Sequence record: MN871453.1 | DNA: 64,000 nucleotides | Direction: 5' to 3' (one strand) | In this document: in pieces, positions 1 to 64,000 of the stretch | Numbering within the stretch: the stretch's first letter is position 1 | How the letters are laid out: every line of letters starts with the position of its first letter | Translations under genes and position numbers: made by a program | Notes under the pieces: model-generated | What the model was told of the DNA's origin: nothing | Databases searched by the model: none | What the model saw: only the letters and a program-made list of their open reading frames with translations

Positions 1-1284
1 GAGTCCAAAGGGTAGATCGACAAAACCACCGTTCGAGGAAGGCGTCACCTTCGTTGGGTTTAACGCAAAGAGTTTTGCTAATGCGTTGTAGCCGTAAGCG
101 TTGATGACGTCCGTCGCTGTAAACGAGCCCCAGAAGTTTCGCATGATCGCCGTATAAAGAGAGTTTTCCAGGTTCTCTACACGCCACTCAGCCAACGTGG
201 AATCGAGTCCAATCATTGCTCTGAGAATGTCAGTGTCGCTTAAACGGTAAAGTGTTTCAATCCGATTCACCTCGTCGATGAGAGGGCGTTTAAAACCAGA
301 CTCACGAAGATGAAGACGAATATAAAGGTTGTCGTACGTTGTCCAGCCATCGTTCAGATAAGCCGAAACATAACCCGTCGGAATACTGTAATCAGCATGA
401 GTTACGTTACGCAGACTGTTCTCTTTATTGCGGTGATAATAGCGACCTGAAACCGAATCATTCGCACCGACTTTGTACATGAACAAATCGATATCGTCGA
501 CGTAATAGATTTCGTTATCGTGCGTATTTTTACTCGGGTGCAGCAGATACTTCTTCAGGTTGTCTAACGTCGACGTATAGTCGTACAGCGACGAGACTTT
601 GAAGTCCACTACGTGACTCACCGCGGCGTCGTAAACTGCCTCAGCCAGGTCACCAATGGAAATATCAGTCGATTTGATTTCCGGCTTCCAGACGCCATTA
701 TGGTAAATATTGGTTACACCGGTTAAGGTTTGCAGCGGCCGCAACCCATTAATAAACGCAGCGATATCAGTTTGCTTAGTAATCTCTCTGCCGATATAAG
801 CCACTTTCTGACCGATGTTATTACTTCGCTCTGAACGGAAAAAGGCGTTGTTGTAAATTCTGAGATACGCTTTCTTTTCACTTAACTCGCCAAAGATAGC
901 GTGCTCTTTAATCGCAATGATCAAATTGTCGTCGTAGGTACGAAGAACGTAACTGCTAAAGAGCGGGAGTTTAACGCCCGTTTCCAGATAGAGGTCAATG
1001 ATCAGCGCAGTCGCTTCGCTGTAAGGTCCCAACGCCATCCATTTTCCGCGAACGTCAGGGAGACCTGTACGCCAACGACTGTTTGCCCCGATCTGATAGA
1101 GATGATAGACGTCGCCTTCGGTAGGTAATGGGGTATCAACCCAGAGAATGGTACTGGAAACTTTCGCACCACTGTCTCGACTGATTCGCGTCAGATCGAG
1201 AATGACCTGACGATCCTGAATAGGTGCACACCACAAATTCGTGCGTGCATGATCGAGAAGGAAACTTTCGGTTACGGAATTCAT
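1..1284 (-). CDS. Virion structural protein, phiKZ gp27-like (3' end runs off the window)
   Basis: Not in the ORF track. Translated by hand from ATG 1284 (AAGGTG SD): MNSVTESFLLDHARTNLWCAPIQDRQ, and VINAYGYNALAK in the same frame at the window start. The middle was not read codon by codon. Motifs and synteny match my recollection of the gp27 family. Confidence 0.75.
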   Translation of the reverse strand, partial: MNSVTESFLLDHARTNLWCAPIQDRQVILDLTRISRDSGAKVSSTILWVDTPLPTEGDVYHLYQIGANSRWRTGLPDVRGKWMALGPYSEATALIIDLYLETGVKLPLFSSYVLRTYDDNLIIAIKEHAIFGELSEKKAYLRIYNNAFFRSERSNNIGQKVAYIGREITKQTDIAAFINGLRPLQTLTGVTNIYHNGVWKPEIKSTDISIGDLAEAVYDAAVSHVVDFKVSSLYDYTSTLDNLKKYLLHPSKNTHDNEIYYVDDIDLFMYKVGANDSVSGRYYHRNKENSLRNVTHADYSIPTGYVSAYLNDGWTTYDNLYIRLHLRESGFKRPLIDEVNRIETLYRLSDTDILRAMIGLDSTLAEWRVENLENSLYTAIMRNFWGSFTATDVINAYGYNALAKLFALNPTKVTPSSNGGFVDLPFGL

Positions 1285-1301
1285 TACACGCACCTTCTAC
1301 T

Positions 1302-2240
1302 TTAATAAGTTTTCTCGTGATGATTCGCCGTCAATGCGATCAGGTCGTTAACACGAGCAACGAAATCGTCGGTTTTCAGATTACGACCTTCACGGTCAAT
1401 CAACTGCGTTAACCATGCTTTACGGTATTGTTTTTCACCGGCACACGCTGAATAAATCATGGCAATAAACATCGGTGGGTATTCGAGCGCCACGGCCAAT
1501 TGCTCCCGGACTTCTGAACTACCAAACCAGCTGGTTGATGTCAGCGTCCAGAGAATACGTTTGTCAATTCGTTTCAGCGATAAGCTCTCGCCGAATTCAG
1601 CTAATGCTTTACAGTAGTCATCGAGGTTCGCCATGTAGCCAACCGGACGCAACCACAGATCCAGTTTCTGGTAAGGGATATTCAGGATGCGACTGATCTT
1701 CACGCAGAAGACCTCGTGACGACGATCGTTAAAGTCTTTCGCATCGCAGTGTAAGCAGTAGTAATAATAAGCAGTGATTGCTTTGAGTTTTTCTGCAACC
1801 AGCTCATTCAGGTTCAGTTTGTTTTTGAGCAGCCCAGTTAACCACTTAGCAAAGATTGCCAACGGGACATCGACGTTGAAATAGAACGCATCGATATTCC
1901 CTTCCGACCAAGCCATCTCCAGAACAGCACGGCGGAAAATGATCCCGACAGAACCTTCATTAACAAAGTCTGTGGTGCCGTCTGCATTTAATTTTAACGT
2001 CCCGCGGTAAGGGCGAAGATCAATATATGTATACGGTATACTTTGAACTTCTTGAGAAAGGGGATGACGAAAGACAGGAATGGCTTCCAATTCTGGGGTT
2101 TTCTCCAGTACCGCGAACAGCCCTTTAAAGTGGTTAATTGGGGTTAATGCACCTTCTGCGTTCGCCACCAACATCTTCCCGGGTAGACTCGCAGGAAAAA
2201 TAGAACTGCCGGCTGAGGTGTCAAAACTGTGTTTAAACAT
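1302..2240 (-). CDS. Virion structural protein, phiKZ gp28-like by synteny
   Basis: 312 aa ORF with GGAGA SD, divergent from the sheath gene and directly upstream of the gp27-like gene. Confidence 0.6.
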   Translation of the reverse strand: MFKHSFDTSAGSSIFPASLPGKMLVANAEGALTPINHFKGLFAVLEKTPELEAIPVFRHPLSQEVQSIPYTYIDLRPYRGTLKLNADGTTDFVNEGSVGIIFRRAVLEMAWSEGNIDAFYFNVDVPLAIFAKWLTGLLKNKLNLNELVAEKLKAITAYYYYCLHCDAKDFNDRRHEVFCVKISRILNIPYQKLDLWLRPVGYMANLDDYCKALAEFGESLSLKRIDKRILWTLTSTSWFGSSEVREQLAVALEYPPMFIAMIYSACAGEKQYRKAWLTQLIDREGRNLKTDDFVARVNDLIALTANHHEKTY

Positions 2241-2361
2241 TGCTTAATTCTCCGATAATGACCGTGACCTATAGAATGTTAATATGACGACGTTTCCGTA
2301 TTACCGGTAAACTATGGTTTAAAAACCACCCAAGCTTGGATTTAGCGTCATCAAGTAGCTA

Positions 2362-2372
2362 CATAATTTATG
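2362..2372. promoter_or_regulatory. Candidate pair of late promoters, one per strand (CATAATTTATG)
   Basis: TATG on both strands between the divergent structural genes. TATG is the phiKZ late promoter core. Confidence 0.4.
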
Positions 2373-2403
2373 CGGTACCCACTCTTTTTAAGAGGCAAAA
2401 GAC

Positions 2404-4473
2404 ATGTCAGAACAAATTACGGGATCAACACCCAGAATTTATTACCGCGGTACGAAGGATATTTCGTTCACCCGTTCTACGGGTTCAACGACGACCCTGG
2501 CTCTTCATCGACCGCTCATCATGTTCTTCGGCCAGAAAGGTCCAACTGTCCCTACCTGGATCGATCCGGTAAAATTCGAAGACATTTACGGTAGCGAAAC
2601 TACCAACCTTTCCGGCGTTTATGCGACCCACAGTACTCCTTTTATTAAGGAAGCGATTGCAGCGGGTAACCAGTTCCTGGCCTTGCGTCTGGAACCGGCA
2701 GATATCCCTGACGTCGCCACGCTGGGTCTCTCCGTCGATTGGGTAAAAACCAAAATCGACGACTATGAGCGTAACGACGACGGAACTTATAAAACCGATA
2801 CCAACGGTGACAAAATTCCGCTGGCCACGCAAGTAGACGGGATCAAATTCCGCTTTGTTCTCTCTAAAATCGAGACGGACGAGTCGGGCGTTTCCCAGTA
2901 CAAAAAACGTACCGCTTCTGCGGGGACAATCGGTACCGCTGAGAACCCGTCAACGATCACGCCACTGGCCGATTTCCGTTGCCGTTATAAATCGTCTCTC
3001 GGTGCGAATACAGCGATCCGTATTTGGGCACCGACTGTCAATTCGACTCAGGCCGCTGATGCCGATCTGCAAGAACGTATCAAATCGTTCCTGTACCGCT
3101 TCCAGCTCCTGACCCGTACCGATAAAAACAGTTCACCAACTATTTTTGAGACGATCTATAATGAAGCGTCTCTGTCGGTCGGTTTCGGTGAGAACTTAGT
3201 CGATCCGCAGACCGAAGTGGTTTACGATTTCGCGGAACGTATCGAAAGTCGTTACAACGACGAAGATCCATCGACTTACCTGATGTCGCCGATCGATGCG
3301 CCGTACCTGTATCAGTCCAACATCGATACCGTCCTGAAAGCAGTACAGTCGGTGGAATCCACCTTCGGTACGGTTTCTGACGATGAAGCGGATCTCTACA
3401 CAATTAACCTGTTCGGTGCGCAGACGGTAGAGGGTGTACCGTATCACGCTGTTCAGATTATGGGCGTACTGGATGGTGGCGTCACGCTGACAGAAACCTC
3501 CACCAACTACCTGCAAGGCGGTGGTGACGGTACGCTGGGTAACGCCAGTTTCAACGCTGCCGCTAACCTGGTGCTGTCCAACATGTCCAGCGGCGCATCT
3601 TTCAATATCGGTAACTACGCGCGTTATCCGTTCAATGCGTTCTGGGATTCCGGTTTCGACCTGAAGACCAAACAACTGATTCCGCAATTGATCGGTCTGC
3701 GTGCAGACACCTGGATCGCCCTGTCGACTCAGGACATCAGCCTCGACTTCAACAGCAATGAAGAAGAAGAATCAATCGCGCTGTCCCTGATGTCTCGCGT
3801 AAACGCTTTCCCGGACTCCTCTGATTTCGGTACCCCGGCGTTTCGCGGTATGATCGTAGGTGGTGCAGGTTATTACACGGAAACTACGCGTAAGCTGGCG
3901 GTCCCGCTGACCCTCGACCGTTTCCGTGCTTACTGTCAGTATGCTGGCGCTTCTGACGGTGTACTCAAACCGGAATACGCGGTGGATGAAGGTGAGAACC
4001 GGAAAGTCCAGGTGGTTAAAAATATTAACAACCTCGATAAATCCTGGCGCGTTCGTCGTGCGCAGTGGAACAACAACCTGGTTTACGTAGAAGACTACGA
4101 TACCGGTTCGCAGTTCTACCCGGGCCAGCAGTCGTTCTACAGCGAACAAGGTTCCGTACTGAAGGCGGCTATCGTGGGTCTGTGCGTGGCTAACCTGAAC
4201 CGTTTCGCTTTCGAAGCGTGGCGTGACCTGAGCGGTACTCAGAAACTCACCGACGATCAGTTGATTGAGCGCTCTGACGAAATCGTGAGCACCCGCGGTG
4301 CCGGTGCCTTCGATAACCGCCTGATCTTCACGCCGCATTCTGAGATTACCCAGGCCGATAAAGAACGTGGTTATTCTTGGTCTATGCGCATTGACTTCGG
4401 TGCTAACGCGTTCCGTACCGTAATGGATATGTCTTCTGTCGCATACACCAGAGAGGAATTAGCAAATGGCTAA
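2404..4473 (+). CDS. Contractile tail sheath protein, phiKZ gp29-like
   Basis: 689 aa, RIYYRGTKD...QKGP...YATHSTPFI...AAGN N-terminus, strong codon bias, GAGG SD, followed by the tube gene. Confidence 0.88.
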   Translation: MSEQITGSTPRIYYRGTKDISFTRSTGSTTTLALHRPLIMFFGQKGPTVPTWIDPVKFEDIYGSETTNLSGVYATHSTPFIKEAIAAGNQFLALRLEPADIPDVATLGLSVDWVKTKIDDYERNDDGTYKTDTNGDKIPLATQVDGIKFRFVLSKIETDESGVSQYKKRTASAGTIGTAENPSTITPLADFRCRYKSSLGANTAIRIWAPTVNSTQAADADLQERIKSFLYRFQLLTRTDKNSSPTIFETIYNEASLSVGFGENLVDPQTEVVYDFAERIESRYNDEDPSTYLMSPIDAPYLYQSNIDTVLKAVQSVESTFGTVSDDEADLYTINLFGAQTVEGVPYHAVQIMGVLDGGVTLTETSTNYLQGGGDGTLGNASFNAAANLVLSNMSSGASFNIGNYARYPFNAFWDSGFDLKTKQLIPQLIGLRADTWIALSTQDISLDFNSNEEEESIALSLMSRVNAFPDSSDFGTPAFRGMIVGGAGYYTETTRKLAVPLTLDRFRAYCQYAGASDGVLKPEYAVDEGENRKVQVVKNINNLDKSWRVRRAQWNNNLVYVEDYDTGSQFYPGQQSFYSEQGSVLKAAIVGLCVANLNRFAFEAWRDLSGTQKLTDDQLIERSDEIVSTRGAGAFDNRLIFTPHSEITQADKERGYSWSMRIDFGANAFRTVMDMSSVAYTREELANG

Positions 4474-5341
4474 GAAAGATCCGAACACAGTCATGAGTGC
4501 TAATAGTTCGTACGCTAACGGGGCCAATGGTCCCGTGACGAACTTGGAAATCCCAGCACCCTATGGCTATACCCCTGACTTCCGTTATTACCACGCTGCG
4601 GCCGATTATACTCGTCGCCCGACCATCGCGTTTCTGATGGAGTTGCCTAACTGCTTCAAAGACACTGATGACCCGGAAAAATGGGGCGGTTCACTGAAAG
4701 CGCTAATCGAGATGCACGCTCGTACGATCGACGGTATCGATTACACGCTGGAAGTAGAACACGTTGAAACCCCGTTCGGTGGCGGCGGCGAAATGATGCA
4801 AACGCTGTCCAAGGTTCGTCGCGCTCGTTCTGTCCCGGTCTTTACCTGGGTAGAAAAAGTAGGGATGCCGGTTTCCCGTTACTGGAACAACTACATCCTG
4901 TACTTCATGGGCGAACCGAACTCCAACGTCGCAGGGATTATTGGTAAAGGTGGTATTACCCCGGCTGCAACTTACCCGGATTACAACACCTTCTCTATCC
5001 TGTTTGTGGAACCGGATCCGACCGAACGTTACGCGTTGCGTTCTACGCTGATCACTAACATGCAACCGACCGGCCAAGGCCCAGAAATGCGCATGTCAAA
5101 AGATCAGACCTCTTCACCGGAACAGCTCCAGGTATCCTTGACGATGACCGGTCTGCAGATGGTAGGTCGCGGCGTTGATAAACTCGGTCAGATGATGTTG
5201 GACCGCGCGTCCCAGACGGGTATCGATCTTAACGCCCAACCTGCCTTCCTGAGCGATCGTGAAGCAGACGTGGCGGCAAGAGACGACGGGTATATCGAAC
5301 AATTAGTTTCGAGCCTGTCTAAACCTGGCGTGGCGATCTAA
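4466..5341 (+). CDS. Tail tube (major tail) protein, phiKZ gp30-like
   Basis: 291 aa, overlaps the sheath stop by 8 nt, GAGGA SD, LKALIEMHARTIDG motif. Confidence 0.82.
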   Translation: MAKKDPNTVMSANSSYANGANGPVTNLEIPAPYGYTPDFRYYHAAADYTRRPTIAFLMELPNCFKDTDDPEKWGGSLKALIEMHARTIDGIDYTLEVEHVETPFGGGGEMMQTLSKVRRARSVPVFTWVEKVGMPVSRYWNNYILYFMGEPNSNVAGIIGKGGITPAATYPDYNTFSILFVEPDPTERYALRSTLITNMQPTGQGPEMRMSKDQTSSPEQLQVSLTMTGLQMVGRGVDKLGQMMLDRASQTGIDLNAQPAFLSDREADVAARDDGYIEQLVSSLSKPGVAI

Positions 5342-5367
5342 GTTATCAACACCTTAGTAAATAGATT

Positions 5368-5395
5368 CCTCAAGGAACCTTCGGGTTCCTTGAGG
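5368..5395 (+). terminator. Rho-independent terminator
   Basis: CCTCAAGGAACC-TTCG-GGTTCCTTGAGG followed by TTTATT. Confidence 0.9.
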
Positions 5396-5468
5396 TTTAT
5401 TCTCTTAAGTTTTTTATTTTACCGACCTGCAATAATCATCCTATGAAAGAATAGTTGAGAGGTGAATT

Positions 5469-6113
5469 ATGTTTGATAAAAACGCAGCATTAAAATTACA
5501 GCAGTCGTTAAAGAACGCGGGTTTCGATCCGAAAGGCGTTGATGGTTTATGGGGTAAGAACTCGCAAGCGGCACTTGATGCTTCTTTCGAGAAGTATGAC
5601 ATCGCGTGGAGTGCAATCCCCTCACTGGAGTTCGTCAACAAGACGAAAGACATCGTGGCAAAATTAGGCGGTGATCCGAGTCATTTGATGTCGTGCATGG
5701 CGTTTGAAACCGGCCGTACCTTTAGCCCCACAATTAAAAATGGTGCAGGCGCACCTTACTGGGGAATCATTCAGGGCGGTGCCGCATTCTGCAAAGACGT
5801 CGGGATCACACTTGATCAGTGGAAGTCCATGACCAACGTACAACAGCTAGACTACGTGTATAAATGGTATATCCCTTATAAAGGGAAACTGAACGATCTG
5901 CCGTCTTGGTATTTAAGAATTCTCTGGCCCGTTGCCGTGACCAAACCGGATTCTTACGTCATGTGGGACAATAAAACGCGTCCGACGACCTATCTCCAGA
6001 ACAAGGGTCTCGACGTGAACAAAGATGGGTTGATTACGCGTGGGGAAGTGGCTAAAGTTATTTACAACATGTATGCGGAAGGTTGTTTAATCGAAAAACG
6101 CCGACCGCTTTAA
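5469..6113 (+). CDS. Modular endolysin: peptidoglycan-binding domain plus lysozyme/transglycosylase-like domain
   Basis: LQQSLKNAGFDPKGVDGLWGKNSQAAL (PG_binding_1-like); CMAFETG catalytic-Glu motif; QNKGLDVNKDGLIT; GAGGTG SD. Confidence 0.8.
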   Translation: MFDKNAALKLQQSLKNAGFDPKGVDGLWGKNSQAALDASFEKYDIAWSAIPSLEFVNKTKDIVAKLGGDPSHLMSCMAFETGRTFSPTIKNGAGAPYWGIIQGGAAFCKDVGITLDQWKSMTNVQQLDYVYKWYIPYKGKLNDLPSWYLRILWPVAVTKPDSYVMWDNKTRPTTYLQNKGLDVNKDGLITRGEVAKVIYNMYAEGCLIEKRRPL

Positions 6114-6123
6114 GCGAGGCGAT

Positions 6124-6249
6124 ATGGGTGTGAGTACTCTTACCGGTGTTGACGTTATAATTATTTGCACCGGTATTCTTGTCACCATGGCTACAACAGC
6201 GTTTGTTATTTCTATCCTGTTTGATGACAAAAATAAAAAAGATGAATAA
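6124..6249 (+). CDS. 41-aa single-TM protein after the endolysin (holin candidate)
   Basis: Hand-translated MGVSTLTGVDVIIICTGILVTMATTAFVISILFDDKNKKDE with GAGG SD. Confidence 0.6.
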   Translation: MGVSTLTGVDVIIICTGILVTMATTAFVISILFDDKNKKDE

Positions 6250-6252
6250 TTA

Positions 6253-6282
6253 AAAGAGAGAGTCCAAATGGACTCTCTCTTT
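6253..6282. terminator. Bidirectional terminator
   Basis: AAAGAGAGAGTCC-AAAT-GGACTCTCTCTTT between convergent genes. Confidence 0.85.
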
Positions 6283-6287
6283 GTGTT

Positions 6288-6887
6288 TTACCCTAAATGC
6301 TTCACCGCGAGATCGAAGACTTTTTGCTTCACGTCATCGAAGGTGAACAGACGTTCGTAAGCGGTTTCTTTCTGGTTCCACAACTTGTCCATCAAAAAGA
6401 CGTTACTGACTTCGTTGCGATCAGTACCATTCCAGTGCGGGTTATCGTCAAAGAGGTAATACTGATACCCCTTAAGGTTCTGGTCTAACCACGTCTTTTT
6501 ACACGGCACAATGGCAGGGTCAAGGAAAACCCCTTCCATCTCAATGCCCAGACGATCAAACTGTTTCTGCGTAAACTCTGCTGCGCGAGGATGATACCCG
6601 CGGTGCGTGGCGAACATCGTTTGAATGCGAGAACCAAAGACCGTTTGCATTTCTTTAATGAGCGAAGGGAGTTGCTCAAAGCCCGAAACCCATTCTGCTT
6701 CTTCCATGAAATGGCCGTCTTCTAAAACCGCCTTGAGGTAAGGCGCTTCAAACGGATCGGTTCTCGAGAGACGGTTCTTCCAAACCAGACCACAGTTGAA
6801 GGTCCGATTGATCCAATTAGTCATCGCCACTTCAGTTTCGAATTTAGTGTCATCTAAATCGAAAACGAACATCAATTTTTCCATCAT
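6288..6887 (-). CDS. HAD-superfamily phosphatase, 5'(3')-deoxyribonucleotidase-like
   Basis: FVFDLDDT motif I and YLFDDNP motif IV. Confidence 0.7.
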   Translation of the reverse strand: MMEKLMFVFDLDDTKFETEVAMTNWINRTFNCGLVWKNRLSRTDPFEAPYLKAVLEDGHFMEEAEWVSGFEQLPSLIKEMQTVFGSRIQTMFATHRGYHPRAAEFTQKQFDRLGIEMEGVFLDPAIVPCKKTWLDQNLKGYQYYLFDDNPHWNGTDRNEVSNVFLMDKLWNQKETAYERLFTFDDVKQKVFDLAVKHLG

Positions 6888-7384
6888 TTACCTTTACGTT
6901 GAATGTAGAGTTCCAGCGACTCTTTGAGATTCTCAAGGAAGCTTTGGTTTTGACTGGTCAACTTAAAAGTTCCGCCGCTCCCGGAAATGACCAGAGTTTG
7001 CCAGAATAAAGAAATGGCGTTAAACTTCCTCAGATCGATGTGGAGCGTATGAGGTCCCCAATATACCATTATCTCAAGGTCTTGAATAAAACGCGTTCTA
7101 GGGTGTTCTGAGGAGTTCTCAAAGACCCCTTCGTGAAGAAGATAGTCCGACCACTGCGAGATGATATATTTAAAGACGGTTTCCGCCTCTACAAGGTCAA
7201 GCGTTTGGATGTTAGTGATGTTGTTATCCTGGTCGATAACCGAGACAAAAGTTTTCGGATAGAGCGTACCTAAACTCTGCGCTTTATCAACGTTTTTGAT
7301 TCGGTTAAGGTCAACGTAGTAAACACCCTTGGTCGTCGAGATAAACAGTTTATCCGACTGTATCCGTTGTAAAAGAGTTTCCAT
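6884..7384 (-). CDS. Hypothetical protein
   Basis: 166 aa, coupled to neighbouring genes. Confidence 0.7.
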   Translation of the reverse strand: METLLQRIQSDKLFISTTKGVYYVDLNRIKNVDKAQSLGTLYPKTFVSVIDQDNNITNIQTLDLVEAETVFKYIISQWSDYLLHEGVFENSSEHPRTRFIQDLEIMVYWGPHTLHIDLRKFNAISLFWQTLVISGSGGTFKLTSQNQSFLENLKESLELYIQRKGK

Positions 7385-7389
7385 CAGTT

Positions 7390-8352
7390 TTACCCTTTGT
7401 TATTTGTACCCAGTTCACTGTATTGATCGAGTAAAAAGTTAAGATACGCCTCATGGGGATCAGTGCGGAAAATCATCTCATGAAGCACGGTAAAAGGTAC
7501 AGGATTGTCAAAGACCCCGCCAGCAGCCTCAGCGTGCCCTCCACCGTTAAAGCGCACCGCGGCTTGTTGTGCCAAACCTGTCCCTTTGCGTGACCGGAAC
7601 GACAAACCGAGACCGTTCCGGTTTAACGTTACGTTCACGACCAGATTAACTTTGTCGTCTTGGGCCATGATTGTACTGGCCGCTTCAGAAGCGTAATAAT
7701 ACGGAGCAGAAATATACGCCACTGAGAAAGGACTTTCTGCCGCCTCTTCAATAATGACTGCTTTATTCAGGTGAAACGCAATATTTTTATCCCGACCTTT
7801 TACTAACAGTTCGGCCTGCGGGCGGAGAATTTCTTCAACTTGTTCTTTGCTGTATTTAAACAACTCAATGAAAGGTGGGAAAATTTCATCCTTATCCCCC
7901 TTCTTCAAATACTGAACAAAGAGTTCGTGGTAATTCCGTTCGCTCTCTTCTGCAATCCAGAGGTCGCGGTTATTGATTAAACGAATCACTTCTGGCATAG
8001 GGGTAGAATTAACATATTTCCATGCTAAACCCGCCCCTGAAAGTTCTGTGTCGAAATAAACAACCGTCGCCCCGAAGAATTTTTGGATCTTATCACATTC
8101 TTCTTTTTTGTCTGCATGATGATCGAGGATCACGATAGACCGTATACGTGCCGCGTTCTTCTCAACCCATTCAAACGGTGGAGTGAAATCGACAAAAACA
8201 ATATGTACCGGCTCCTCATTTTCTAAGTCCGGCATAGCACGGTAGTTTACCGGGATGAAAGTCTGCAGCCTTGTATATTGATACATGATTGCCGCCGCCG
8301 CGAAACCGTCCATGCAAAGGTCGTGGTAATAAACGATTATTTCATTATTCAT
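7390..8352 (-). CDS. DHH/DHHA1 phosphoesterase
   Basis: YHDLCMDG, FVDF, LDHH, SFRSR and GGGHAEAAG motifs. Confidence 0.85.
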   Translation of the reverse strand: MNNEIIVYYHDLCMDGFAAAAIMYQYTRLQTFIPVNYRAMPDLENEEPVHIVFVDFTPPFEWVEKNAARIRSIVILDHHADKKEECDKIQKFFGATVVYFDTELSGAGLAWKYVNSTPMPEVIRLINNRDLWIAEESERNYHELFVQYLKKGDKDEIFPPFIELFKYSKEQVEEILRPQAELLVKGRDKNIAFHLNKAVIIEEAAESPFSVAYISAPYYYASEAASTIMAQDDKVNLVVNVTLNRNGLGLSFRSRKGTGLAQQAAVRFNGGGHAEAAGGVFDNPVPFTVLHEMIFRTDPHEAYLNFLLDQYSELGTNNKG

Positions 8353-8371
8353 AAATTCTCCAAAAAATAAA

Positions 8372-8391
8372 AGAGGGGAAAATTCCCCTCT
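8372..8391 (-). terminator. Terminator hairpin
   Basis: AGAGGGGA-AAAT-TCCCCTCT with a U-tract on the minus strand. Confidence 0.75.
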
Positions 8392-8398
8392 GTGATAG

Positions 8399-8650
8399 TT
8401 AGGCCAGGATTTTTAAAATCTGACGACCGTAGAACGTTTGGGTTAAGACGTTCAATTTAAACTCGGCCTTTTCAGGATAAACAATGAATTGTTCGCAGAT
8501 ATTTTTCGTCTCGTCAAAACGAAGACGTTTAAAAATCCGTTCCGCGACCCGTTTCATGATTTTTGCTTTTCCGTTGTGTTCGCGAAAGGCTATGGCTAAT
8601 GTAACGAGCAGATCGATCATCTCGTGATCAATTAAACGTCTATCACTCAT
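8399..8650 (-). CDS. Hypothetical protein
   Basis: 83 aa, ATGA overlap with the upstream gene. Confidence 0.65.
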   Translation of the reverse strand: MSDRRLIDHEMIDLLVTLAIAFREHNGKAKIMKRVAERIFKRLRFDETKNICEQFIVYPEKAEFKLNVLTQTFYGRQILKILA

Positions 8651-8994
8651 CCCGCGACATCCAGATTAGTGTAAAGTACAGAACAAGTGTCATCTCCGTC
8701 AAAAACAACACCGCTTTCATTCAACCAACGAACAGTTTCCTTTTTCTGCGTGAAAGAGACCGTACTGTAAACTTTATACCCTGGCGTCTGCGCCTCGCCT
8801 TCCATGGCAGAAAGCGAAGAAGGCTTAGCACGCATAAAGGTGACATGAACGGTTTTAGGGTTAACGCCAGGGAACAACGTCACCGCGTTTTTAACCTCAG
8901 TGTTGACGCGATCGATACAAGCGCTATTCGGCGCAGCTTGGGCGGTCGTAGCAGTGAACAGTAGAGCGATGGCCATCAAAGTAATCTTTTTCAT
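8647..8994 (-). CDS. Exported protein (signal peptide, two Cys)
   Basis: MKKITLMAIALLFTATTAQA signal peptide, GGAGA SD. Confidence 0.75.
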   Translation of the reverse strand: MKKITLMAIALLFTATTAQAAPNSACIDRVNTEVKNAVTLFPGVNPKTVHVTFMRAKPSSLSAMEGEAQTPGYKVYSTVSFTQKKETVRWLNESGVVFDGDDTCSVLYTNLDVAG

Positions 8995-9090
8995 TTTCTT
9001 CTCCTTCTAAAACGCGGTTCTTTTGTTCGTTGTCTAAGTGAATCCCGATTTCGCTCATAGCGGCAAAGAAATCGTCGTCGGTGAAATTTT

Positions 9091-9492
9091 TCATTCTGTT
9101 ACGATAAAACCAAAATTGTTTAACGGTCGGAAAGACCCGTGATCGATAAAACGAGAATAGTTGGAAAGCGTTTCGTACCATCTCAAAATTGAGGGCGTGA
9201 GATTGTAGTACTCAATTCCCTCAATGATAGTTAACCAACTGGTCTCAGTTTGAATATCCAGTAAATATCCCTCATAATCGCAATTTAAAATATCGTAGAG
9301 CGTTTCTACGAACAATTCGGTATCTACATCAGAAAGGTGAAGATCACTTCTGGAGAGCGTTTGTAGCGCCTTAAAAATAGGACCTAGCGTTTCAAAAACT
9401 TCCATCCCATGATAACTCGCGAGTATCCGGATGAATGGCGGATACTCAACGAAAAATCGGCTACGCGACCCCCGGATAATATCGTAAGTCAT
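9091..9492 (-). CDS. Hypothetical protein
   Basis: 133 aa in the operon. Confidence 0.6.
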   Translation of the reverse strand: MTYDIIRGSRSRFFVEYPPFIRILASYHGMEVFETLGPIFKALQTLSRSDLHLSDVDTELFVETLYDILNCDYEGYLLDIQTETSWLTIIEGIEYYNLTPSILRWYETLSNYSRFIDHGSFRPLNNFGFIVTE

Positions 9493-9694
9493 CAGGGCGA
9501 CGCTCCTTGAGTTCGCGGACTAAAACTTTCAATGGCGCCGGCGAGAGTGTCACTTTCATCAGCCAGTTATAACAGTCAATTTCTTTGACTTTAGTCGCCA
9601 TTAACCGGGCGGCTGTTTTGATAGCCGTTTGAGTTTTGTGCTCGCTGTACGCCAGTTGTAACGTGAGAAGAATGTGATCCCATTCAGTTTCCAT
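9461..9694 (-). CDS. Hypothetical protein
   Basis: 77 aa, GGAG SD. Confidence 0.6.
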   Translation of the reverse strand: METEWDHILLTLQLAYSEHKTQTAIKTAARLMATKVKEIDCYNWLMKVTLSPAPLKVLVRELKERRPDDLRYYPGVA

Positions 9695-9696
9695 GA

Positions 9697-10119
9697 TTAG
9701 CTCCGTGTGAAAATGTCTACCCCAAAGAATCCTGGGGCGTCTTTGTAACTGTCACCCAACTTCCAATAGTCATTGAAGGTGCGGCGTTTAAGGGTTATCA
9801 CCCCTTCGTATTCGATCAAAGTTTTATTCGTAATGGCGATATCGGCTTTGATCCCTTTATCGGTCAGTCTGAAATTACCGATGAAGTGAGAAGGCGTCAC
9901 GATCTTTCTAAAACGTGCGAAGAATTCGTTAGTATTTTCCCAGGCGAGTTTAGTTAATTGAGGATTAAGTTCACCCTCAAGAACTTGTCTGGTTTTAAAC
10001 GCCCTTGATAACCGTTCGATATCGGCAGCGCGCAGGTAGTTCGGTAAGGGGAGATAAATATTAACTAGTTTACTAACATTAGCCGGTTTAAACACGTTGA
10101 ATACCCTTTCATGAAACAA
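9697..10119 (-). CDS. Hypothetical protein (start uncertain)
   Basis: 140 aa ORF in the operon. Confidence 0.55.
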   Translation of the reverse strand: MFHERVFNVFKPANVSKLVNIYLPLPNYLRAADIERLSRAFKTRQVLEGELNPQLTKLAWENTNEFFARFRKIVTPSHFIGNFRLTDKGIKADIAITNKTLIEYEGVITLKRRTFNDYWKLGDSYKDAPGFFGVDIFTRS

Positions 10120-10125
10120 AACAAA

Positions 10126-10145
10126 TAAGGGCGAAAACGCCCTTA
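10126..10145 (-). terminator. Terminator hairpin
   Basis: TAAGGGCG-AAAA-CGCCCTTA with a U-rich tail on the minus strand. Confidence 0.75.
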
Positions 10146-10148
10146 GAA

Positions 10149-10316
10149 TTAAATTTTACATGCCCCGCCTTCGCAGTCATCGCTGGCTTCGATTTCGGGT
10201 TGTTCTTCGATAAACGCTTCGGCTTTCGCTAACGCCGATTCCGCTTCTTCTTCGCTCAGAGTGAATGAATCAAAATCCAGACTTTCGTCTTTCTTTTCAG
10301 GGGTGGTTTGTGACAT
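10149..10316 (-). CDS. 55-aa acidic protein ending in an RNR alpha-subunit-like redox tail (DDCEGGACKI)
   Basis: Hand-translated MSQTTPEKKDESLDFDSFTLSEEEAESALAKAEAFIEEQPEIEASDDCEGGACKI*. AAGGA SD, flanked by terminators. Below the ORF-track size cut-off. Confidence 0.85.
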   Translation of the reverse strand: MSQTTPEKKDESLDFDSFTLSEEEAESALAKAEAFIEEQPEIEASDDCEGGACKI

Positions 10317-10399
10317 GGTAACACTATCCTTTCTTTATTCTAGGCGGCTTGCCTCAAAGAAAGACAGAATAAACTTAAAAAAGAAAAAGATCTAGGAGC

Positions 10400-10419
10400 G
10401 GAGAGGGTTTACCCTCTCC
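10400..10419 (-). terminator. Terminator hairpin
   Basis: GGAGAGGG-TTTA-CCCTCTCC. Confidence 0.65.
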
Positions 10420-10429
10420 ACCCACTTGT

Positions 10430-10900
10430 TTAGCCGAGATAGAAGCAATTACTGCCTTTATTTTCGGTGACGATTTTCTTGAGCCCGTTGGTTGAGAAAA
10501 CAACGAAGGTCTCCGGATGATCTTGTACGTAAACCTTAACGGTTTTTGCTTTGGTTTTCTTAACGCCTTCGAAGAACAAGCGCCAGTTACTTGCCCCAAC
10601 GGTAGAAACAGGAGAGATCATCTGGTACTTCTGACCGCCCATTTCGATAACCAGCGCGTAGCGATCATCATCGCTGGAAAGCGAGTTGCCGTTAGTACCG
10701 TTCAGAAACAGCGCTTGAACCGGCCATTGGTCGCCAGTATCGCGGCAAGAGAATGCGAGTGAGAAACCGTCGCTGTTTTCGGTGTAGAATTCCAGAGTAC
10801 CCTGCTGATAAGATTCGGTCCAATTATTGACGGTGGCCATGGCATTGAATGACGCGATAGAGGACAGGGCGATGAGTGAAGCAGCAATGAATTTTTTCAT
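10430..10900 (-). CDS. Exported protein (signal peptide)
   Basis: MKKFIAASLIALSSIASFNAMA, two Cys. Confidence 0.75.
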   Translation of the reverse strand: MKKFIAASLIALSSIASFNAMATVNNWTESYQQGTLEFYTENSDGFSLAFSCRDTGDQWPVQALFLNGTNGNSLSSDDDRYALVIEMGGQKYQMISPVSTVGASNWRLFFEGVKKTKAKTVKVYVQDHPETFVVFSTNGLKKIVTENKGSNCFYLG

Positions 10901-10964
10901 GGGATAGACCTTATTAAGTTAACGTAAATAGATAGTTGAACGACAAGGAAACTGCGTCAGTGGA

Positions 10965-11273
10965 CTAGTACCAGTAATTACGGGAATGAAACGATTCTCT
11001 TGCTACCGCTTCTCTTGTTTTCTGATAAACGAGACCTTCGAAGACAGCGCGCATGATCCAGAAAGCGACATGACTGATCAGGTAGCCGATTTTACTTAAG
11101 AAACAAGTCCAATCACGGAGTTTTCTTATCGAGCGACCTTTCCAGGAATTATCGTAAAGGACTTCTGGTGTTGCGCACTTTGTAGTTAACTTTTTGTTAG
11201 CGATGTAGGTTAAGAAAGTGATCATCGCCAGGACAGCAAAAGTAACAACAGAAATGAACAGATAGAATTCCAT
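10965..11273 (-). CDS. Membrane protein (N-terminal TM)
   Basis: FYLFISVVTFAVLAMITFLTYIA, GAGGA SD. Confidence 0.7.
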   Translation of the reverse strand: MEFYLFISVVTFAVLAMITFLTYIANKKLTTKCATPEVLYDNSWKGRSIRKLRDWTCFLSKIGYLISHVAFWIMRAVFEGLVYQKTREAVARESFHSRNYWY

Positions 11274-11293
11274 GGAGTAGTCCTCGGTTTGTC

Positions 11294-11599
11294 TTAAAGT
11301 GGTTGGTAGTCAGCATCATCAAATTTGTCGTGCCACGTGCGACGGTTCTTGCCGGACACGCGATGGCGGTTACGATGACGTTTGTGTTTTTCTTTTTGTC
11401 TTTCCGTTGGTTCACCGTAGAAAAGAACATCGTTAACAGCAGGTTCTTCGTTAACAATTTCTTCGGTAGCACAAACTACTTCGGTCGTTACCTCTTCGGT
11501 AACGACGTCAGCGGCTGTATTTTGAGTACGCGAAGTAAAGAGGTAACCAATTACAAAAGAGACAATGAAAATAACAATGAAAAGTAGCGCCGTAAACAT
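11294..11599 (-). CDS. Membrane-anchored protein with acidic then basic cytoplasmic segments
   Basis: N-terminal TM, EEVTTEVV..., then KEKHKRHRNRHR; AAGGTG SD. Confidence 0.7.
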   Translation of the reverse strand: MFTALLFIVIFIVSFVIGYLFTSRTQNTAADVVTEEVTTEVVCATEEIVNEEPAVNDVLFYGEPTERQKEKHKRHRNRHRVSGKNRRTWHDKFDDADYQPL

Positions 11600-11628
11600 A
11601 GATACACCTTTTGGTTAAGAAGATAGCC

Positions 11629-12228
11629 TCACGAGAGGACATGTCCCATCTCGTCGAGTCCTGTTTCTTTATACGTATTAAATTTTTCAGTACGGTCTTT
11701 AGTGCAATATTTTCCTTCTCTCCTTAAATTATTACGTTCGTTACGTTTAGCCATAAGGAGTTCGCGGAAGGCCAAGAGACTAAAGTTAGAAACAATAATA
11801 CTGAGATTAACTAGTAGAATGCTCGCGGAGATAATTATTCCCACAGGGTGTCTGTTAGTAATACAAGTCAAAAGACCAATTATACTTGTACCAGTAGTTA
11901 TTGATAAAATAAAACCGTATTTTTTCAAAATGCGAGTGACGAACGATTTAGTGAGTATTGTACGAAAGAATTTAATGTCCGAACTGGTCATCTTGCTCCG
12001 ATGTTTTAACAGACATTTAGACCATACTCGTAACTTGTAAGTGATGAATTCCGCCCATTCTTCGTTGGAGCAGTCTTGATTTATTTTATCAAAAAAATCA
12101 ATGACTTCTCTTACTTGACCGACCACATTTAAAACTTTACTAAGTTGAGCAATGCCAGATTCCCACATTTTACGCTCTTCGCTTTTATTTTTATTATTTT
12201 TCGAACCATTTTCTTTTTTAGAAGTCAT
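11629..12228 (-). CDS. Membrane protein (2 TM), AT-rich gene
   Basis: 199 aa with a hydrophobic stretch at about residues 105-155. Confidence 0.7.
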   Translation of the reverse strand: MTSKKENGSKNNKNKSEERKMWESGIAQLSKVLNVVGQVREVIDFFDKINQDCSNEEWAEFITYKLRVWSKCLLKHRSKMTSSDIKFFRTILTKSFVTRILKKYGFILSITTGTSIIGLLTCITNRHPVGIIISASILLVNLSIIVSNFSLLAFRELLMAKRNERNNLRREGKYCTKDRTEKFNTYKETGLDEMGHVLS

Positions 12229-12246
12229 TTTTATTTCCTTTATAAA

Positions 12247-12531
12247 TTAATTATTTTTTGATGAATTCAAACTACCATAAAACATCAAACCGATGATTCC
12301 GGTAAGGATAGTTAAAGTCAACAGTTCGATGTTGAAAATAACTGCCCCAATAATAGAGAGGATGAAAATAGCTGAAATGACAGCATAAAGTACTTTAGTA
12401 CCTTTATTACTCTTACCTTTTTCTTCTTCGGTTTTTGCATTCTTGATGGCCAATTTGTTCATTCCAATGGCCGTCCAAAGAACAAAACTTATAGCGAAGG
12501 TTAATGCAATAATGATGATGGAAGTTAACAT
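12247..12531 (-). CDS. Small membrane protein (3 TM)
   Basis: 94 aa, mostly hydrophobic, AAGGA SD. Confidence 0.7.
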   Translation of the reverse strand: MLTSIIIIALTFAISFVLWTAIGMNKLAIKNAKTEEEKGKSNKGTKVLYAVISAIFILSIIGAVIFNIELLTLTILTGIIGLMFYGSLNSSKNN

Positions 12532-12865
12532 AATTTTTCCTTTTACTTTAAGAGTAGACTTAGACGTGAGAGAGTTGTTTGCGTTATAAGAGTCGCATAC
12601 GGCGATGTCCAGAACCAGACGGCGAAGCCTGTCATTTGTTCTGCAACTACCGAACCAGTAAGAGGGTTTACTGCTATTGTACCTGAACTCTGATCTTTCC
12701 TCGATTTCGGAAGAGTCAGTAGGTACAACGCCACAGCCTCGATTACAGGTGTCGGGTGGGTAACGAGAAATATCGTCTTATAACGGTTTGAGAGTGTGAG
12801 AATTTAATTTAGCTTATCGTAAGGCGTTTCCTTCTTATCTCGTGTGCCAAGGGTGAGGTGACGAC

Positions 12866-13153
12866 TTAAGCGGTTACCGCTGCGTCAGAGACGTCGGTCT
12901 CGCCTGCGTCAGTCGCAGTCTCGCCGTCAGTGGCAGGAGAAATGACGGTTTTGAGGTTGTTGTAGCTATCGTGAATATAGCTGAAGATAACCAAGACCGC
13001 AAAAGCGTAGGCTGCCACTTCCATGGCAGTAGCCATGCAGAACGCGGCGAAGATTGCCAGCGCGGCAACGATCAGGGTGTCGGTGATGAAAGCAAAGATT
13101 GCTTTGGTTTTCTCAGTGAAAGAGAAAGAGAAGAACGCTTTGATTTTTTCCAT
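12866..13153 (-). CDS. Small membrane protein (2 TM, acidic tail)
   Basis: 95 aa, AAGGT SD. Confidence 0.75.
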   Translation of the reverse strand: MEKIKAFFSFSFTEKTKAIFAFITDTLIVAALAIFAAFCMATAMEVAAYAFAVLVIFSYIHDSYNNLKTVISPATDGETATDAGETDVSDAAVTA

Positions 13154-13233
13154 GATAATTTACCTTTTGAATTGAATAATTTAACTACGGGTGAGAGTGC
13201 ACTACTCACGCTGTTGAGAGGCAGCGCTTACTA

Positions 13234-13353
13234 CTATTTGACCGCTTTTAAGTAACTCCCTACGGCGACGGCGAAAACGCAGGCCGGAAGTAAAGCCAGG
13301 TCAAGAATAAGTACCGAGGAAATAATCCCCAGTACCACGAAAGACGTTTTCAT
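13234..13353 (-). CDS. 39-aa hydrophobic micro-protein
   Basis: Hand-translated MKTSFVVLGIISSVLILDLALLPACVFAVAVGSYLKAVK; TAATG overlap and GGAGG SD. Confidence 0.7.
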   Translation of the reverse strand: MKTSFVVLGIISSVLILDLALLPACVFAVAVGSYLKAVK

Positions 13354-13523
13354 TACAACGCCTCCGGTGAATGAGTTGCGTTGAAATTGGCTTTGTTAAA
13401 CTGCTCTTCTGAAAGCGCTCCAATAACTCCCGCGGCGAACGCTACCAGAACTGCTGGGATGATAGTCAGTTCAAAGAAGGTGCAGATCAGCAGAGTGAGA
13501 ATTAACGTGATGAAGTAAGACAT
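13353..13523 (-). CDS. 56-aa hydrophobic micro-protein
   Basis: Hand-translated MSYFITLILTLLICTFFELTIIPAVLVAFAAGVIGALSEEQFNKANFNATHSPEAL; GGGAGA SD. Confidence 0.7.
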   Translation of the reverse strand: MSYFITLILTLLICTFFELTIIPAVLVAFAAGVIGALSEEQFNKANFNATHSPEAL

Positions 13524-13538
13524 GATGATTTCTCCCTC

Positions 13539-13697
13539 TTAGGATAAATAGGTAACGGAGACTAACAGAGCGAACGGCGAAACAATATACCAGACGAGCA
13601 CAGAGACGAACCCGTAAAGGATGGCCATCGGTAACGATACGCCGAAACAAAGCAATGCAATGAGAGTGACAATTAATAAAAGTATACTTTCTTTCAT
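13539..13697 (-). CDS. 52-aa hydrophobic micro-protein
   Basis: Hand-translated MKESILLLIVTLIALLCFGVSLPMAILYGFVSVLVWYIVSPFALLVSVTYLS; GAGGT SD. Confidence 0.7.
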   Translation of the reverse strand: MKESILLLIVTLIALLCFGVSLPMAILYGFVSVLVWYIVSPFALLVSVTYLS

Positions 13698-13753
13698 TTT
13701 ACTTTACCTCTTATTGGTTTAGTTATTTGGAAAAGACTTTTTCCTTTCCTATT

Positions 13754-13786
13754 TCACCTTAGCAATATATACATCAAAAAAACTGC
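13754..13786 (-). promoter_or_regulatory. Putative early (virion RNAP) promoter P1
   Basis: GCAGTT-N11-TATATTGC-N4-GTGA on the minus strand; one of eight aligned copies. Confidence 0.7.
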
Positions 13787-13838
13787 ATTTCGATTTATTG
13801 AAGTTTTTATGAAACATCTACCTTGGGGATTGAATACG

Positions 13839-14378
13839 ATGAAGAAAATTACGCTTTGGGGACATCCTGTTCCGTTATTGGGCTTCTTGCATTGGCTGAG
13901 TTTTTTATTGATCTACTTCGCAGCGTTGATCATTTGCGTCATTGTCACACCGTTTCTACCGGCCTTTGCGACGAAGGACGGGAAACTACCGAAATGGCTG
14001 AAATGGTTCGACACACCGGACAATAGTTTAGATGGGGATTCCGGTTGGAAAGAGAAACACTCTCTCTGGGTAAAGGTACTCCCTGAATGGGCGCAAACTT
14101 ACGTCGCCCGTGTCTTTTGGTTATACCGCAATCCATTGTACGGTTTTTCTATTAGCGTGTTAGGTGCACCAAAAGACAAATTCCGTCAACCTGTTTTAGA
14201 GGGTAAAGGGTTTGATGTTAAAGGCACCTATAAGTCCCATTACTGGATGGTCTACTTCATGCGTGACGACCACGTGAAGAAACGCCGGTTTAAGGTTTAC
14301 ATTGGATGGAAACTGAAAGCAGAAGGATTTGAGAAATACCAGTTTGCATTTCTGATCAACCCGTTCCAAACGCCGTAA
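13839..14378 (+). CDS. Conserved phage membrane protein (LPKWLKWFDTPDNSLDGD...WLYRNP type), late-type island
   Basis: N-terminal TM. Likely start at 13839 (GGGGA SD); TATG at 13808. Confidence 0.7.
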   Translation: MKKITLWGHPVPLLGFLHWLSFLLIYFAALIICVIVTPFLPAFATKDGKLPKWLKWFDTPDNSLDGDSGWKEKHSLWVKVLPEWAQTYVARVFWLYRNPLYGFSISVLGAPKDKFRQPVLEGKGFDVKGTYKSHYWMVYFMRDDHVKKRRFKVYIGWKLKAEGFEKYQFAFLINPFQTP

Positions 14379-14390
14379 AAGAAACAAAAA

Positions 14391-14416
14391 AAAGAGAGGG
14401 CAAACGCCCTCTCTTT
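14391..14416. terminator. Bidirectional terminator
   Basis: AAAGAGAGGGC-AAAC-GCCCTCTCTTT between convergent genes. Confidence 0.85.
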
Positions 14417-14417
14417 T

Positions 14418-14858
14418 TTATATTCTTTTTAAAGAATCGATTTCCAGCGCCACTTCAAATTCGTAAAGCATTCGCCCGAAGAAGGTCGCAATCGTGAGCA
14501 AGCCGAGGAGGTATTCGTGATGTACCATCAACAGAATCGTAAAAGCCAGTGCAACGATGATTCGCTGACAAACATTCATTCCGCCTACAAAGGTGATGTG
14601 TTTTTCTGCCTTTTCAACGATTACTTGGCGCATAGCGGGGGTCAGGACGGCTCGTGTTATATCGGGCAGTGAAATATATTGGTAAAGCACCCAGCCTAAA
14701 CGACCGAGGATGAGTGCTACTGCCCATAGACGAACCAAATCAAAGGCTGTTTCGTTTTGCTTAAAACACAATACAGCGAGTACCACGCAAGAGAGCAGCG
14801 AGCAAATTTTAGAGGTGAGGGTAGAGAGGTAGAACATCTTTGTATTCCTTTTCTTCAT
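14418..14858 (-). CDS. Integral membrane protein (about 4 TM)
   Basis: 146 aa, hydrophobic segments. Confidence 0.7.
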   Translation of the reverse strand: MKKRNTKMFYLSTLTSKICSLLSCVVLAVLCFKQNETAFDLVRLWAVALILGRLGWVLYQYISLPDITRAVLTPAMRQVIVEKAEKHITFVGGMNVCQRIIVALAFTILLMVHHEYLLGLLTIATFFGRMLYEFEVALEIDSLKRI

Positions 14859-14908
14859 GAATTGTCATAGTTGTCAGGGAACGGTTGTTCCCTGACAATG
14901 GACGGAGA

Positions 14909-15400
14909 TTAGTTACAGGTCAGAACGAGCTTCCCTTGGATATGGGTCACGCCAAATGGCATCTGCTGAGCGTCCAGGTTGATTTTCGGAGCCAGCGCCA
15001 GCGTTTTGGTGTTACCTGCGATATTCTGCGCTTGTGCAGCATCAGTCCACGCGTATTCCACATTGTTAACGAATACGGAAGTTTGATCGCGGTTGCTCAC
15101 CGTCATCAGGTTATCGGCAAAGTCGAAGCGACCAGTGTTTTGGGTCAGTTTCGCTTCAGTGAGGCGCCAGTTTTTCTGGGCCGTGTTGCTGGTCAGCACG
15201 AAGTTGATCGCCTTACTGTTATTAGTGCCGGTTTCGCCTTTCAACAGGATACCGCCGACTTGAACACCGTTCGCGTAATCGATACCGCAGGAGATTTGAG
15301 TTTGGTTGTATTCTGCGTCCCAGACCAGTTCATTGGCAGCAAAAGCCGAAGAGGTCAGTGCCAGAGCGATTACGGAAACAGCGATTTTGATAGATTTCAT
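14909..15400 (-). CDS. Exported fimbrial-subunit-like protein
   Basis: Signal peptide MKSIKIAVSVIALALTSSAFA; alternating N-terminal strand ending in Cys (ELVWDAEYNQTQISC); C-terminal strand PFGVTHIQGKLVLTCN; AGGA SD. Confidence 0.55.
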   Translation of the reverse strand: MKSIKIAVSVIALALTSSAFAANELVWDAEYNQTQISCGIDYANGVQVGGILLKGETGTNNSKAINFVLTSNTAQKNWRLTEAKLTQNTGRFDFADNLMTVSNRDQTSVFVNNVEYAWTDAAQAQNIAGNTKTLALAPKINLDAQQMPFGVTHIQGKLVLTCN

Positions 15401-15460
15401 TTGATACAATTCCTATTTGAATAAAGAAAGGTTTTAGTTAAAAACGACGAGAGTTTACTA

Positions 15461-15865
15461 CTATGGATCAACCTGCATGGCACGCTGAGAATCCATTTGT
15501 TGATTCTTTTCCATGCGATCCATTTCCATCTCCAAACGTTTAATTTGGAGTTCTTTCTGACGGCGACTCAAATCAGCGAGTCTTTCACATGACTCTGCCA
15601 TTTTATCGTCGCCCCCGAGAGGGATACTGATGCTAACGTAACCGCCTTTATCGTCATTAGCATAACGATACTCGCTGCCGTTATTTCCGTACGCACCAAC
15701 GTTGATTGTCGCCTGAGGACGACTAACCTCACAGCTAATATCACCGTTTTGAATACGGCCGCGGTTTTCTGCGATGTTGTTGGTGATATAGGGAGCATCA
15801 GCAAAGGCGGTACAAGCCGTTACCATTGTTACAATGAATAAGAGAATTTTATTCGAGATCGACAT
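15461..15865 (-). CDS. Exported protein with beta-hairpin and C-terminal coiled coil (oligomeric pore candidate)
   Basis: Signal peptide, QATINVGAYG...GGYVSISIPLG, two Cys, coiled coil RRQKELQIKRLEMEMDRMEK. Overlaps the upstream gene by 17 nt. Confidence 0.55.
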   Translation of the reverse strand: MSISNKILLFIVTMVTACTAFADAPYITNNIAENRGRIQNGDISCEVSRPQATINVGAYGNNGSEYRYANDDKGGYVSISIPLGGDDKMAESCERLADLSRRQKELQIKRLEMEMDRMEKNQQMDSQRAMQVDP

Positions 15866-16220
15866 TGAAACATGCCTCTGGCTGAATTTCCGATTGAGGG
15901 ACAACCTGCATGGCGCAGATCATTACGTATTTTTTACCGTTACTTCTCTCCCGAATAAATTTATTATTGACTTTGATAGGGAAGGTTGCCCTTTCTCCAC
16001 CGAAGACATATTTTTTATACGGAACGCCGTTTTTGTCGGCGATTTTTTTATCTTCGACGCGAAATACAAAATCAGAAGATTCTTTCGAATCAACAAACAT
16101 CTCAACAACTGTATAGTTGTCGTATCCGATCGGTGTTACCCGCTGCACCGGGCCGAAATAAAATGCCATGGCATTAACAGAGAACAGCGACAAAAGAGTA
16201 AGTAGTAATAAGTGTTTCAT
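15849..16220 (-). CDS. Exported single Ig-fold, chaperone-like protein
   Basis: Signal peptide MKHLLLLTLLSLFSVNAMA; beta-rich 104-aa mature chain ending YVMICAMQ...EACF. Confidence 0.5.
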   Translation of the reverse strand: MKHLLLLTLLSLFSVNAMAFYFGPVQRVTPIGYDNYTVVEMFVDSKESSDFVFRVEDKKIADKNGVPYKKYVFGGERATFPIKVNNKFIRERSNGKKYVMICAMQVVPQSEIQPEACFNVDLE

Positions 16221-16286
16221 TCAATTTCTCGGTGAAAGAAAATAATAGAGGGAGTGAAGGGATTTAAATCCCTTCACTGTATAATC

Positions 16287-16712
16287 TTATTTGCAATGAC
16301 GGCGCGGTTGATGGTTAAAGTTATTCTTCAAACGCTCCAGTGAACTTTTAGATGCCGGCGGTTCGGTGACTTTGGTGTTGTTGATAGATACAACATTTTG
16401 CTTTCCAGTGCACGGCCAAATTTCAAGAATTAATTCGGCTGTATCGTCTTTTTCCAGACCACCATAAACTTCGGAAAGAAGGTAGTAATCTGAAAATGCC
16501 GCTGCGTCTAAAATCAGATCAGAGATCTTAGAACCCGCGACAGGGTAAAGTTGACTAGCAACTAATTCGCCGTCTAAAATGTAAAGCGCCACCGAAATTT
16601 TTGGTGTGGTATAAATAGCTTTGACTTTAATCTCTTTAACAGTATAAGAACTTTTATTAATAGCTTTTTGTACGTTTTCGATAGTTTTCGCAGTCAGTAA
16701 CATTAATAGCAC
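16287..16712 (-). CDS. Hypothetical protein
   Basis: 141 aa, first gene after promoter P2. Confidence 0.6.
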   Translation of the reverse strand: MLLMLLTAKTIENVQKAINKSSYTVKEIKVKAIYTTPKISVALYILDGELVASQLYPVAGSKISDLILDAAAFSDYYLLSEVYGGLEKDDTAELILEIWPCTGKQNVVSINNTKVTEPPASKSSLERLKNNFNHQPRRHCK

Positions 16713-16762
16713 TCCAATAGGTTTAGTTATTTTATTTACGGAAAGCTTTTATCTTTCCTAAA

Positions 16763-16795
16763 TCACTGTAGCTATATAGATGTTAAAAAAATTGG
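16763..16795 (-). promoter_or_regulatory. Putative early promoter P2
   Basis: CCAATT-N11-TATATAGC-N4-GTGA. Confidence 0.7.
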
Positions 16796-16820
16796 AGATG
16801 GGTTCATCTCCAATTGCCTG

Positions 16821-17183
16821 TTATTTCGAATAGCTGTTACGAACGGTAGTCAGGTATTGCCCGCCATTAGGAAAGTTCCCTTTCCCGTCGATGTAATCAA
16901 ATGTGATTTCGTGACTAGGGATAGTCGAAAGAAACCCGCGTTGGTTCGCCACGATCAGTTGTTTGATGACGTTTTGAATTCGTTTCGTCAACACCGTCAA
17001 TCGGGCATTACCAGGACAAACGTTAGTGTAAATTTCGTTATAACGTTTCCCAATCAGTGACAACCTGGCAGGTGCTCGGAAAAGTACGCGTACCCCTTCT
17101 TTTTCGTAAATTTCTTTCTCAAGCTCCCACAGACCAAAAGTCTCCATGGTATCCGGTTGTACAGGAACATCTTGCTTAGTCAT
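16821..17183 (-). CDS. Hypothetical protein
   Basis: 120 aa, GAGGA SD. Confidence 0.7.
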   Translation of the reverse strand: MTKQDVPVQPDTMETFGLWELEKEIYEKEGVRVLFRAPARLSLIGKRYNEIYTNVCPGNARLTVLTKRIQNVIKQLIVANQRGFLSTIPSHEITFDYIDGKGNFPNGGQYLTTVRNSYSK

Positions 17184-17200
17184 TTTCTTTCCTCTGAAAA

Positions 17201-17225
17201 GTAGGCGGGGCTAATCCCCGCCTAC
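17201..17225 (-). terminator. Terminator hairpin
   Basis: GTAGGCGGGG-CTAAT-CCCCGCCTAC with TTTT on the minus strand. Confidence 0.8.
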
Positions 17226-17229
17226 TGTG

Positions 17230-17493
17230 TTAGTCTTTTTCTGACAGACCTAATGCAATGTCTGCCTTTTCTCGCGCTACAATTTCGCTATGGGTAAGCC
17301 CGTGCCCTTTACGTTGATGGCCGCACATCCAGCAACTACAGTTACAAGGTGTGGTCGCTACACGACCGATAATGCCTTTATCGGTTTGGGGTTTCATCCC
17401 ATTAAAATAGACATTGGCGTTCCAATAGTGAGAAACTTTCTTTTTCTTCATAGCACGTTTGAAACGGCGAAAAGCGCGGTCACGAATAGCCAT
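17230..17493 (-). CDS. Small basic Cys-rich phage protein
   Basis: TTPCNCSCWMCGHQRK motif; GAGGA SD before ATG 17493. Confidence 0.7.
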   Translation of the reverse strand: MAIRDRAFRRFKRAMKKKKVSHYWNANVYFNGMKPQTDKGIIGRVATTPCNCSCWMCGHQRKGHGLTHSEIVAREKADIALGLSEKD

Positions 17494-17574
17494 CGTTTTA
17501 AATCCTCTGAGTTCACCCGTAGAGAACATCTCTACGGGCAGAATATGATCTCAGAGTGGCGGTAGTACCGCATT

Positions 17575-18012
17575 TTAGGCAGCATATGCTTTTTCAACTC
17601 CCGATAAAATTTCGCCGAGCTTCTCGCCGGAGATATCACCTAACCCGCCAATAAAGGATTGAAGGGTATTGACACCTAATTTGAGATTGCGAGAAGGCCC
17701 AGCCCAGTAGTTAATGGAAAGTGAAATATAAAAACACTCTGGACTGAAGCAAATACCAGTACTTTTTACACCAGGTGTGACATGGAACAGAGGAACATAC
17801 GGCGCTTTATTTTTCTCTGCTCCATTGTCAATGCTACTGTCCGCTGGAAACAGGTCATGAAAATGAATAACAACGGAACGGTCTTTGGCCTTGACAAACA
17901 GCCCGAAATTGATTCGTAGTTTATCATCGCCACTGATCTGAATAAATTCCCCGAAGTCAGCCTTGTTACGTTTGGTCCAAATCCCTTTACGCCCTTTAAA
18001 TGTAGTGATCAT
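17575..18012 (-). CDS. Hypothetical protein
   Basis: 145 aa in the operon. Confidence 0.65.
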   Translation of the reverse strand: MITTFKGRKGIWTKRNKADFGEFIQISGDDKLRINFGLFVKAKDRSVVIHFHDLFPADSSIDNGAEKNKAPYVPLFHVTPGVKSTGICFSPECFYISLSINYWAGPSRNLKLGVNTLQSFIGGLGDISGEKLGEILSGVEKAYAA

Positions 18013-18015
18013 CTT

Positions 18016-18348
18016 TTATTCCTCCGGCCATTGAATGAGAATGGCGTTACCTGTCCGCCGAGAGTATAACTCAGCTTCTTTGGACTTAATACAACGTTGA
18101 ACATACCCAACAGAATAATCACCGTAGTGCGCGATCTCTTCGTCGCGTATCCCGCGTAAATGTGCTTCGTAAATTCCCGTCTGACGGAGATCCATTTGGA
18201 TAAGTTCACGAAGATGGTATTCTTCCTCACGAAGCGCGTTTAGTGCTTTCTCTACCGAACTTTGAGCGATGATATTTGCTTTAAGTTCAAAAAGGCGCTG
18301 TCTTTGATGAGTAGAAATTGCCTCAGAATCATTTAAAAAGCAGTCCAC
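18016..18348 (-). CDS. Hypothetical protein
   Basis: 110 aa in the operon. Confidence 0.6.
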   Translation of the reverse strand: MDCFLNDSEAISTHQRQRLFELKANIIAQSSVEKALNALREEEYHLRELIQMDLRQTGIYEAHLRGIRDEEIAHYGDYSVGYVQRCIKSKEAELYSRRTGNAILIQWPEE

Positions 18349-18559
18349 GACAGACCTCCGCTTCTTCAGTGTTCGCTGTCAAATGAAAACCGTTAAGGGT
18401 GGTCAGATCACAACCCACCACTAACCCTAATCTGGTTATATCGAAAAGGGTATCGAAAATAGGTTCATCGAGATCCGTTACCTCAACCCCTTCGACCTGC
18501 TCTAACTCCGTTTTAATTTTGGCGTTAGCGTACCGCAATAGATTGCCTTCGTACATCAT
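18329..18559 (-). CDS. Hypothetical protein
   Basis: 76 aa, GGAGG SD. Confidence 0.6.
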   Translation of the reverse strand: MMYEGNLLRYANAKIKTELEQVEGVEVTDLDEPIFDTLFDITRLGLVVGCDLTTLNGFHLTANTEEAEVCRGLLFK

Positions 18560-18970
18560 TTACCTCCAGCAAACATCGAACGTGATGATATCAAAACGGT
18601 AACTACCGTCTTGATTTCGCTTACGAAGAATTCGCGGGACAAATTCGAAAGGAAGTGTTTCCTTCATCAGCGCCCCCGCTACTTTCTCGGAACGAATAGG
18701 GCTGTAGTTTGTGATACTCGTAATGAGATTCCCTTCACTGTCCCACTTGTAGTTCTTCGTCACAAAGTGACATTGGTCGCGGTTAACCGTCACATAACGT
18801 TGGAAGTCCTCTTTGGACATCGGACCTTTCGGCCTCTCCAATACCCCTAATTCCAAAAACGAGTGTTTACGTTCAAAGAATTTCCTGACCGCATCCGGGG
18901 AGTACTTATCGACATCGTCCTTTTTCAGAATGATTATTTCCCGAATGAATCTGCTTAAATCATTGTTCAT
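18560..18970 (-). CDS. Hypothetical protein
   Basis: 136 aa in the operon. Confidence 0.65.
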   Translation of the reverse strand: MNNDLSRFIREIIILKKDDVDKYSPDAVRKFFERKHSFLELGVLERPKGPMSKEDFQRYVTVNRDQCHFVTKNYKWDSEGNLITSITNYSPIRSEKVAGALMKETLPFEFVPRILRKRNQDGSYRFDIITFDVCWR

Positions 18971-19493
18971 TATCGGCCCCTTTCAGATACCCCGTTAAAC
19001 GATCAACGTGCGGTTGTACCCACTCTATCGAATCGAACTCGTCGATGTGTTCGGCCACGTAACGGATTTTCTCCGGGATAGGCTGTTTAAAGTGCTCGAG
19101 GAAGAGTTTAGCGAAACTGCACCCCAGGGCATCGATCTCCAGATACCCGTCGATGAGCTCTTCAACGGTTACTTCATTCGCCCGATCTGCGCTATATTGA
19201 GAAAGGAGTTTCTCCAACTCAATACCGTGGGGATTAGCCGTGTCGATAATAACGTCGGAGAGGCTTACAAAAGCATGGTTCCCGCAATCGTAAAAGATCA
19301 CCTCATGTCCCCACTGCTTCGCTACCAAACCAATACATACTGCCGCCGTCCCGCAATCCCCGGAGTTAATCCGTTTAATCGCATCTTCTTTCGATTCACG
19401 GGAAAAATAGACCCGGTAAAAATCAACAAACTTATCAACAAGATTCAGGATTGATTCGGTAGGCATTTTCAAACTCCTTGCGGTTGTTATCAT
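18960..19493 (-). CDS. Putative Cys-His-Asp (transglutaminase/papain-like) enzyme
   Basis: INSGDCGTAA...GNHAFV...IIDT spacing. The start may be 19466. Confidence 0.45.
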   Translation of the reverse strand: MITTARSLKMPTESILNLVDKFVDFYRVYFSRESKEDAIKRINSGDCGTAAVCIGLVAKQWGHEVIFYDCGNHAFVSLSDVIIDTANPHGIELEKLLSQYSADRANEVTVEELIDGYLEIDALGCSFAKLFLEHFKQPIPEKIRYVAEHIDEFDSIEWVQPHVDRLTGYLKGADNEQ

Positions 19494-20139
19494 CTAAGAA
19501 AAATTCCATGGCATCACGGTACCGGTGCCAGCATTGCGTATCACGGAAATGATAGATTTTATCAAGCTCAGTAATACGGTCAGTGACAAGTTTGTGAAGA
19601 TGTGCGTAGTAACGTCCTTTCGGAAGAAACTGCGTAAAGATATCTTTTTCCGTGAGCCAAATTTTAAGGAAGGTGACTTCTATCCCTTCAACGTCTTTTA
19701 GGTTGTCGAGGATATCTGCCAATTTCACCGCCCACGCGTCAGGGTTAGCGGAGTTAAGGAGTTTAGTCGCCTCTAACATCGTTCGGTCTTTCCGGTTCGC
19801 TTGTATGGCTTTAGTTGTGTAGCGATCCGTAACCCAATCAACGAGTTTCAGTGTCTCATCAACCAGTTGGGTGTAATTACCGTCTATGCTATCAAACGTA
19901 AACAGCATAAAACGGAGATCCTCTAAAGAGATCTCGGTATCCTCAACCACGTCATGTAACAGACCTGCGCAGACTACGGTGATAGGGTAGTCATTTTCCT
20001 TGAGCGTTTCACTGACGGAAAACGGATGGATGTAATAAGGTTTGTTAGACCCTTTTCTTTTTTGCCCAGTGGCAGAATGCGTTGACATCGCCACCAGATT
20101 ACAAACAGAATATAATTTTCGTTCCGCTTCAGTTTTCAA
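19435..20139 (-). CDS. RelA/SpoT-type HD hydrolase, Mesh1/SAH-like
   Basis: H..GQKRK..KPYYIHP, AGLLHDVVEDT and VKLADILDNL motifs. Confidence 0.8.
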   Translation of the reverse strand: MKTEAERKLYSVCNLVAMSTHSATGQKRKGSNKPYYIHPFSVSETLKENDYPITVVCAGLLHDVVEDTEISLEDLRFMLFTFDSIDGNYTQLVDETLKLVDWVTDRYTTKAIQANRKDRTMLEATKLLNSANPDAWAVKLADILDNLKDVEGIEVTFLKIWLTEKDIFTQFLPKGRYYAHLHKLVTDRITELDKIYHFRDTQCWHRYRDAMEFFLDDNNRKEFENAYRINPESC

Positions 20140-20163
20140 TCCTAAGGCCCTCTGAGTAAGCTT

Positions 20164-20196
20164 TCAATAAAGTGATATAGTCTTCAAATAAATTCC
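20164..20196 (-). promoter_or_regulatory. Putative early promoter P3
   Basis: GGAATT-N11-TATATCAC-N4-TTGA. Confidence 0.6.
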
Positions 20197-20214
20197 ACAG
20201 GACGTAAAATAGAA

Positions 20215-20242
20215 AGAGAGGAGGGCAGCTGCCCTCCTCTCT
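20215..20242 (-). terminator. Terminator hairpin
   Basis: AGAGAGGAGGGC-AGCT-GCCCTCCTCTCT. Confidence 0.8.
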
Positions 20243-20248
20243 CTGTGC

Positions 20249-20872
20249 TTAATAAATCCGAATTTCGTACTGACCTTGTTGAACGAAGGTCATTCCTAAA
20301 CCCATATTTGAAGGCCAATTAATCAGGATTTTCCCGACCATAGCTTCCTTCTCAACGATGGCTGAAGACATCTCAATTGCTTCGCTCGCTAACCCTTTCT
20401 TTACCACGTACTCACCGAAGATATTAGGGTAGGTCAAGTTCGTCGCAATGATACGATGATAACCTGTGGTACCGATTAAACGACTCGGAATAGTGATCGA
20501 CTCGTTTGCCATAGCGGTGTAGCGGAACACTACCCCGGTCGCGGAACTGACGATCGGAATTTCAATCGCCTTACCGGATTCGGTAAGTAACTGGGCTAAC
20601 GTGTTACCGTCGAATTTGAAGATATTCGCCGAGGAGCGAGTGAAGTCCGACCAGATTAGTGCATAATCACCAGCTTTGAGATCGGCTAACGCTTTAGCGC
20701 TATCGTCGTAAACTGTCGGGTTAGCCATAATCATTCGTAGGATAGCGACGGAGACAGCTTGGGTACTTTCTGCTCCGTCCACTAACGAAGTAGAGAAAGG
20801 AATAATATCTTTCTCAGCAATGGTATTGACTCGGTTGAGTTCTGAGATCTTAACGGAAATATCGTCTGCCAT
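20249..20872 (-). CDS. Putative short tail-fibre or fibre-adaptor protein
   Basis: N-terminal VKISELN motif shared with the tailspike at 29018; AAGGTG SD; TATG at 20904-20901. Confidence 0.45.
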   Translation of the reverse strand: MADDISVKISELNRVNTIAEKDIIPFSTSLVDGAESTQAVSVAILRMIMANPTVYDDSAKALADLKAGDYALIWSDFTRSSANIFKFDGNTLAQLLTESGKAIEIPIVSSATGVVFRYTAMANESITIPSRLIGTTGYHRIIATNLTYPNIFGEYVVKKGLASEAIEMSSAIVEKEAMVGKILINWPSNMGLGMTFVQQGQYEIRIY

Positions 20873-20921
20873 GTTGACACCTTTTAAACGCGATTGTTAA
20901 CATAGCAAACCATCCGGAGAA

Positions 20922-22157
20922 TTACGCCTGAACAGGGTTAGCGTTATCGGACGTCAAGGTTTGATCGATGACGGCGACTTTCTCCTTAGGGTGTTTGATC
21001 TTAAACCGCCTACGCATCTGATAAAGGTAATTCTCATCATCACCAACGTATTTTACCTCATAGCCTACCCGATCAAAATAGGTGATCTCGTCAGGTTTAT
21101 CCGACGCCTTGACTAACGACACCACTACTTTATCATTAAAACGCTTAGAGGTAACTTCGACCCAAGATTGGAATTTTTGCGACGGGAACATAGGTTTTGT
21201 GAAGTTAATCACGAAACGCGCCCCTCTAAACCAAACGAGTTCATCCCCAACCAATTTCGCGTCCAGTGGAATCATTGCGATCAGTCGGGCCAAAGGTGCC
21301 ACTAGTGTACGGGGGAGAGTTTCACCACGGAACATTCCACCGATAGGGACAATTTCGTTACCGCTTTCGTAATCGTCTGTCCAATAAACGTTATCTAAAC
21401 TCATGAGCGCTCTTTTACGGGTTTTCTGATCAAAGGTACCCATCAGCTTAATGAACCGAGTAAAAAGCGCACTGAGTGCTTCCTGTTGGTCTTTATGAAT
21501 AAAGAATGATTCAAGATTGATATAGTCACCGTTAATAAACCCCGCGGCTTGTGTAACAGCACGGGTGTCGGAAATTGCGGCGGCGTGCTCAGGGGATATT
21601 TCTAACGCACCGTCACGATCGGCATAAAAGTGTTTCTCGATATCATCGGGCTGGACCCACGGGAAGGTCACTTCTACCGATGAATAAAAATTGTGGTAAC
21701 CAATAAAGTCACTGCTGTAGGAAGAAGGAGTGTAGAAAATTCTACCGTCTAAAAAACGCGCAATTCCGTCATCGTCCATGAAGACGGCGCTACAACGTTT
21801 GTTCTGTTTGGAGCCATAGCTGTGTTCGGCCCATTCGTCCTCTTCACCTGTCAGTGGTGTTAATGGACGATAGCTCACCAGGGTAATGAATTGTCCCAAT
21901 AACTGGTCGCGTTTAGTATCGTCGAGATTAGGGTTCTCAAACAACAAGCGACTGAAACCGGAAAGTAGTGAGGCATTATCGTCTATAGGGGTCAGTGATT
22001 TTCGCCAGGCTTTGAGGGAACCGATTAAAATCCCGGCGCTGCCACCGGAGTGCCCTTGATCATGCCAGATATCAAACGCTGCACGTAATACGGAACGACT
22101 TTCTTCATCGAGCTTAGCGAATTCAAATTCCGCTTCGAAGTGGGACTGTAAATTCAT
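20922..22157 (-). CDS. Conserved phage hypothetical protein
   Basis: 411 aa with QGHSGGSA...PLTPLTGEEDEW...QNKRCSAVF motifs, which I recall from other phage hypotheticals. Confidence 0.7.
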   Translation of the reverse strand: MNLQSHFEAEFEFAKLDEESRSVLRAAFDIWHDQGHSGGSAGILIGSLKAWRKSLTPIDDNASLLSGFSRLLFENPNLDDTKRDQLLGQFITLVSYRPLTPLTGEEDEWAEHSYGSKQNKRCSAVFMDDDGIARFLDGRIFYTPSSYSSDFIGYHNFYSSVEVTFPWVQPDDIEKHFYADRDGALEISPEHAAAISDTRAVTQAAGFINGDYINLESFFIHKDQQEALSALFTRFIKLMGTFDQKTRKRALMSLDNVYWTDDYESGNEIVPIGGMFRGETLPRTLVAPLARLIAMIPLDAKLVGDELVWFRGARFVINFTKPMFPSQKFQSWVEVTSKRFNDKVVVSLVKASDKPDEITYFDRVGYEVKYVGDDENYLYQMRRRFKIKHPKEKVAVIDQTLTSDNANPVQA

Positions 22158-22341
22158 CTTTGTTTCCTTAGCTTATTTTTCGATTAATTGATTGTATAAA
22201 GCGTATTCTCTGTGCGTTTTAATAACGACTTTCTTCTTATTATCAGACTAAAGGCGAAGTGCGTAAAAAGATCTCTGAGCAAGGTATATCTTATGTTACG
22301 AACGCCCGTATTATCACCCTTTGCAAAGGTTATGACCCAAA

Positions 22342-23637
22342 ATGAAACATACTCGTAAAGTACTCGAAGCCCTTGCTTCTACCCCCTCTTTGGAAGCCCA
22401 AGCGTTTATTGATCTCCTGGAAGGCGACGCTGGTGAGTTAGGTTTACTGGCCCTCGAAGCTTATGAGCTGACCGGTGAAGTGGTCGATCAGCTCGATGAA
22501 TCTGCGATTCTCGATGACAAATCCGAACGCGGTGAACTCCTGAAAGATTTTATCAGTAGCGAAGTCGTAGGCGAAGATCGTATCGCCACCCCGGCCGAAA
22601 TTGCGCTTATCGAACAAGCGACCGACGCCGTAGTTGACGGCACCGGTGAAACCGTAGAAACCGTCATCCCTTCTCTGGAAGCATTTGAAATCAAAGGCGC
22701 GTCTGAACCTGCTCTCGAATCGCTCGGCGAAACCGTCAGTAATTTCATGAAAGGCGCAGTTCAGTTAGTCAAGAACGCCGGCGAGTCTTTCAAGAAATAC
22801 GTGAAAGGACTGTTCTCTCGTTTGGAAGCCCTGAAGAATCTGGTGTCTTCTGTCGAGAAGAAAGCGACCGATGCAGAGTTTAAAGACAGTGTTCCGGTCA
22901 GTGAATCTTCCTCGGTTTACGTTGCGTGGGACAATAACAGTTTCGCGACGACGTTTGACAAAGCCGTTTCCGGTTTAGAAACGATCGCCAAGAAAACCGC
23001 CGAGCTCTCCGGTCCGTACTCCCAGAAAGTCCTGACCAAACACGACGAATTCGTTAACCTGGTACAGAAGACTTTTGATACCTCGTTAGGCCGCGGTGAT
23101 GCCAAAGCGAACAGTCGTAACGATCTCGCGAAAAAATTCATCGCTAATGCTGAGGCGTTAGACGCACTGTTCCAGAGTACCTTTACCGATGGTAAAGCGT
23201 TCGGCGGGATTTATATTTCTAACGGCGAAAGACTGGAAAAGAGCGAAGACTTCCGCGCCGTCTCGAAAAGCATTGGCGAGTCCGTACCGGATGTCTACTT
23301 AGCCGGGAACACCGACGGTCGCGCCTTTGAAATGACCGGAGTAAACAAAGAATCTGTGCGCCGTCTTTGCCAGGTGGTCAAAGGGACGATGGGAAGTCTC
23401 TCCCGTACCAAAGTGACTGGTACTATGTTTAACGTTGACTTCTTTACTACGCACACCGACTTTGGTTTGGCAAGTTCTATCGTATTCGGGATCAGTAGCA
23501 CCCAGTATCAAACCGCGATTAACCGCGTTAACCGGGCGTACATCAAAGCTTACACGAAACCGTTGATGCAATTCATCAACCACTTCTTCCGTGTGGCTGA
23601 AGCCCAGCTGAACGTGGCCAAAAAAGCAATGAAATAA
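22342..23637 (+). CDS. Internal head (ejection/inner body) protein with an acidic propeptide, phiKZ/SPN3US paralogue type
   Basis: Repeated ALE/SLE/AYE/AFE sites in an acidic N-terminus, ending ALES-LGETVSNFMKGAVQLVK; TATG at 22292. Confidence 0.7.
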   Translation: MKHTRKVLEALASTPSLEAQAFIDLLEGDAGELGLLALEAYELTGEVVDQLDESAILDDKSERGELLKDFISSEVVGEDRIATPAEIALIEQATDAVVDGTGETVETVIPSLEAFEIKGASEPALESLGETVSNFMKGAVQLVKNAGESFKKYVKGLFSRLEALKNLVSSVEKKATDAEFKDSVPVSESSSVYVAWDNNSFATTFDKAVSGLETIAKKTAELSGPYSQKVLTKHDEFVNLVQKTFDTSLGRGDAKANSRNDLAKKFIANAEALDALFQSTFTDGKAFGGIYISNGERLEKSEDFRAVSKSIGESVPDVYLAGNTDGRAFEMTGVNKESVRRLCQVVKGTMGSLSRTKVTGTMFNVDFFTTHTDFGLASSIVFGISSTQYQTAINRVNRAYIKAYTKPLMQFINHFFRVAEAQLNVAKKAMK

Positions 23638-23642
23638 AAGTA

Positions 23643-23672
23643 CTCCTCTCTCCGCTAAGGCGGAGAGAGGAG
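23643..23672. terminator. Bidirectional terminator
   Basis: CTCCTCTCTCCGC-TAAG-GCGGAGAGAGGAG between convergent genes. Confidence 0.8.
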
Positions 23673-23696
23673 CTATAAGTAGTTTTATCGGGTAAG

Positions 23697-24062
23697 TTAT
23701 TTAACCACTTTCCCGTTGAGGAGATCCACGACAAAAGCGCGTTTCTTCGTGTCTTCAATGCCAGGGAGTACAACGGCTTGAATAGCTGCCGGTACCGAGC
23801 GATAAAGTTCCACGTCAATGTCTTTGGCGCCTTTCTCGATGCGACTATCGGAATACCCAATGATCGTGGATTCGATCTCTTTGACGATAACTTCCAAAGG
23901 GACCGTTAATGTTTTCCAACGATCTTTCGCACCGTCGTAGATGCGCTGTAACGTATTCGCTTCGCTACTGTTCAGGTAGAGCAGATCGGTGAAATAGGTC
24001 AGGACCTGTTTATTCTGAACAAGGCGATTAAACAACTCGTTGTCGAAATCTTTGAGGTACAT
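23697..24062 (-). CDS. Hypothetical protein
   Basis: 121 aa. Confidence 0.65.
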   Translation of the reverse strand: MYLKDFDNELFNRLVQNKQVLTYFTDLLYLNSSEANTLQRIYDGAKDRWKTLTVPLEVIVKEIESTIIGYSDSRIEKGAKDIDVELYRSVPAAIQAVVLPGIEDTKKRAFVVDLLNGKVVK

Positions 24063-24067
24063 AATCT

Positions 24068-24454
24068 CTATCCTTTATGTTTACCATATACCCGACCGTA
24101 TTTGTCGGTATGCGTCACAAAATACTGCGTGTTCAGTTGAAGGAACGATTCCAGTTGCATTAGCATCCGATCAAAATCATTACTGATAGAAGCAATAGTA
24201 ATTTTTCTCATCACCCCCTGAGAGTAACGACTAGGTTCGTCAATCAACGTGTTGACTTCGCAACGGAGCATGAAGAAGTTCGAACCGTCGGGTTCTGCAT
24301 TCCCGTCGAGAATATACTCTTTCACACCGTAAGAGGAACGCATAATGGCCTGCCAACCCCTCAACGCTTCTTTAGAACTGATCGGAGTAACATCAATCTC
24401 ATTGATGCGAACAACGCTCTGTGCGATCAGGTTCAATCTTTTGGTCGTATCCAC
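24068..24454 (-). CDS. Hypothetical protein
   Basis: 128 aa, GTG start. Confidence 0.6.
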   Translation of the reverse strand: MDTTKRLNLIAQSVVRINEIDVTPISSKEALRGWQAIMRSSYGVKEYILDGNAEPDGSNFFMLRCEVNTLIDEPSRYSQGVMRKITIASISNDFDRMLMQLESFLQLNTQYFVTHTDKYGRVYGKHKG

Positions 24455-24468
24455 TGAAATCCCTTCTG

Positions 24469-25122
24469 TTAGTCTTGTGACTCGTTAGATTCGAACTGAG
24501 TGCGTTTAATCGCTAACCAGGCTTCGGCGTGCTCAGGAAACTCCAGCAGTGTCGAACTGGCGATTTTATCCTCTATTGCCCCACGACCATCCCACGGCTC
24601 GGCGTAGTAGTATTGCGGATGGACATTGGTCAGCGGGTTAATCGGGAACTCATCCGCGCGCACCAGCCGGGCCGTACTGTAACCCTGCCAGTATTTGAAC
24701 TGCGGTTTAGGGAAGTGATGAATAGCGTCATTGAAATAAATCGGGCCATCAATTTCATATCTGATCAACCGGTGGCAACCACGGTGTACGTAATGGTCGT
24801 AATAATTCGACCACTTCCAATCAGCCAGGGTATTGGTTAATGGTCGCGGAGATTGGTTGATCGAGAGTAACTCAATCGCCCTGACAACCTTAGGTGACAG
24901 TTCGAGAAGGTTCGCTTTTTCTTGCGCCTGCCTGATAAAATTCATCAACAACAATTGCGCATTGTTCGCAGAGTAGAAGTCGTTTTGTTTTAAGAAAGAG
25001 GAGAAACGACTGAGTACTATCGCCGGTAATTTACTGTTGAGAAAAGGCGTGACTTCGTGAATAAATTGCTTTTCTTTTTCGGTGAGATCTGCACCGTCTA
25101 AATGGATTTTGTTTTTATTCAT
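24469..25122 (-). CDS. Hypothetical protein
   Basis: Likely start MNKNKIH at 25122 (GGGGG SD). Confidence 0.6.
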   Translation of the reverse strand: MNKNKIHLDGADLTEKEKQFIHEVTPFLNSKLPAIVLSRFSSFLKQNDFYSANNAQLLLMNFIRQAQEKANLLELSPKVVRAIELLSINQSPRPLTNTLADWKWSNYYDHYVHRGCHRLIRYEIDGPIYFNDAIHHFPKPQFKYWQGYSTARLVRADEFPINPLTNVHPQYYYAEPWDGRGAIEDKIASSTLLEFPEHAEAWLAIKRTQFESNESQD

Positions 25123-25148
25123 TTTAACCCCCGTAGATTTGCTTTTGA

Positions 25149-25712
25149 TTAAACGCCATTGAAAAGACCGCGGGTAAAGTCCCGTTCGGCATCCACCGTC
25201 GTGAGACCCGATGTACAAAGAACACCCTGTACGAAACCCAGCCAACGGTGTTTCTTGGAGAGACTCTGTTCCAGGTCATCGCGTAGGGTCTCTAGCATCG
25301 ACAGTAAATGCGACGCAGAGAAATAACCCTCTCCTAACTTGTCGGCGTTACTCTCAATCATTTTACGATACCGGTCTAGTATCGCGGGATAGAATGTTTT
25401 TGGAACCAAACCAATATCGCCCAAAAGGTTATGAAGATAACAATCCCCATTAATGACAGTGTCTTCCTTAACAACTGTCCGCTCGTCTAAAAGAAGTTCT
25501 TCAATCTCTTCTTCTGGATGGGCCGTCACCACGATATCAATGGGAGTAGGAGTACCGTTGCTCCCTGTCCCGTCAATGAGCGTTAAGAACATGAACCCTG
25601 CTAACGAAAGGGCTTCTTCCTTCGTTCCCGCATTGCGGTTACAGTATCGAAGTATTTGTTTAATGTCAGAGAGGAACATCTCTCTGAGTGTTTCAGCGGT
25701 ATGTTCTGTCAC
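25149..25712 (-). CDS. Two-domain phage hypothetical protein
   Basis: C-terminal KKHRWLGFVQGVL...TVDAERDFTR motif, recalled from other phages. Confidence 0.65.
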   Translation of the reverse strand: MTEHTAETLREMFLSDIKQILRYCNRNAGTKEEALSLAGFMFLTLIDGTGSNGTPTPIDIVVTAHPEEEIEELLLDERTVVKEDTVINGDCYLHNLLGDIGLVPKTFYPAILDRYRKMIESNADKLGEGYFSASHLLSMLETLRDDLEQSLSKKHRWLGFVQGVLCTSGLTTVDAERDFTRGLFNGV

Positions 25713-25713
25713 G

Positions 25714-25995
25714 TTATAACCTCACGAAGAAGAGTGACCAGTTCATCATGGTCAGGGCGATGATCAGGTACAGGTAGCACCAGTTGAAAACATACCTGGA
25801 TGGGGATTTACGTTGACCTTCTCGTTTCAGGAGAAAAGAGAAAATCAATGACAAAACCAGACCACCAAGTAAAAAGCACCCCGCCACTGAAGGCGGGAGG
25901 CGTATACCGGTAAAAGTTTTGAACAGAAAACCAACCAGGATCAGAATGAACAAGAATACGAAGGAAACATTAGTACTGGGTGAAAATCGCTTCAT
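25714..25995 (-). CDS. Membrane protein (3 TM)
   Basis: 93 aa, hydrophobic. Confidence 0.65.
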   Translation of the reverse strand: MKRFSPSTNVSFVFLFILILVGFLFKTFTGIRLPPSVAGCFLLGGLVLSLIFSFLLKREGQRKSPSRYVFNWCYLYLIIALTMMNWSLFFVRL

Positions 25996-25997
25996 GA

Positions 25998-26585
25998 TTA
26001 TTCAACGTCCGGATTACGAGGTTGTTGTAATGCCCAATGTTTAGAACAGACAGAAACATACTGGTCATTACCACCCACGAGTACCTGAGGGCCGACCACT
26101 ATAACATTACCTTCACCATCCAAACGCAGAACAAATCTGGCTTTTACCCCGCACCAACAAATTGTCGGTATCTCTTCGAGTTTATCGGCTATGGCTAAAA
26201 GAACCGCACTGGCCGGGAAAGTGTTCCGTTGAAAATCTGTCCGCAGCCCGTAACACAGAACGGTGACGTCGTAAAGATCAACGAGCGATCGAAGTTCGTA
26301 AATGTGGAACGGTTCGAGGAATTGGGCCTCGTCGACCAAAATGACTTTAGGGTAATTGCGATCCTTGTAAATGTCGTTTAGGAAAGAATCGTTTTTCCCT
26401 AACATGACACAGATACCCTCTAGCCCAATACGGGAAACCACTTTACCTACTTTATCCCGAGTATCGACCGTCGGTTTATAGACATGAACCGACATCCCCC
26501 TTTCTCGGTAGTTGTACGCAGTTTGTAGTAGATTTGAAGATTTTGCCGAATTCATGGCACCAAATCGGAAAACTAGTGCTGACAT
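25998..26585 (-). CDS. tdk: Thymidine kinase
   Basis: FGAMNSAKS, ILVDEAQFL, CYGLRTDF, CWCG...YVSVCSKHW. Confidence 0.95.
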   Translation of the reverse strand: MSALVFRFGAMNSAKSSNLLQTAYNYRERGMSVHVYKPTVDTRDKVGKVVSRIGLEGICVMLGKNDSFLNDIYKDRNYPKVILVDEAQFLEPFHIYELRSLVDLYDVTVLCYGLRTDFQRNTFPASAVLLAIADKLEEIPTICWCGVKARFVLRLDGEGNVIVVGPQVLVGGNDQYVSVCSKHWALQQPRNPDVE

Positions 26586-26588
26586 CAA

Positions 26589-26864
26589 TTACACTCCCGC
26601 CGCTACTAAAGTTAATATCACAACCAACCCAGAGATCACGGCGGCGAAATAATACCACCGCCGCTGATTTTCTTTTTTGTTGTTTTTACCTACGGTATCA
26701 ACACGCCATACGCAGAAAATCAATGAAATAAGACCCATCCCCACTATCGTAAAAACCGCCCATAGACTGGGGTTGAGTTGGTGTATTTTTTCGGATAACA
26801 CCGCGATAGTGAGGATAACGAAAAACATCACAAATGAGAAGTACGTACTGGGTGCCCAAGTCAT
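26589..26864 (-). CDS. Membrane protein (3 TM)
   Basis: 91 aa, hydrophobic. Confidence 0.65.
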   Translation of the reverse strand: MTWAPSTYFSFVMFFVILTIAVLSEKIHQLNPSLWAVFTIVGMGLISLIFCVWRVDTVGKNNKKENQRRWYYFAAVISGLVVILTLVAAGV

Positions 26865-26878
26865 CTTCTTTCCTTACT

Positions 26879-27487
26879 TTAACCGTAGTAATCTACGCAT
26901 TCAATGACCCATGCGTGAAACGCAATGGCCGCGCTCTCTGTTTGAAAGGTAATTTCTTTATCGTCGATAAAAACGGTCGTATCATTTCGTGCGACGAGAT
27001 TGACAGCTTTCCAGCGCACGTAAACAACCGCGCCGCCGGCGGCACCGGTCTCATGATAACTGAAACTGAATTTGTTTTCGTCGGCATTATCTTCAACCTC
27101 AGAGAAGAATTCAATGTCTTTTTCTGAGAATGGTTCCGCGTCTTCACCAATAAAATAACTGGAAGGAGACGGCATAGGCTTACTATCATCAACGATCCCG
27201 TATGACTTCAACCAAAGGTCGCTAATGATATCTTTTGCCAGCGCTGCGCAACGGTCAGTGGGGAATTGTAAAAAAGCTTCTTTCTCACCTAAAGCAAGAG
27301 CGACCGCCTGAGACCAAGGTAAACTTATCCCGGTCAATTCGGTGAAAGAGACAATTTCCAAATTATTTTTTGATCTGAGTGCGATGCCGCTGCGACCAAG
27401 ATCGTTAAAAAGTTCAAGAAGCGAATTAACCTCAATAGCAGTTAATTCCGCATCGTCAGGGAGGTATTTATTGAGGGTGGCGTTCAT
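26879..27487 (-). CDS. Hypothetical protein
   Basis: 202 aa, GGAG SD. Confidence 0.65.
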   Translation of the reverse strand: MNATLNKYLPDDAELTAIEVNSLLELFNDLGRSGIALRSKNNLEIVSFTELTGISLPWSQAVALALGEKEAFLQFPTDRCAALAKDIISDLWLKSYGIVDDSKPMPSPSSYFIGEDAEPFSEKDIEFFSEVEDNADENKFSFSYHETGAAGGAVVYVRWKAVNLVARNDTTVFIDDKEITFQTESAAIAFHAWVIECVDYYG

Positions 27488-27499
27488 ATCGCTAAACTC

Positions 27500-27865
27500 C
27501 TATTTTGCATTTCGTTTAAACAAGAATATGATAAGCCCAGGGTCCAACTCTGAAGATCCCCGGTATTCATACTCCGGATCAATCTCTTTCAGTAACTCGC
27601 CGATACGTTGACGCAGAAGATTAATTTGGGTTGCCAAGACAAATCGATAATTGACTTCGCTGCCACCCCAAATAAAACGATTATTACTTTTAATCTGCAC
27701 GATCAACCTACCGTTGTCGAGGTCTACTACCACAGTATTATTTAATGAAGCAGAATCGACAACCGACCCATTCTGTTTACGGTCAAACAGTTTACGTAAA
27801 ATATCAAAAATGCGGTCGGATGTTTTTTGATATTCAATTGAACGTAATAAGGGCGAAGTCGTCAT
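27500..27865 (-). CDS. Hypothetical protein
   Basis: 121 aa. Confidence 0.6.
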   Translation of the reverse strand: MTTSPLLRSIEYQKTSDRIFDILRKLFDRKQNGSVVDSASLNNTVVVDLDNGRLIVQIKSNNRFIWGGSEVNYRFVLATQINLLRQRIGELLKEIDPEYEYRGSSELDPGLIIFLFKRNAK

Positions 27866-28206
27866 AGCGCAGCGCCCGCCGTGTTCTTACGCACAGTGAA
27901 AGAAATCACGGAAGGTTCAACAACGCTTTCCGTTTTATAGCCGTTTTCCGGTAAGAAGGCGACCAATAAATCTTTCAACGTTTCGACGTCTGCTGCGAGG
28001 GTAGTTGGATCATCCGTCCAATACGTTCCGTCAGGGTGAGTGATGTTGATACGCAACACATTTTCTGACACCTCGGCGCTGACTTCGTAATGACCTGCCC
28101 ATCCGTACATTTGGGTATTTTCATTATTTTCAGCGTAGGCTTTGTAGACCGCGCTGGCATCGGAAAACTCTCGTTTAAATTCTTCGATTAAATGTTTGGC
28201 GATCAT
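27862..28206 (-). CDS. Hypothetical protein
   Basis: Likely start MIAKH at 28206 (GGGGAG SD). Confidence 0.65.
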   Translation of the reverse strand: MIAKHLIEEFKREFSDASAVYKAYAENNENTQMYGWAGHYEVSAEVSENVLRINITHPDGTYWTDDPTTLAADVETLKDLLVAFLPENGYKTESVVEPSVISFTVRKNTAGAAL

Positions 28207-28790
28207 CGTGAACTCCCCATTGTTTTTTCTAACCAATCAAAGACGATCTGGTGAGAAAGGTCGTAGATGTTGATGCAAGGGATATCACGATCCCTTGCAA
28301 TTTTAAAGGCAGACCGAGTACCGCCTTTCGGAAGCCCTTCAGAGTCCTCTGGCGCACACGCGATCAAAAATGCTGACGGCGATTCAACGTCTTCGCCAAG
28401 AATCTGAAAGACGTTGCGAATATGGAAACGCTTTTGGCCGTCAGTTAAACGATCCCAGACCGGGTGAACGGTCGAGATAATAGCCTCTGCTTTCGCAATG
28501 CTTTCCGGGCTGTAGTCGTAACGATCGTAGCGATCAGAGACAAAGACGTTGTCACGCTCGAAGGTTTTCCACGGAAGAAAGATCTGTGGGTCACGAATAT
28601 AGTCCGCTGCTGAAAGCGAGTTCTCAAAACCAGATTGAAACGCTTGGTCGGCACCCGGTGCTTTCCCGGAGCGGATTGAGAACCCCTGTTCGCAAAGAAA
28701 GAATCCTAACTCTTTACAGAACGAAAAGTGTGCCTGTCCTAAGTCAGTGGATCCTATCGTTGTCACGTAAGCAAATTCGGTCTTTTCCAT
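28203..28790 (-). CDS. SLOG-superfamily (DprA/Smf-like) nucleotide-binding protein
   Basis: TTIGST, IRSGKAPGADQAF and KGGTRSA motifs; GGAGGG SD. Confidence 0.7.
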   Translation of the reverse strand: MEKTEFAYVTTIGSTDLGQAHFSFCKELGFFLCEQGFSIRSGKAPGADQAFQSGFENSLSAADYIRDPQIFLPWKTFERDNVFVSDRYDRYDYSPESIAKAEAIISTVHPVWDRLTDGQKRFHIRNVFQILGEDVESPSAFLIACAPEDSEGLPKGGTRSAFKIARDRDIPCINIYDLSHQIVFDWLEKTMGSSR

Positions 28791-28802
28791 ACTCCCTCCA
28801 AA

Positions 28803-28883
28803 TTATTCATCGTCGTCGTCATCGCTATCGTCGTTGCTTTGACCCAGTAAAACCAAAACCAATAAATCGAGTAAATCAGACAT
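28803..28883 (-). CDS. 26-aa hydrophobic/acidic micro-peptide
   Basis: Hand-translated MSDLLDLLVLVLLGQSNDDSDDDDDE; AAGGTG SD; first ORF after promoter P4. Confidence 0.55.
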   Translation of the reverse strand: MSDLLDLLVLVLLGQSNDDSDDDDDE

Positions 28884-28920
28884 TGTTTAATCACCTTATT
28901 TTTTGTTAATGATGTTAACT

Positions 28921-28953
28921 GCAATAGGGTGATATAGTTATCAAACTAATTGG
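28921..28953 (-). promoter_or_regulatory. Putative early promoter P4
   Basis: CCAATT-N11-TATATCAC-N4-TTGC. Confidence 0.65.
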
Positions 28954-29017
28954 AACGGTAGTGAAAAGAGAACGGTAATTTTCCTATGACAATAACCCCA
29001 TGAGAAAGGTAACGGTA

Positions 29018-31234
29018 ATGAGTGACTTCGGGAATAAGATCAGTGAATTAAACAGTTTGACTAGCGGGAATATGGCAGGAGAGTTACCGCTAAGTTTGAC
29101 GTTATCTAGCGGTACTTTGGCGACGAATAAGATCACGTTGAGTCAGGTTCGGGATCTTTTTGATTTTGACCATGCCTTTGAGACAGTGGAGGAAGGGATT
29201 GCTGCAACAGTAGAAAACCAACTCTTCTACGTTTATGTCGACAGTAACAAATTATCGGTTAATGAGTATATCAGAACAAATATTGGTGCGAACGCCGTCA
29301 TTGGTAATAGCGGGACTAAGAAAGTCATTTATATCCCCGAACTTTTGAAACATGTCAAAGTACAAGTGGATAGTTTTGCTGCACTGAGGGAGTTTAAACC
29401 ATGGTGGGAAGGTCAGGTAGTTTACTTGAAAGGGTACTATTCTGATGGGGTGACCGGCGGCGGGGATTTTGTCGGGCATTTAGGTACAAAGGTTGACGAC
29501 GGGGGTACTGTCGCGAGTGGTGCCGGATTTTACTGGGAACGCCAAGGGAAAAAGATTTTAGAGGTAGAATCTTTTGGTGCTGTAGGCGATGGTCAAACGG
29601 ATGACAGCGTCTCTTTACAGAGGGCACTAAACATAAAGAACATCGTTCTTATCTTTTCAAATAATTATCTCATTTCATCAACGCTTATTCCCGCCGAAAA
29701 TGTGAGAATAAAGGGAGCAGGTACAATCATTCACATCACTGATAACACCTTCAATTGGTCGGTTTCCAATCGAGCCAGCCCATATCCTGCGTTTTTAATC
29801 AGCAATAAAAATATCCTTTTTGAAGACGTAACAATTATGAGCACCTTCGAAGCTATTCAAAGTATGTCCGGTGGCGACAATTTGATTATTAAAAATGTTA
29901 CTGCCGGAGGGACGAGTGACAAACGCACGCTATCCTCTGTCTTTGTTTTCTTCAATACAAAAAACACGCAAGTTCTTAGCTGTAACTTGGGATATGCGGG
30001 TAAATTAGCAACATGGAATGGTACGGATATTGCAGCAGGTGGGTGTGACGGTATCGATTTTGGCGGATGTATCGGTATTAAAATTTTTGATACCATTTGT
30101 CATGATGTCGGAAGGAATGGAATTAACTGGTATGGTGCCTCCGAAGTCAAAATTAAAGATTGTAAACAATCCTACTGCGGTCAAAATGGCATTCAACCTG
30201 GTCCACACCCTTCGTACAGCAAAGCTGAAATTGTCAATAATCTTGCTGAATACTGTTGCGCAGATGCTATAGATTGCCGTTATACAGGAAGCGGAACTGT
30301 TGTAGTAAATCTCAAGTGCATAGGATGTAGCTCTAACTGGATAGGAATGCTTTACGGTGATGTTAATTATATCAGTAATGACGGTACCGGAATTGTTACT
30401 CTTGCGCGAGTAAGTAATGTGACTGTGAGTGATTGTATTTCAGAAAACTCCAGTGGGGTTATTTTGTGGTTTGAAGGCGTAAGTAATGGGACATTCACGA
30501 ATATCACGGGCATCTCTACTTATACGCGTTATGGCGTAGGATTCTTTACCGATTGTAACACAATCTCCATGAGTAATGTTAACATCAAGGTTAAGGGTTC
30601 TGCACTGTGGTTTGGTGGAAGTACAACAATGACGGACCTTATGATAGGCGGTCAATGTCATTTTGAGAGTTACGATAGTTACTCTCTTTTAATTCCGAAT
30701 ATTACTTTGGTGAGATTTAAATTAAGTGATTGTACTTTCATTGGGTATAATGTTGCGAATATAATTTTTCATACCACTCGATGTGAATTTGTGACCAAAT
30801 CAACAAATACCAGCGCAGTTTATCTTGGTGTGGCAAATACAAAACACGAACAGTTAAAATGTAGTGGCAGTACCTCGGCACCACTAGTTAATGTAGGTGT
30901 AGGTTCAGGTGTAATGATCAATCAGTCCGAATTTATTAACTCGGGTACAGGTGCCGCATTAACAGTTGTTGGGAGTTATCTTTTTATCCTCACTTCGTGT
31001 ATTGTTTATAATACTGGTAGCGGGAAAGGAAATGCTATTGAAATCACAGGTGGTCAGAATAATTCCTCTTTTTCTTTTTGTGATTTTTATAGCGCAAGTG
31101 GTTACTGGGTCAATTCTACTGCTGCTTCTCATACTCGGTTAAATACGAATGGAAACCGAGAGAACGGCGGTTTAGGTGCTTTCTGGACAAGTATCGCTAA
31201 TGTCTTTGATATTAAAGGTGTTCAAAGGACATAA
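29018..31234 (+). CDS. Tailspike / depolymerase with a pectate-lyase-like beta-helix
   Basis: KISELN N-terminus; GGGDF...DDGG...W linker; SFGAVGDGQTDD beta-helix entry; AT-rich body; TATG at 28985. Confidence 0.85.
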   Translation: MSDFGNKISELNSLTSGNMAGELPLSLTLSSGTLATNKITLSQVRDLFDFDHAFETVEEGIAATVENQLFYVYVDSNKLSVNEYIRTNIGANAVIGNSGTKKVIYIPELLKHVKVQVDSFAALREFKPWWEGQVVYLKGYYSDGVTGGGDFVGHLGTKVDDGGTVASGAGFYWERQGKKILEVESFGAVGDGQTDDSVSLQRALNIKNIVLIFSNNYLISSTLIPAENVRIKGAGTIIHITDNTFNWSVSNRASPYPAFLISNKNILFEDVTIMSTFEAIQSMSGGDNLIIKNVTAGGTSDKRTLSSVFVFFNTKNTQVLSCNLGYAGKLATWNGTDIAAGGCDGIDFGGCIGIKIFDTICHDVGRNGINWYGASEVKIKDCKQSYCGQNGIQPGPHPSYSKAEIVNNLAEYCCADAIDCRYTGSGTVVVNLKCIGCSSNWIGMLYGDVNYISNDGTGIVTLARVSNVTVSDCISENSSGVILWFEGVSNGTFTNITGISTYTRYGVGFFTDCNTISMSNVNIKVKGSALWFGGSTTMTDLMIGGQCHFESYDSYSLLIPNITLVRFKLSDCTFIGYNVANIIFHTTRCEFVTKSTNTSAVYLGVANTKHEQLKCSGSTSAPLVNVGVGSGVMINQSEFINSGTGAALTVVGSYLFILTSCIVYNTGSGKGNAIEITGGQNNSSFSFCDFYSASGYWVNSTAASHTRLNTNGNRENGGLGAFWTSIANVFDIKGVQRT

Positions 31235-31236
31235 AG

Positions 31237-31266
31237 AAAAGAGAGGGTCAAAAGACCCTCTCTTTT
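31237..31266. terminator. Bidirectional terminator
   Basis: AAAAGAGAGGGTC-AAAA-GACCCTCTCTTTT. Confidence 0.85.
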
Positions 31267-31526
31267 TATTTTCTCTTCAACATCACCGTCACCAGACCCA
31301 ACACCGGATCCATTGAATCTGTTCTCACCACCTCGTGGCGCGGTAGCTCTAATATCAGTTGTGTAATACGATGCTTCTCTGCGTCCGATAATGCACTAAG
31401 GTCTAATGAGTGAAAGTCTTCCACCAAACGAAGTTCATCGTCATTATACGGAAAATTCCATTCTTTCATATCACTCAATTTATTACCTGGAACGTAGGTC
31501 ACATTGACACGAATAAATTTATTCAT
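31266..31526 (-). CDS. Hypothetical protein
   Basis: 86 aa. Confidence 0.6.
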   Translation of the reverse strand: MNKFIRVNVTYVPGNKLSDMKEWNFPYNDDELRLVEDFHSLDLSALSDAEKHRITQLILELPRHEVVRTDSMDPVLGLVTVMLKRK

Positions 31527-32038
31527 TACCAGGTTACCTCTTTAAACTCAGAGAAGAATTCACGTTCCGGTATTGTTTTTGTTTCCCTTTCAATAGAAAC
31601 AAAACTCCCAACGATAGACCATTCCACAGGGAAGTTGTTAGTCATTACTCGATTAAACCCTTGAAAAAGACGACCTTCTTTAATCGAGTAATAATACGCT
31701 TTGGGGTCCAAATCTTTTGTTTCTTTCAACCGTAAGTTTTTTTCTGGGCTATAGGTTAATTGGTACAAATCATCCGGTATAGCCTTTACTTTCTTCTCCA
31801 CCAAAGAAAACAAATAATGCAACTTACAACCCCCGTCGAAATCTCCGCTGCGTAAGTATAAGAAAATATCTCCAAGTGTATTGTCCTTGATAAAAGTAGC
31901 AGGGGTATTGTTTTTACTTTTAAACATACGCCAGGTTCCTTTAATAAAATGGTGGGTGGTTTTACCACCCACCATAGATTTATTCTGCGTAGATCGCCAA
32001 CGCAGTTTGACAGATAGGGGAACGCACACAATCGTCAT
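31526..32038 (-). CDS. Hypothetical protein (start uncertain)
   Basis: 170 aa ORF. Confidence 0.55.
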   Translation of the reverse strand: MTIVCVPLSVKLRWRSTQNKSMVGGKTTHHFIKGTWRMFKSKNNTPATFIKDNTLGDIFLYLRSGDFDGGCKLHYLFSLVEKKVKAIPDDLYQLTYSPEKNLRLKETKDLDPKAYYYSIKEGRLFQGFNRVMTNNFPVEWSIVGSFVSIERETKTIPEREFFSEFKEVTW

Positions 32039-32792
32039 CGGTAAAGTTAATCACCGGGATATCTAACTGTTTACGCTCTATCCGTTCAAGTAGGTCTGCT
32101 AACCCCGACTTGACGCCTTTAGGAAGATCGCACTGCTTTAAGTCGCCATTAATGATGACTGTGGAATTGTCACCAACACGGGTCAGGAAGAGACGCATCT
32201 GGTTGACAGTAACGTTCTGGGCTTCGTCAAGAATAATCACTGCATCGTCAAAGGTTCGTCCACGCATAAAACTGAATGGTGCAACTTCGATCTTCTCGAT
32301 CTCAGGACGAAGACAATACTGAAGGAAGCTTGGCCCCATCCGACGACGGAGAATATCATAGACCGGACGGAAGTAGGGCAGGAACTTCTCGTATTGCGTT
32401 CCCGGAAGGAAACCCATCTCTTCTTCCGCTGTCAACATCGGCCGGGTCACGACAATTTTTTCAACGCTTTTCTCGCTGAGCTGATCGACCGCATAGACTG
32501 TGGCCAAAAGCGTTTTACCCGACCCTGCAGATCCTGTAGCGACGATCAAATCCCGACTCTGTAATGCATCCATATAGAGACCCTGATTGACGTTACGGGC
32601 TTCTATCGGGCTACGATCACGCTTTTCTTTCTCCATCCCAATATGAGTAACAGGGAAGCTGTTCCCTCTGTTATCAAACTGAAAAAGTTCCGCTGTTTCT
32701 TCATTCGATAGCGAGCGTTGCTGATTGAGTTTACGGCGAGACTCACGACGAACTTCGCGATCCAATTTAGCGTTACTCTTTTGACGTCCCAT
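31980..32792 (-). CDS. phoH: PhoH-family ATPase
   Basis: GSAGSGKT, VTRP, GFLPG, FMRGRTF, ILDEAQN, LTRVG, GDLKQCD. Confidence 0.95.
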   Translation of the reverse strand: MGRQKSNAKLDREVRRESRRKLNQQRSLSNEETAELFQFDNRGNSFPVTHIGMEKEKRDRSPIEARNVNQGLYMDALQSRDLIVATGSAGSGKTLLATVYAVDQLSEKSVEKIVVTRPMLTAEEEMGFLPGTQYEKFLPYFRPVYDILRRRMGPSFLQYCLRPEIEKIEVAPFSFMRGRTFDDAVIILDEAQNVTVNQMRLFLTRVGDNSTVIINGDLKQCDLPKGVKSGLADLLERIERKQLDIPVINFTDDDCVRSPICQTALAIYAE

Positions 32793-32897
32793 CGATACCA
32801 CCTTAGCAGAGTTTAAAGAGGCTCACCGGATAGTGAGCTTTTTCTTGGTATGCAAAATAAACCACAGTTGTACGTTCATAAAAAGTCAACGGAATCT

Positions 32898-33239
32898 TTA
32901 TTTTCGAATGAGGGGTTTAAATCCCCAACTGAACCCAGAGAAAATTCGTAACCATAAAGGTGCCTTTGGCTTATAGCGATAAAATACCTTGATCCCCGAT
33001 AACCAGCCGTAATAACGGACGGTTTTAAACCAATTACCTTTTACCTCAGCGAAAATACTCTGTAGCCAGTAATCGATGGTTTCACGATAAGGTTCAAGTT
33101 CAGGGTCATTATCGATCAGTCGATTGAGGAAATCAGTATAAAGGATATTGGGGTCATAGTGTTCCAGTTTGTATTGCTTGTTGAGGACGAGACGGTCCTT
33201 ATCCTCGATCAAGATTTCAAGAACGTGTTGTTTCTCCAT
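32898..33239 (-). CDS. Hypothetical protein
   Basis: 113 aa. Confidence 0.6.
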   Translation of the reverse strand: MEKQHVLEILIEDKDRLVLNKQYKLEHYDPNILYTDFLNRLIDNDPELEPYRETIDYWLQSIFAEVKGNWFKTVRYYGWLSGIKVFYRYKPKAPLWLRIFSGFSWGFKPLIRK

Positions 33240-33285
33240 CGTTTAAAACCCTCGAGGCAAAAAAAAGAAATTACATAGAGATGGT

Positions 33286-33311
33286 CTGAAGGAGGCGTTT
33301 GCCTCCTTCAG
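33286..33311. terminator. Terminator hairpin
   Basis: CTGAAGGAGGC-GTTT-GCCTCCTTCAG. Confidence 0.7.
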
Positions 33312-33319
33312 TAGATGTT

Positions 33320-33658
33320 TTATCTTACCGTTTTAATTTGGGTATACGGGACTTCCATTGTAGAAACGTATTTACCCATACGGTTGTAGAATAAGCCTAA
33401 TACCGCCACCTGCTCGTTGTCATGGTTTTCTAAGACCAACTGGTAGTCATCGCTGTTACAACTCCATTTATATTGACTACCTTGCTGGCCCATATACTGG
33501 CAGCCTATGTTAGTCCCGCCAAAAACACCGAAAGCTCTGTCGCCAGATACCGTTACACGATTATGACCGCTACGAAAAGTTTCAGTCACCGCCTGTGCAG
33601 AGAAGGTAGTGAAAACGGCTAAGAAAACTGCCGAACAAATGAGAAAAAACTTTTTCAT
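33320..33658 (-). CDS. Exported protein (signal peptide, two Cys in the mature chain)
   Basis: MKKFFLICSAVFLAVFTTFSAQA. Confidence 0.7.
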   Translation of the reverse strand: MKKFFLICSAVFLAVFTTFSAQAVTETFRSGHNRVTVSGDRAFGVFGGTNIGCQYMGQQGSQYKWSCNSDDYQLVLENHDNEQVAVLGLFYNRMGKYVSTMEVPYTQIKTVR

Positions 33659-33671
33659 GTTGAGCACCTTT

Positions 33672-34028
33672 TTAAGAACTGGAGAGAGAACGGAATTGAT
33701 TTTTGTTTACCAGCTTTTCAATGACCACTTTTTCACGTTTACCGTCGTAAATACGTAAAAGGAATAAATTGGTTTTGTTATAGCTTTTCAGTGCGAAGTA
33801 AAAACGATCCCCGCAAACGTAAGTGTCGGCGGAGTAAACAAAACCATCGTTATCGACCTGGTCATTGACGATTTCTGGATCGGTGCAGATGTACTTCTTG
33901 CCGTTCGCAAAGATGACCGCGCGGTTATCAGTGATCGTCCATTTAGAGTTTTGATCCTCGAACATAATCGCTGTTGCATTAGCGAAGAAAGGGAAAACCA
34001 ACGTTAAAATAAGAATGATCTTTTTCAT
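33672..34028 (-). CDS. Exported protein (signal peptide, two Cys); possible paralogue of 33320
   Basis: MKKIILILTLVFPFFANA; WTITDNRA aligns with VTVSGDRA. Confidence 0.7.
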   Translation of the reverse strand: MKKIILILTLVFPFFANATAIMFEDQNSKWTITDNRAVIFANGKKYICTDPEIVNDQVDNDGFVYSADTYVCGDRFYFALKSYNKTNLFLLRIYDGKREKVVIEKLVNKNQFRSLSSS

Positions 34029-34042
34029 GTTTATAACACCAA

Positions 34043-34342
34043 TTAATGGAAAGAATTAGAGAGCCAGAAACGACATTCGTCTTGCTGCGTTGCTTCTAGC
34101 TTGGTTTTCATCTCAGTGAAACATTTGATGTCGTCACGATGTTTACTGGCGATTTCAGGATCAAGAACTTCTGCCAGTTCCGCCAGAAAAGTTAAACTCT
34201 GAATCGTACGATCAAGGAGTTCAATGGCGCGACTCGTTAACAGAGGACGTTCAATGAGGTCATGTTCGTCTTTAATCGAAAAGAGCGACTGGAAGACCGT
34301 TGAGAGTTCGTTGATTGTAGCGTCGTTATCAGCAAATGACAT
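34043..34342 (-). CDS. Hypothetical protein
   Basis: Likely start MSFAD (AGGAG SD). Confidence 0.6.
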   Translation of the reverse strand: MSFADNDATINELSTVFQSLFSIKDEHDLIERPLLTSRAIELLDRTIQSLTFLAELAEVLDPEIASKHRDDIKCFTEMKTKLEATQQDECRFWLSNSFH

Positions 34343-34406
34343 ATTGATTCTCCTTTTATTAAAAAACAAAATAAGAAGAGGGGTTACCACCCCTCCTCCG
34401 GCTGTA

Positions 34407-34874
34407 TTATTTCTTTAAAATGTCACTACCGTTAAAGTAGAGTCTCAGTCCAGCGAGACCGAGTTTCTCTACGGCTTCATCGACGCCTGTCGCCAGCTTT
34501 TCAATAACCGTATGTTCCCTACCGCGTAAGAACATAGGTTCGAAGTCATCACTGAAGACACCGTCCAGATGAATCAACATCCAAATCTCACCGGTCTCTT
34601 TCATACAGACTTCCGACTTACCCAGGTCATTGATGCGCTCAAGACCCAGATCACGTAATATCAGGATAGCTGAACCGCATTCATCGCCGAGGATCCAGTT
34701 GTCTTCATCGAAATTTTCTAACTCTTCAAGCAGAACTCCGGCATGATGAAGGACGATATCGTTAACGGCATTGACCATTGCCGCTGCGGCGTCACGGAAT
34801 TTCTGTTCGCGTTCTTCACGGCTGTATTTCAGATTAGCAAAAACGCTTAAAGCAGTAGATTTTAAAAATGACAT
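34407..34874 (-). CDS. Hypothetical protein
   Basis: Likely start MSFLKST at 34874 (GAGGA SD); the track's N-terminal extension crosses a terminator. Confidence 0.65.
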   Translation of the reverse strand: MSFLKSTALSVFANLKYSREEREQKFRDAAAAMVNAVNDIVLHHAGVLLEELENFDEDNWILGDECGSAILILRDLGLERINDLGKSEVCMKETGEIWMLIHLDGVFSDDFEPMFLRGREHTVIEKLATGVDEAVEKLGLAGLRLYFNGSDILKK

Positions 34875-34941
34875 TTGACTTTCCTCTATAGGTTTAGTTG
34901 TATAAATGGCAGGGGAACTCCCCTGCCAGGTAAGTGTTTGA

Positions 34942-35574
34942 TTAGTTAAAGAACGGCGCCATGTTCGCACTGAATTTAATATCTTCAGCGTGTTTGAATT
35001 TGATCGTTGTAACAGTGATCGGTTCGTAGTCGGCCATGTTAACAATCGACAACGTTTTATCGAGGTAGATAACGTTGTCACGGATGATCATGTGGTAATG
35101 CTCACGTTCCCCGCTTTGTACTTTAGCCACTTCGTCAATGAAGATATCCGTTTCCGGATTAAAACTGAAGTCGCTCGGCATAACTTTCACAGGGTTCTGT
35201 TCGCGATAACGCTTAACATTAACGATAACTTCTTCTACCCCGTAGACGATAGAAAGAATATCCGTCTCTTCTTCGAAGTCTGCGAGTTCATCAGGAGTAA
35301 GAATCGTGCTGTCGAGGTATTCGCGTTTGTACGGCCAGTTGGCCAGGAATTCTGGCTCGTCGCACATCGTGGAAAACGCCTCTCCATTTTCGCAGTACAT
35401 CCAAAAACGGTCGCCCGTACTCATACGAGTCTCCACGATTAAATCTGCCGTTTCCGGGATAGAATTTTCAAAATCGAAGCGCGGAGTGAACGTAGCGAAA
35501 TTCTCGGACAGGGTGTCTGGTGTTAAATCGAAGTTAGCGTCTTTAGCGAAAACAGTAATAGTGAAAGTGGTCAT
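34942..35574 (-). CDS. Acidic hypothetical protein
   Basis: 210 aa, first gene after P5, AAGGA SD. Confidence 0.7.
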   Translation of the reverse strand: MTTFTITVFAKDANFDLTPDTLSENFATFTPRFDFENSIPETADLIVETRMSTGDRFWMYCENGEAFSTMCDEPEFLANWPYKREYLDSTILTPDELADFEEETDILSIVYGVEEVIVNVKRYREQNPVKVMPSDFSFNPETDIFIDEVAKVQSGEREHYHMIIRDNVIYLDKTLSIVNMADYEPITVTTIKFKHAEDIKFSANMAPFFN

Positions 35575-35632
35575 GATATATTCCTTATTAGTTTAGTTAA
35601 AAGTATGATAAAAGGGTTATTCTTTTCTTTTA

Positions 35633-35665
35633 TCACTCGGGCAATATATACATGAAAAAAATTGG
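35633..35665 (-). promoter_or_regulatory. Putative early promoter P5
   Basis: CCAATT-N11-TATATTGC-N4-GTGA. Confidence 0.75.
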
Positions 35666-35714
35666 AGATTAATCTTATGACTTTTTCACTGAACATAACC
35701 AGGTTGAATACTCT

Positions 35715-37172
35715 ATGGACGTAATCATTGATGGTAAACGTTATATACCAGAAGAACAAGCAGAGAAGAAAATTGGGATAGCGATCTCCACCCGTAACCG
35801 ACACGACGTCCTTAAACGAACGTTAGAGCAACACGAAAAGTTTCTACCACCTAATGCCGTGGTTTACATTGTCGACGATGGGTCTGATACCCCAGTTAAA
35901 GGTCCTGAATGGGCTCAGGTGCACCGTCACGAGAAAAGCGAAGGGATTGTTGCGGTAAAGAATACTTCGCTTCAGCTTTTGATTGACGCCGGCTGTGAGC
36001 ATCTTTACCTCTGGGACGACGACGCCTTCCCTATCGCAGAGAATTGGTGGGTGCCGTATATGGAATCCCCTGAACCGCATCTGGGTTATCAATTTAAAGA
36101 CCTCGCCGGTAAAAGGAAAATCAACGATACTATCGAGGTCTTCAATGACGGTAAACACTTCGCGCTTTCGGGTCAGCGTGGTGTAATGTTGTACTACCAT
36201 AAATCCGCAATTGATAAAGTCGGTGGTTTTGATCCTATTTACCAACGCGGGATGTATGAACACGTTGACTTAGCATTAAGAATTCACAATGCGGGGTTAA
36301 CAACATTTCCTTTCGGCGACGTCGTTGGCAGTAACAAACTCATTTATTCACTCGATGAACATGAAGAAGTGACGCGTTCAGTCCCGCCAGCTGATCGCCA
36401 GCAACAGGTCGAACGTAACGTCAAGATTTATAGCGCCAGGCGGAGAGCGCGTTATACTGGTTTCGCTCCGTACCGTAAACCACGTCGGGTGGTAATGACT
36501 TGTCTTCTCACTGGTTGTGTAGACCCGCAGCGTAATCAGCACATGCAGGCGACCCCCGCTTTATTACAAGCGTGGGCGAACAGTATCAAGGGCGCAGAGA
36601 AAATTGTCTTTGCTGATCAACTCTCAGCGATGACAGGTGTGAATCTGATTAAGGTTCCCGAAGTCAGCAATCTTTCCCCTTACTTCTTACGCTGGCTGCA
36701 CATCTACCAATACCTCCGCGATAACCCGGATATTGAACAGGTCTGGTGCACAGACGGAACTGACGTTATCATGTTGAGAGAACCATGGGAAAGCATGGAA
36801 CCCGGTAAACTGTATGTCGGTAATGAACACACCACTTACAGCAACCCGTGGTTTGATAAAGTCAATCACCAGAAATACCTGAAAAAGTTTATTCAGGAAA
36901 ATAAAGATCAACAGGTTGTCAACGCTGGGATTATTGGTGGTTCACGTGAAGACGTCATGAAAGTGGCACACGGGATGATCGCGCAAGTCTGGAAAATGAA
37001 ATCAGAAATTTTCTGGCGAGAAGAAACCGGTCCTGAATCAGCGACAGATATGGTAATGTTCGGGATCGAAGTCTTCAAATTTGGTGAGAACCTGGTACAC
37101 GGTCCGATCGTCAACACCGTCTTCAAAGGAAACGGTCACGGCAATGACATCGCTTTCTGGCAGCACAAGTAG
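35715..37172 (+). CDS. Two-domain glycosyltransferase (GT2-like plus a second GT-A domain)
   Basis: IGIAISTRNR...IVDDGS...LWDDDA...GGFDPIY..GMYEHVDL; second domain VWCTDGTDV...NAGIIGG; TATG at 35676. Confidence 0.85.
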   Translation: MDVIIDGKRYIPEEQAEKKIGIAISTRNRHDVLKRTLEQHEKFLPPNAVVYIVDDGSDTPVKGPEWAQVHRHEKSEGIVAVKNTSLQLLIDAGCEHLYLWDDDAFPIAENWWVPYMESPEPHLGYQFKDLAGKRKINDTIEVFNDGKHFALSGQRGVMLYYHKSAIDKVGGFDPIYQRGMYEHVDLALRIHNAGLTTFPFGDVVGSNKLIYSLDEHEEVTRSVPPADRQQQVERNVKIYSARRRARYTGFAPYRKPRRVVMTCLLTGCVDPQRNQHMQATPALLQAWANSIKGAEKIVFADQLSAMTGVNLIKVPEVSNLSPYFLRWLHIYQYLRDNPDIEQVWCTDGTDVIMLREPWESMEPGKLYVGNEHTTYSNPWFDKVNHQKYLKKFIQENKDQQVVNAGIIGGSREDVMKVAHGMIAQVWKMKSEIFWREETGPESATDMVMFGIEVFKFGENLVHGPIVNTVFKGNGHGNDIAFWQHK

Positions 37173-37183
37173 AGGTAACTAAT

Positions 37184-37774
37184 ATGCGTATTGCGGTAGT
37201 AGGCCACGCATCAAGGAAGATGGCTATTGAGAAGCTCACGAGCGTGCTCCCTTGCGAAGTGTTTCTTGACACAGTAGGGACAGGGGCGTTGGCTAACCAC
37301 ATCAAGGCTTTGGAATGGGCAGTCCAACAGGATGAACGCGTTGTTATCATGGAAGACGATGCTATTCCGGTTGAGGGCTTTATTGAAAAAGCAGAAAAGT
37401 GGTTTACTGTTTACCCGGAACAATTCGTCAGTTTTTATCTAGGGACGAGCCGACCACCGCAGTACCAGGAATTAGTAACGCACTCAATTCTTAACGCTAA
37501 ACGGTTAGGACGTGAAGCGATCCGATTAAATCAATTGATTCATGGTGTCTGTTATTCACCCGCCCCGGGTTCTATTGAAAAGATCCTAAAGGGAATTGAT
37601 AACCGAAAACCGGCGGACTTCGCTATCGGGAGTGCGTGGGGTGACCCCGTCTATTACCCCATTAAATCGCTAGTAGAACACCGTGATGGCCGTTCAGTGG
37701 AAAAGCATACTGACGGTAGGAAAAGTTCAGGGAAACGTGTAGCGCGCTTCTTGGACGGTAATTTGATGTACTAA
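37184..37774 (+). CDS. GT-A fold glycosyltransferase, GT25-like
   Basis: VVIMEDDAIP, IHGVCY, PADFAI, SLVEH; GAGGT SD. Confidence 0.65.
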   Translation: MRIAVVGHASRKMAIEKLTSVLPCEVFLDTVGTGALANHIKALEWAVQQDERVVIMEDDAIPVEGFIEKAEKWFTVYPEQFVSFYLGTSRPPQYQELVTHSILNAKRLGREAIRLNQLIHGVCYSPAPGSIEKILKGIDNRKPADFAIGSAWGDPVYYPIKSLVEHRDGRSVEKHTDGRKSSGKRVARFLDGNLMY

Positions 37775-37795
37775 AAAGAAAGATACGGCATAGAG

Positions 37796-37828
37796 TCTCT
37801 CCCTTCCTGCATTGGCAGGAAGGGAGAG
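37796..37828. terminator. Terminator between convergent genes
   Basis: CTCCCTTCCTGC-ATTG-GCAGGAAGGGAG. Confidence 0.75.
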
Positions 37829-37830
37829 GA

Positions 37831-38244
37831 TTATTCTACTAACGTGACGCCTTCAAAGCCATCCACCGTGTAACCGCGACATTTAACGAAGGTGATATCA
37901 AAAGCGATTTTTCCTAAGTTAAAGAGCGCGTCACCTAAGTCGATCTGTTCAACCTCGATCACGCACGACGCTTCAAACGTGTAAACCGGCATTTTCTTTT
38001 CCGCGACAAAGACAATACGTTTCCCGGAAAGTTCCGCGTCCTTTTTCGCTGACTTGATTTTCTCCATCAAGTCTTTCGCGTTTAAATCGCTGTACTCGCT
38101 GTGAATGAAAAGGATGACCTCCTCTTTCAATTCAGGGGCGACCGCTTTCAGGAAAAGCTCCGCTGCATCCGACGTCTCAGCGATAATCGATAAGGTATGC
38201 TGAGATTTTAAGAACTGAATAAGTAGCTGTTTAACGGGGGTCAT
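37831..38244 (-). CDS. Hypothetical protein
   Basis: 137 aa. Confidence 0.6.
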   Translation of the reverse strand: MTPVKQLLIQFLKSQHTLSIIAETSDAAELFLKAVAPELKEEVILFIHSEYSDLNAKDLMEKIKSAKKDAELSGKRIVFVAEKKMPVYTFEASCVIEVEQIDLGDALFNLGKIAFDITFVKCRGYTVDGFEGVTLVE

Positions 38245-38442
38245 CTAGAAATCCTTGATAAACGTAATTAAGCTTAGATAATGCAACCAGCCGAAGACGA
38301 CGACACAAGCTAACGACTGTAAAACCGTCATCATTTTCTTTTTCAGACCGTCCCGTATTGCAATCCACAGAAAAGCGAAAATCAGGTTACCGCTCAATAA
38401 GACCAATAACCAAAGTAAGGTATTAAGGACGTATGCCATCAA
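38245..38442 (-). CDS. Small membrane protein (2 TM)
   Basis: 65 aa, hydrophobic. Confidence 0.6.
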   Translation of the reverse strand: MMAYVLNTLLWLLVLLSGNLIFAFLWIAIRDGLKKKMMTVLQSLACVVVFGWLHYLSLITFIKDF

Positions 38443-38587
38443 CAGCCCCGGTAATGGTTTCGAGTTTCCAGAATAATTCTTTCCCCTCTCGTTTATCGGG
38501 AGCAGGGAGTTTCCCTTTACTGACGCGAATACGAACAGCGGATTGGGAGATGCCTAACATTTTAGCGACGTCTTTTGTGTTTTTCAA
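38423..38587 (-). CDS. AlpA/excisionase-like winged-HTH micro-protein (54 aa)
   Basis: Hand-translated from TTG 38587 (AAGGA SD): MKNTKDVAKMLGISQSAVRIRVSKGKLPAPDKREGKELFWKLETITGAVDGIRP. Confidence 0.65.
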   Translation of the reverse strand: MKNTKDVAKMLGISQSAVRIRVSKGKLPAPDKREGKELFWKLETITGAVDGIRP

Positions 38588-39029
38588 CGGGTTCGTTCCT
38601 TATTGAACTGTCTTTGGTAAAGGTGAAGTCAAACGCTTCGATTGATTCTATCTGGGCGATTCTGCCGTAGTCAGAATTAATGATAAGGGACTGACTGCGC
38701 ATAGCAAAACCAGAAAGGTCTGGAAAAAGATTTCTGAATCCGATCGCCTCGGGGGAAAGCGCAATGTCAGCATAAAGCCAGATGGCGCCACTGGAACAAT
38801 TGTTAACGATCTCGTAGCCTACTAGATACCCTGCACTTTGATTCCGCGAAAAGGATTTTTCCCAATCATCGGCTTGTGCGAACGTGACGTAACCAATGCT
38901 GCCAAAGTTCAGGATCTTCTGCATTTGGGCTTCTAGTCGATCAAGTGTAATGTTGTATTGATCAGCATTACGAAAATCACTGGGCGCATTGAAATTCATT
39001 AACTCTAAATTCCGTATCAATTCTGACAT
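38562..39029 (-). CDS. Hypothetical protein
   Basis: 155 aa, GAGGT SD. Confidence 0.65.
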   Translation of the reverse strand: MSELIRNLELMNFNAPSDFRNADQYNITLDRLEAQMQKILNFGSIGYVTFAQADDWEKSFSRNQSAGYLVGYEIVNNCSSGAIWLYADIALSPEAIGFRNLFPDLSGFAMRSQSLIINSDYGRIAQIESIEAFDFTFTKDSSIRNEPVEKHKRRR

Positions 39030-39047
39030 TGGCTTTACCTCACGATT

Positions 39048-39575
39048 TTATCCTCCGAAAGAATGGGAGGAAAAAGAAGAATGCGAACGAGATGTCGAAC
39101 CAAATCCCGAACGGGTCACTGTTTTCACACCTGAGAAACCATTAGAGGTTCGTGTAGGCGCGAATTCTGTACCGCTACGAGAACGAAAGGTTTCGCTATT
39201 TCGTGATCGATAGAAAGGCTGTGCGTAGCTCCCTGTACCGCCATAGGAATAATAATGCGGATATGGGTAGAAATGCGACCCACCATGGGACGTGTATTCA
39301 CAGCGATTGTTGTCGTTATCTTTCTCGCATTCTTCTTTGGTACGATAGGGCTTTCCTGTTACCTTTGCGTTATCAACTGCTGACTTATACGCGTTGGTGC
39401 AATTAGCGGAATAATCGTTGAGTGTCTTCTGACATTCTGAGATCGAACCATATGGGCGATAAGTGTCGTCAGAGACGTCGCACCCCGTTAAGATCCCGCT
39501 AACCAGAATAATCCCTCCTGCCAAAATAATGCGTTTACGAAAGCGACTCTTGCGAATGTTTTTAGTGCGTTTCAT
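39048..39575 (-). CDS. ygiB: DUF1190 / YgiB-family lipoprotein
   Basis: MKRTKNIRKSRFRK N-terminus, LTGC lipobox, four-Cys pattern, Gly/Ser-rich RSGFG tail. Confidence 0.8.
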   Translation of the reverse strand: MKRTKNIRKSRFRKRIILAGGIILVSGILTGCDVSDDTYRPYGSISECQKTLNDYSANCTNAYKSAVDNAKVTGKPYRTKEECEKDNDNNRCEYTSHGGSHFYPYPHYYSYGGTGSYAQPFYRSRNSETFRSRSGTEFAPTRTSNGFSGVKTVTRSGFGSTSRSHSSFSSHSFGG

Positions 39576-39670
39576 TTTTCTTTCCTAAAATATCCTTAAA
39601 CAAATAAAAAAGAGAATGAATAAAATAAATTGTAGGGAACGTTTGCTCCCTACAAAGTCGATTAATAAAG

Positions 39671-39970
39671 TTATTTGCGATACGCTTTCGTGCCGTTGTC
39701 TGTCTTCTGAGTATACTTGTTCTCAGAAGGGCAATACGGATCACGGGCAGCATAATCTCCCCCTAAGACAGGCGCAATGCTTCTCCCTTCTACGTAGAAG
39801 TACTCGCAACCAGTCGCGTGATCGACGATAATCCGTAAATAACCATCATCCATAGACTTCTTCTCGAAGCGCCCCGCATAGTTATTATCGGGGTCATCCC
39901 ACACCGTAATAGTGTCAGCTAACGCCCCGTGCGAGAACAACAGTATCAGAACAAGAAAAAGTTTATTCAC
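39671..39970 (-). CDS. Exported protein (signal peptide)
   Basis: MNKLFLVLILLFSHGALA; IIVDHATGCEY. Confidence 0.65.
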   Translation of the reverse strand: MNKLFLVLILLFSHGALADTITVWDDPDNNYAGRFEKKSMDDGYLRIIVDHATGCEYFYVEGRSIAPVLGGDYAARDPYCPSENKYTQKTDNGTKAYRK

Positions 39971-40418
39971 TTAACATTACCCCCGAGACCCCGTATTTGT
40001 TTCGCCAGACAGAGAAGGAGATTCCTTTCTCAGTGCGTTTAGCTTCTAACCAAACAGATGAAAAGTATTTAATCTCGTCACCTGAACCCCCTACTGAAAG
40101 CCACAATTTCTTGCCATTAGAAGAATTCGACGAGCGAATGGCTTTCATGACAGAATGAACAGAATCGATATAACTTGAAGTCGGGGACGTTAATTTTTGT
40201 TCGCCTAATCGGTTCTCCCAAAACGTTACGCTGTCAACTTCCCCGTAGCAGAACTTTGTCATATTCTGTTGCAATAGCGCAATCTGGGCGACATTGGTGA
40301 CTTTGTTACTAAAAAGCATGTCAACTGCAGAGAGGAGCAGATCCTCATCTTTAGCGGTCAGCAGCAGGGAAGATTTTTCTTGATCAGTAAAACCTTTGAT
40401 AATGTCTTCAATGTTCAT
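39963..40418 (-). CDS. Hypothetical protein
   Basis: 151 aa. Confidence 0.65.
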   Translation of the reverse strand: MNIEDIIKGFTDQEKSSLLLTAKDEDLLLSAVDMLFSNKVTNVAQIALLQQNMTKFCYGEVDSVTFWENRLGEQKLTSPTSSYIDSVHSVMKAIRSSNSSNGKKLWLSVGGSGDEIKYFSSVWLEAKRTEKGISFSVWRNKYGVSGVMLSE

Positions 40419-40426
40419 ATTCTTCC

Positions 40427-40996
40427 TTATTCAAAATGGTTAATCATGGCCAGCGGACTGGTTTTAAAATGCTTATCGCTTTCTATTTGACGGGCTAGTC
40501 GCGTAACTTCATCGGCAGCGATAATGTTGTATTCATTTCCGATTGCCAGAATTACGCACGGTATTTCCGCTTGGACAGAGAAACCCATCGTTAAACTATT
40601 AGGACGATTGATCACCTCGTAAGTCTTCTTCAACCGGCTTTCTTCTCTCTGTTCGATATTTAATCCAACCTCTTTCAGGCCGTTGACAAAGTTTTGCAGA
40701 TCCTGAAGGGTGTAAATAGGGAAAAGATGGCCGTTACCAGGTACAGTTTTTGTACGTTGAAAGAAATGAGTAACTGATGGGAGAAGTTTAAAACGAGGGA
40801 CAGGGAATTCTCCGGATGTAATGGTTTCATTGAATTCCTTTTCTGATCGATGGTAAACCGCACCGCCCCCGTTCAATGGGTAGTAACTAACAGAAGTCTC
40901 CCCATCAGTGTCATTATTAGCAGAAGTCGCTAAACCGGATACAATGTAAATTTCGCCTTTATAATGCCTATATACCTGCCCGATAGAAATGGTCAT
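40427..40996 (-). CDS. DUF1653-domain protein with an extra C-terminal domain
   Basis: GQVYRHYKGEIYIV...VSY...YHRSEKEF. Confidence 0.7.
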   Translation of the reverse strand: MTISIGQVYRHYKGEIYIVSGLATSANNDTDGETSVSYYPLNGGGAVYHRSEKEFNETITSGEFPVPRFKLLPSVTHFFQRTKTVPGNGHLFPIYTLQDLQNFVNGLKEVGLNIEQREESRLKKTYEVINRPNSLTMGFSVQAEIPCVILAIGNEYNIIAADEVTRLARQIESDKHFKTSPLAMINHFE

Positions 40997-41355
40997 TTCC
41001 CCGCCTTAAATTCATTAATTTCGATTCCGTAAACTTCGCAACTGATTTCGTTGTATGCTACGGCCGCGTTGACAGTGAAGCTATTACTATTCCTGTCCAT
41101 TGCCAATAATCCCAGTGGCAACACTTTAACGTGTTCTTTCACTCTGACACCACCTTGGTAATAGGCCCCTACCGGTTCGAGAGGACCCGTTACCTCTACC
41201 CATTTGTGGTAGGCAAGGTTTTCCACAGAACCCCCGTTAAGAAGTTTCTCTGAGAAATATTCACCCATCACAGATTTGAGATGTCCACGGCAATCGACCG
41301 CGACCGCATTAAGAGAAACACCCGCCAGTAAAACTGTTAAAATCATCTTTTTCAT
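40993..41355 (-). CDS. Exported protein (signal peptide, two Cys)
   Basis: MKKMILTVLLAGVSLNAVA. Confidence 0.7.
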   Translation of the reverse strand: MKKMILTVLLAGVSLNAVAVDCRGHLKSVMGEYFSEKLLNGGSVENLAYHKWVEVTGPLEPVGAYYQGGVRVKEHVKVLPLGLLAMDRNSNSFTVNAAVAYNEISCEVYGIEINEFKAGK

Positions 41356-41360
41356 GTTCG

Positions 41361-42002
41361 TCACTCCCAAATTTCGAAATTAATTGCTTTACGAATTTCT
41401 TCGATTATTTCAGAATGTTTCTTAGAAAGGGGTACTTTTTTTGGTGAGAAATTGAAAGACTGTTCTTCATTGAAGTGATAACATTGGTCTTCCCCCGTGT
41501 CGAAATAAAGCACGGTGCAACCCTTAATAAAGTGACGTTCTTCGATTCCGTCACGGGGATACCAGAATTCTCGCCAGCTAGGTTTTCTAGTTTCTCCGAT
41601 TTTTTCTGCCAGATTATCGAGTGAAATTTCGGTTGGTGTCCACTGAATTTCGTTACGAGGATCGGGGTAACCAAGATCAACGAAAAATTGGATAAAATCA
41701 GATACGGCGATATTTGGAACTATACCTTTGAATCTCGCCGATTGGAAGAGGATAATTCCATCTTTGATCTCTACCGTCAGATCACTCGGTGTAAATATTT
41801 GAGTGTTATTTTCGACTTTTAAGTGCGCGAAAATACGAAACGCAAATGAACCTGTTACATTTTCTTCGTTGATAGATAAGAATTCTAACAGTTTAGAAAT
41901 GTACTTCCCTTTTGTTAAACGATTGAATTCGAATGCCAAAGAAAGATTTCCTTCAACCAATTCAAAGCGCACTTCTTCCCATTTTAAATTAAACTTACCC
42001 AT
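41361..42002 (-). CDS. Hypothetical protein
   Basis: 213 aa. Confidence 0.65.
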   Translation of the reverse strand: MGKFNLKWEEVRFELVEGNLSLAFEFNRLTKGKYISKLLEFLSINEENVTGSFAFRIFAHLKVENNTQIFTPSDLTVEIKDGIILFQSARFKGIVPNIAVSDFIQFFVDLGYPDPRNEIQWTPTEISLDNLAEKIGETRKPSWREFWYPRDGIEERHFIKGCTVLYFDTGEDQCYHFNEEQSFNFSPKKVPLSKKHSEIIEEIRKAINFEIWE

Positions 42003-42030
42003 TTGTTTTACCCCAATTCACCTAAAAAGA

Positions 42031-42051
42031 AAAGGGCGGAAACCGCCCTTT
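42031..42051 (-). terminator. Terminator hairpin
   Basis: AAAGGGCGG-AAA-CCGCCCTTT. Confidence 0.75.
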
Positions 42052-42055
42052 ATCG

Positions 42056-43543
42056 TTACTGACCGATAGCCTGGTTCAGTTTCTCAATCGCCAGCCCCAA
42101 CGCCGCCTGCGCGTCAATCTGCGCGTCAATAGCTTTCTGCGCTTCGGCGAAACGCATGACGATTTCATCACGTAACGGTTTGATAGCAGCAATCAACGCC
42201 TCGTTACGCTCTTTCTGTTCCAGCTCAATCGCAACGCGTTCGAGTTCCAGAATCTGTTTACGGACGTCAGTGGATGTTGTAGGTGCCATAGTTTGCTCTT
42301 TAAACTCGATCGGTGTGATAGGGTCTGGTACAGAGTTGGCCATTTCAGGGAGTGTTGCTAAGTTCACCGGTCTAGCCTCTAAATGCGCCAACCGGTTAGG
42401 GTATTTCGAAGCATTAGTTTCCACCGTAGATTCCCCTTCTTTCGCCCCTTTTTGTAACGCTTCCATCACCGCCACTGCCATTGCAGTCGGTGCTTCAGTT
42501 TTCGTCCGATGAACAATCCCTACCGTATCTCCTTCCTCATTGAGTTTAATCCAGTTAACGTCACAGCCCGGTTTATTAGGGTGTTCATCGCTGTAGATAG
42601 AGACAATACCCTTTTCTACTAACGGGTTCAAAATGGCGAAACGCGTTTCTTTACTCAGTTCCGGCAGGTTAGGGAGATAGTTCCAAACCTGGTAGATCGG
42701 TAGTAAACTCTTAGACGCCTTCAGTAATTCTACGATCATGTCGCGGATAGCGGATTCGTTAACTTTTACCTGCGGTCTCGCTTCTTCTTTATTAGCGAAA
42801 GTATAGTCTTTTACCGCTTCCGGTAACACCGCTGTTTCAGCGTTAATGAAGTCAGGGTGAACAAAGCGCCCGACCGGGTACTTATATTTCTCCGGCTGCC
42901 ATTCTTTCTCTACTACACCTTCGTAGGTTTTCAGGTAGGAAAGAACTTGTTGACGAGACGCGCCTTTCAGGTAGCGATACTCCTTGACCGACTCATCGAT
43001 CTCCGTACGAGTAAAGCCTTTCGGGTCAGTGAGGAGAAAGGCTTTGATTTTATCGGCCGCGTTAATCAGTTTTACATCGACCAGGTGTTCGGCGCGGAGA
43101 GATTCAAAATCAACGACAGCTTTGGTTGTAACCGGTTTTTCTTGGGTGGCCATTTCTTTCTCCTCTTTGATAGGCGGGATAATGCGTTCCAGACGACTGC
43201 GTTTCTTAGTGACAATGGTCTGTTTACCTGCGCCGGTGATATGAACCACCGAACCAGACGGACGTTCTTTCTCTGGCTGTGCGAGGACGTTAATCGGCGC
43301 CGTAAACATTTTGTGACGAAGGAGAGGTGCACACTTGACGCCCTTTTGCGTTATCTCCGTTACGACGATTCTGTTTTTCTCAATGACGTACTTGAGTAAG
43401 ATATCCAGTTCTTTCTTCTTCAGTGAGCGTAGAGAAGGAATTTTAGACTGGAGCAGGTCAAAGGTCATTCCTTCGGGCAAACGCTCCAAAAACCGGCTCA
43501 GTTCTTCATACGGCAGATATAAGTTTTCTTGTAAACGGATCAT
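42056..43543 (-). CDS. Protein with three winged-helix-like repeats and a C-terminal coiled coil
   Basis: 495 aa; three ~70-aa helical units with a shared pattern; AGGAG SD. Confidence 0.5.
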   Translation of the reverse strand: MIRLQENLYLPYEELSRFLERLPEGMTFDLLQSKIPSLRSLKKKELDILLKYVIEKNRIVVTEITQKGVKCAPLLRHKMFTAPINVLAQPEKERPSGSVVHITGAGKQTIVTKKRSRLERIIPPIKEEKEMATQEKPVTTKAVVDFESLRAEHLVDVKLINAADKIKAFLLTDPKGFTRTEIDESVKEYRYLKGASRQQVLSYLKTYEGVVEKEWQPEKYKYPVGRFVHPDFINAETAVLPEAVKDYTFANKEEARPQVKVNESAIRDMIVELLKASKSLLPIYQVWNYLPNLPELSKETRFAILNPLVEKGIVSIYSDEHPNKPGCDVNWIKLNEEGDTVGIVHRTKTEAPTAMAVAVMEALQKGAKEGESTVETNASKYPNRLAHLEARPVNLATLPEMANSVPDPITPIEFKEQTMAPTTSTDVRKQILELERVAIELEQKERNEALIAAIKPLRDEIVMRFAEAQKAIDAQIDAQAALGLAIEKLNQAIGQ

Positions 43544-43574
43544 TGTATTTCTCCTTCTTCTTTTACTGGTTTAG

Positions 43575-43946
43575 TTATTTGACTAACATTTGTAATGAGG
43601 CAATAACTGCTTTCAGTTCCTCATTATTGAGAACAAGGTAGGTCGAGTCTTTTTCAAATAAGCCATCGCGGCTCGTTGCGAAAAGATCCATGGGAATATC
43701 AGAGGAAATGTCACACGTTTTCATTTCCCCCTGGATGAAATCATTGAGTTCATCTCGTTCTTCTGAGGATCTGACTTCAATGTCAATTAAGGGTCTAAAC
43801 ACAAAGTCATCGCGTAGCGATTCGTATTTAACATTTAGAGCTAGATAACCCGGCTCTAGTTGCCCCTCCGTCCAATCCACCGGTCCAAATACAAAAAGTG
43901 TCCCGGAAGGCAATTTAAGAAATTCTTCTTTAGAATAAAGTTTCAT
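43575..43946 (-). CDS. Conserved phage hypothetical protein
   Basis: Start MKLYSKEEFLKLPSGTLF at 43946 (AGGAG SD); RDGLFEKD motif. Confidence 0.65.
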   Translation of the reverse strand: MKLYSKEEFLKLPSGTLFVFGPVDWTEGQLEPGYLALNVKYESLRDDFVFRPLIDIEVRSSEERDELNDFIQGEMKTCDISSDIPMDLFATSRDGLFEKDSTYLVLNNEELKAVIASLQMLVK

Positions 43947-44007
43947 TGTATTTCTCCTATAGTAGACTGATAAAAATGAAATCGAATTTAATACATTCAA
44001 CTATCTT

Positions 44008-44040
44008 GCATAACGGAGATATATACATGAAACAAATTGC
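44008..44040 (-). promoter_or_regulatory. Putative early promoter P6
   Basis: GCAATT-N11-TATATCTC; downstream element degenerate. Confidence 0.55.
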
Positions 44041-44044
44041 ATAA

Positions 44045-44074
44045 TTCCCTACAGCACCTGCGTGCTGTAGGGAA
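44045..44074 (-). terminator. Terminator hairpin
   Basis: TTCCCTACAGCAC-CTGC-GTGCTGTAGGGAA. Confidence 0.8.
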
Positions 44075-44089
44075 CGTTATGTCTTTAAA

Positions 44090-45871
44090 TTACAACCACT
44101 GCGTCGCACGTTGACGAATAGTACGAAGACTTTCCAGTACTTTCACGTCGCCGTTCAGGTACACAGTCCGCATCGCGTCAACCTCACTACCGCGAAGCGC
44201 TTCATACTCTTCACGGGTCAGGTTATCACGCAGTTCGAGTTTTCCGTTCTCGCCCTTCGCAACGATCAGGTAACCTTTTGCCGATTTCTTGGTGCCGTCA
44301 TCGGTTTTCGGGTTTTTCGCGATAGAGTAATATTTACCGTTAACCTTCCCAGCGGTCGCCTTCATGGCGATACCCAGGGTGTCACGGGTAACATACTGGA
44401 ATTCGAAACTGCCCACACCAAAGACCACGTTGGAACTACAGAACCCGTTCGCTTTCAAACGAGAAAGGATCTGTGTCATACGAGTCAATGTGATCGCATC
44501 CCCGTAGATCAAACCGACGTGAGGGTCCAGTTCTTTGTAACCCGCAGCATTGATTGTCCCGCCGAAGATTTCAAAGAGAATTTGTACCGCCCCTTTTTTC
44601 TCTTCCAAAGAAATAGGTTTACCGCTTTTAGTCGAATAGAAAACGTTGTCGATACAATAGCACTCGTATCCGTTTTCAGAAGAAAAACGACGAACGTTTT
44701 CTTCTGTTTTCTCTCGACTTAATTCCGAGTAGAGCGTTTCACCGCCGATTCGCGGGTCGGGATAAATGCCAGCGGAAAGGTGATTATCGCCATCCCAAGT
44801 ATAGCCGCAGAGGATGTGATACGGATTACCGCTATCCGGGCGATAGACCAGTTTACCGTCACGCGCCATAATCGCATCTTTATTAGCGATGGCTTTGGTG
44901 GTGATGGTATCGAAGAAGTCGTTAGTATCGCTGACGAAGCTGAAAACGCCAGACGGATAAACTTCGGTGATCAGTCGACGTTGGAAAAGTTCTTCCGCTT
45001 TCGACAGTAGTTCCGCTTCAGTCGCATCGCGATATCCCGGAGTAGCTTGTAACTGCTCGACATAGACCGCGATATTCAGACAGGTCACACTGTGCTCTGT
45101 AGCGGGTACACTCCCGGCGATTTCAGAAATCGGCATATCGCCTTCTGGGTTATAAAAGCGATTCGCTGTCCAGACCGAAGGGAAGCTATCGCTCCCTTTG
45201 AAGTAGATCAATTGACCGACTGAACTGTTGGCATCATCGAACATCCCCGACATACCGCGCAGGGCGAAGTTATGGGATTGGTAGTCGATAAAGGCTTTTG
45301 CCGCACCCGTTTCGTTAGCGTACTGCTCTAACACTCGACGGAAGTGCAACGCTTTCGTTGCCAGTACACATGGCTTCCAGAGTTCGTTACTCCAGAGGTC
45401 TTCGAAATAACCCGTCAGCCACCCGAAGCCGTCAACTGTGTTTTCAATCGTCAGGAACGGAACACGAATAGGGACGAGTGAGCCTTCCGGCACCGCACGG
45501 ATCTCCAGTGGGATATAACCCAGTTCGTGAAGCGCTTTCAGGTGAGCGGATTTCACCACACCTTTACCCAGAACACCGTCCATGTACTGAAGGTATTCTG
45601 CCTCCGATTCGTTGAACGGCGCTTTAAAGAAGTTATCGAAACTCCCTACCAACCAACGCAGAACCAGGCGCTGCATTCCCATGAACACCGAACCGTCGAA
45701 GTCCAGTGGCGTATTGAAGTACGTATGGCTACGTGCCGTCAGGTTTTCAAAGAAGCTGTCAGTGCCCAGAGGTTGTTGGTTGATGTGCCCAGTTTTGTAG
45801 GCATCGCACAGCAGGAAAACCAGCGGATCTTCAGTATAGAACTTTGGGTCTTTCAGTAAAGGGTTGGTCAT
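44090..45871 (-). CDS. nadV: NAMPT-family enzyme, likely the NARP1 nicotinamide ADPR-transferase (Namat)
   Basis: CDAYKTGH, HNFALRG, VPATEHSV, VSDT, RPDSG, LIYGDAIT, FGVGS, NPKTDDGTKKSAKG; coupled to the Prs-like gene. Confidence 0.85.
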   Translation of the reverse strand: MTNPLLKDPKFYTEDPLVFLLCDAYKTGHINQQPLGTDSFFENLTARSHTYFNTPLDFDGSVFMGMQRLVLRWLVGSFDNFFKAPFNESEAEYLQYMDGVLGKGVVKSAHLKALHELGYIPLEIRAVPEGSLVPIRVPFLTIENTVDGFGWLTGYFEDLWSNELWKPCVLATKALHFRRVLEQYANETGAAKAFIDYQSHNFALRGMSGMFDDANSSVGQLIYFKGSDSFPSVWTANRFYNPEGDMPISEIAGSVPATEHSVTCLNIAVYVEQLQATPGYRDATEAELLSKAEELFQRRLITEVYPSGVFSFVSDTNDFFDTITTKAIANKDAIMARDGKLVYRPDSGNPYHILCGYTWDGDNHLSAGIYPDPRIGGETLYSELSREKTEENVRRFSSENGYECYCIDNVFYSTKSGKPISLEEKKGAVQILFEIFGGTINAAGYKELDPHVGLIYGDAITLTRMTQILSRLKANGFCSSNVVFGVGSFEFQYVTRDTLGIAMKATAGKVNGKYYSIAKNPKTDDGTKKSAKGYLIVAKGENGKLELRDNLTREEYEALRGSEVDAMRTVYLNGDVKVLESLRTIRQRATQWL

Positions 45872-46731
45872 TTCACGCGTCCATCTTTAGCAGTTAAATA
45901 AGATTGGGTTGGTAACCCGTCGTCAGTGATATTTTCCCACCAAACGTTGGTTGAGAAAATCTGATCAAAAGCGATAGAGAGTTCGCCCAGGCCCTTAGAA
46001 AAAATTCCATGGGTCACGAAGAGACTGAGCGATTTCGGGTTTTGGGTATTGAGCTTTTTCGCCAGCTCAGTGAAAGTCCACCCACCATCGCAGATGTCGT
46101 CGACAACCAACAAATTACGACCTTCGATATTGTCATTGTCCAATAACGTAATGTCGAGAATGTTGCCGGTTTTAGTATCGCGCTTTTTGTTTGCGTAAAC
46201 GATAGGCACCCCGCCGAGTAGTTTTGCCAACTCTTCAGTTTTCTTCGCCGCGCCGCCGTCCGGTGAAACTAACACGACGTTATTTTCCCGAATCCAATTA
46301 GCCAATAAATTGTAGACAATTTTGGACTGTTCCAGGACGACGAGGTTTTTGATCAGCGCCGGGGTAACGTTAGAGTGAGGATCGTGTATCAACACTCGGT
46401 CTGCTTTCAGGCTGTTGAACAGTTCAGCAAAAACGCCGAGTGAAAACGATTCGCCTGCATTACAGACACGGTCTTGTCGCGCGTACGGGAAATAAGGCAC
46501 AACTAAATGGAGTTCTGTTTTCGCAGTGTATTTCCCAATACGACGAATGGCATCGACCAGTAACAGTAGACGCACTGCCTCGGTGGAGGATTTGATACTT
46601 CCTTCTATTTTAACAACACCGATATCATGAGGCGGTAGACCATGACGACTAATGGCGATATGTTCCTCGCCACCCGGGAAAGTTAAATTTTCATAAAGGA
46701 CCGGTTGGTCATCAAACGTAACTTTAAACAT
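45868..46731 (-). CDS. prs: Prs-family pyrophosphokinase, likely the NARP1 ADPR-PP synthetase (Adps)
   Basis: FPGGE, PYFPYARQDR, DPHS, VSPDGGA, VDDICDGGWTF, VTHGIFSKG. Confidence 0.88.
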   Translation of the reverse strand: MFKVTFDDQPVLYENLTFPGGEEHIAISRHGLPPHDIGVVKIEGSIKSSTEAVRLLLLVDAIRRIGKYTAKTELHLVVPYFPYARQDRVCNAGESFSLGVFAELFNSLKADRVLIHDPHSNVTPALIKNLVVLEQSKIVYNLLANWIRENNVVLVSPDGGAAKKTEELAKLLGGVPIVYANKKRDTKTGNILDITLLDNDNIEGRNLLVVDDICDGGWTFTELAKKLNTQNPKSLSLFVTHGIFSKGLGELSIAFDQIFSTNVWWENITDDGLPTQSYLTAKDGRVK

Positions 46732-46779
46732 TGTAACCCCTTTCAAAATGTTAAAACTTAATCTTCAAAATAAATATTA

Positions 46780-47319
46780 TCAGCGTGTTATTGGATTCTG
46801 TATTTTCACGAACGTAGAGAAACGACATCCCTCGTCTTCCCCGAATTCATGCGACTCAAGGGTCCAACCACGGTGAACGGTAGTATAAGAGAATAGTTTA
46901 CTGAGTTCTTGGATAAGATCAATGTCGAGCGGAACATTCCCTTTGGAGCGAATAGGGATTTCCGTCACGTAAAGCTTCTGTACCCGATCTAATAGTTGTT
47001 TGTAGATACTTACCCCTCCGCAAATAACAATCTCGTTGTAACCTTTTCTAGAGGCATCTACAGCGATATCTTCAAACGAGCTATAGGCAATGATATCAGG
47101 GATAGATTCGAATTGAGAAGGGTTACTTGTCAGAACGTAGTGGGTACGTCCGGGTAAAGCCCGTCCTATTCCTTTTGCTGTAGTAGAGCCCATGACAATC
47201 GCTTTATTTTTGGTTTTCCTGATGAACCATTGCATGTCTTCTTTGGAGCGCCAAGGGAGTTTATCGTCTTGACCAATAACGAAATCAAGATCGTGTGCTA
47301 CGATGAGAGAGAAAATCAT
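46780..47319 (-). CDS. folA: Dihydrofolate reductase
   Basis: IVAHD..FVIG..DKLPW..KEDM, VMGSTT, LPGR..YVLT, ICGGVSIY. Confidence 0.92.
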   Translation of the reverse strand: MIFSLIVAHDLDFVIGQDDKLPWRSKEDMQWFIRKTKNKAIVMGSTTAKGIGRALPGRTHYVLTSNPSQFESIPDIIAYSSFEDIAVDASRKGYNEIVICGGVSIYKQLLDRVQKLYVTEIPIRSKGNVPLDIDLIQELSKLFSYTTVHRGWTLESHEFGEDEGCRFSTFVKIQNPITR

Positions 47320-47368
47320 TGTGAGTTACCTTTCAGTGAGTTCAAAAGAAAAAACAGAAACGTGATAA

Positions 47369-47396
47369 TAGACAGAGGGTAAATACCCTCTGTCTA
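47369..47396 (-). terminator. Terminator hairpin
   Basis: TAGACAGAGGGTA-AA-TACCCTCTGTCTA. Confidence 0.75.
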
Positions 47397-47405
47397 TGAA
47401 TTAAA

Positions 47406-49889
47406 TTAAGCGAGCGTTACTGAAAACCAACTGTTCCATGCCGAGGTATTGGTGTTCCAAGTCCTCCGGTAAATCTTTGTACTGGCAGCGTTAAAGATTT
47501 CATAAGCCCCGGCTCTATTATTGGGGTGACCAGTGAACATTTCTACGGCACCTAATGACTCCGGCCAAAGTGAATCATTATAGATTGGGCTCTTAATCGT
47601 AGTGTATGGCGCAAACGAAAGGGGTGTAGTCGTGGTGTCAATCATTGAAACCATGTTATTAGTTAAATAACCGCCCACCATCTGCCAGTTATTATCCTTA
47701 TTGAATCTCCACCCAGAGATCTCCCCATAAGCTGAACCTGTAGTCTTGACAAACATTCCCTCCTCCCAGGTAATGTACTGATATCCCGGTAAAAGAGAGT
47801 TGTTTGGTTTTCCTAGTGTTGTAGAGTCATAGACCGTAGAGAATTCTTCGAGTATCCATTTTCCTTCTACCCCGACAGATACTTTACCTAAATATCTATC
47901 CCTTAAATGAACCCCTTTAACTTTTTGGATAGCAGAAAAGTTCCTACTGTTACGAACGACAGCAGAGTATCCATATATTTCTGGTTGGGTAGCTGAGTCT
48001 GTTGTTAGGACGTTAGAAATATAAATTGTGTCTGCGCTATTTCTTCTTATTGGTAAATTATTAAAGTATAATTTACTTGCCGTACTATTAGTATTACCCC
48101 AGTTAAGTACGAGCTGTGCCTCCATAATAGAGCTTGTAGTGGCGGTAGGTGAATTATGTACTACGTCGGAAATAGACATAGATGAAATTAATCTATCACC
48201 AACGCAATTGATGATGTTGTACGTGTCGTCAACAATTTTACTATTAACAGTAATACCGCTAATAGTAATTGTCGGGATGGTGGTGTAGCCAATAACAATT
48301 AATGACCGTGTACTCCCGGAAGGATAAAGTTTAATATTCGAGATGGTCAATGAATCTATACTCGAGGTATAGGTATTGGTCTTACCCGTATCGGCTGTCA
48401 ATATCCCTATTCTAATAGAATTATAAAGATGCTGGTTATTTGTAGTCCCAGCAACAGCGATGTCGATTTCACTAATAATCACAGAACCTATAGGTAACCA
48501 ATAATCGGTGGCTGAGCTATTTCCGGTAACGTGGTTGTTACCAATTCGTACTCCGCTATATTGAGTAAAGCCTTTGATGTTCGAAACATGGATTTTCTCG
48601 ATACCCACCCCGCCTTGTCCAGAAATTGAAACCGCATTCCAGGTATAAACTGTGGTCGTACCATCGAGGTCGCTTAACTTATGCCATGGGTTGACATTTC
48701 TAATTGTGATGGATCTGATCGTAAGGTAATCGAGATTTGTGATCATGTTAGAGTCTGAAGGAGTCCCACCTTCAATCCAAAGACACCCAGAAAATACAGC
48801 GACCATGTCATCGGTCGTGAACCCGTAAACATTTTCTATCAAGACATCTTCAGAACATCCGGTTATGCCGTCACCTCTAGATCCACCTTGAGGGAACGCG
48901 GTGGCAATATGAGACCAAACTTTAATATCTCTGGCATGAAAGAACTTGTTACCACCGTGGTTGATGTTATGGCCTCGAAAATCATGTACAAAGACATTTT
49001 CTAACAAAACTTTGTTAAAGAGACTAATAATCAAACCATGCGATAAATCGGAAAACGTCCCGCTCGCATTAAGTGTTTCTTCTCCTTGTCCCGCCCAGTT
49101 TCCATCCAACTCCCCTCCGTTCCAGTGGAAGTTATTCGTGCGGTCACCGACGATAACAAACATATTCTTTCTAACATTATTGGCTAACTTGAAGATAGTA
49201 CCCTCTTGACACTCTACAATGAAATCCTTAGAGATTAATACTTTTATTTTGCTATTTATCGTATATGTGCCGGCCGTAAAAATTACCTTTTTAGCTGACC
49301 CATTGAAAATAGAACGAATTCTTTCATCAATATCAACGATGTTTCCTCCTGTCACCCCGTAGTAATCGGAGAGAACAGTCCCTTCCTCTAATTCCCTTTC
49401 CCAGTAAAACCCCGCACCACTCGCCACGACCCCGCCATCATCGGTTTTTGTACCTTTATGACCGATGAAAGTCCCTCCTCCCAAGTTAGTCCCTTTATTC
49501 CAACCGAGAAGCGTCACTCGTTGTCCTTCGTAAACAACAGGTAGCGTGCGTAACGTTGAAAAACCATCAACTTCTAAAACTAACTGGGTGGAAATGCTTT
49601 GCTGTAATTTCCCGTAATAGTCAAAAGTAGCAAAAGAGTAATGGGTATCGACTAATAAATCTACAGAGTTACCATTGGCGTCTATCGGGGTACCTGTAGC
49701 TGACAACGCGATTGGTTGCGTTAATGCTACTATTGTCCCATCGCTTTTCCGCCCGGTAACAGTTAATCGATTAGCTGCGACCGTAGGGTCTGTCCCAGCA
49801 GCACCGATATATAACGTGCCATTTTTTGCCGGACGAAAACCATCGGCTAAGGAGAAACTTGAATTCTGAGGTGAAACGATATTAGACAT
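47406..49889 (-). CDS. Tailspike / depolymerase with a P22-type head-binding N-terminal domain
   Basis: Likely start MSNIVSPQ. FRPAKNGTLYIGAAGTDP..AANRL.V...DGT.V.LTQPI resembles the P22 gp9 N-terminus. Shared DDGG linker and beta-helix (RGDGI, GFTTDDMVA). Confidence 0.8.
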   Translation of the reverse strand: MSNIVSPQNSSFSLADGFRPAKNGTLYIGAAGTDPTVAANRLTVTGRKSDGTIVALTQPIALSATGTPIDANGNSVDLLVDTHYSFATFDYYGKLQQSISTQLVLEVDGFSTLRTLPVVYEGQRVTLLGWNKGTNLGGGTFIGHKGTKTDDGGVVASGAGFYWERELEEGTVLSDYYGVTGGNIVDIDERIRSIFNGSAKKVIFTAGTYTINSKIKVLISKDFIVECQEGTIFKLANNVRKNMFVIVGDRTNNFHWNGGELDGNWAGQGEETLNASGTFSDLSHGLIISLFNKVLLENVFVHDFRGHNINHGGNKFFHARDIKVWSHIATAFPQGGSRGDGITGCSEDVLIENVYGFTTDDMVAVFSGCLWIEGGTPSDSNMITNLDYLTIRSITIRNVNPWHKLSDLDGTTTVYTWNAVSISGQGGVGIEKIHVSNIKGFTQYSGVRIGNNHVTGNSSATDYWLPIGSVIISEIDIAVAGTTNNQHLYNSIRIGILTADTGKTNTYTSSIDSLTISNIKLYPSGSTRSLIVIGYTTIPTITISGITVNSKIVDDTYNIINCVGDRLISSMSISDVVHNSPTATTSSIMEAQLVLNWGNTNSTASKLYFNNLPIRRNSADTIYISNVLTTDSATQPEIYGYSAVVRNSRNFSAIQKVKGVHLRDRYLGKVSVGVEGKWILEEFSTVYDSTTLGKPNNSLLPGYQYITWEEGMFVKTTGSAYGEISGWRFNKDNNWQMVGGYLTNNMVSMIDTTTTPLSFAPYTTIKSPIYNDSLWPESLGAVEMFTGHPNNRAGAYEIFNAASTKIYRRTWNTNTSAWNSWFSVTLA

Positions 49890-49984
49890 ATTGACTCTCT
49901 CTAATAGATAAAAGTTTACATACGAATCTTCGTAACTTTTTGAGAGAATCTTAAAAATAATCAAAAAAAAATAAATTGCCATAG

Positions 49985-50015
49985 CCCTAGGGGATCCGTA
50001 ATGGATCCCCTAGGG
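49985..50015 (-). terminator. Terminator hairpin
   Basis: CCCTAGGGGATCC-GTAAT-GGATCCCCTAGGG. Confidence 0.75.
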
Positions 50016-50038
50016 TACGTTCGCGCCGAATAGCGGAA

Positions 50039-50344
50039 TTATTTAAACGCCGGGTGCAGTTTGATCGCTTTCACTTCGGCGGCCAGCTCTTTATCAGCTT
50101 TGGCTTCAGCGAGGTCAACCGCCTGCTGGAGATTAACCCAGAATTCGACGGTGGTTTTGGTAGCCTTTGCCAGGCGGTGCGCGGTGCGGATCGTCAGTTT
50201 GGTTTTACCGTTGATCAGGCGAGACAGCGTTGCTGTCGCCAGGCCGATATGCGCAGCGAAATCAGTCGGGGAAATTTCTTTCGGTTCCAGGTATTCTTTC
50301 AAAAGAATTTCGCCCGGCGTAGAAGGTTTGCGTGCTTTTGCCAT
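50039..50344 (-). CDS. higA: HigA-family antitoxin / XRE HTH (101 aa), in frame with an upstream ORF extending to 50764
   Basis: TPGEILLKEYLEP..IS...FA...G....LSRLING...LT...AHRLA.......FWVNLQ; its own AAGGA SD. Confidence 0.8.
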   Translation of the reverse strand: MAKARKPSTPGEILLKEYLEPKEISPTDFAAHIGLATATLSRLINGKTKLTIRTAHRLAKATKTTVEFWVNLQQAVDLAEAKADKELAAEVKAIKLHPAFK

Positions 50345-50765
50345 TTTCGGTTTTTCCTTTGGTTTTTCAGGAGGTTGCGTAGTATTACTGTTATTGCATA
50401 ATACTACTTCTTGACGTGAAAGATTACCGAGGAACAGAATCGAGCCAACAGTGAAAATCGACTGTTTTACGCCGTCTGGTGTATTACAGAAAAGGGAGAC
50501 CTGATTTTTATTTTTCTGCAGAAGATCAATGAGCAAATTAACATGATAATCTGGCGGATTATTCAGATCGCGGAAGAGCAGTGCTTCAGCTTCTGTAAAG
50601 CTGATCTTCTTCTCCTGTACCATCACCATCTGAAGAGGGAACTTTAACTTATGGACTAAGATCCGATACGGTAATGAAACTACCGTTTTCAAATTACCCT
50701 CTTTATCGAGAATGAATCGGTTGAGCTCTTCGTCTGTAATGTCATTATTAACGTAGTGAATCATT

Positions 50766-51176
50766 TTATTCTCCTTTTAAATCTCTTAAATCAATAAGTC
50801 CATCAGAATAAGATAATTTGAAAAGTCTTTCATCGTGCTGAATAAATTTAATCACAGCTTCATTTACTCCGACATCGATCACTTCGATGCAGCACAAAGA
50901 GACATGTACACCCGGATGGGATTTGCGTATCAAATATGACAGTTTACCTGTATTTTCCCGAATATCCTCCAAAGAAGATAGGTACTCGACCAAGACCATA
51001 CTTTCGTCTATATTGCCTATAATGAAGGAAGCCCCTGTTGATAAATGACTGATTGGATTCGGCTTATTGTAGGGCTTAACGGTGAAAGTACGGTCGCTAC
51101 TTATCAGCGTAAGATCATACGTTCCTTCTTGTACGCCTGGTACAACGTTTAAACCAAAGATACTCCTGATATTCAT
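50766..51176 (-). CDS. Hypothetical protein
   Basis: 136 aa. Confidence 0.6.
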   Translation of the reverse strand: MNIRSIFGLNVVPGVQEGTYDLTLISSDRTFTVKPYNKPNPISHLSTGASFIIGNIDESMVLVEYLSSLEDIRENTGKLSYLIRKSHPGVHVSLCCIEVIDVGVNEAVIKFIQHDERLFKLSYSDGLIDLRDLKGE

Positions 51177-51190
51177 TTAGCCCCCTCCCT

Positions 51191-51559
51191 TTAGGGCATG
51201 ACAACCCAATGCGCATCCGGAATATTTTCAGCGGCCCACTTCGCTGCCGCCAACATTTCGACTAATTCATCTTTCGGCCAGTAACCTCTTTCGTCTTGAT
51301 CGAAAGGTGGCCAGCCAACTAATGTATTGAGACGATAAAGAAATACGTCATTGATTGGTCCGTAACGAGTACCTTCGTGATTTTTACCGATGAAAGTCCC
51401 ATTAAGGAAATTTTGAGTGTATACGTTAACGTTGTACCATACCAGATTATTTATAAAGAAACTCGATTCTTTCCCGTGACATTTCGGAATTTCAGCGTAG
51501 TAATTATTGTTATCTTCGGCGTCTTGTTTTAATTCCCCAAACTGAAATAAAAAAGCCAT
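51191..51559 (-). CDS. Hypothetical protein
   Basis: 122 aa, AAGGA SD. Confidence 0.6.
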   Translation of the reverse strand: MAFLFQFGELKQDAEDNNNYYAEIPKCHGKESSFFINNLVWYNVNVYTQNFLNGTFIGKNHEGTRYGPINDVFLYRLNTLVGWPPFDQDERGYWPKDELVEMLAAAKWAAENIPDAHWVVMP

Positions 51560-51582
51560 TCATTTTATCCTTTATAGTGCGG

Positions 51583-51609
51583 GCCCTGGGAGAGGTTATC
51601 TCCCAGGGC
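51583..51609. terminator. Hairpin, probable terminator
   Basis: GCCCTGGGAGA-GGTTA-TCTCCCAGGGC. Confidence 0.6.
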
Positions 51610-51663
51610 GATGAAGTTTTTATTTTTTCTTTTGAACTGCTATTGCTTCCTGCCCAAGAGAAA

Positions 51664-52488
51664 TTAAATTCTCTCTACCACAGCTTTTAACCAAGCTTTA
51701 ACGATGTCCTGATTCAGCAAAGAAAGTTCATTGCTACCAAACCCTGGTTCAACGATGTGCAACCGATAATTCTGGTCGAGGTTATCCACTCCTACGGCAG
51801 GGGAAATCGTATAAACTCGGTTTGAATTAAAACCAAACGAAGGCCCGTTTTCTGAGTTAAAACTAACACCCGCCTTTAACATTACCCTCGTTTTAATTCC
51901 GGCAAAAAGCGCGTAGAAGACGACAGAGATTTTTGGTTTCAGGACGACCCCACCTTCGAATTTTCTTCCGTCGAAAACAGGAACATTTATTTTACGTTCG
52001 TGACAGAATTCTGCAATTACGTCGAAGAACGGGTTTAAAGTAACAGCCTTAACCGGTAACTGATTATAAACGTCGATAACCTTATCACTCTTGAAACCGA
52101 TATCATGACGGTTTAAAAGAAAATAATAAATATATTCGCCGAACCAATTCATAACCCGCCCAAGTTGAGAGACGAACTTCTCTTCTTGATCTTCAATATT
52201 TGAGTAAAGCTTATAGGGTTTCTGATTGATAAAACGAATAATTAAGTTATTGTCATCCACGCGTTCCGCAATCGATAACCAACGCATATCGGTTGTTTTG
52301 TCATGGGTAATCACCGGGATAATTTTATAATTCTCATTATCCCGTTCCGGCATAATATAGTTTTTAAGCCCAGGACGTTCTTCGCCGAGCCTAATACGGA
52401 ACTCTGGGGTATAAGGGTGCACCAGAGCAGCATCATTGGTGTTTTGGACTTCGTTTGGTAAAATAATCATCGTACATTTCCTTTTCAT
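51664..52488 (-). CDS. Hypothetical protein
   Basis: About 270 aa; likely start at 52470. Confidence 0.65.
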   Translation of the reverse strand: MKRKCTMIILPNEVQNTNDAALVHPYTPEFRIRLGEERPGLKNYIMPERDNENYKIIPVITHDKTTDMRWLSIAERVDDNNLIIRFINQKPYKLYSNIEDQEEKFVSQLGRVMNWFGEYIYYFLLNRHDIGFKSDKVIDVYNQLPVKAVTLNPFFDVIAEFCHERKINVPVFDGRKFEGGVVLKPKISVVFYALFAGIKTRVMLKAGVSFNSENGPSFGFNSNRVYTISPAVGVDNLDQNYRLHIVEPGFGSNELSLLNQDIVKAWLKAVVERI

Positions 52489-52543
52489 GACCAGTTAGTG
52501 GTCTGTTACGTTAAGTAAGAGAATTTTAGATTCTCAGATATAA

Positions 52544-52568
52544 AGTGTAGAGATGTTGTCTCTACACT
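52544..52568 (-). terminator. Terminator hairpin overlapping promoter P7
   Basis: AGTGTAGAGA-TGTTG-TCTCTACACT. Confidence 0.7.
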
Positions 52569-52596
52569 AGAGTGATATAGACGTTAACCAGATTGG
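52564..52596 (-). promoter_or_regulatory. Putative early promoter P7
   Basis: CCAATC-N11-TATATCAC-N4-GTGT. Confidence 0.6.
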
Positions 52597-53123
52597 GTTT
52601 CTGTAGCCTTTACGTAAATGCCCGTTTCTACATCTAGTGTAAAGCCCACGACCTCCAGATTAACCCGCTCATTACCTTCGGCAGTAATTTTGAAACGTGC
52701 ATTACAAGTCTCAATGTTAACTTCCCCGTCGACGCAGATAAATGCGTCATCGATCAGTCCCGGTATATCGATTTCAGTCCCATTGACTAAATCGAATACT
52801 CGGAAGTTATACGTCGTATTCTGAGTGGGGCGAAAACGCGGGTAATGAACAACGACGTGACCTGAACTTTCGAGTTCACCGTCTTCGTTAAATTTGGTGT
52901 AACGGATGAGTAATTTATCTACCGCAAAATCCGATAGCGTACGTATTTGCATATCGGAGAATGTTAACTCCCCGCTTGCTGCCGCCAAACCAACCAAATT
53001 AAACCCGACGTCAGAGTTTGCTTTAAAGAACACTTGCCCTTCTGCCTCAGGAATTCCGGTAACAAAATGCTCTTGATTTTCTTTGATGATTTTGAACTGT
53101 ATTTTCTTAATATCGGTAAACAT
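52584..53123 (-). CDS. Hypothetical protein
   Basis: 179 aa, AAGGTG SD. Confidence 0.65.
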   Translation of the reverse strand: MFTDIKKIQFKIIKENQEHFVTGIPEAEGQVFFKANSDVGFNLVGLAAASGELTFSDMQIRTLSDFAVDKLLIRYTKFNEDGELESSGHVVVHYPRFRPTQNTTYNFRVFDLVNGTEIDIPGLIDDAFICVDGEVNIETCNARFKITAEGNERVNLEVVGFTLDVETGIYVKATETQSG

Positions 53124-53143
53124 AGCTTTGTCACCTTAATATT

Positions 53144-53587
53144 CTATTCGACGTTACTGTATCGATCACCCGCCCATACTACGGGCATTAATAGTCCTCG
53201 ACCGATTTCTTGTTCACGGTCTTTTTGTTTATCTTCGTCCGAGAAATCGTCGATTCTCATCAACTGGCGCGATTCAAAAAATGCACTGAAATTCTTACCT
53301 TCTTGATCCAGGAATGATTCCGCTAATCCTTTAAAGGTGAAATGACTACCATCTTCGATCCTATTTCCCGATACATTGACGAAGGTTTTAACATTGCCGT
53401 TGACCATCCACCCTGCCGACGAAGACGCCCCCGTCGCAATAATGCCCTGTCCATCTAAGTTAAGAAGAATTCTTACCGATTCTTTCTCCATAACTTTAAA
53501 TTGAACGACTACTTCTTTCCCTACGTTATCAGGGTTTTCATTATCGCTAATGACGATCGCTAAACAACCGGGTTCTAAAGGTTTCAT
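53144..53587 (-). CDS. Phage hypothetical protein
   Basis: EPGCLAIV...NVGKEV...LMRID motif, recalled from other phage hypotheticals. Confidence 0.65.
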   Translation of the reverse strand: MKPLEPGCLAIVISDNENPDNVGKEVVVQFKVMEKESVRILLNLDGQGIIATGASSSAGWMVNGNVKTFVNVSGNRIEDGSHFTFKGLAESFLDQEGKNFSAFFESRQLMRIDDFSDEDKQKDREQEIGRGLLMPVVWAGDRYSNVE

Positions 53588-53964
53588 TTATCTTTCTCCT
53601 GCACAAGGAAATATTCACGTATTCCCTCCGCTAATGGACCAAAGTCAGAAACCAACTGTAATAGAGATAATTGGTCATCGGTCTGTCGCAGTCTTTCGAG
53701 CCCTATATGAGGAGGCTTCAGACCGACAGTAGAGAGCTCTAGTTTACCGAGGTATATCTTTGTCTGCCCGCGATCGAGGAACGCATGAAATGTCAATTCC
53801 GGTCCAGTGGCAAGGATTAGTCCGTCGAAGGGATTCTTCCCGTTATAGACACTCTCCCTTTGAAAATGGAAAGCCGCTGCTACTTTCTCTCCCTCTCCCA
53901 ATTCTTTTTGGCAATGTTTCAACCAACGTTCAGTAAGTTCCGCTTCTTTGAATTTGAATTCCAT
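53584..53964 (-). CDS. Hypothetical protein
   Basis: 126 aa. Confidence 0.6.
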   Translation of the reverse strand: MEFKFKEAELTERWLKHCQKELGEGEKVAAAFHFQRESVYNGKNPFDGLILATGPELTFHAFLDRGQTKIYLGKLELSTVGLKPPHIGLERLRQTDDQLSLLQLVSDFGPLAEGIREYFLVQEKDK

Positions 53965-53973
53965 TTTGTACCC

Positions 53974-54231
53974 CTATAATTTTTGGTTCAATTCCATGGC
54001 AACTTCGATGAATTCTACCATGGTGCCTACTATCTCTTCCTTAATATCCAAGTCAACATCAGTAAGCGCATGTCCGATTCCCCTACGGTCAAGGAGATCG
54101 TCTATTATCGCCAGCGCAGCTAATCTGGCAGGGCTTGAAGTCAATCTTTCGCCACTATCATAAGGGTATTTTGCGGCGTTGAGCATAGTTTCTAATGTGG
54201 TCAATTCAATCACCTCTTCTTTATATTTCAT
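53974..54231 (-). CDS. Phage hypothetical protein
   Basis: 85 aa, ARLAALAIIDDLLDRRGIGH. Confidence 0.6.
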   Translation of the reverse strand: MKYKEEVIELTTLETMLNAAKYPYDSGERLTSSPARLAALAIIDDLLDRRGIGHALTDVDLDIKEEIVGTMVEFIEVAMELNQKL

Positions 54232-54247
54232 TAATCAAAATAAAAAA

Positions 54248-54271
54248 GTATAGGGGATTTCTCCCCTATAC
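54248..54271 (-). terminator. Terminator hairpin
   Basis: GTATAGGGGA-TTTC-TCCCCTATAC with TTTTTT on the minus strand. Confidence 0.8.
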
Positions 54272-54290
54272 CGGCTTTATGTTCCTAAAC

Positions 54291-55982
54291 TTAGAAGTGA
54301 CGCGTCAGGGAATAGCGAACCATTACCCCGTCTTCATTTTCAGCCAGCAGCTGGAATTCACCCGTACTGCGGTAGATCTCCACACCGGTGTTTCCCGGAA
54401 TCTGCAGACCGGCTACAACCTGCCCTTCGACCTGCTCCAGCGGATTCGCCTGAGAGAATGCTTCGACAACCCGACGAACGTCACGAAGTTCGTGACCGAG
54501 GTCTTCAGCAAACAATGCGGATTGTTTCGCTACGTTATCTTTCCAGCCCTCAAGTACCAGAAGCATCCCGCGATCTGGTGTCTGATAGCTGAAGGTTTCT
54601 TTCCCGCCCCATACTGCCGGCGCGAGAGAAATACCCACTACCTTGACACGTTGACCCGCTGTCTCCGACCACTGACCAATCGGGCTTCCGTTTTGATAGC
54701 TGTAGCTCGCTACGCTGTTACGTTTCTCTTCGCTGTCCCAACGATAGATCGGTTTCGCATCCGGGTCGGCCTGCGCGGTGAATTGTGCGAAGTTATAACG
54801 GCCGTAGTGCCCGCCTCTTAACTCAACGAACAGTGCCTTCGCCTTCGGTAACACCTCCGCGATAAATTGCATCAGTGAAATATCCCCGCCACTTACCACC
54901 GAGCGCTGAGGCTCTGTTTTATTCTCTTTGGTTTTCAGGCCATCGAAAATACTTCCCTTAGCTTCAGTAGCCGCTTCTGTTTCTTTCGGCTGCCAGAACC
55001 ATTCCTGAATGTCAGCAAGCGTAGCGAAACGGCGACGGAACGCCGACTCAATCCCTAATTCAGCGACGAGTTTTTTCGCTTTTTCCAGCTGTTCTTCAGT
55101 TGGGGCTTCGGTTGCCCGCATGTAGTTGACGCCTTCGGTACGGATGCGGAATTGGTTAATCCCGTAACGCAGATTACCGTCTTTAATATCGTCGAGCAAC
55201 ACCCCAACCGCCGTAGTGTGGAAATGGATGATATCTTTGTTATCAAAGTCCATCGCTTCCCAAACCAGGTTGGTTTTGATATTGTTGTTTTTCGTTTCAT
55301 GGAAGGCTGTGTAGAGTTTGTGCCACTTCATGAATTGGTTTTTGAACTTGGTGAGGTGTTTCAGTTCACCGTATTCAAACAGTTCATAAGCGGCGCGGAC
55401 GGTATCTGCACCCCAGCGCAACAGACCGCTTTGAAGAATACGAACCAGCTCACGTGCCTCTGCTTCTTTACCCAGACGCTCTTCGTCGTTCTGATAAACG
55501 AAGATCAGTTCTTTCGACGCGCAGTTCAGGGTACCGTTGAAATGGCGGAATTTACCGGAATGCGGGAAAGAATAGTCAGCGACGTTTTCAACCACGATGT
55601 TCGCCACCGGACATTTTGAGATCACTTTATTTAACGCGCTCACGAAAGCGTAGACGTTGTTCGTTGGTTCGCCTTCTGCTTCCACGTCAACGTTAAACGC
55701 CATCGACTTCACTAACCCGTCGACAATCGTTACGTACTGACCGTATTTGTTCAACCAACGCTCACAGGTTTTGCAGCGGTACTGTTGGCGCTCTTCTTCC
55801 GGGAAAAGCTCCAGGTAGTGCTGGTATAAACTTTTCCCGGTGCTGTGTTCAACATCGACACGATAAATGTCATCGTTGATATCGTGCAGGGAAAGATTGT
55901 GTTCAATAACGTCTACTAAGGTTTCGTAGAAACGATCAGAAGCTTCGGTGACGGTATTAACAGCAACAATTTGATCAGTCAT
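54291..55982 (-). CDS. Large conserved hypothetical protein with a CxxC motif
   Basis: Likely start MTDQ (AAGGA SD); YLELFPEEERQQYRCKTCERW; strong codon bias. Confidence 0.7.
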   Translation of the reverse strand: MTDQIVAVNTVTEASDRFYETLVDVIEHNLSLHDINDDIYRVDVEHSTGKSLYQHYLELFPEEERQQYRCKTCERWLNKYGQYVTIVDGLVKSMAFNVDVEAEGEPTNNVYAFVSALNKVISKCPVANIVVENVADYSFPHSGKFRHFNGTLNCASKELIFVYQNDEERLGKEAEARELVRILQSGLLRWGADTVRAAYELFEYGELKHLTKFKNQFMKWHKLYTAFHETKNNNIKTNLVWEAMDFDNKDIIHFHTTAVGVLLDDIKDGNLRYGINQFRIRTEGVNYMRATEAPTEEQLEKAKKLVAELGIESAFRRRFATLADIQEWFWQPKETEAATEAKGSIFDGLKTKENKTEPQRSVVSGGDISLMQFIAEVLPKAKALFVELRGGHYGRYNFAQFTAQADPDAKPIYRWDSEEKRNSVASYSYQNGSPIGQWSETAGQRVKVVGISLAPAVWGGKETFSYQTPDRGMLLVLEGWKDNVAKQSALFAEDLGHELRDVRRVVEAFSQANPLEQVEGQVVAGLQIPGNTGVEIYRSTGEFQLLAENEDGVMVRYSLTRHF

Positions 55983-56034
55983 TCTTTTATCCTTTACAGT
56001 GAAATAGGTTCTATTCAAACAAATGAGAAGAGGT

Positions 56035-56547
56035 TTATTTTCGGAACAGTGAGAAGAAACGTTTAAAAAGACTCGGTTTCTTCTCTTCCGGAATAATGTT
56101 TTTCTCTATCACAACCGCTTCAGTACTTTCTTCTGCGGCCCCAACATTTTTAAACCGTTTTTCGGTCATTGACCGGGTCAGGTACTCGTTACCGAGATAA
56201 ACGTTTTTATTGCGAATAAAGTCACGGAAACTTTCTTGTGCTTCTACTGCTCGTCCTTTACTGTCGTAATAAACCCTATAGTTTCTGACACTGTTGTTAT
56301 CGACGCCTTGTAATAGGATCGTGTAACCCTCACCCGCTTCATTGATTTCGTCGGTGACCAGGTTTAAACACCTGGACGGAATAACAAACGTCGCGCTGTC
56401 ACCTAAGATTTCCAGTCCTTGGCCGTTATCAACAATCACCCAATAGCGGGCACTAAATGTTTTCAGCATTTTGTCAAACGGGAGCGGAAGGAGACCCTCA
56501 ACAGAACCCGTCTCGTTGGGGGTATCGCTTTTAAACTCAGTTTTCAT
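56035..56547 (-). CDS. Hypothetical protein
   Basis: 170 aa. Confidence 0.6.
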   Translation of the reverse strand: MKTEFKSDTPNETGSVEGLLPLPFDKMLKTFSARYWVIVDNGQGLEILGDSATFVIPSRCLNLVTDEINEAGEGYTILLQGVDNNSVRNYRVYYDSKGRAVEAQESFRDFIRNKNVYLGNEYLTRSMTEKRFKNVGAAEESTEAVVIEKNIIPEEKKPSLFKRFFSLFRK

Positions 56548-56905
56548 GGGGTAGCTCCGGTGTCAGGTCACCCACTTTCAGTACCGTGACAGCGTGATTT
56601 TCTCTATCGAACGGTACAAAAGCAATACAAAAATAACGTTCTTCTTGCATCAGCTGAACAATTTTCCCTTCTGCTTTGATGTCTTTCCCTTCCCACACAA
56701 CGGCAGTGAAAACCGTATCAAAATCAAACACTGAATCGCCGGTTGATTTTTTACATTCTGCTTCGGTTTCACTGGCAACGACGATCTTCGTGTCACCTAC
56801 GTAATAAAAACGTTTACCGTCACGAATATAGAAAGTGGCGTCGGCATCGCGCATAGGCTGAAAATCCACAAAATCCATTTCTTCTAAGATCATTGTTCTG
56901 GCCAT
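56537..56905 (-). CDS. Hypothetical protein
   Basis: 122 aa, GAGGA SD. Confidence 0.6.
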   Translation of the reverse strand: MARTMILEEMDFVDFQPMRDADATFYIRDGKRFYYVGDTKIVVASETEAECKKSTGDSVFDFDTVFTAVVWEGKDIKAEGKIVQLMQEERYFCIAFVPFDRENHAVTVLKVGDLTPELPHEN

Positions 56906-56907
56906 TT

Positions 56908-57213
56908 TTAATCCTCGTAATCGATAACTTCGTTAGTAAACGGAAAACGGTTCGCTAACATTTCCATACAGGTTCCAACCGAATCCCCGATGAAATAATA
57001 ATCGTAAAGCATTTCGTTTTCATGGCGATGTTTGACGTGCAGGATCAGTCCTTTCCGATCCGCTGCGTAGAAGTCGTTAAACCACGCAGAGGTGTTATAC
57101 TCACCTGCGCCGAATACCGCACGCAGATAATCCTTCACAGTCATCTGGCTGTTTTCTGGGAAGAAACCAAACGACTTGATTTCAAATAACTCAAAACGAT
57201 GTTCTAACTGCAT
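56908..57213 (-). CDS. Hypothetical protein
   Basis: 101 aa, AGGAG SD. Confidence 0.6.
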   Translation of the reverse strand: MQLEHRFELFEIKSFGFFPENSQMTVKDYLRAVFGAGEYNTSAWFNDFYAADRKGLILHVKHRHENEMLYDYYFIGDSVGTCMEMLANRFPFTNEVIDYED

Positions 57214-57246
57214 ACCGTATCTCCTTATTAAAAGTCCATAGAAGCT

Positions 57247-57270
57247 CTCCTGAGGCTTTCACCTCAGGAG
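57247..57270. terminator. Hairpin, probable terminator
   Basis: CTCCTGAGG-CTTTCA-CCTCAGGAG. Confidence 0.6.
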
Positions 57271-57276
57271 ACAATA

Positions 57277-57897
57277 CTATTTACGCTTTTTCTTTTTGGA
57301 ACGCCCACCGGCGTGTTTAGAGACGTTTTTCTGAGGTTTCCATGGCGAAGTAAAGAGATTGCGTTTTCCGCCCATACTGAAACCCCCGTTGAAAGAGAAA
57401 CTGGTTTGGAATTCAGCCGGTAACGCTTCTTTGAATTTGGTTTTCCACGCCAACCGCAGCGCTGACTGAATCACCTGGAAACTACCCGGAACAAACCAGT
57501 CACCGGGGTTACGTTCGATCAGCGTTTTCCCGCCGTAGCTCGCAGTAACGCTGTTCTCTTCTTGGTTAACAACGACGCTGACAACGGGATGTTCGATTGC
57601 CGGTTTCTCATCGCTAAGCTGAGACATACTGTCTATTTCGACAGTGTCTCCAGACTGCGAATAGTTTTGAGCTTTACGCAGATCAGGGATAAAAGCTGGC
57701 TCATCTAAGTAAGCAAGTTGACTTTTTTCTATCGGGGTTTCTGCTGCCATTAACTGTATTTTTTCTTCAGAAATAAAGGCAGGGTCGTCTACCGGAGTAG
57801 TGAATCGCGTATGTCCTCGACCGAGAACTTCATGTTTCTCCGCGGGCGTTTCGGTGGTGATAGCAGTTTCTGTAACTTCGATTTTTTTACTTTCCAT
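57277..57897 (-). CDS. Hypothetical protein (acidic N-terminus, basic tail)
   Basis: 206 aa, AAGGA SD. Confidence 0.65.
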   Translation of the reverse strand: MESKKIEVTETAITTETPAEKHEVLGRGHTRFTTPVDDPAFISEEKIQLMAAETPIEKSQLAYLDEPAFIPDLRKAQNYSQSGDTVEIDSMSQLSDEKPAIEHPVVSVVVNQEENSVTASYGGKTLIERNPGDWFVPGSFQVIQSALRLAWKTKFKEALPAEFQTSFSFNGGFSMGGKRNLFTSPWKPQKNVSKHAGGRSKKKKRK

Positions 57898-57922
57898 TTT
57901 ATTTTCCTTTTTAAGAAAATGA

Positions 57923-58255
57923 TTAACGACGGCGTTTAATTTTAATCGGTTTACTGCGCACTTTCTTCTTTGTCACCGTCCGACCTTTAGCGTGTTTAGA
58001 AACACGGATTGCTTCCAGTCGTTCGATCTCATGATCAATCGTTTTCCCATTCTCATCCAGAATACGATTAAGTACGGTGATCTCGATATTCTTTGCTTTT
58101 ACTTTTAATAACGGAAAGTGTTTCTTAAAAATGTCTGCAAGGATATCGAAATTGATAGTGGATGTTTTTGGATCTACGGCATCACGGAACATGGTGTGAT
58201 GAAGAGCATGTCCCTGAACGCGCGCAGAGAGTGTATTCTTTACCCGTTCTTTCAC
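57923..58255 (-). CDS. Basic hypothetical protein
   Basis: 110 aa, Lys/Arg-rich tail. Confidence 0.6.
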   Translation of the reverse strand: MKERVKNTLSARVQGHALHHTMFRDAVDPKTSTINFDILADIFKKHFPLLKVKAKNIEITVLNRILDENGKTIDHEIERLEAIRVSKHAKGRTVTKKKVRSKPIKIKRRR

Positions 58256-58320
58256 GGTGGCGTTCTCCAGAGGCGTTAGAGGATTCTGTTCACAGATACG
58301 TCACGCGCCTAAAAAATAAT

Positions 58321-58341
58321 GAGAGGGGACGAACCCCTCTC
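58321..58341 (-). terminator. Terminator hairpin
   Basis: GAGAGGGG-ACGAA-CCCCTCTC. Confidence 0.7.
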
Positions 58342-58350
58342 TCTTCAATG

Positions 58351-58824
58351 TCAATTAACGAAATAGATGATCACATCTTCTGACAACGTAAAGTTGGTCA
58401 GTAACGCGTCGTAGAACTTTTCTTTGCGAACGCGCGTAAAGTAGAAATACGCTTCGTCAACGTAGACGTGCGTAATCGGCGCTTCGCGGTAAAACTGAGT
58501 GTAACCGCGCTCATACGGTTTCCCAGCAATAGCCCTGACCTTTTCCGTCGGTGGATTAGCGTCACCGTAGAGACGCGCCTCAAAGTCATCCAGAAGCGTT
58601 TCTGTCGGGAGAAAGACCATCGAGTACTTAGGGTTTTTCTTCACTCGATCGAGTACCCATTTCGTCTTACCGGTTTGACGCGGTATTTTAAACCCGATTG
58701 TCCGACATTCGCGGAGAATGGTACCACGTCGCCAATCAATTCGTTTCGCCATTTCCGAGGTCTCAGAAATCAACGTTTTCTCTAGTGTCTGCGCTATCAA
58801 TTCGAAATCAACTTTCTTAGCCAT
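58351..58824 (-). CDS. Small single-domain P-loop NTPase, terminase-ATPase-like motifs
   Basis: IPRQTGKT Walker A and HVYVDEA Walker B in only 157 aa. Confidence 0.6.
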   Translation of the reverse strand: MAKKVDFELIAQTLEKTLISETSEMAKRIDWRRGTILRECRTIGFKIPRQTGKTKWVLDRVKKNPKYSMVFLPTETLLDDFEARLYGDANPPTEKVRAIAGKPYERGYTQFYREAPITHVYVDEAYFYFTRVRKEKFYDALLTNFTLSEDVIIYFVN

Positions 58825-58854
58825 GACGTCTTTAACCTTTTAACGTTTTAACGT

Positions 58855-59205
58855 TTACAAAGAATGGAACCAACCGTTTTCGTCTGGTTCCTCGGGGAAT
58901 TTAAAACTGACCGTTTTATTGCGTTTAGCGAACTCTTGGTAGACCTTAGTACCGACCCAAAACCCGCGCCGTACAATTTCAACATCGTCCCCGTTCAGCC
59001 GGAAAGAGAAGCGTTGCTTCTCCGGGTTTATCTCAATGTCCAGGAAATGGCCATCTTCTAATTCTTCTACCGCGGACGTAAAGCGAAAATAGCCGCTTTT
59101 GTAAAGGCACCCTGCCCGACTGGTTTGTCTGGAATTACCTACATTTTTAGGGACGGAAAGAAAACGCAAATTATCCAAATCAAGTTTCATGTTAATACCT
59201 GTCAA
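58855..59205 (-). CDS. Hypothetical protein
   Basis: About 111-116 aa. Confidence 0.6.
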   Translation of the reverse strand: MTGINMKLDLDNLRFLSVPKNVGNSRQTSRAGCLYKSGYFRFTSAVEELEDGHFLDIEINPEKQRFSFRLNGDDVEIVRRGFWVGTKVYQEFAKRNKTVSFKFPEEPDENGWFHSL

Positions 59206-59528
59206 TCGGTAAAGGTAATTGAAAAAGTTCCTTCGTTGCGATGCCAGTTAACCAGGAAGGGTAACCCTATTTCTTTTAAGATCTCGTTCAACGCACTTGC
59301 GGGAGTTTCTTGCTGACTTCTCCCGAAAAAGGGATTAGCGATAGTATTTTGTAGCTCCCAGAAACAGTTACCGTTTTTCCGCTTCTTAGAGAAGCGTTTT
59401 CGGGACGTGACGGGTTGTTTCAGATAGAGATGCAAAGGGCCTTTGTTACTCTGAACCACCACTAAACGTACAAACTGGTCGCTGTAACGTAACTCACCAA
59501 ACAAAATGTCTTTGATTTTCTTTAGCAT
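59202..59528 (-). CDS. Hypothetical protein
   Basis: 108 aa. Confidence 0.6.
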   Translation of the reverse strand: MLKKIKDILFGELRYSDQFVRLVVVQSNKGPLHLYLKQPVTSRKRFSKKRKNGNCFWELQNTIANPFFGRSQQETPASALNEILKEIGLPFLVNWHRNEGTFSITFTD

Positions 59529-59755
59529 TCGTTTAAATCTCCAGTAATCATCGTGGTTAAATTCCTGACTTTATTCAGGGTCGCAATGTCTTTTTCGACC
59601 GAGGCCACCGGGATATTGTAAAAGAAAGCGATCTCTTCTACTCGCATACCATGACTGGCAGCGTTCTCCATCGTTCGGGCGATCTGCGGATTTTCGAGTT
59701 GTGACATCAGTTCGTCAAACTCGGCCAGGTAAGCCAGATATTTGTCACGTTGCAT
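59522..59755 (-). CDS. Small HTH protein
   Basis: HGMRVEEIAFFYNIPVASVEKDI. Confidence 0.55.
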   Translation of the reverse strand: MQRDKYLAYLAEFDELMSQLENPQIARTMENAASHGMRVEEIAFFYNIPVASVEKDIATLNKVRNLTTMITGDLNEC

Positions 59756-59787
59756 CCTTAGGTACCTTTTTACTGTGGCGGGTCAAA

Positions 59788-60087
59788 CTACTCATCGTAC
59801 CCTTCTAATAGCGGGCTATGTCCGTTTTTAGAGATCCAAGCCTCCGCTAACTTATCAGATTTTTTCATAATCTCGGTGGCCTCGGTATAAATTTTAATAT
59901 CATGATCGACATCATCTACCGGAACAGAAAAAGCGGCGGCAATTGTCTCGTCGTCTAAACCGTTTTCTCGGAACTGAATAAAGTAATGAGGTAAGTCAGT
60001 CCCGTGGTGTCTCGCGGTAAAAAGTTGATCGTATCCTTTCATCCAAAGTTGATGGATTTCCATTTCTTCCTGTTTTTCTTTTGTCAT
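59788..60087 (-). CDS. Small HTH protein, probable paralogue of 59522
   Basis: NGLDDETIAAAFSVPVDDVDHDI; GAGGTG SD. Confidence 0.55.
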   Translation of the reverse strand: MTKEKQEEMEIHQLWMKGYDQLFTARHHGTDLPHYFIQFRENGLDDETIAAAFSVPVDDVDHDIKIYTEATEIMKKSDKLAEAWISKNGHSPLLEGYDE

Positions 60088-60115
60088 ATTTTCACCTCTT
60101 TCTGAATTTTATACA

Positions 60116-61090
60116 TCAGTCTTCCTTACTGCTCCCGGAAACTACGCTAGTACGAATCCACTTTATTTTCAGTTGGCGATTAGGGCTATTACGAGCACCG
60201 GTCCAATAGCCGTGCCAGTGTGCCCGTCTGATATGCGCTGCTCGCCCGGTCGTCTTCTGTCCTTTCTTTCGCTTCTCGATTTCTTCGAGGTAATCGACCC
60301 CTACTGGAAACTTACGGTGCGCGTTCAGGAACCGTAGGCTATAGTGTTTACCCGACCGTTTCATCTGGGTAAGTCGAAAGGTATTACGGAAGTCAGCGCG
60401 GTCTTGCAACTCGTATTCCTGCGCAACAAACAATGCCACGTTGAGTAGCTTAGTGTACGTTTCACGGTACCCGTCACGCATTAGAATATCGACAGCTTTA
60501 ACCGTATCGATATTGTATTCTTTTGCAGCCCGTACAATAGTAGGGTCAGAAGCAATGACCTCCTCCAGTGTCAAACCTTCATCAAACGGGAAGAATAACG
60601 TTTGCGGGAAGCCGTTATCGTTATACGGGTAAACGATCGTTAGACCCTCTTTCCCGCTCCAGTGTGTAACCGTAGAAAGGAAAATCCCTTCGATAGTCGG
60701 TTCCTCCGGGAGAGGGTGTTTGATAGGGCACGCTGAAAGGTCGACATACCCGGTCCAATGAGGGATAGTTTTCAAAACACTGAGCGGCAATTTACCGTTG
60801 AATTCAGAGTCCAATACATCGGGTAATAATTCAGTAGGGATCTGATATTCAGGTTTAGTAATTTGCCAGCAATACGCCATGCTCATATGCCAAAAGATTT
60901 CACGATAATACGGGTTAGTTAAATCGATCTTATTGTTCCAGTTACGATTCTCTCCCCATATTTCGATAGGGTAGAAATACGGTGGAACCTCCCCTTTCTT
61001 TTCCGTGAGGATACGATTGAAGAAATCCTTCGCGTCCCATGCCCGTAAACGGGGTAAGAGCGTTTTCTCCACTGTCTCCAGTATTTTCAT
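60116..61090 (-). CDS. AcrVA2/FinQ-family-like protein
   Basis: 324 aa; W..T...Y.I..EL...L.D....GKLP..VL..IPHW..YV and C-terminal AHIRRAHWHGYWTG...LKIKWI, matching my recollection of the family. Confidence 0.65.
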   Translation of the reverse strand: MKILETVEKTLLPRLRAWDAKDFFNRILTEKKGEVPPYFYPIEIWGENRNWNNKIDLTNPYYREIFWHMSMAYCWQITKPEYQIPTELLPDVLDSEFNGKLPLSVLKTIPHWTGYVDLSACPIKHPLPEEPTIEGIFLSTVTHWSGKEGLTIVYPYNDNGFPQTLFFPFDEGLTLEEVIASDPTIVRAAKEYNIDTVKAVDILMRDGYRETYTKLLNVALFVAQEYELQDRADFRNTFRLTQMKRSGKHYSLRFLNAHRKFPVGVDYLEEIEKRKKGQKTTGRAAHIRRAHWHGYWTGARNSPNRQLKIKWIRTSVVSGSSKED

Positions 61091-61393
61091 TTAGCTCTCC
61101 TCAGACTCGCGTGTTCCCAGGTTCCCGTTTCCGTTAAAGACGATTTGATAGTCTAACGTACCTTTACTGTTCAGCTCCTCTAAATGCTCAGAGACGGCCT
61201 CGTTATAGGGTTTGAGTAAGTGGTTCTTACCCAGCGCCTCTAGCGTCATGAAAATGATCAGAGTACTTTGATCAATCGGCGTAATGTTCTTATTCGTCAA
61301 GATCTCAATGACACGCGGAATATTCGCCTTGAGTTTCTCTAGGTCTTCATTCACCCGTAATCCCCTTATAAAACAATTCCATCCCTTTCTCAA
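61091..61393 (-). CDS. Hypothetical protein (start uncertain)
   Basis: 100 aa. Confidence 0.55.
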   Translation of the reverse strand: MRKGWNCFIRGLRVNEDLEKLKANIPRVIEILTNKNITPIDQSTLIIFMTLEALGKNHLLKPYNEAVSEHLEELNSKGTLDYQIVFNGNGNLGTRESEES

Positions 61394-61943
61394 CGTTACT
61401 GCAAAAGACAGAGAAAAGCGCCTCTCGTAGCGATTGCGGCCGGAAGGGGTTATTGGCCTGCACGTGAACGTCGTAAACCGCTTTGTTTGCTAAACGTGCA
61501 GTGAACGTTTGTTTTGTCAATTTAAGCGTCTTGACGTCATGGCCGTAGGATTTACAGACCTTCCGTCCCTCGGTAAAGACCAACCCCATCGCACCGTGAC
61601 CAACCAAAAGTTTGTCAGTCGGTACGAGTAGCGGGTGCTCTTTAGTACGGGGGCTAACAACCGTCCACCACATGTTCACAGGGATGAACCAATATGCATC
61701 TTTCGGGTTAAGATGCGTCCAGTCGCGGATGCAGTTGTACATCTCTTCCTGCGTGGTCGGGCGGAAGTCGACCTGAACCCCGTTCATATTTTCACTGTGG
61801 TCATATTCGTAGATTTTACGGCCCATCTTAACCGAATAGACAAAGGCAATAATCGAATTATCTTGACGTAAAAGATTTTCTCTTGCCCATTTGCCGTATT
61901 CGATCTCTAACGCGATGACCTTTTCTGCAATGCTGTTTTCCAT
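61347..61943 (-). CDS. Hypothetical protein
   Basis: 198 aa, AAGGA SD. Confidence 0.65.
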   Translation of the reverse strand: MENSIAEKVIALEIEYGKWARENLLRQDNSIIAFVYSVKMGRKIYEYDHSENMNGVQVDFRPTTQEEMYNCIRDWTHLNPKDAYWFIPVNMWWTVVSPRTKEHPLLVPTDKLLVGHGAMGLVFTEGRKVCKSYGHDVKTLKLTKQTFTARLANKAVYDVHVQANNPFRPQSLREALFSVFCSNVEKGMELFYKGITGE

Positions 61944-61955
61944 CTCGATTCCTTA

Positions 61956-62318
61956 TTAATGGGCTGTGGGACGTAAGGACTCGATTTTGTTCAAAACAAG
62001 ATCGATATTCGCGCCGAAATCAGTCCCTGCCATTTCTGTTTTGAGCGTGGTATAAAGCTCATCGAGTGTCTCGAACGGGATATCTGTTTCCGGCGAGTCC
62101 TTTTTCCCCAGCGTGATGATTTCGCCACGGTGAAGTACGGCCGCCGCCTCCAGTAAGCTCAGTTCGTTGGTTTGACTTACGTCAAAGAGTTTGTTGATAG
62201 TGACTGGTTTACGGGCGGTAATGATATTTCCGATCGCGCCGATGTGATAACCAACCACAAATTTTGATTTTTGAAACTGTGCAAACAATTCAGGGTCGAA
62301 AGTCTTCAGGGTTTTCAT
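61956..62318 (-). CDS. Hypothetical protein
   Basis: 120 aa, GAGGA SD. Confidence 0.65.
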   Translation of the reverse strand: MKTLKTFDPELFAQFQKSKFVVGYHIGAIGNIITARKPVTINKLFDVSQTNELSLLEAAAVLHRGEIITLGKKDSPETDIPFETLDELYTTLKTEMAGTDFGANIDLVLNKIESLRPTAH

Positions 62319-62347
62319 GTATTATTTCCTCTTTTAGTGAGTAGAAA

Positions 62348-62536
62348 TTAAATATCTAAAGTGGGGTTCCACCAAGTAGCCAGGCCGTCCAGCTCTTTGA
62401 CAACTTTCGCTGCCTGTCGTGCAGGAATACGATACTTTCTTGCGACTCGGCGTTTTGCGCTTTTTACCGTGGTCATACAGGTGGACAGATCGTAAGTGAC
62501 CAGGTTATCGATTTTCTTACGTAGTGATTCTTTCAT
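62348..62536 (-). CDS. Small basic hypothetical protein
   Basis: 62 aa. Confidence 0.55.
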   Translation of the reverse strand: MKESLRKKIDNLVTYDLSTCMTTVKSAKRRVARKYRIPARQAAKVVKELDGLATWWNPTLDI

Positions 62537-62550
62537 TGTTTGGTTCTCTG

Positions 62551-62817
62551 TTATTGGATAATGATGGCGTTGTCGCTTTTCTTGAGGATCTGTTCACGGG
62601 TGTAGAGTTGATTATCAAAACCCGTAGATGAGATAAAAACGCTGTTACCGAAATTGATGTAGCAGCCATCGCTATAAATGACTTCCACTTGTGAATAAAG
62701 TCGTTTCGTTAGTTTACACTGCTCTAAATCGTATTCTTTCTTTTTAGAAAGAAAATAAGGCGTTGCCAGCAGCATTAGAATAACCAGACCAAGAAGAACA
62801 TATGTCAATTTTTTCAT
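62551..62817 (-). CDS. Small membrane-anchored protein
   Basis: N-terminal TM, two Cys. Confidence 0.6.
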   Translation of the reverse strand: MKKLTYVLLGLVILMLLATPYFLSKKKEYDLEQCKLTKRLYSQVEVIYSDGCYINFGNSVFISSTGFDNQLYTREQILKKSDNAIIIQ

Positions 62818-63074
62818 GCGAGTTTCTCTCTCAGTGCCATGTAAAGTAAACCGACCTGATCGGCGATGATTTTTCCCCGGCTGATGACAATCGGTTTCTG
62901 CGTTCCGTAGAACTCAATCGTTAATTTGATAAAAGGGACATCACCAAGTATCCCTTTTAATTTACGGCATTCTTCTTCCTTGCGGACGTTTCTGACATCA
63001 CGAAGAAAGAAAATGTAATTCTTATCGTTATCGTCAACAATGACTTTATTACCTACGATGCTAAACTTAGGCAT
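62814..63074 (-). CDS. Hypothetical protein
   Basis: 86 aa. Confidence 0.55.
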   Translation of the reverse strand: MPKFSIVGNKVIVDDNDKNYIFFLRDVRNVRKEEECRKLKGILGDVPFIKLTIEFYGTQKPIVISRGKIIADQVGLLYMALREKLA

Positions 63075-63408
63075 GTTTTCTTACCTTAACTAAGGGAACT
63101 TCGATCGATTTAATGTTGTTGATTTTATAGCGCTGATTAGAAACCCCAAAGGAGCGTACTCGAATTCCAGTCTCTCCAACGAAACGTAAATGAGAGAGGG
63201 TAGAGAGTAAAGTAACAAAGTCTCTTTTGGTTATTGGGCTCCATCCCAGGATAGCAACAGCGTTTTTCCCAACCAAACTCTCGATACAAATTTGAACAGG
63301 GTAGGTGTTAGGAGCGGCCAGAGACCGCTCCTCAATGACCGCTTCTAACCAATTGCTAAGAGGAACGGATTCCTCTAACGTGGGGATACGGTATTCTTTA
63401 ACTGCCAT
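63067..63408 (-). CDS. Hypothetical protein
   Basis: Likely start MAVKE. Confidence 0.55.
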   Translation of the reverse strand: MAVKEYRIPTLEESVPLSNWLEAVIEERSLAAPNTYPVQICIESLVGKNAVAILGWSPITKRDFVTLLSTLSHLRFVGETGIRVRSFGVSNQRYKINNIKSIEVPLVKVRKHA

Positions 63409-63898
63409 AGCTGTTCTCAAAGCGAAAGAAAGAACCCTTGATGGAGATCATCACCTTGCTTTCCGCAGGATACAGTTCGTCTAAGGCATCCGCCATCACT
63501 TTCTCAATATCGATGTCGCCCCTCACACACGGACAAATACCGCCAGTGATTTCTTTAGTGGCGGTCGAGTCAAGTGTGAGCTTCATGACAAGATCACAGT
63601 CAGCATCGACACACGCCATGACACTGACGTTGTCTCTTTCATACTCCAACTGGAAGCGGTAGTTATTATTACCTGAATTATGGATGCAGAATTCCTCAGG
63701 GATTTCCCCCGTCTTGTTACATTTCTCAAGAAGCGAAAGGACAAGATTGACGTGTTCTTTGACTAAATGAACAACGTTGTTTTTCATTTTCTCTACGGCT
63801 TCTTTTTGTCCTTTAACATGGGACATAATCGCTTTGAAAGCGATGTCAGAAGAAACAAAGGTTTTTAAAACCGCAGCAGAACGAAATTCAGTGGACAT
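63398..63898 (-). CDS. Hypothetical protein
   Basis: 166 aa, GGAG SD, first gene after P8. Confidence 0.65.
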   Translation of the reverse strand: MSTEFRSAAVLKTFVSSDIAFKAIMSHVKGQKEAVEKMKNNVVHLVKEHVNLVLSLLEKCNKTGEIPEEFCIHNSGNNNYRFQLEYERDNVSVMACVDADCDLVMKLTLDSTATKEITGGICPCVRGDIDIEKVMADALDELYPAESKVMISIKGSFFRFENSYGS

Positions 63899-63955
63899 TT
63901 TTTTATCTCCGTGTTAAGTACAAACTATTTAAAGACCGAGTAATTTTTGTTACCT

Positions 63956-63989
63956 TCACTCAAGTGATATAGGTTTTAAAACGAATCGA
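63956..63989 (-). promoter_or_regulatory. Putative early promoter P8
   Basis: TCGATT-N12-TATATCAC-N4-GTGA. Confidence 0.6.
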
Positions 63990-64000
63990 AACAAAAAAAA

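Follow-up and report, generated by a model that had tools for sequence, protein, structure and literature searches.

The DNA analysed here (the window) is a stretch of 64,000 nucleotides from MN871453.1, which belongs by taxonomy to a Klebsiella chimallivirus of the genus Siatvirus (Chimalliviridae), i.e., a nucleus-forming jumbo phage. A shell protein and PhuZ are annotated in the relative FBKp24; together with the taxonomy, this annotation bears out the premise of a preliminary description of the window that the phage forms a nucleus. Three open reading frames were found exactly at the bounds given in that description, all on the minus strand: an intact gene for a 324-aa protein (60116-61090), which we refer to as the AcrVA2-like gene, followed by genes for a 99-aa protein (59788-60087) and a 77-aa protein (59522-59755). 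The two small proteins share a helical domain, located at residues 34-75 of the 99-aa protein (59863-59988) and residues 27-68 of the 77-aa protein (59552-59677), and purine-rich ribosome-binding sites precede both genes. Upstream of the AcrVA2-like gene lies a further small minus-strand gene (61091-61393), which was read from the sequence as encoding 87-100 aa depending on the start choice and which is an annotated 264-nt CDS in KpLz-2_45. Downstream of a 157-aa gene, a consensus scan gave a terminator-like GC-rich hairpin with a T-run on the minus strand (58321-58341; 8 pairs, 6 of them GC), which is probably the end of the transcription unit. A gene for a third protein with the small domain (110 aa; 18016-18348, minus strand) was detected by hhalign and hmmsearch 41 kb from the AcrVA2-like locus.

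The 324-aa protein as a member of the AcrVA2/FinQ family

The preliminary description had assigned the 324-aa protein to the AcrVA2/FinQ family and had proposed an HMM comparison as a check. The comparison gave a significant family match: the family profile (A1) aligned with AcrVA2 (PDB 7ci1) over the full length (positions 12-327 with 9-319) at E 1.8e-47. The protein itself matched 7ci1 directly (E 2.8e-7, phmmer against the PDB), as well as PHROG 6160 (E 2e-36) and the plasmid protein FinQ (E 1e-10, 28% over 244 aa, residues 69-312, tblastn). Its AF2 model (pLDDT 92.3, pTM 0.90) had 7ci2 and 7ci1 as the only significant PDB matches in Foldseek (E 5e-12 to 1e-11), with a probability of 1.00, a TM of 0.51-0.57, and an rmsd of ~7 A, indicating a moderate global superposition. 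The DnaK substrate-binding domain was dropped as a fold match because it was non-significant (E 0.1-1, TM ~0.09, Foldseek). Scans of the protein against Pfam-A and NCBIfam gave no match; PF26125 ("AcrVA2-like") is a precomputed Pfam label on the 100%-identical cluster representative P0001 and was presumably absent from the Pfam copy scanned. Membership is therefore based on the PDB, PHROG, profile, and fold comparisons together with the precomputed label, and sequence, profile, structure, and Pfam family agree that the protein is a genuine, intact AcrVA2/FinQ-family (PF26125) member with the AcrVA2 fold. Furthermore, this large open reading frame is far beyond chance, since sister phages encode the identical protein (100%) and 915 family representatives were obtained at E<=1e-3. 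The family had already been described from plasmids and huge phages, and both a Pfam model for it and a 'FinQ' annotation in an Erwinia jumbo phage exist.

The motif H-I-R-R-A-H-W-H-G-Y-W, which had been noted near the C-terminus, was seen at residues 286-296 (60203-60235, minus strand). All 96 A1 family sequences have R288 and H291, and 95 have H286; all three are kept in the 324-aa protein, in which H286, R288, H291, W292, H293, and W296 are listed as the conserved motif residues. In AcrVA2, alanine substitution at H286, R288, and H291 abolishes activity, and the N-terminal residues W79 and D89 have a moderate effect (Marino et al., bioRxiv 10.1101/2022.11.29.518452). AcrVA2 W79 aligns with W75 of the 324-aa protein (W in 93 of the 96 sequences), D89 aligns with P85 in a column that is variable within the family (D in 52 of 96), and the near-invariant P314 column is occupied by T. 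Identity to distant members was 43% for residues 281-324 and 11-24% elsewhere. According to 2026 work, the C-terminal H-x-R-x-x-H-W-H-G-Y-W block lies in the part of AcrVA2 that binds ribosomes and polysomes (editorial PMC13728456).

AcrVA2 of the Moraxella bovoculi prophage (PDB 7ci1/7ci2) thus resembles the 324-aa protein in length (323 aa in the PDB chain), in full-length profile alignment, in fold, and in keeping W79/W75, H286, R288, H291, and the following W-H-G-Y-W. However, identity in the structural alignment is ~16%, the N-terminal and middle domains have diverged, D89 is replaced, and the host species has no reported Cas12a. [quoted passage not shown] The family also includes genes of Erwinia Alexandravirus, Yoloswag, RisingSun, Special G ('putative protein FinQ'), and Dickeya JA13, and of the huge phages described by Al-Shayeb et al. 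Alignments with these members cover ~93% of the length at 22-28% identity, and the viral fold matches have E-values of 1e-16 to 1e-17. These genes are likewise carried by large virulent phages, but their neighbours differ and the small-domain gene is absent beside them; several of these phages are outside Chimalliviridae.

Conservation, host repertoire, and possible targets

The AcrVA2-like gene was strongly conserved in at least four related Klebsiella jumbo-phage lineages. The FBKp24 orthologue showed 84.8% identity, ranking 17th among 95 orthologue pairs whose median identity is 64%, and in L019 and L020 the AcrVA2-like protein was about 85% identical beside neighbours of 37-73%. As judged from these sequence comparisons, the slow evolution of the gene suggests a conserved target. 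Not all Chimalliviridae carry the gene, and it is also present in small phages, plasmids, and jumbo phages outside this family. A tie between the gene and nucleus formation was rejected because homologues occur in non-chimalliviral jumbo phages as well.

For K. pneumoniae, the CRISPR types reported are I-E, I-F, and IV-A only, and Cas12a is unreported (PMC11792477); Cas12a was rejected as the target of the 324-aa protein for this reason. Most AcrVA2 homologues occur without Cas12a, and other targets have been proposed for them (Marino et al., bioRxiv 10.1101/2022.11.29.518452). Because of this host repertoire and the occurrence of most family members without Cas12a, the name 'Acr' is unjustified for the 324-aa protein. 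The idea of the preliminary description that the target differs from Cas12a fits the Klebsiella repertoire, and it is a hypothesis already published for the family.

An alternative is a FinQ-like role, in which the protein would silence a gene of a competing mobile element, such as a conjugative plasmid, a prophage, or a co-infecting phage, rather than a host defence. The 324-aa protein is somewhat closer to FinQ than to AcrVA2 in the tblastn and phmmer searches described above, and FinQ, a fertility inhibitor of IncI/F-like plasmids, shares the Pfam family and the C-terminal HxR block. Klebsiella is rich in conjugative plasmids, and 597 of the 660 plasmid matches of the 324-aa protein (tblastn) were on conjugative plasmids, many of them from Enterobacteriaceae. 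FinQ is known to lower the mRNA of F transfer genes (bioRxiv 10.1101/2022.11.29.518452). However, FinQ is plasmid-borne whereas no conjugation context is present at the phage locus, the tblastn alignment lacks the first ~70 residues of the 324-aa protein, and it is not obvious why a virulent jumbo phage would need to block conjugation. That the gene is so well conserved between phage genera would be explained at least equally well by a conserved target encoded by the host. We regard a FinQ-like role as unlikely.

The slow evolution, which is like that of structural and metabolic genes, could also be read differently: the AcrVA2 fold may be kept for another chimallivirus role, as a general ribosome-associated takeover factor or a regulator of phage mRNA, without specificity for a single target. 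Consistent with this, identity within the close clade is even along the protein (52-67% per segment), without a hypervariable target-binding patch, and jumbo phages have been reported to modulate ribosomes early in infection (PMC13282480). Nevertheless, the gene's incomplete presence in Chimalliviridae and its occurrence in other jumbo phages, small phages, and plasmids argue against such a role, and AcrVA2, the only studied family member, is highly specific (bioRxiv 10.1101/2022.11.29.518452). We consider a general role of this kind quite improbable and favour silencing of a particular target.

The small proteins and their genomic context

The preliminary description had also taken the 99-aa and 77-aa genes as two related helix-turn-helix (HTH) genes. 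BLASTP of one protein against the other gave no alignment, and a 23-residue local match between them was reached by 4 of 2000 shuffles. When the family profiles of the small proteins were compared (A3 versus A2, hhalign), 42 columns aligned with a probability of 91.9% and E 6.8e-7. The AF2 model of the 77-aa protein (pLDDT 91.3) showed helices at residues 2-18, 26-34, 39-46, and 50-75; it was built on 7 sequences, and the small-protein alignments are shallow because the homologue searches gave close relatives only. The top Foldseek matches of this model were region 4 of SigR, SigE, AlgU, and SigH as well as DesR, StyR, and EsrB (TM 0.4-0.63, E 0.7-3). In the HMM searches, no Pfam or NCBIfam HTH model matched the small proteins above the cutoff; ECF sigma region 4 (E 0.002-0.02) and, in an orthologue, DeoR (E 0.008) were under it. 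Both small-protein profiles also matched PDB 8vd6 ('CAP REPEAT'), which was discarded as an uninformative de novo designed repeat protein. The genes are thus related at the level of a domain of ~42 residues, whereas their HTH character was non-significant in the HMM and fold searches; from the models, a predicted four-helix HTH of the sigma-70 region 4/LuxR-like type is plausible.

The 110-aa protein encoded at 18016-18348 aligned with A2 (probability 83%, E 8.6e-6, hhalign) and was recovered with E 5e-6 among 682 window ORF fragments (hmmsearch). One related small-domain protein sits beside RNA-polymerase genes. In the window and the 176 kb of FBKp24 that were compared, proteins with the small domain form a small family dispersed through the phage genome.

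In FBKp24, L005, L006, L008, L019, and L020, the AcrVA2-like gene is followed by an orthologue of the 77-aa gene at a distance of 0-2 genes, so that a gene of this family is a constant close neighbour of the AcrVA2-like gene across the whole clade of at least 50% identity; in L005, the AcrVA2-like stop and the start of this orthologue overlap. The 77-aa and AcrVA2-like genes may be functionally coupled. Between them lies a variable gene slot, of which the 99-aa gene is one occupant. The 99-aa gene occurs in this phage clade only; FBKp24 and L008 lack it, and in L005 it stands upstream of the AcrVA2-like gene. In phage MJ359, its product is 49.5% identical beside neighbours of 97-100% identity. 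No small-domain gene was present beside the Erwinia-phage, L007, and six diverse AcrVA2-like homologues. An HTH gene (HTH_3/HTH_31) directly follows the AcrVA2-like gene in one of six diverse family members (the distant L018). The association of the small-domain genes with the AcrVA2-like gene is limited to one syntenic phage clade.

The TAA stop of the upstream small gene abuts the ATG of the AcrVA2-like gene (61091/61090), which leaves no space for a separate promoter or operator. No inverted repeats were found in 59400-61500. Across 57-64 kb, searches gave neither operator-like inverted repeats nor matches to Rfam RNA families, and sigma-70 promoters did not rise above background; promoter-like sites were not above shuffles. 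The AcrVA2-like gene and the small genes stand midway in a long co-directional block. In FBKp24, the equivalent block (gp189-gp207) is flanked by annotated terminators, the AcrVA2-like gene is the seventh in it, and no promoter is annotated before gp195. All genes of the block are syntenic across the clade, and the adjacency of the AcrVA2-like and small genes is therefore not specific.

These data bear on the 'acr-aca-like module' of the preliminary description. In such a module, the 77-aa protein, possibly together with the 99-aa protein, would be a DNA-binding repressor that adjusts transcription of the AcrVA2-like gene, in the way that Aca proteins act on acr genes. The locus does resemble acr-aca operons in that a putative anti-defence gene is followed by same-strand, tightly spaced small genes whose products are probably of the HTH type. 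The likeness of the 77-aa model to sigma region 4/LuxR DNA-binding domains, the persistence of its gene near the AcrVA2-like gene across the clade, and the arrangement in L018 speak for a repressor as well. However, the locus has no promoter or operator of its own and is embedded in a long terminator-bounded block with a variable slot. Moreover, the small domain, of sigma region 4/LuxR type without a significant family match, also turns up at scattered places in the genome, far from any AcrVA2-like gene, and is lacking beside distant AcrVA2-like genes. A repressor in a nucleus-forming phage would, in addition, need to enter the phage nucleus. The module is thus unsupported, and a true acr-aca arrangement appears very unlikely. 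Rather, the 99-aa and 77-aa genes would be co-transcribed neighbours within a long block of accessory genes, not parts of a self-regulating cassette.

It is similarly conceivable that the small proteins do not bind DNA but are protein partners of the AcrVA2-like protein, acting as a specificity adaptor or a brake. Such a partnership would suit the conserved neighbourhood of the 77-aa family and the overlap in L005, the finding that the 99-aa gene adjoins the AcrVA2-like gene even where it has switched sides, and the allele turnover of the 99-aa protein in MJ359. Against it stand the absence of the 99-aa gene in FBKp24 and L008, the related domain proteins elsewhere, including the one beside RNA-polymerase genes, and the distant AcrVA2-like genes that have no such partner. 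We give a partner role very little credence and retain the reading of the small genes as block neighbours.

Proposed action of the 324-aa protein

AcrVA2 associates with ribosomes and causes the translation-dependent loss of a specific mRNA (bioRxiv 10.1101/2022.11.29.518452; PMC13728456), and chimallivirus mRNAs are translated in the cytoplasm (review PMC13282480). By homology, the 324-aa protein would act in the cytoplasm, where both chimallivirus and host mRNAs are translated. Its conserved C-terminus would dock it on ribosomes, its divergent N-terminal and middle domains would recognise one particular nascent protein, and a recruited host enzyme would then remove the mRNA of the recognised protein. 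The steps of this mechanism are carried over from a relative that shares about 16-25% identity. Taken as a whole, the explanation that an AcrVA2/FinQ-family member co-translationally silences a target other than Cas12a, next to small genes that do not form a cassette with it, appears reasonably probable to us.

As a far more speculative extension, which we would call a long shot, the slowly evolving cytoplasmic factor might remove, in the course of translation, the mRNA of a conserved Klebsiella protein, for example, of an RNA-sensing or abortive-infection defence, while the sigma region 4-like mini-proteins might form an undescribed family of modulators of transcription or of the host RNA polymerase, one of them coupled to the AcrVA2-like gene. 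RNA-sensing and abortive-infection defences would be candidates as ones that the phage nucleus cannot shield against.

The presence of an AcrVA2-like gene in a Klebsiella phage adds no new principle. AcrVA2 is the first protein known from bacteria to select a single nascent polypeptide and bring about the destruction of the mRNA encoding it, and the 324-aa gene, being intact and conserved in a phage whose mRNAs are cytoplasmic, offers a reasonable natural case in which a target other than Cas12a could be spotted.

The 324-aa protein and the AcrVA2/FinQ family

Three ORFs were found on the minus strand in 59522-61090, exactly as the preliminary description had placed them: the AcrVA2-like gene (60116-61090, 324 aa), followed by two small genes encoding 99 aa (59788-60087) and 77 aa (59522-59755), each preceded by a purine-rich ribosome-binding site. 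Over the 5 kb tested, the window was 100% identical to the KpSz_1/KpLz-2_45 group of ~299-kb Klebsiella pneumoniae jumbo phages, which belongs to the genus Siatvirus, family Chimalliviridae (NCBI taxonomy). The window contains phiKZ-like structural genes, and the record of FBKp24, a relative of another genus, is annotated with a shell-protein homologue, PhuZ tubulin, and a multisubunit RNA polymerase. The taxonomy, together with the shell-protein homologue and PhuZ of FBKp24, agrees with the proposed assignment to nucleus-forming phages. Several public records are named 'Serratia phage Kp...' despite the stated host Klebsiella pneumoniae.

The proposed membership of the 324-aa protein in the AcrVA2/FinQ family was confirmed by several searches. 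The protein directly matched AcrVA2 (PDB 7ci1) in two stretches (E 2.8e-7), PHROG 6160 (E 2e-36), and plasmid genes labelled 'protein finQ' (tblastn, E 1e-10), and an exhaustive HMMER search yielded 915 cluster representatives at E <= 1e-3. A 96-sequence family alignment served as the basis of a family profile and an AlphaFold model. The profile matched AcrVA2 over nearly its full length (E 1.8e-47), and the two AcrVA2 entries were the sole significant PDB fold neighbours of the model (pLDDT 92.3, pTM 0.90; E about 5e-12, TM 0.51-0.57). In a viral structure library, the model matched uncharacterised proteins of Dickeya, Erwinia, and uncultured phages, and Pfam PF26125 'AcrVA2-like' is assigned to the identical cluster representative and its homologues. 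The next Foldseek PDB matches after AcrVA2 included several DnaK/Hsp70 substrate-binding domains, which were not significant (E 0.1-1.3, TM ~0.09) and are a curiosity in view of the nascent-peptide binding proposed for this protein. The RisingSun homologue is labelled 'putative mycothiosynthase', a label not backed by the family evidence.

The expected motif HIRRAHWHGYW was found at residues 286-296. In AcrVA2, H286, R288, and H291 are essential, and W79 and D89 contribute (Marino et al., bioRxiv 10.1101/2022.11.29.518452). All three essential residues are kept in the 324-aa protein; R288 and H291 occur in every sequence of the alignment, and H286 in 95 of the 96. W79 corresponds to W75, and D89 to P85, in a column where only 52/96 sequences have D; a T occupies the near-invariant P314 column. 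Identity to distant members was 43% at residues 281-324, whereas it was 11-24% over the remainder, in agreement with the published description, in which the C-terminus is conserved and the rest of the protein divergent (Marino et al., bioRxiv 10.1101/2022.11.29.518452).

The spread of the family to plasmids and 'megaphages' has already been stated (Marino et al., bioRxiv 10.1101/2022.11.29.518452), and a 2019 report described huge-phage proteins that cluster with AcrVA2. Erwinia phage Special G labels its own copy 'putative protein FinQ', and homologues occur in chimalliviruses and other jumbo phages alike; a 2026 jumbo-phage review (PMC13282480) does not mention the family. The 324-aa protein is one more member of this already described family.

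The small genes and the gene order

The small genes had been described as two related HTH genes. Their relatedness held at the domain level: although BLASTP gave no alignment between the 99-aa and 77-aa proteins, a 23-residue local match was equalled in only 4/2000 shuffles, and their family profiles aligned over 42 columns (hhalign probability 91.9%). No Pfam or NCBIfam HTH model matched either protein above cutoff; the best matches below it were ECF-sigma region 4 (E 0.002-0.02) and, for the FBKp24 orthologue, a DeoR-type HTH (E 0.008). The 77-aa protein was confidently modelled as four helices (pLDDT 91.3). Foldseek gave no significant match for this model (best E 0.74), yet the top of its list consisted almost entirely of sigma-70 region 4 and LuxR/FixJ DNA-binding domains (TM 0.4-0.63), so that an HTH is plausible. 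A third ORF with the same domain (110 aa) lies at 18016-18348 on the minus strand, and FBKp24 has the domain in at least three genes beyond the 77-aa orthologue: gp342, gp360, and gp265 (L010 15970-16203, L010 1010-1351, and L011 24383-24715, respectively), one of which adjoins RNA-polymerase beta-subunit genes. This ~42-residue sigma-r4/LuxR-like domain defines a small family dispersed over these phage genomes, as judged from the window and 176 kb of FBKp24. Elsewhere in the window, a 241-aa protein (50039-50764, minus strand) has a C-terminal HTH_3 (E 3.6e-9), and its FBKp24 annotation reads 'plasmid antitoxin with HTH domain'; a 54-aa HTH_17/MerR-like ORF (38423-38587, minus strand; E 1.7e-5) is just under cutoff.

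The suggestion of an acr-aca-like module, an anti-CRISPR gene with its regulator gene, was not supported. The upstream gene contains the Shine-Dalgarno-like GAGGAG and ends with a stop codon directly adjoining the ATG at 61090. No inverted repeats were found in 59400-61500, promoter-like sites were not in excess over shuffled expectation, and no Rfam elements were present. A strong terminator-like hairpin is located at 58341-58321. In FBKp24, terminators are annotated on both sides of gp189-gp207. The AcrVA2-like gene is number seven in this block (gp195), and the annotation shows no promoter ahead of it.

Seven related loci share a common order: the AcrVA2-like gene, a variable slot of 0-2 genes, a 77-aa family gene, and the same downstream genes. 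A single gene of the 99-aa family occupies the slot in the window and in L019. In L020, the slot contains a gp196-like gene and one of the 99-aa family; in FBKp24, two unrelated genes; and in L008, one gene. It is empty in L005, which has its 99-aa family gene on the other, upstream side of the AcrVA2-like gene, and in L006, where the next downstream gene matches the 77-aa family weakly (E 0.037). The adjacency therefore reflects the general synteny of one clade. The small-domain family was absent near AcrVA2-like genes in Erwinia phages, beside a 45% homologue (L007), and near six diverse family members, only one of which (L018) has a recognised HTH gene directly behind. Taken together, these findings do not support a classical self-regulating acr-aca cassette; a looser functional link between the AcrVA2-like and 77-aa genes may exist. 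In phage MJ359 (PQ182779.1), the 99-aa gene is 49.5% identical, with the flanking AcrVA2-like and 77-aa genes at 97.5% and 100%, a divergence that points to probable allele replacement in the variable slot.

Other genes of the window

A 411-aa protein (20922-22157, minus strand) matches Pfam PF25185 Tad3, a type I Thoeris inhibitor, over its N-terminal 146 residues (E 1.5e-24, over cutoff) and is a candidate anti-Thoeris gene product with a C-terminal extension of about 265 residues. At 44090-46746 (minus strand), a NAMPT-like gene (593 aa) adjoins a ribose-phosphate diphosphokinase gene (292 aa), with 85% and 96% identity to FBKp24, respectively; this NAD-salvage pair could replenish NAD+ lost to host defences. 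The ORFs in 14418-16205 (about 1.8 kb) are 97-99% identical to FBKp24 against a window median of 64%, suggesting that the two genera exchanged this block recently or that it is under extreme constraint.

Probable target and mode of action

The CRISPR types reported in K. pneumoniae are I-E, I-F, and IV-A, not V-A (PMC11792477), and Cas12a is absent where most family members occur (Marino et al., bioRxiv 10.1101/2022.11.29.518452). In line with the preliminary description, we infer from these reports that the target of the 324-aa protein is something other than Cas12a. The C-terminal part of AcrVA2 binds ribosomes and polysomes, and AcrVA2 does not itself cut the mRNA but recruits a cellular enzyme (editorial on a 2026 publication, PMC13728456). 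By homology, the 324-aa protein would most likely dock on ribosomes via its conserved C-terminus and recognise one nascent protein, the mRNA of which would then be lost. This action would take place in the cytoplasm, the site of translation of chimallivirus transcripts (review PMC13282480).

The 324-aa protein was 84.8% identical to its FBKp24 orthologue, ranking 17th among 95 orthologue pairs (median 64%), and in L019 and L020 it reached about 85% identity, against 37-73% for its neighbours; it is thus unusually conserved relative to its neighbourhood. No hypervariable segment was found within the close clade. Judged from these sequence comparisons, the conservation speaks for a conserved target or machine and against a fast arms race.
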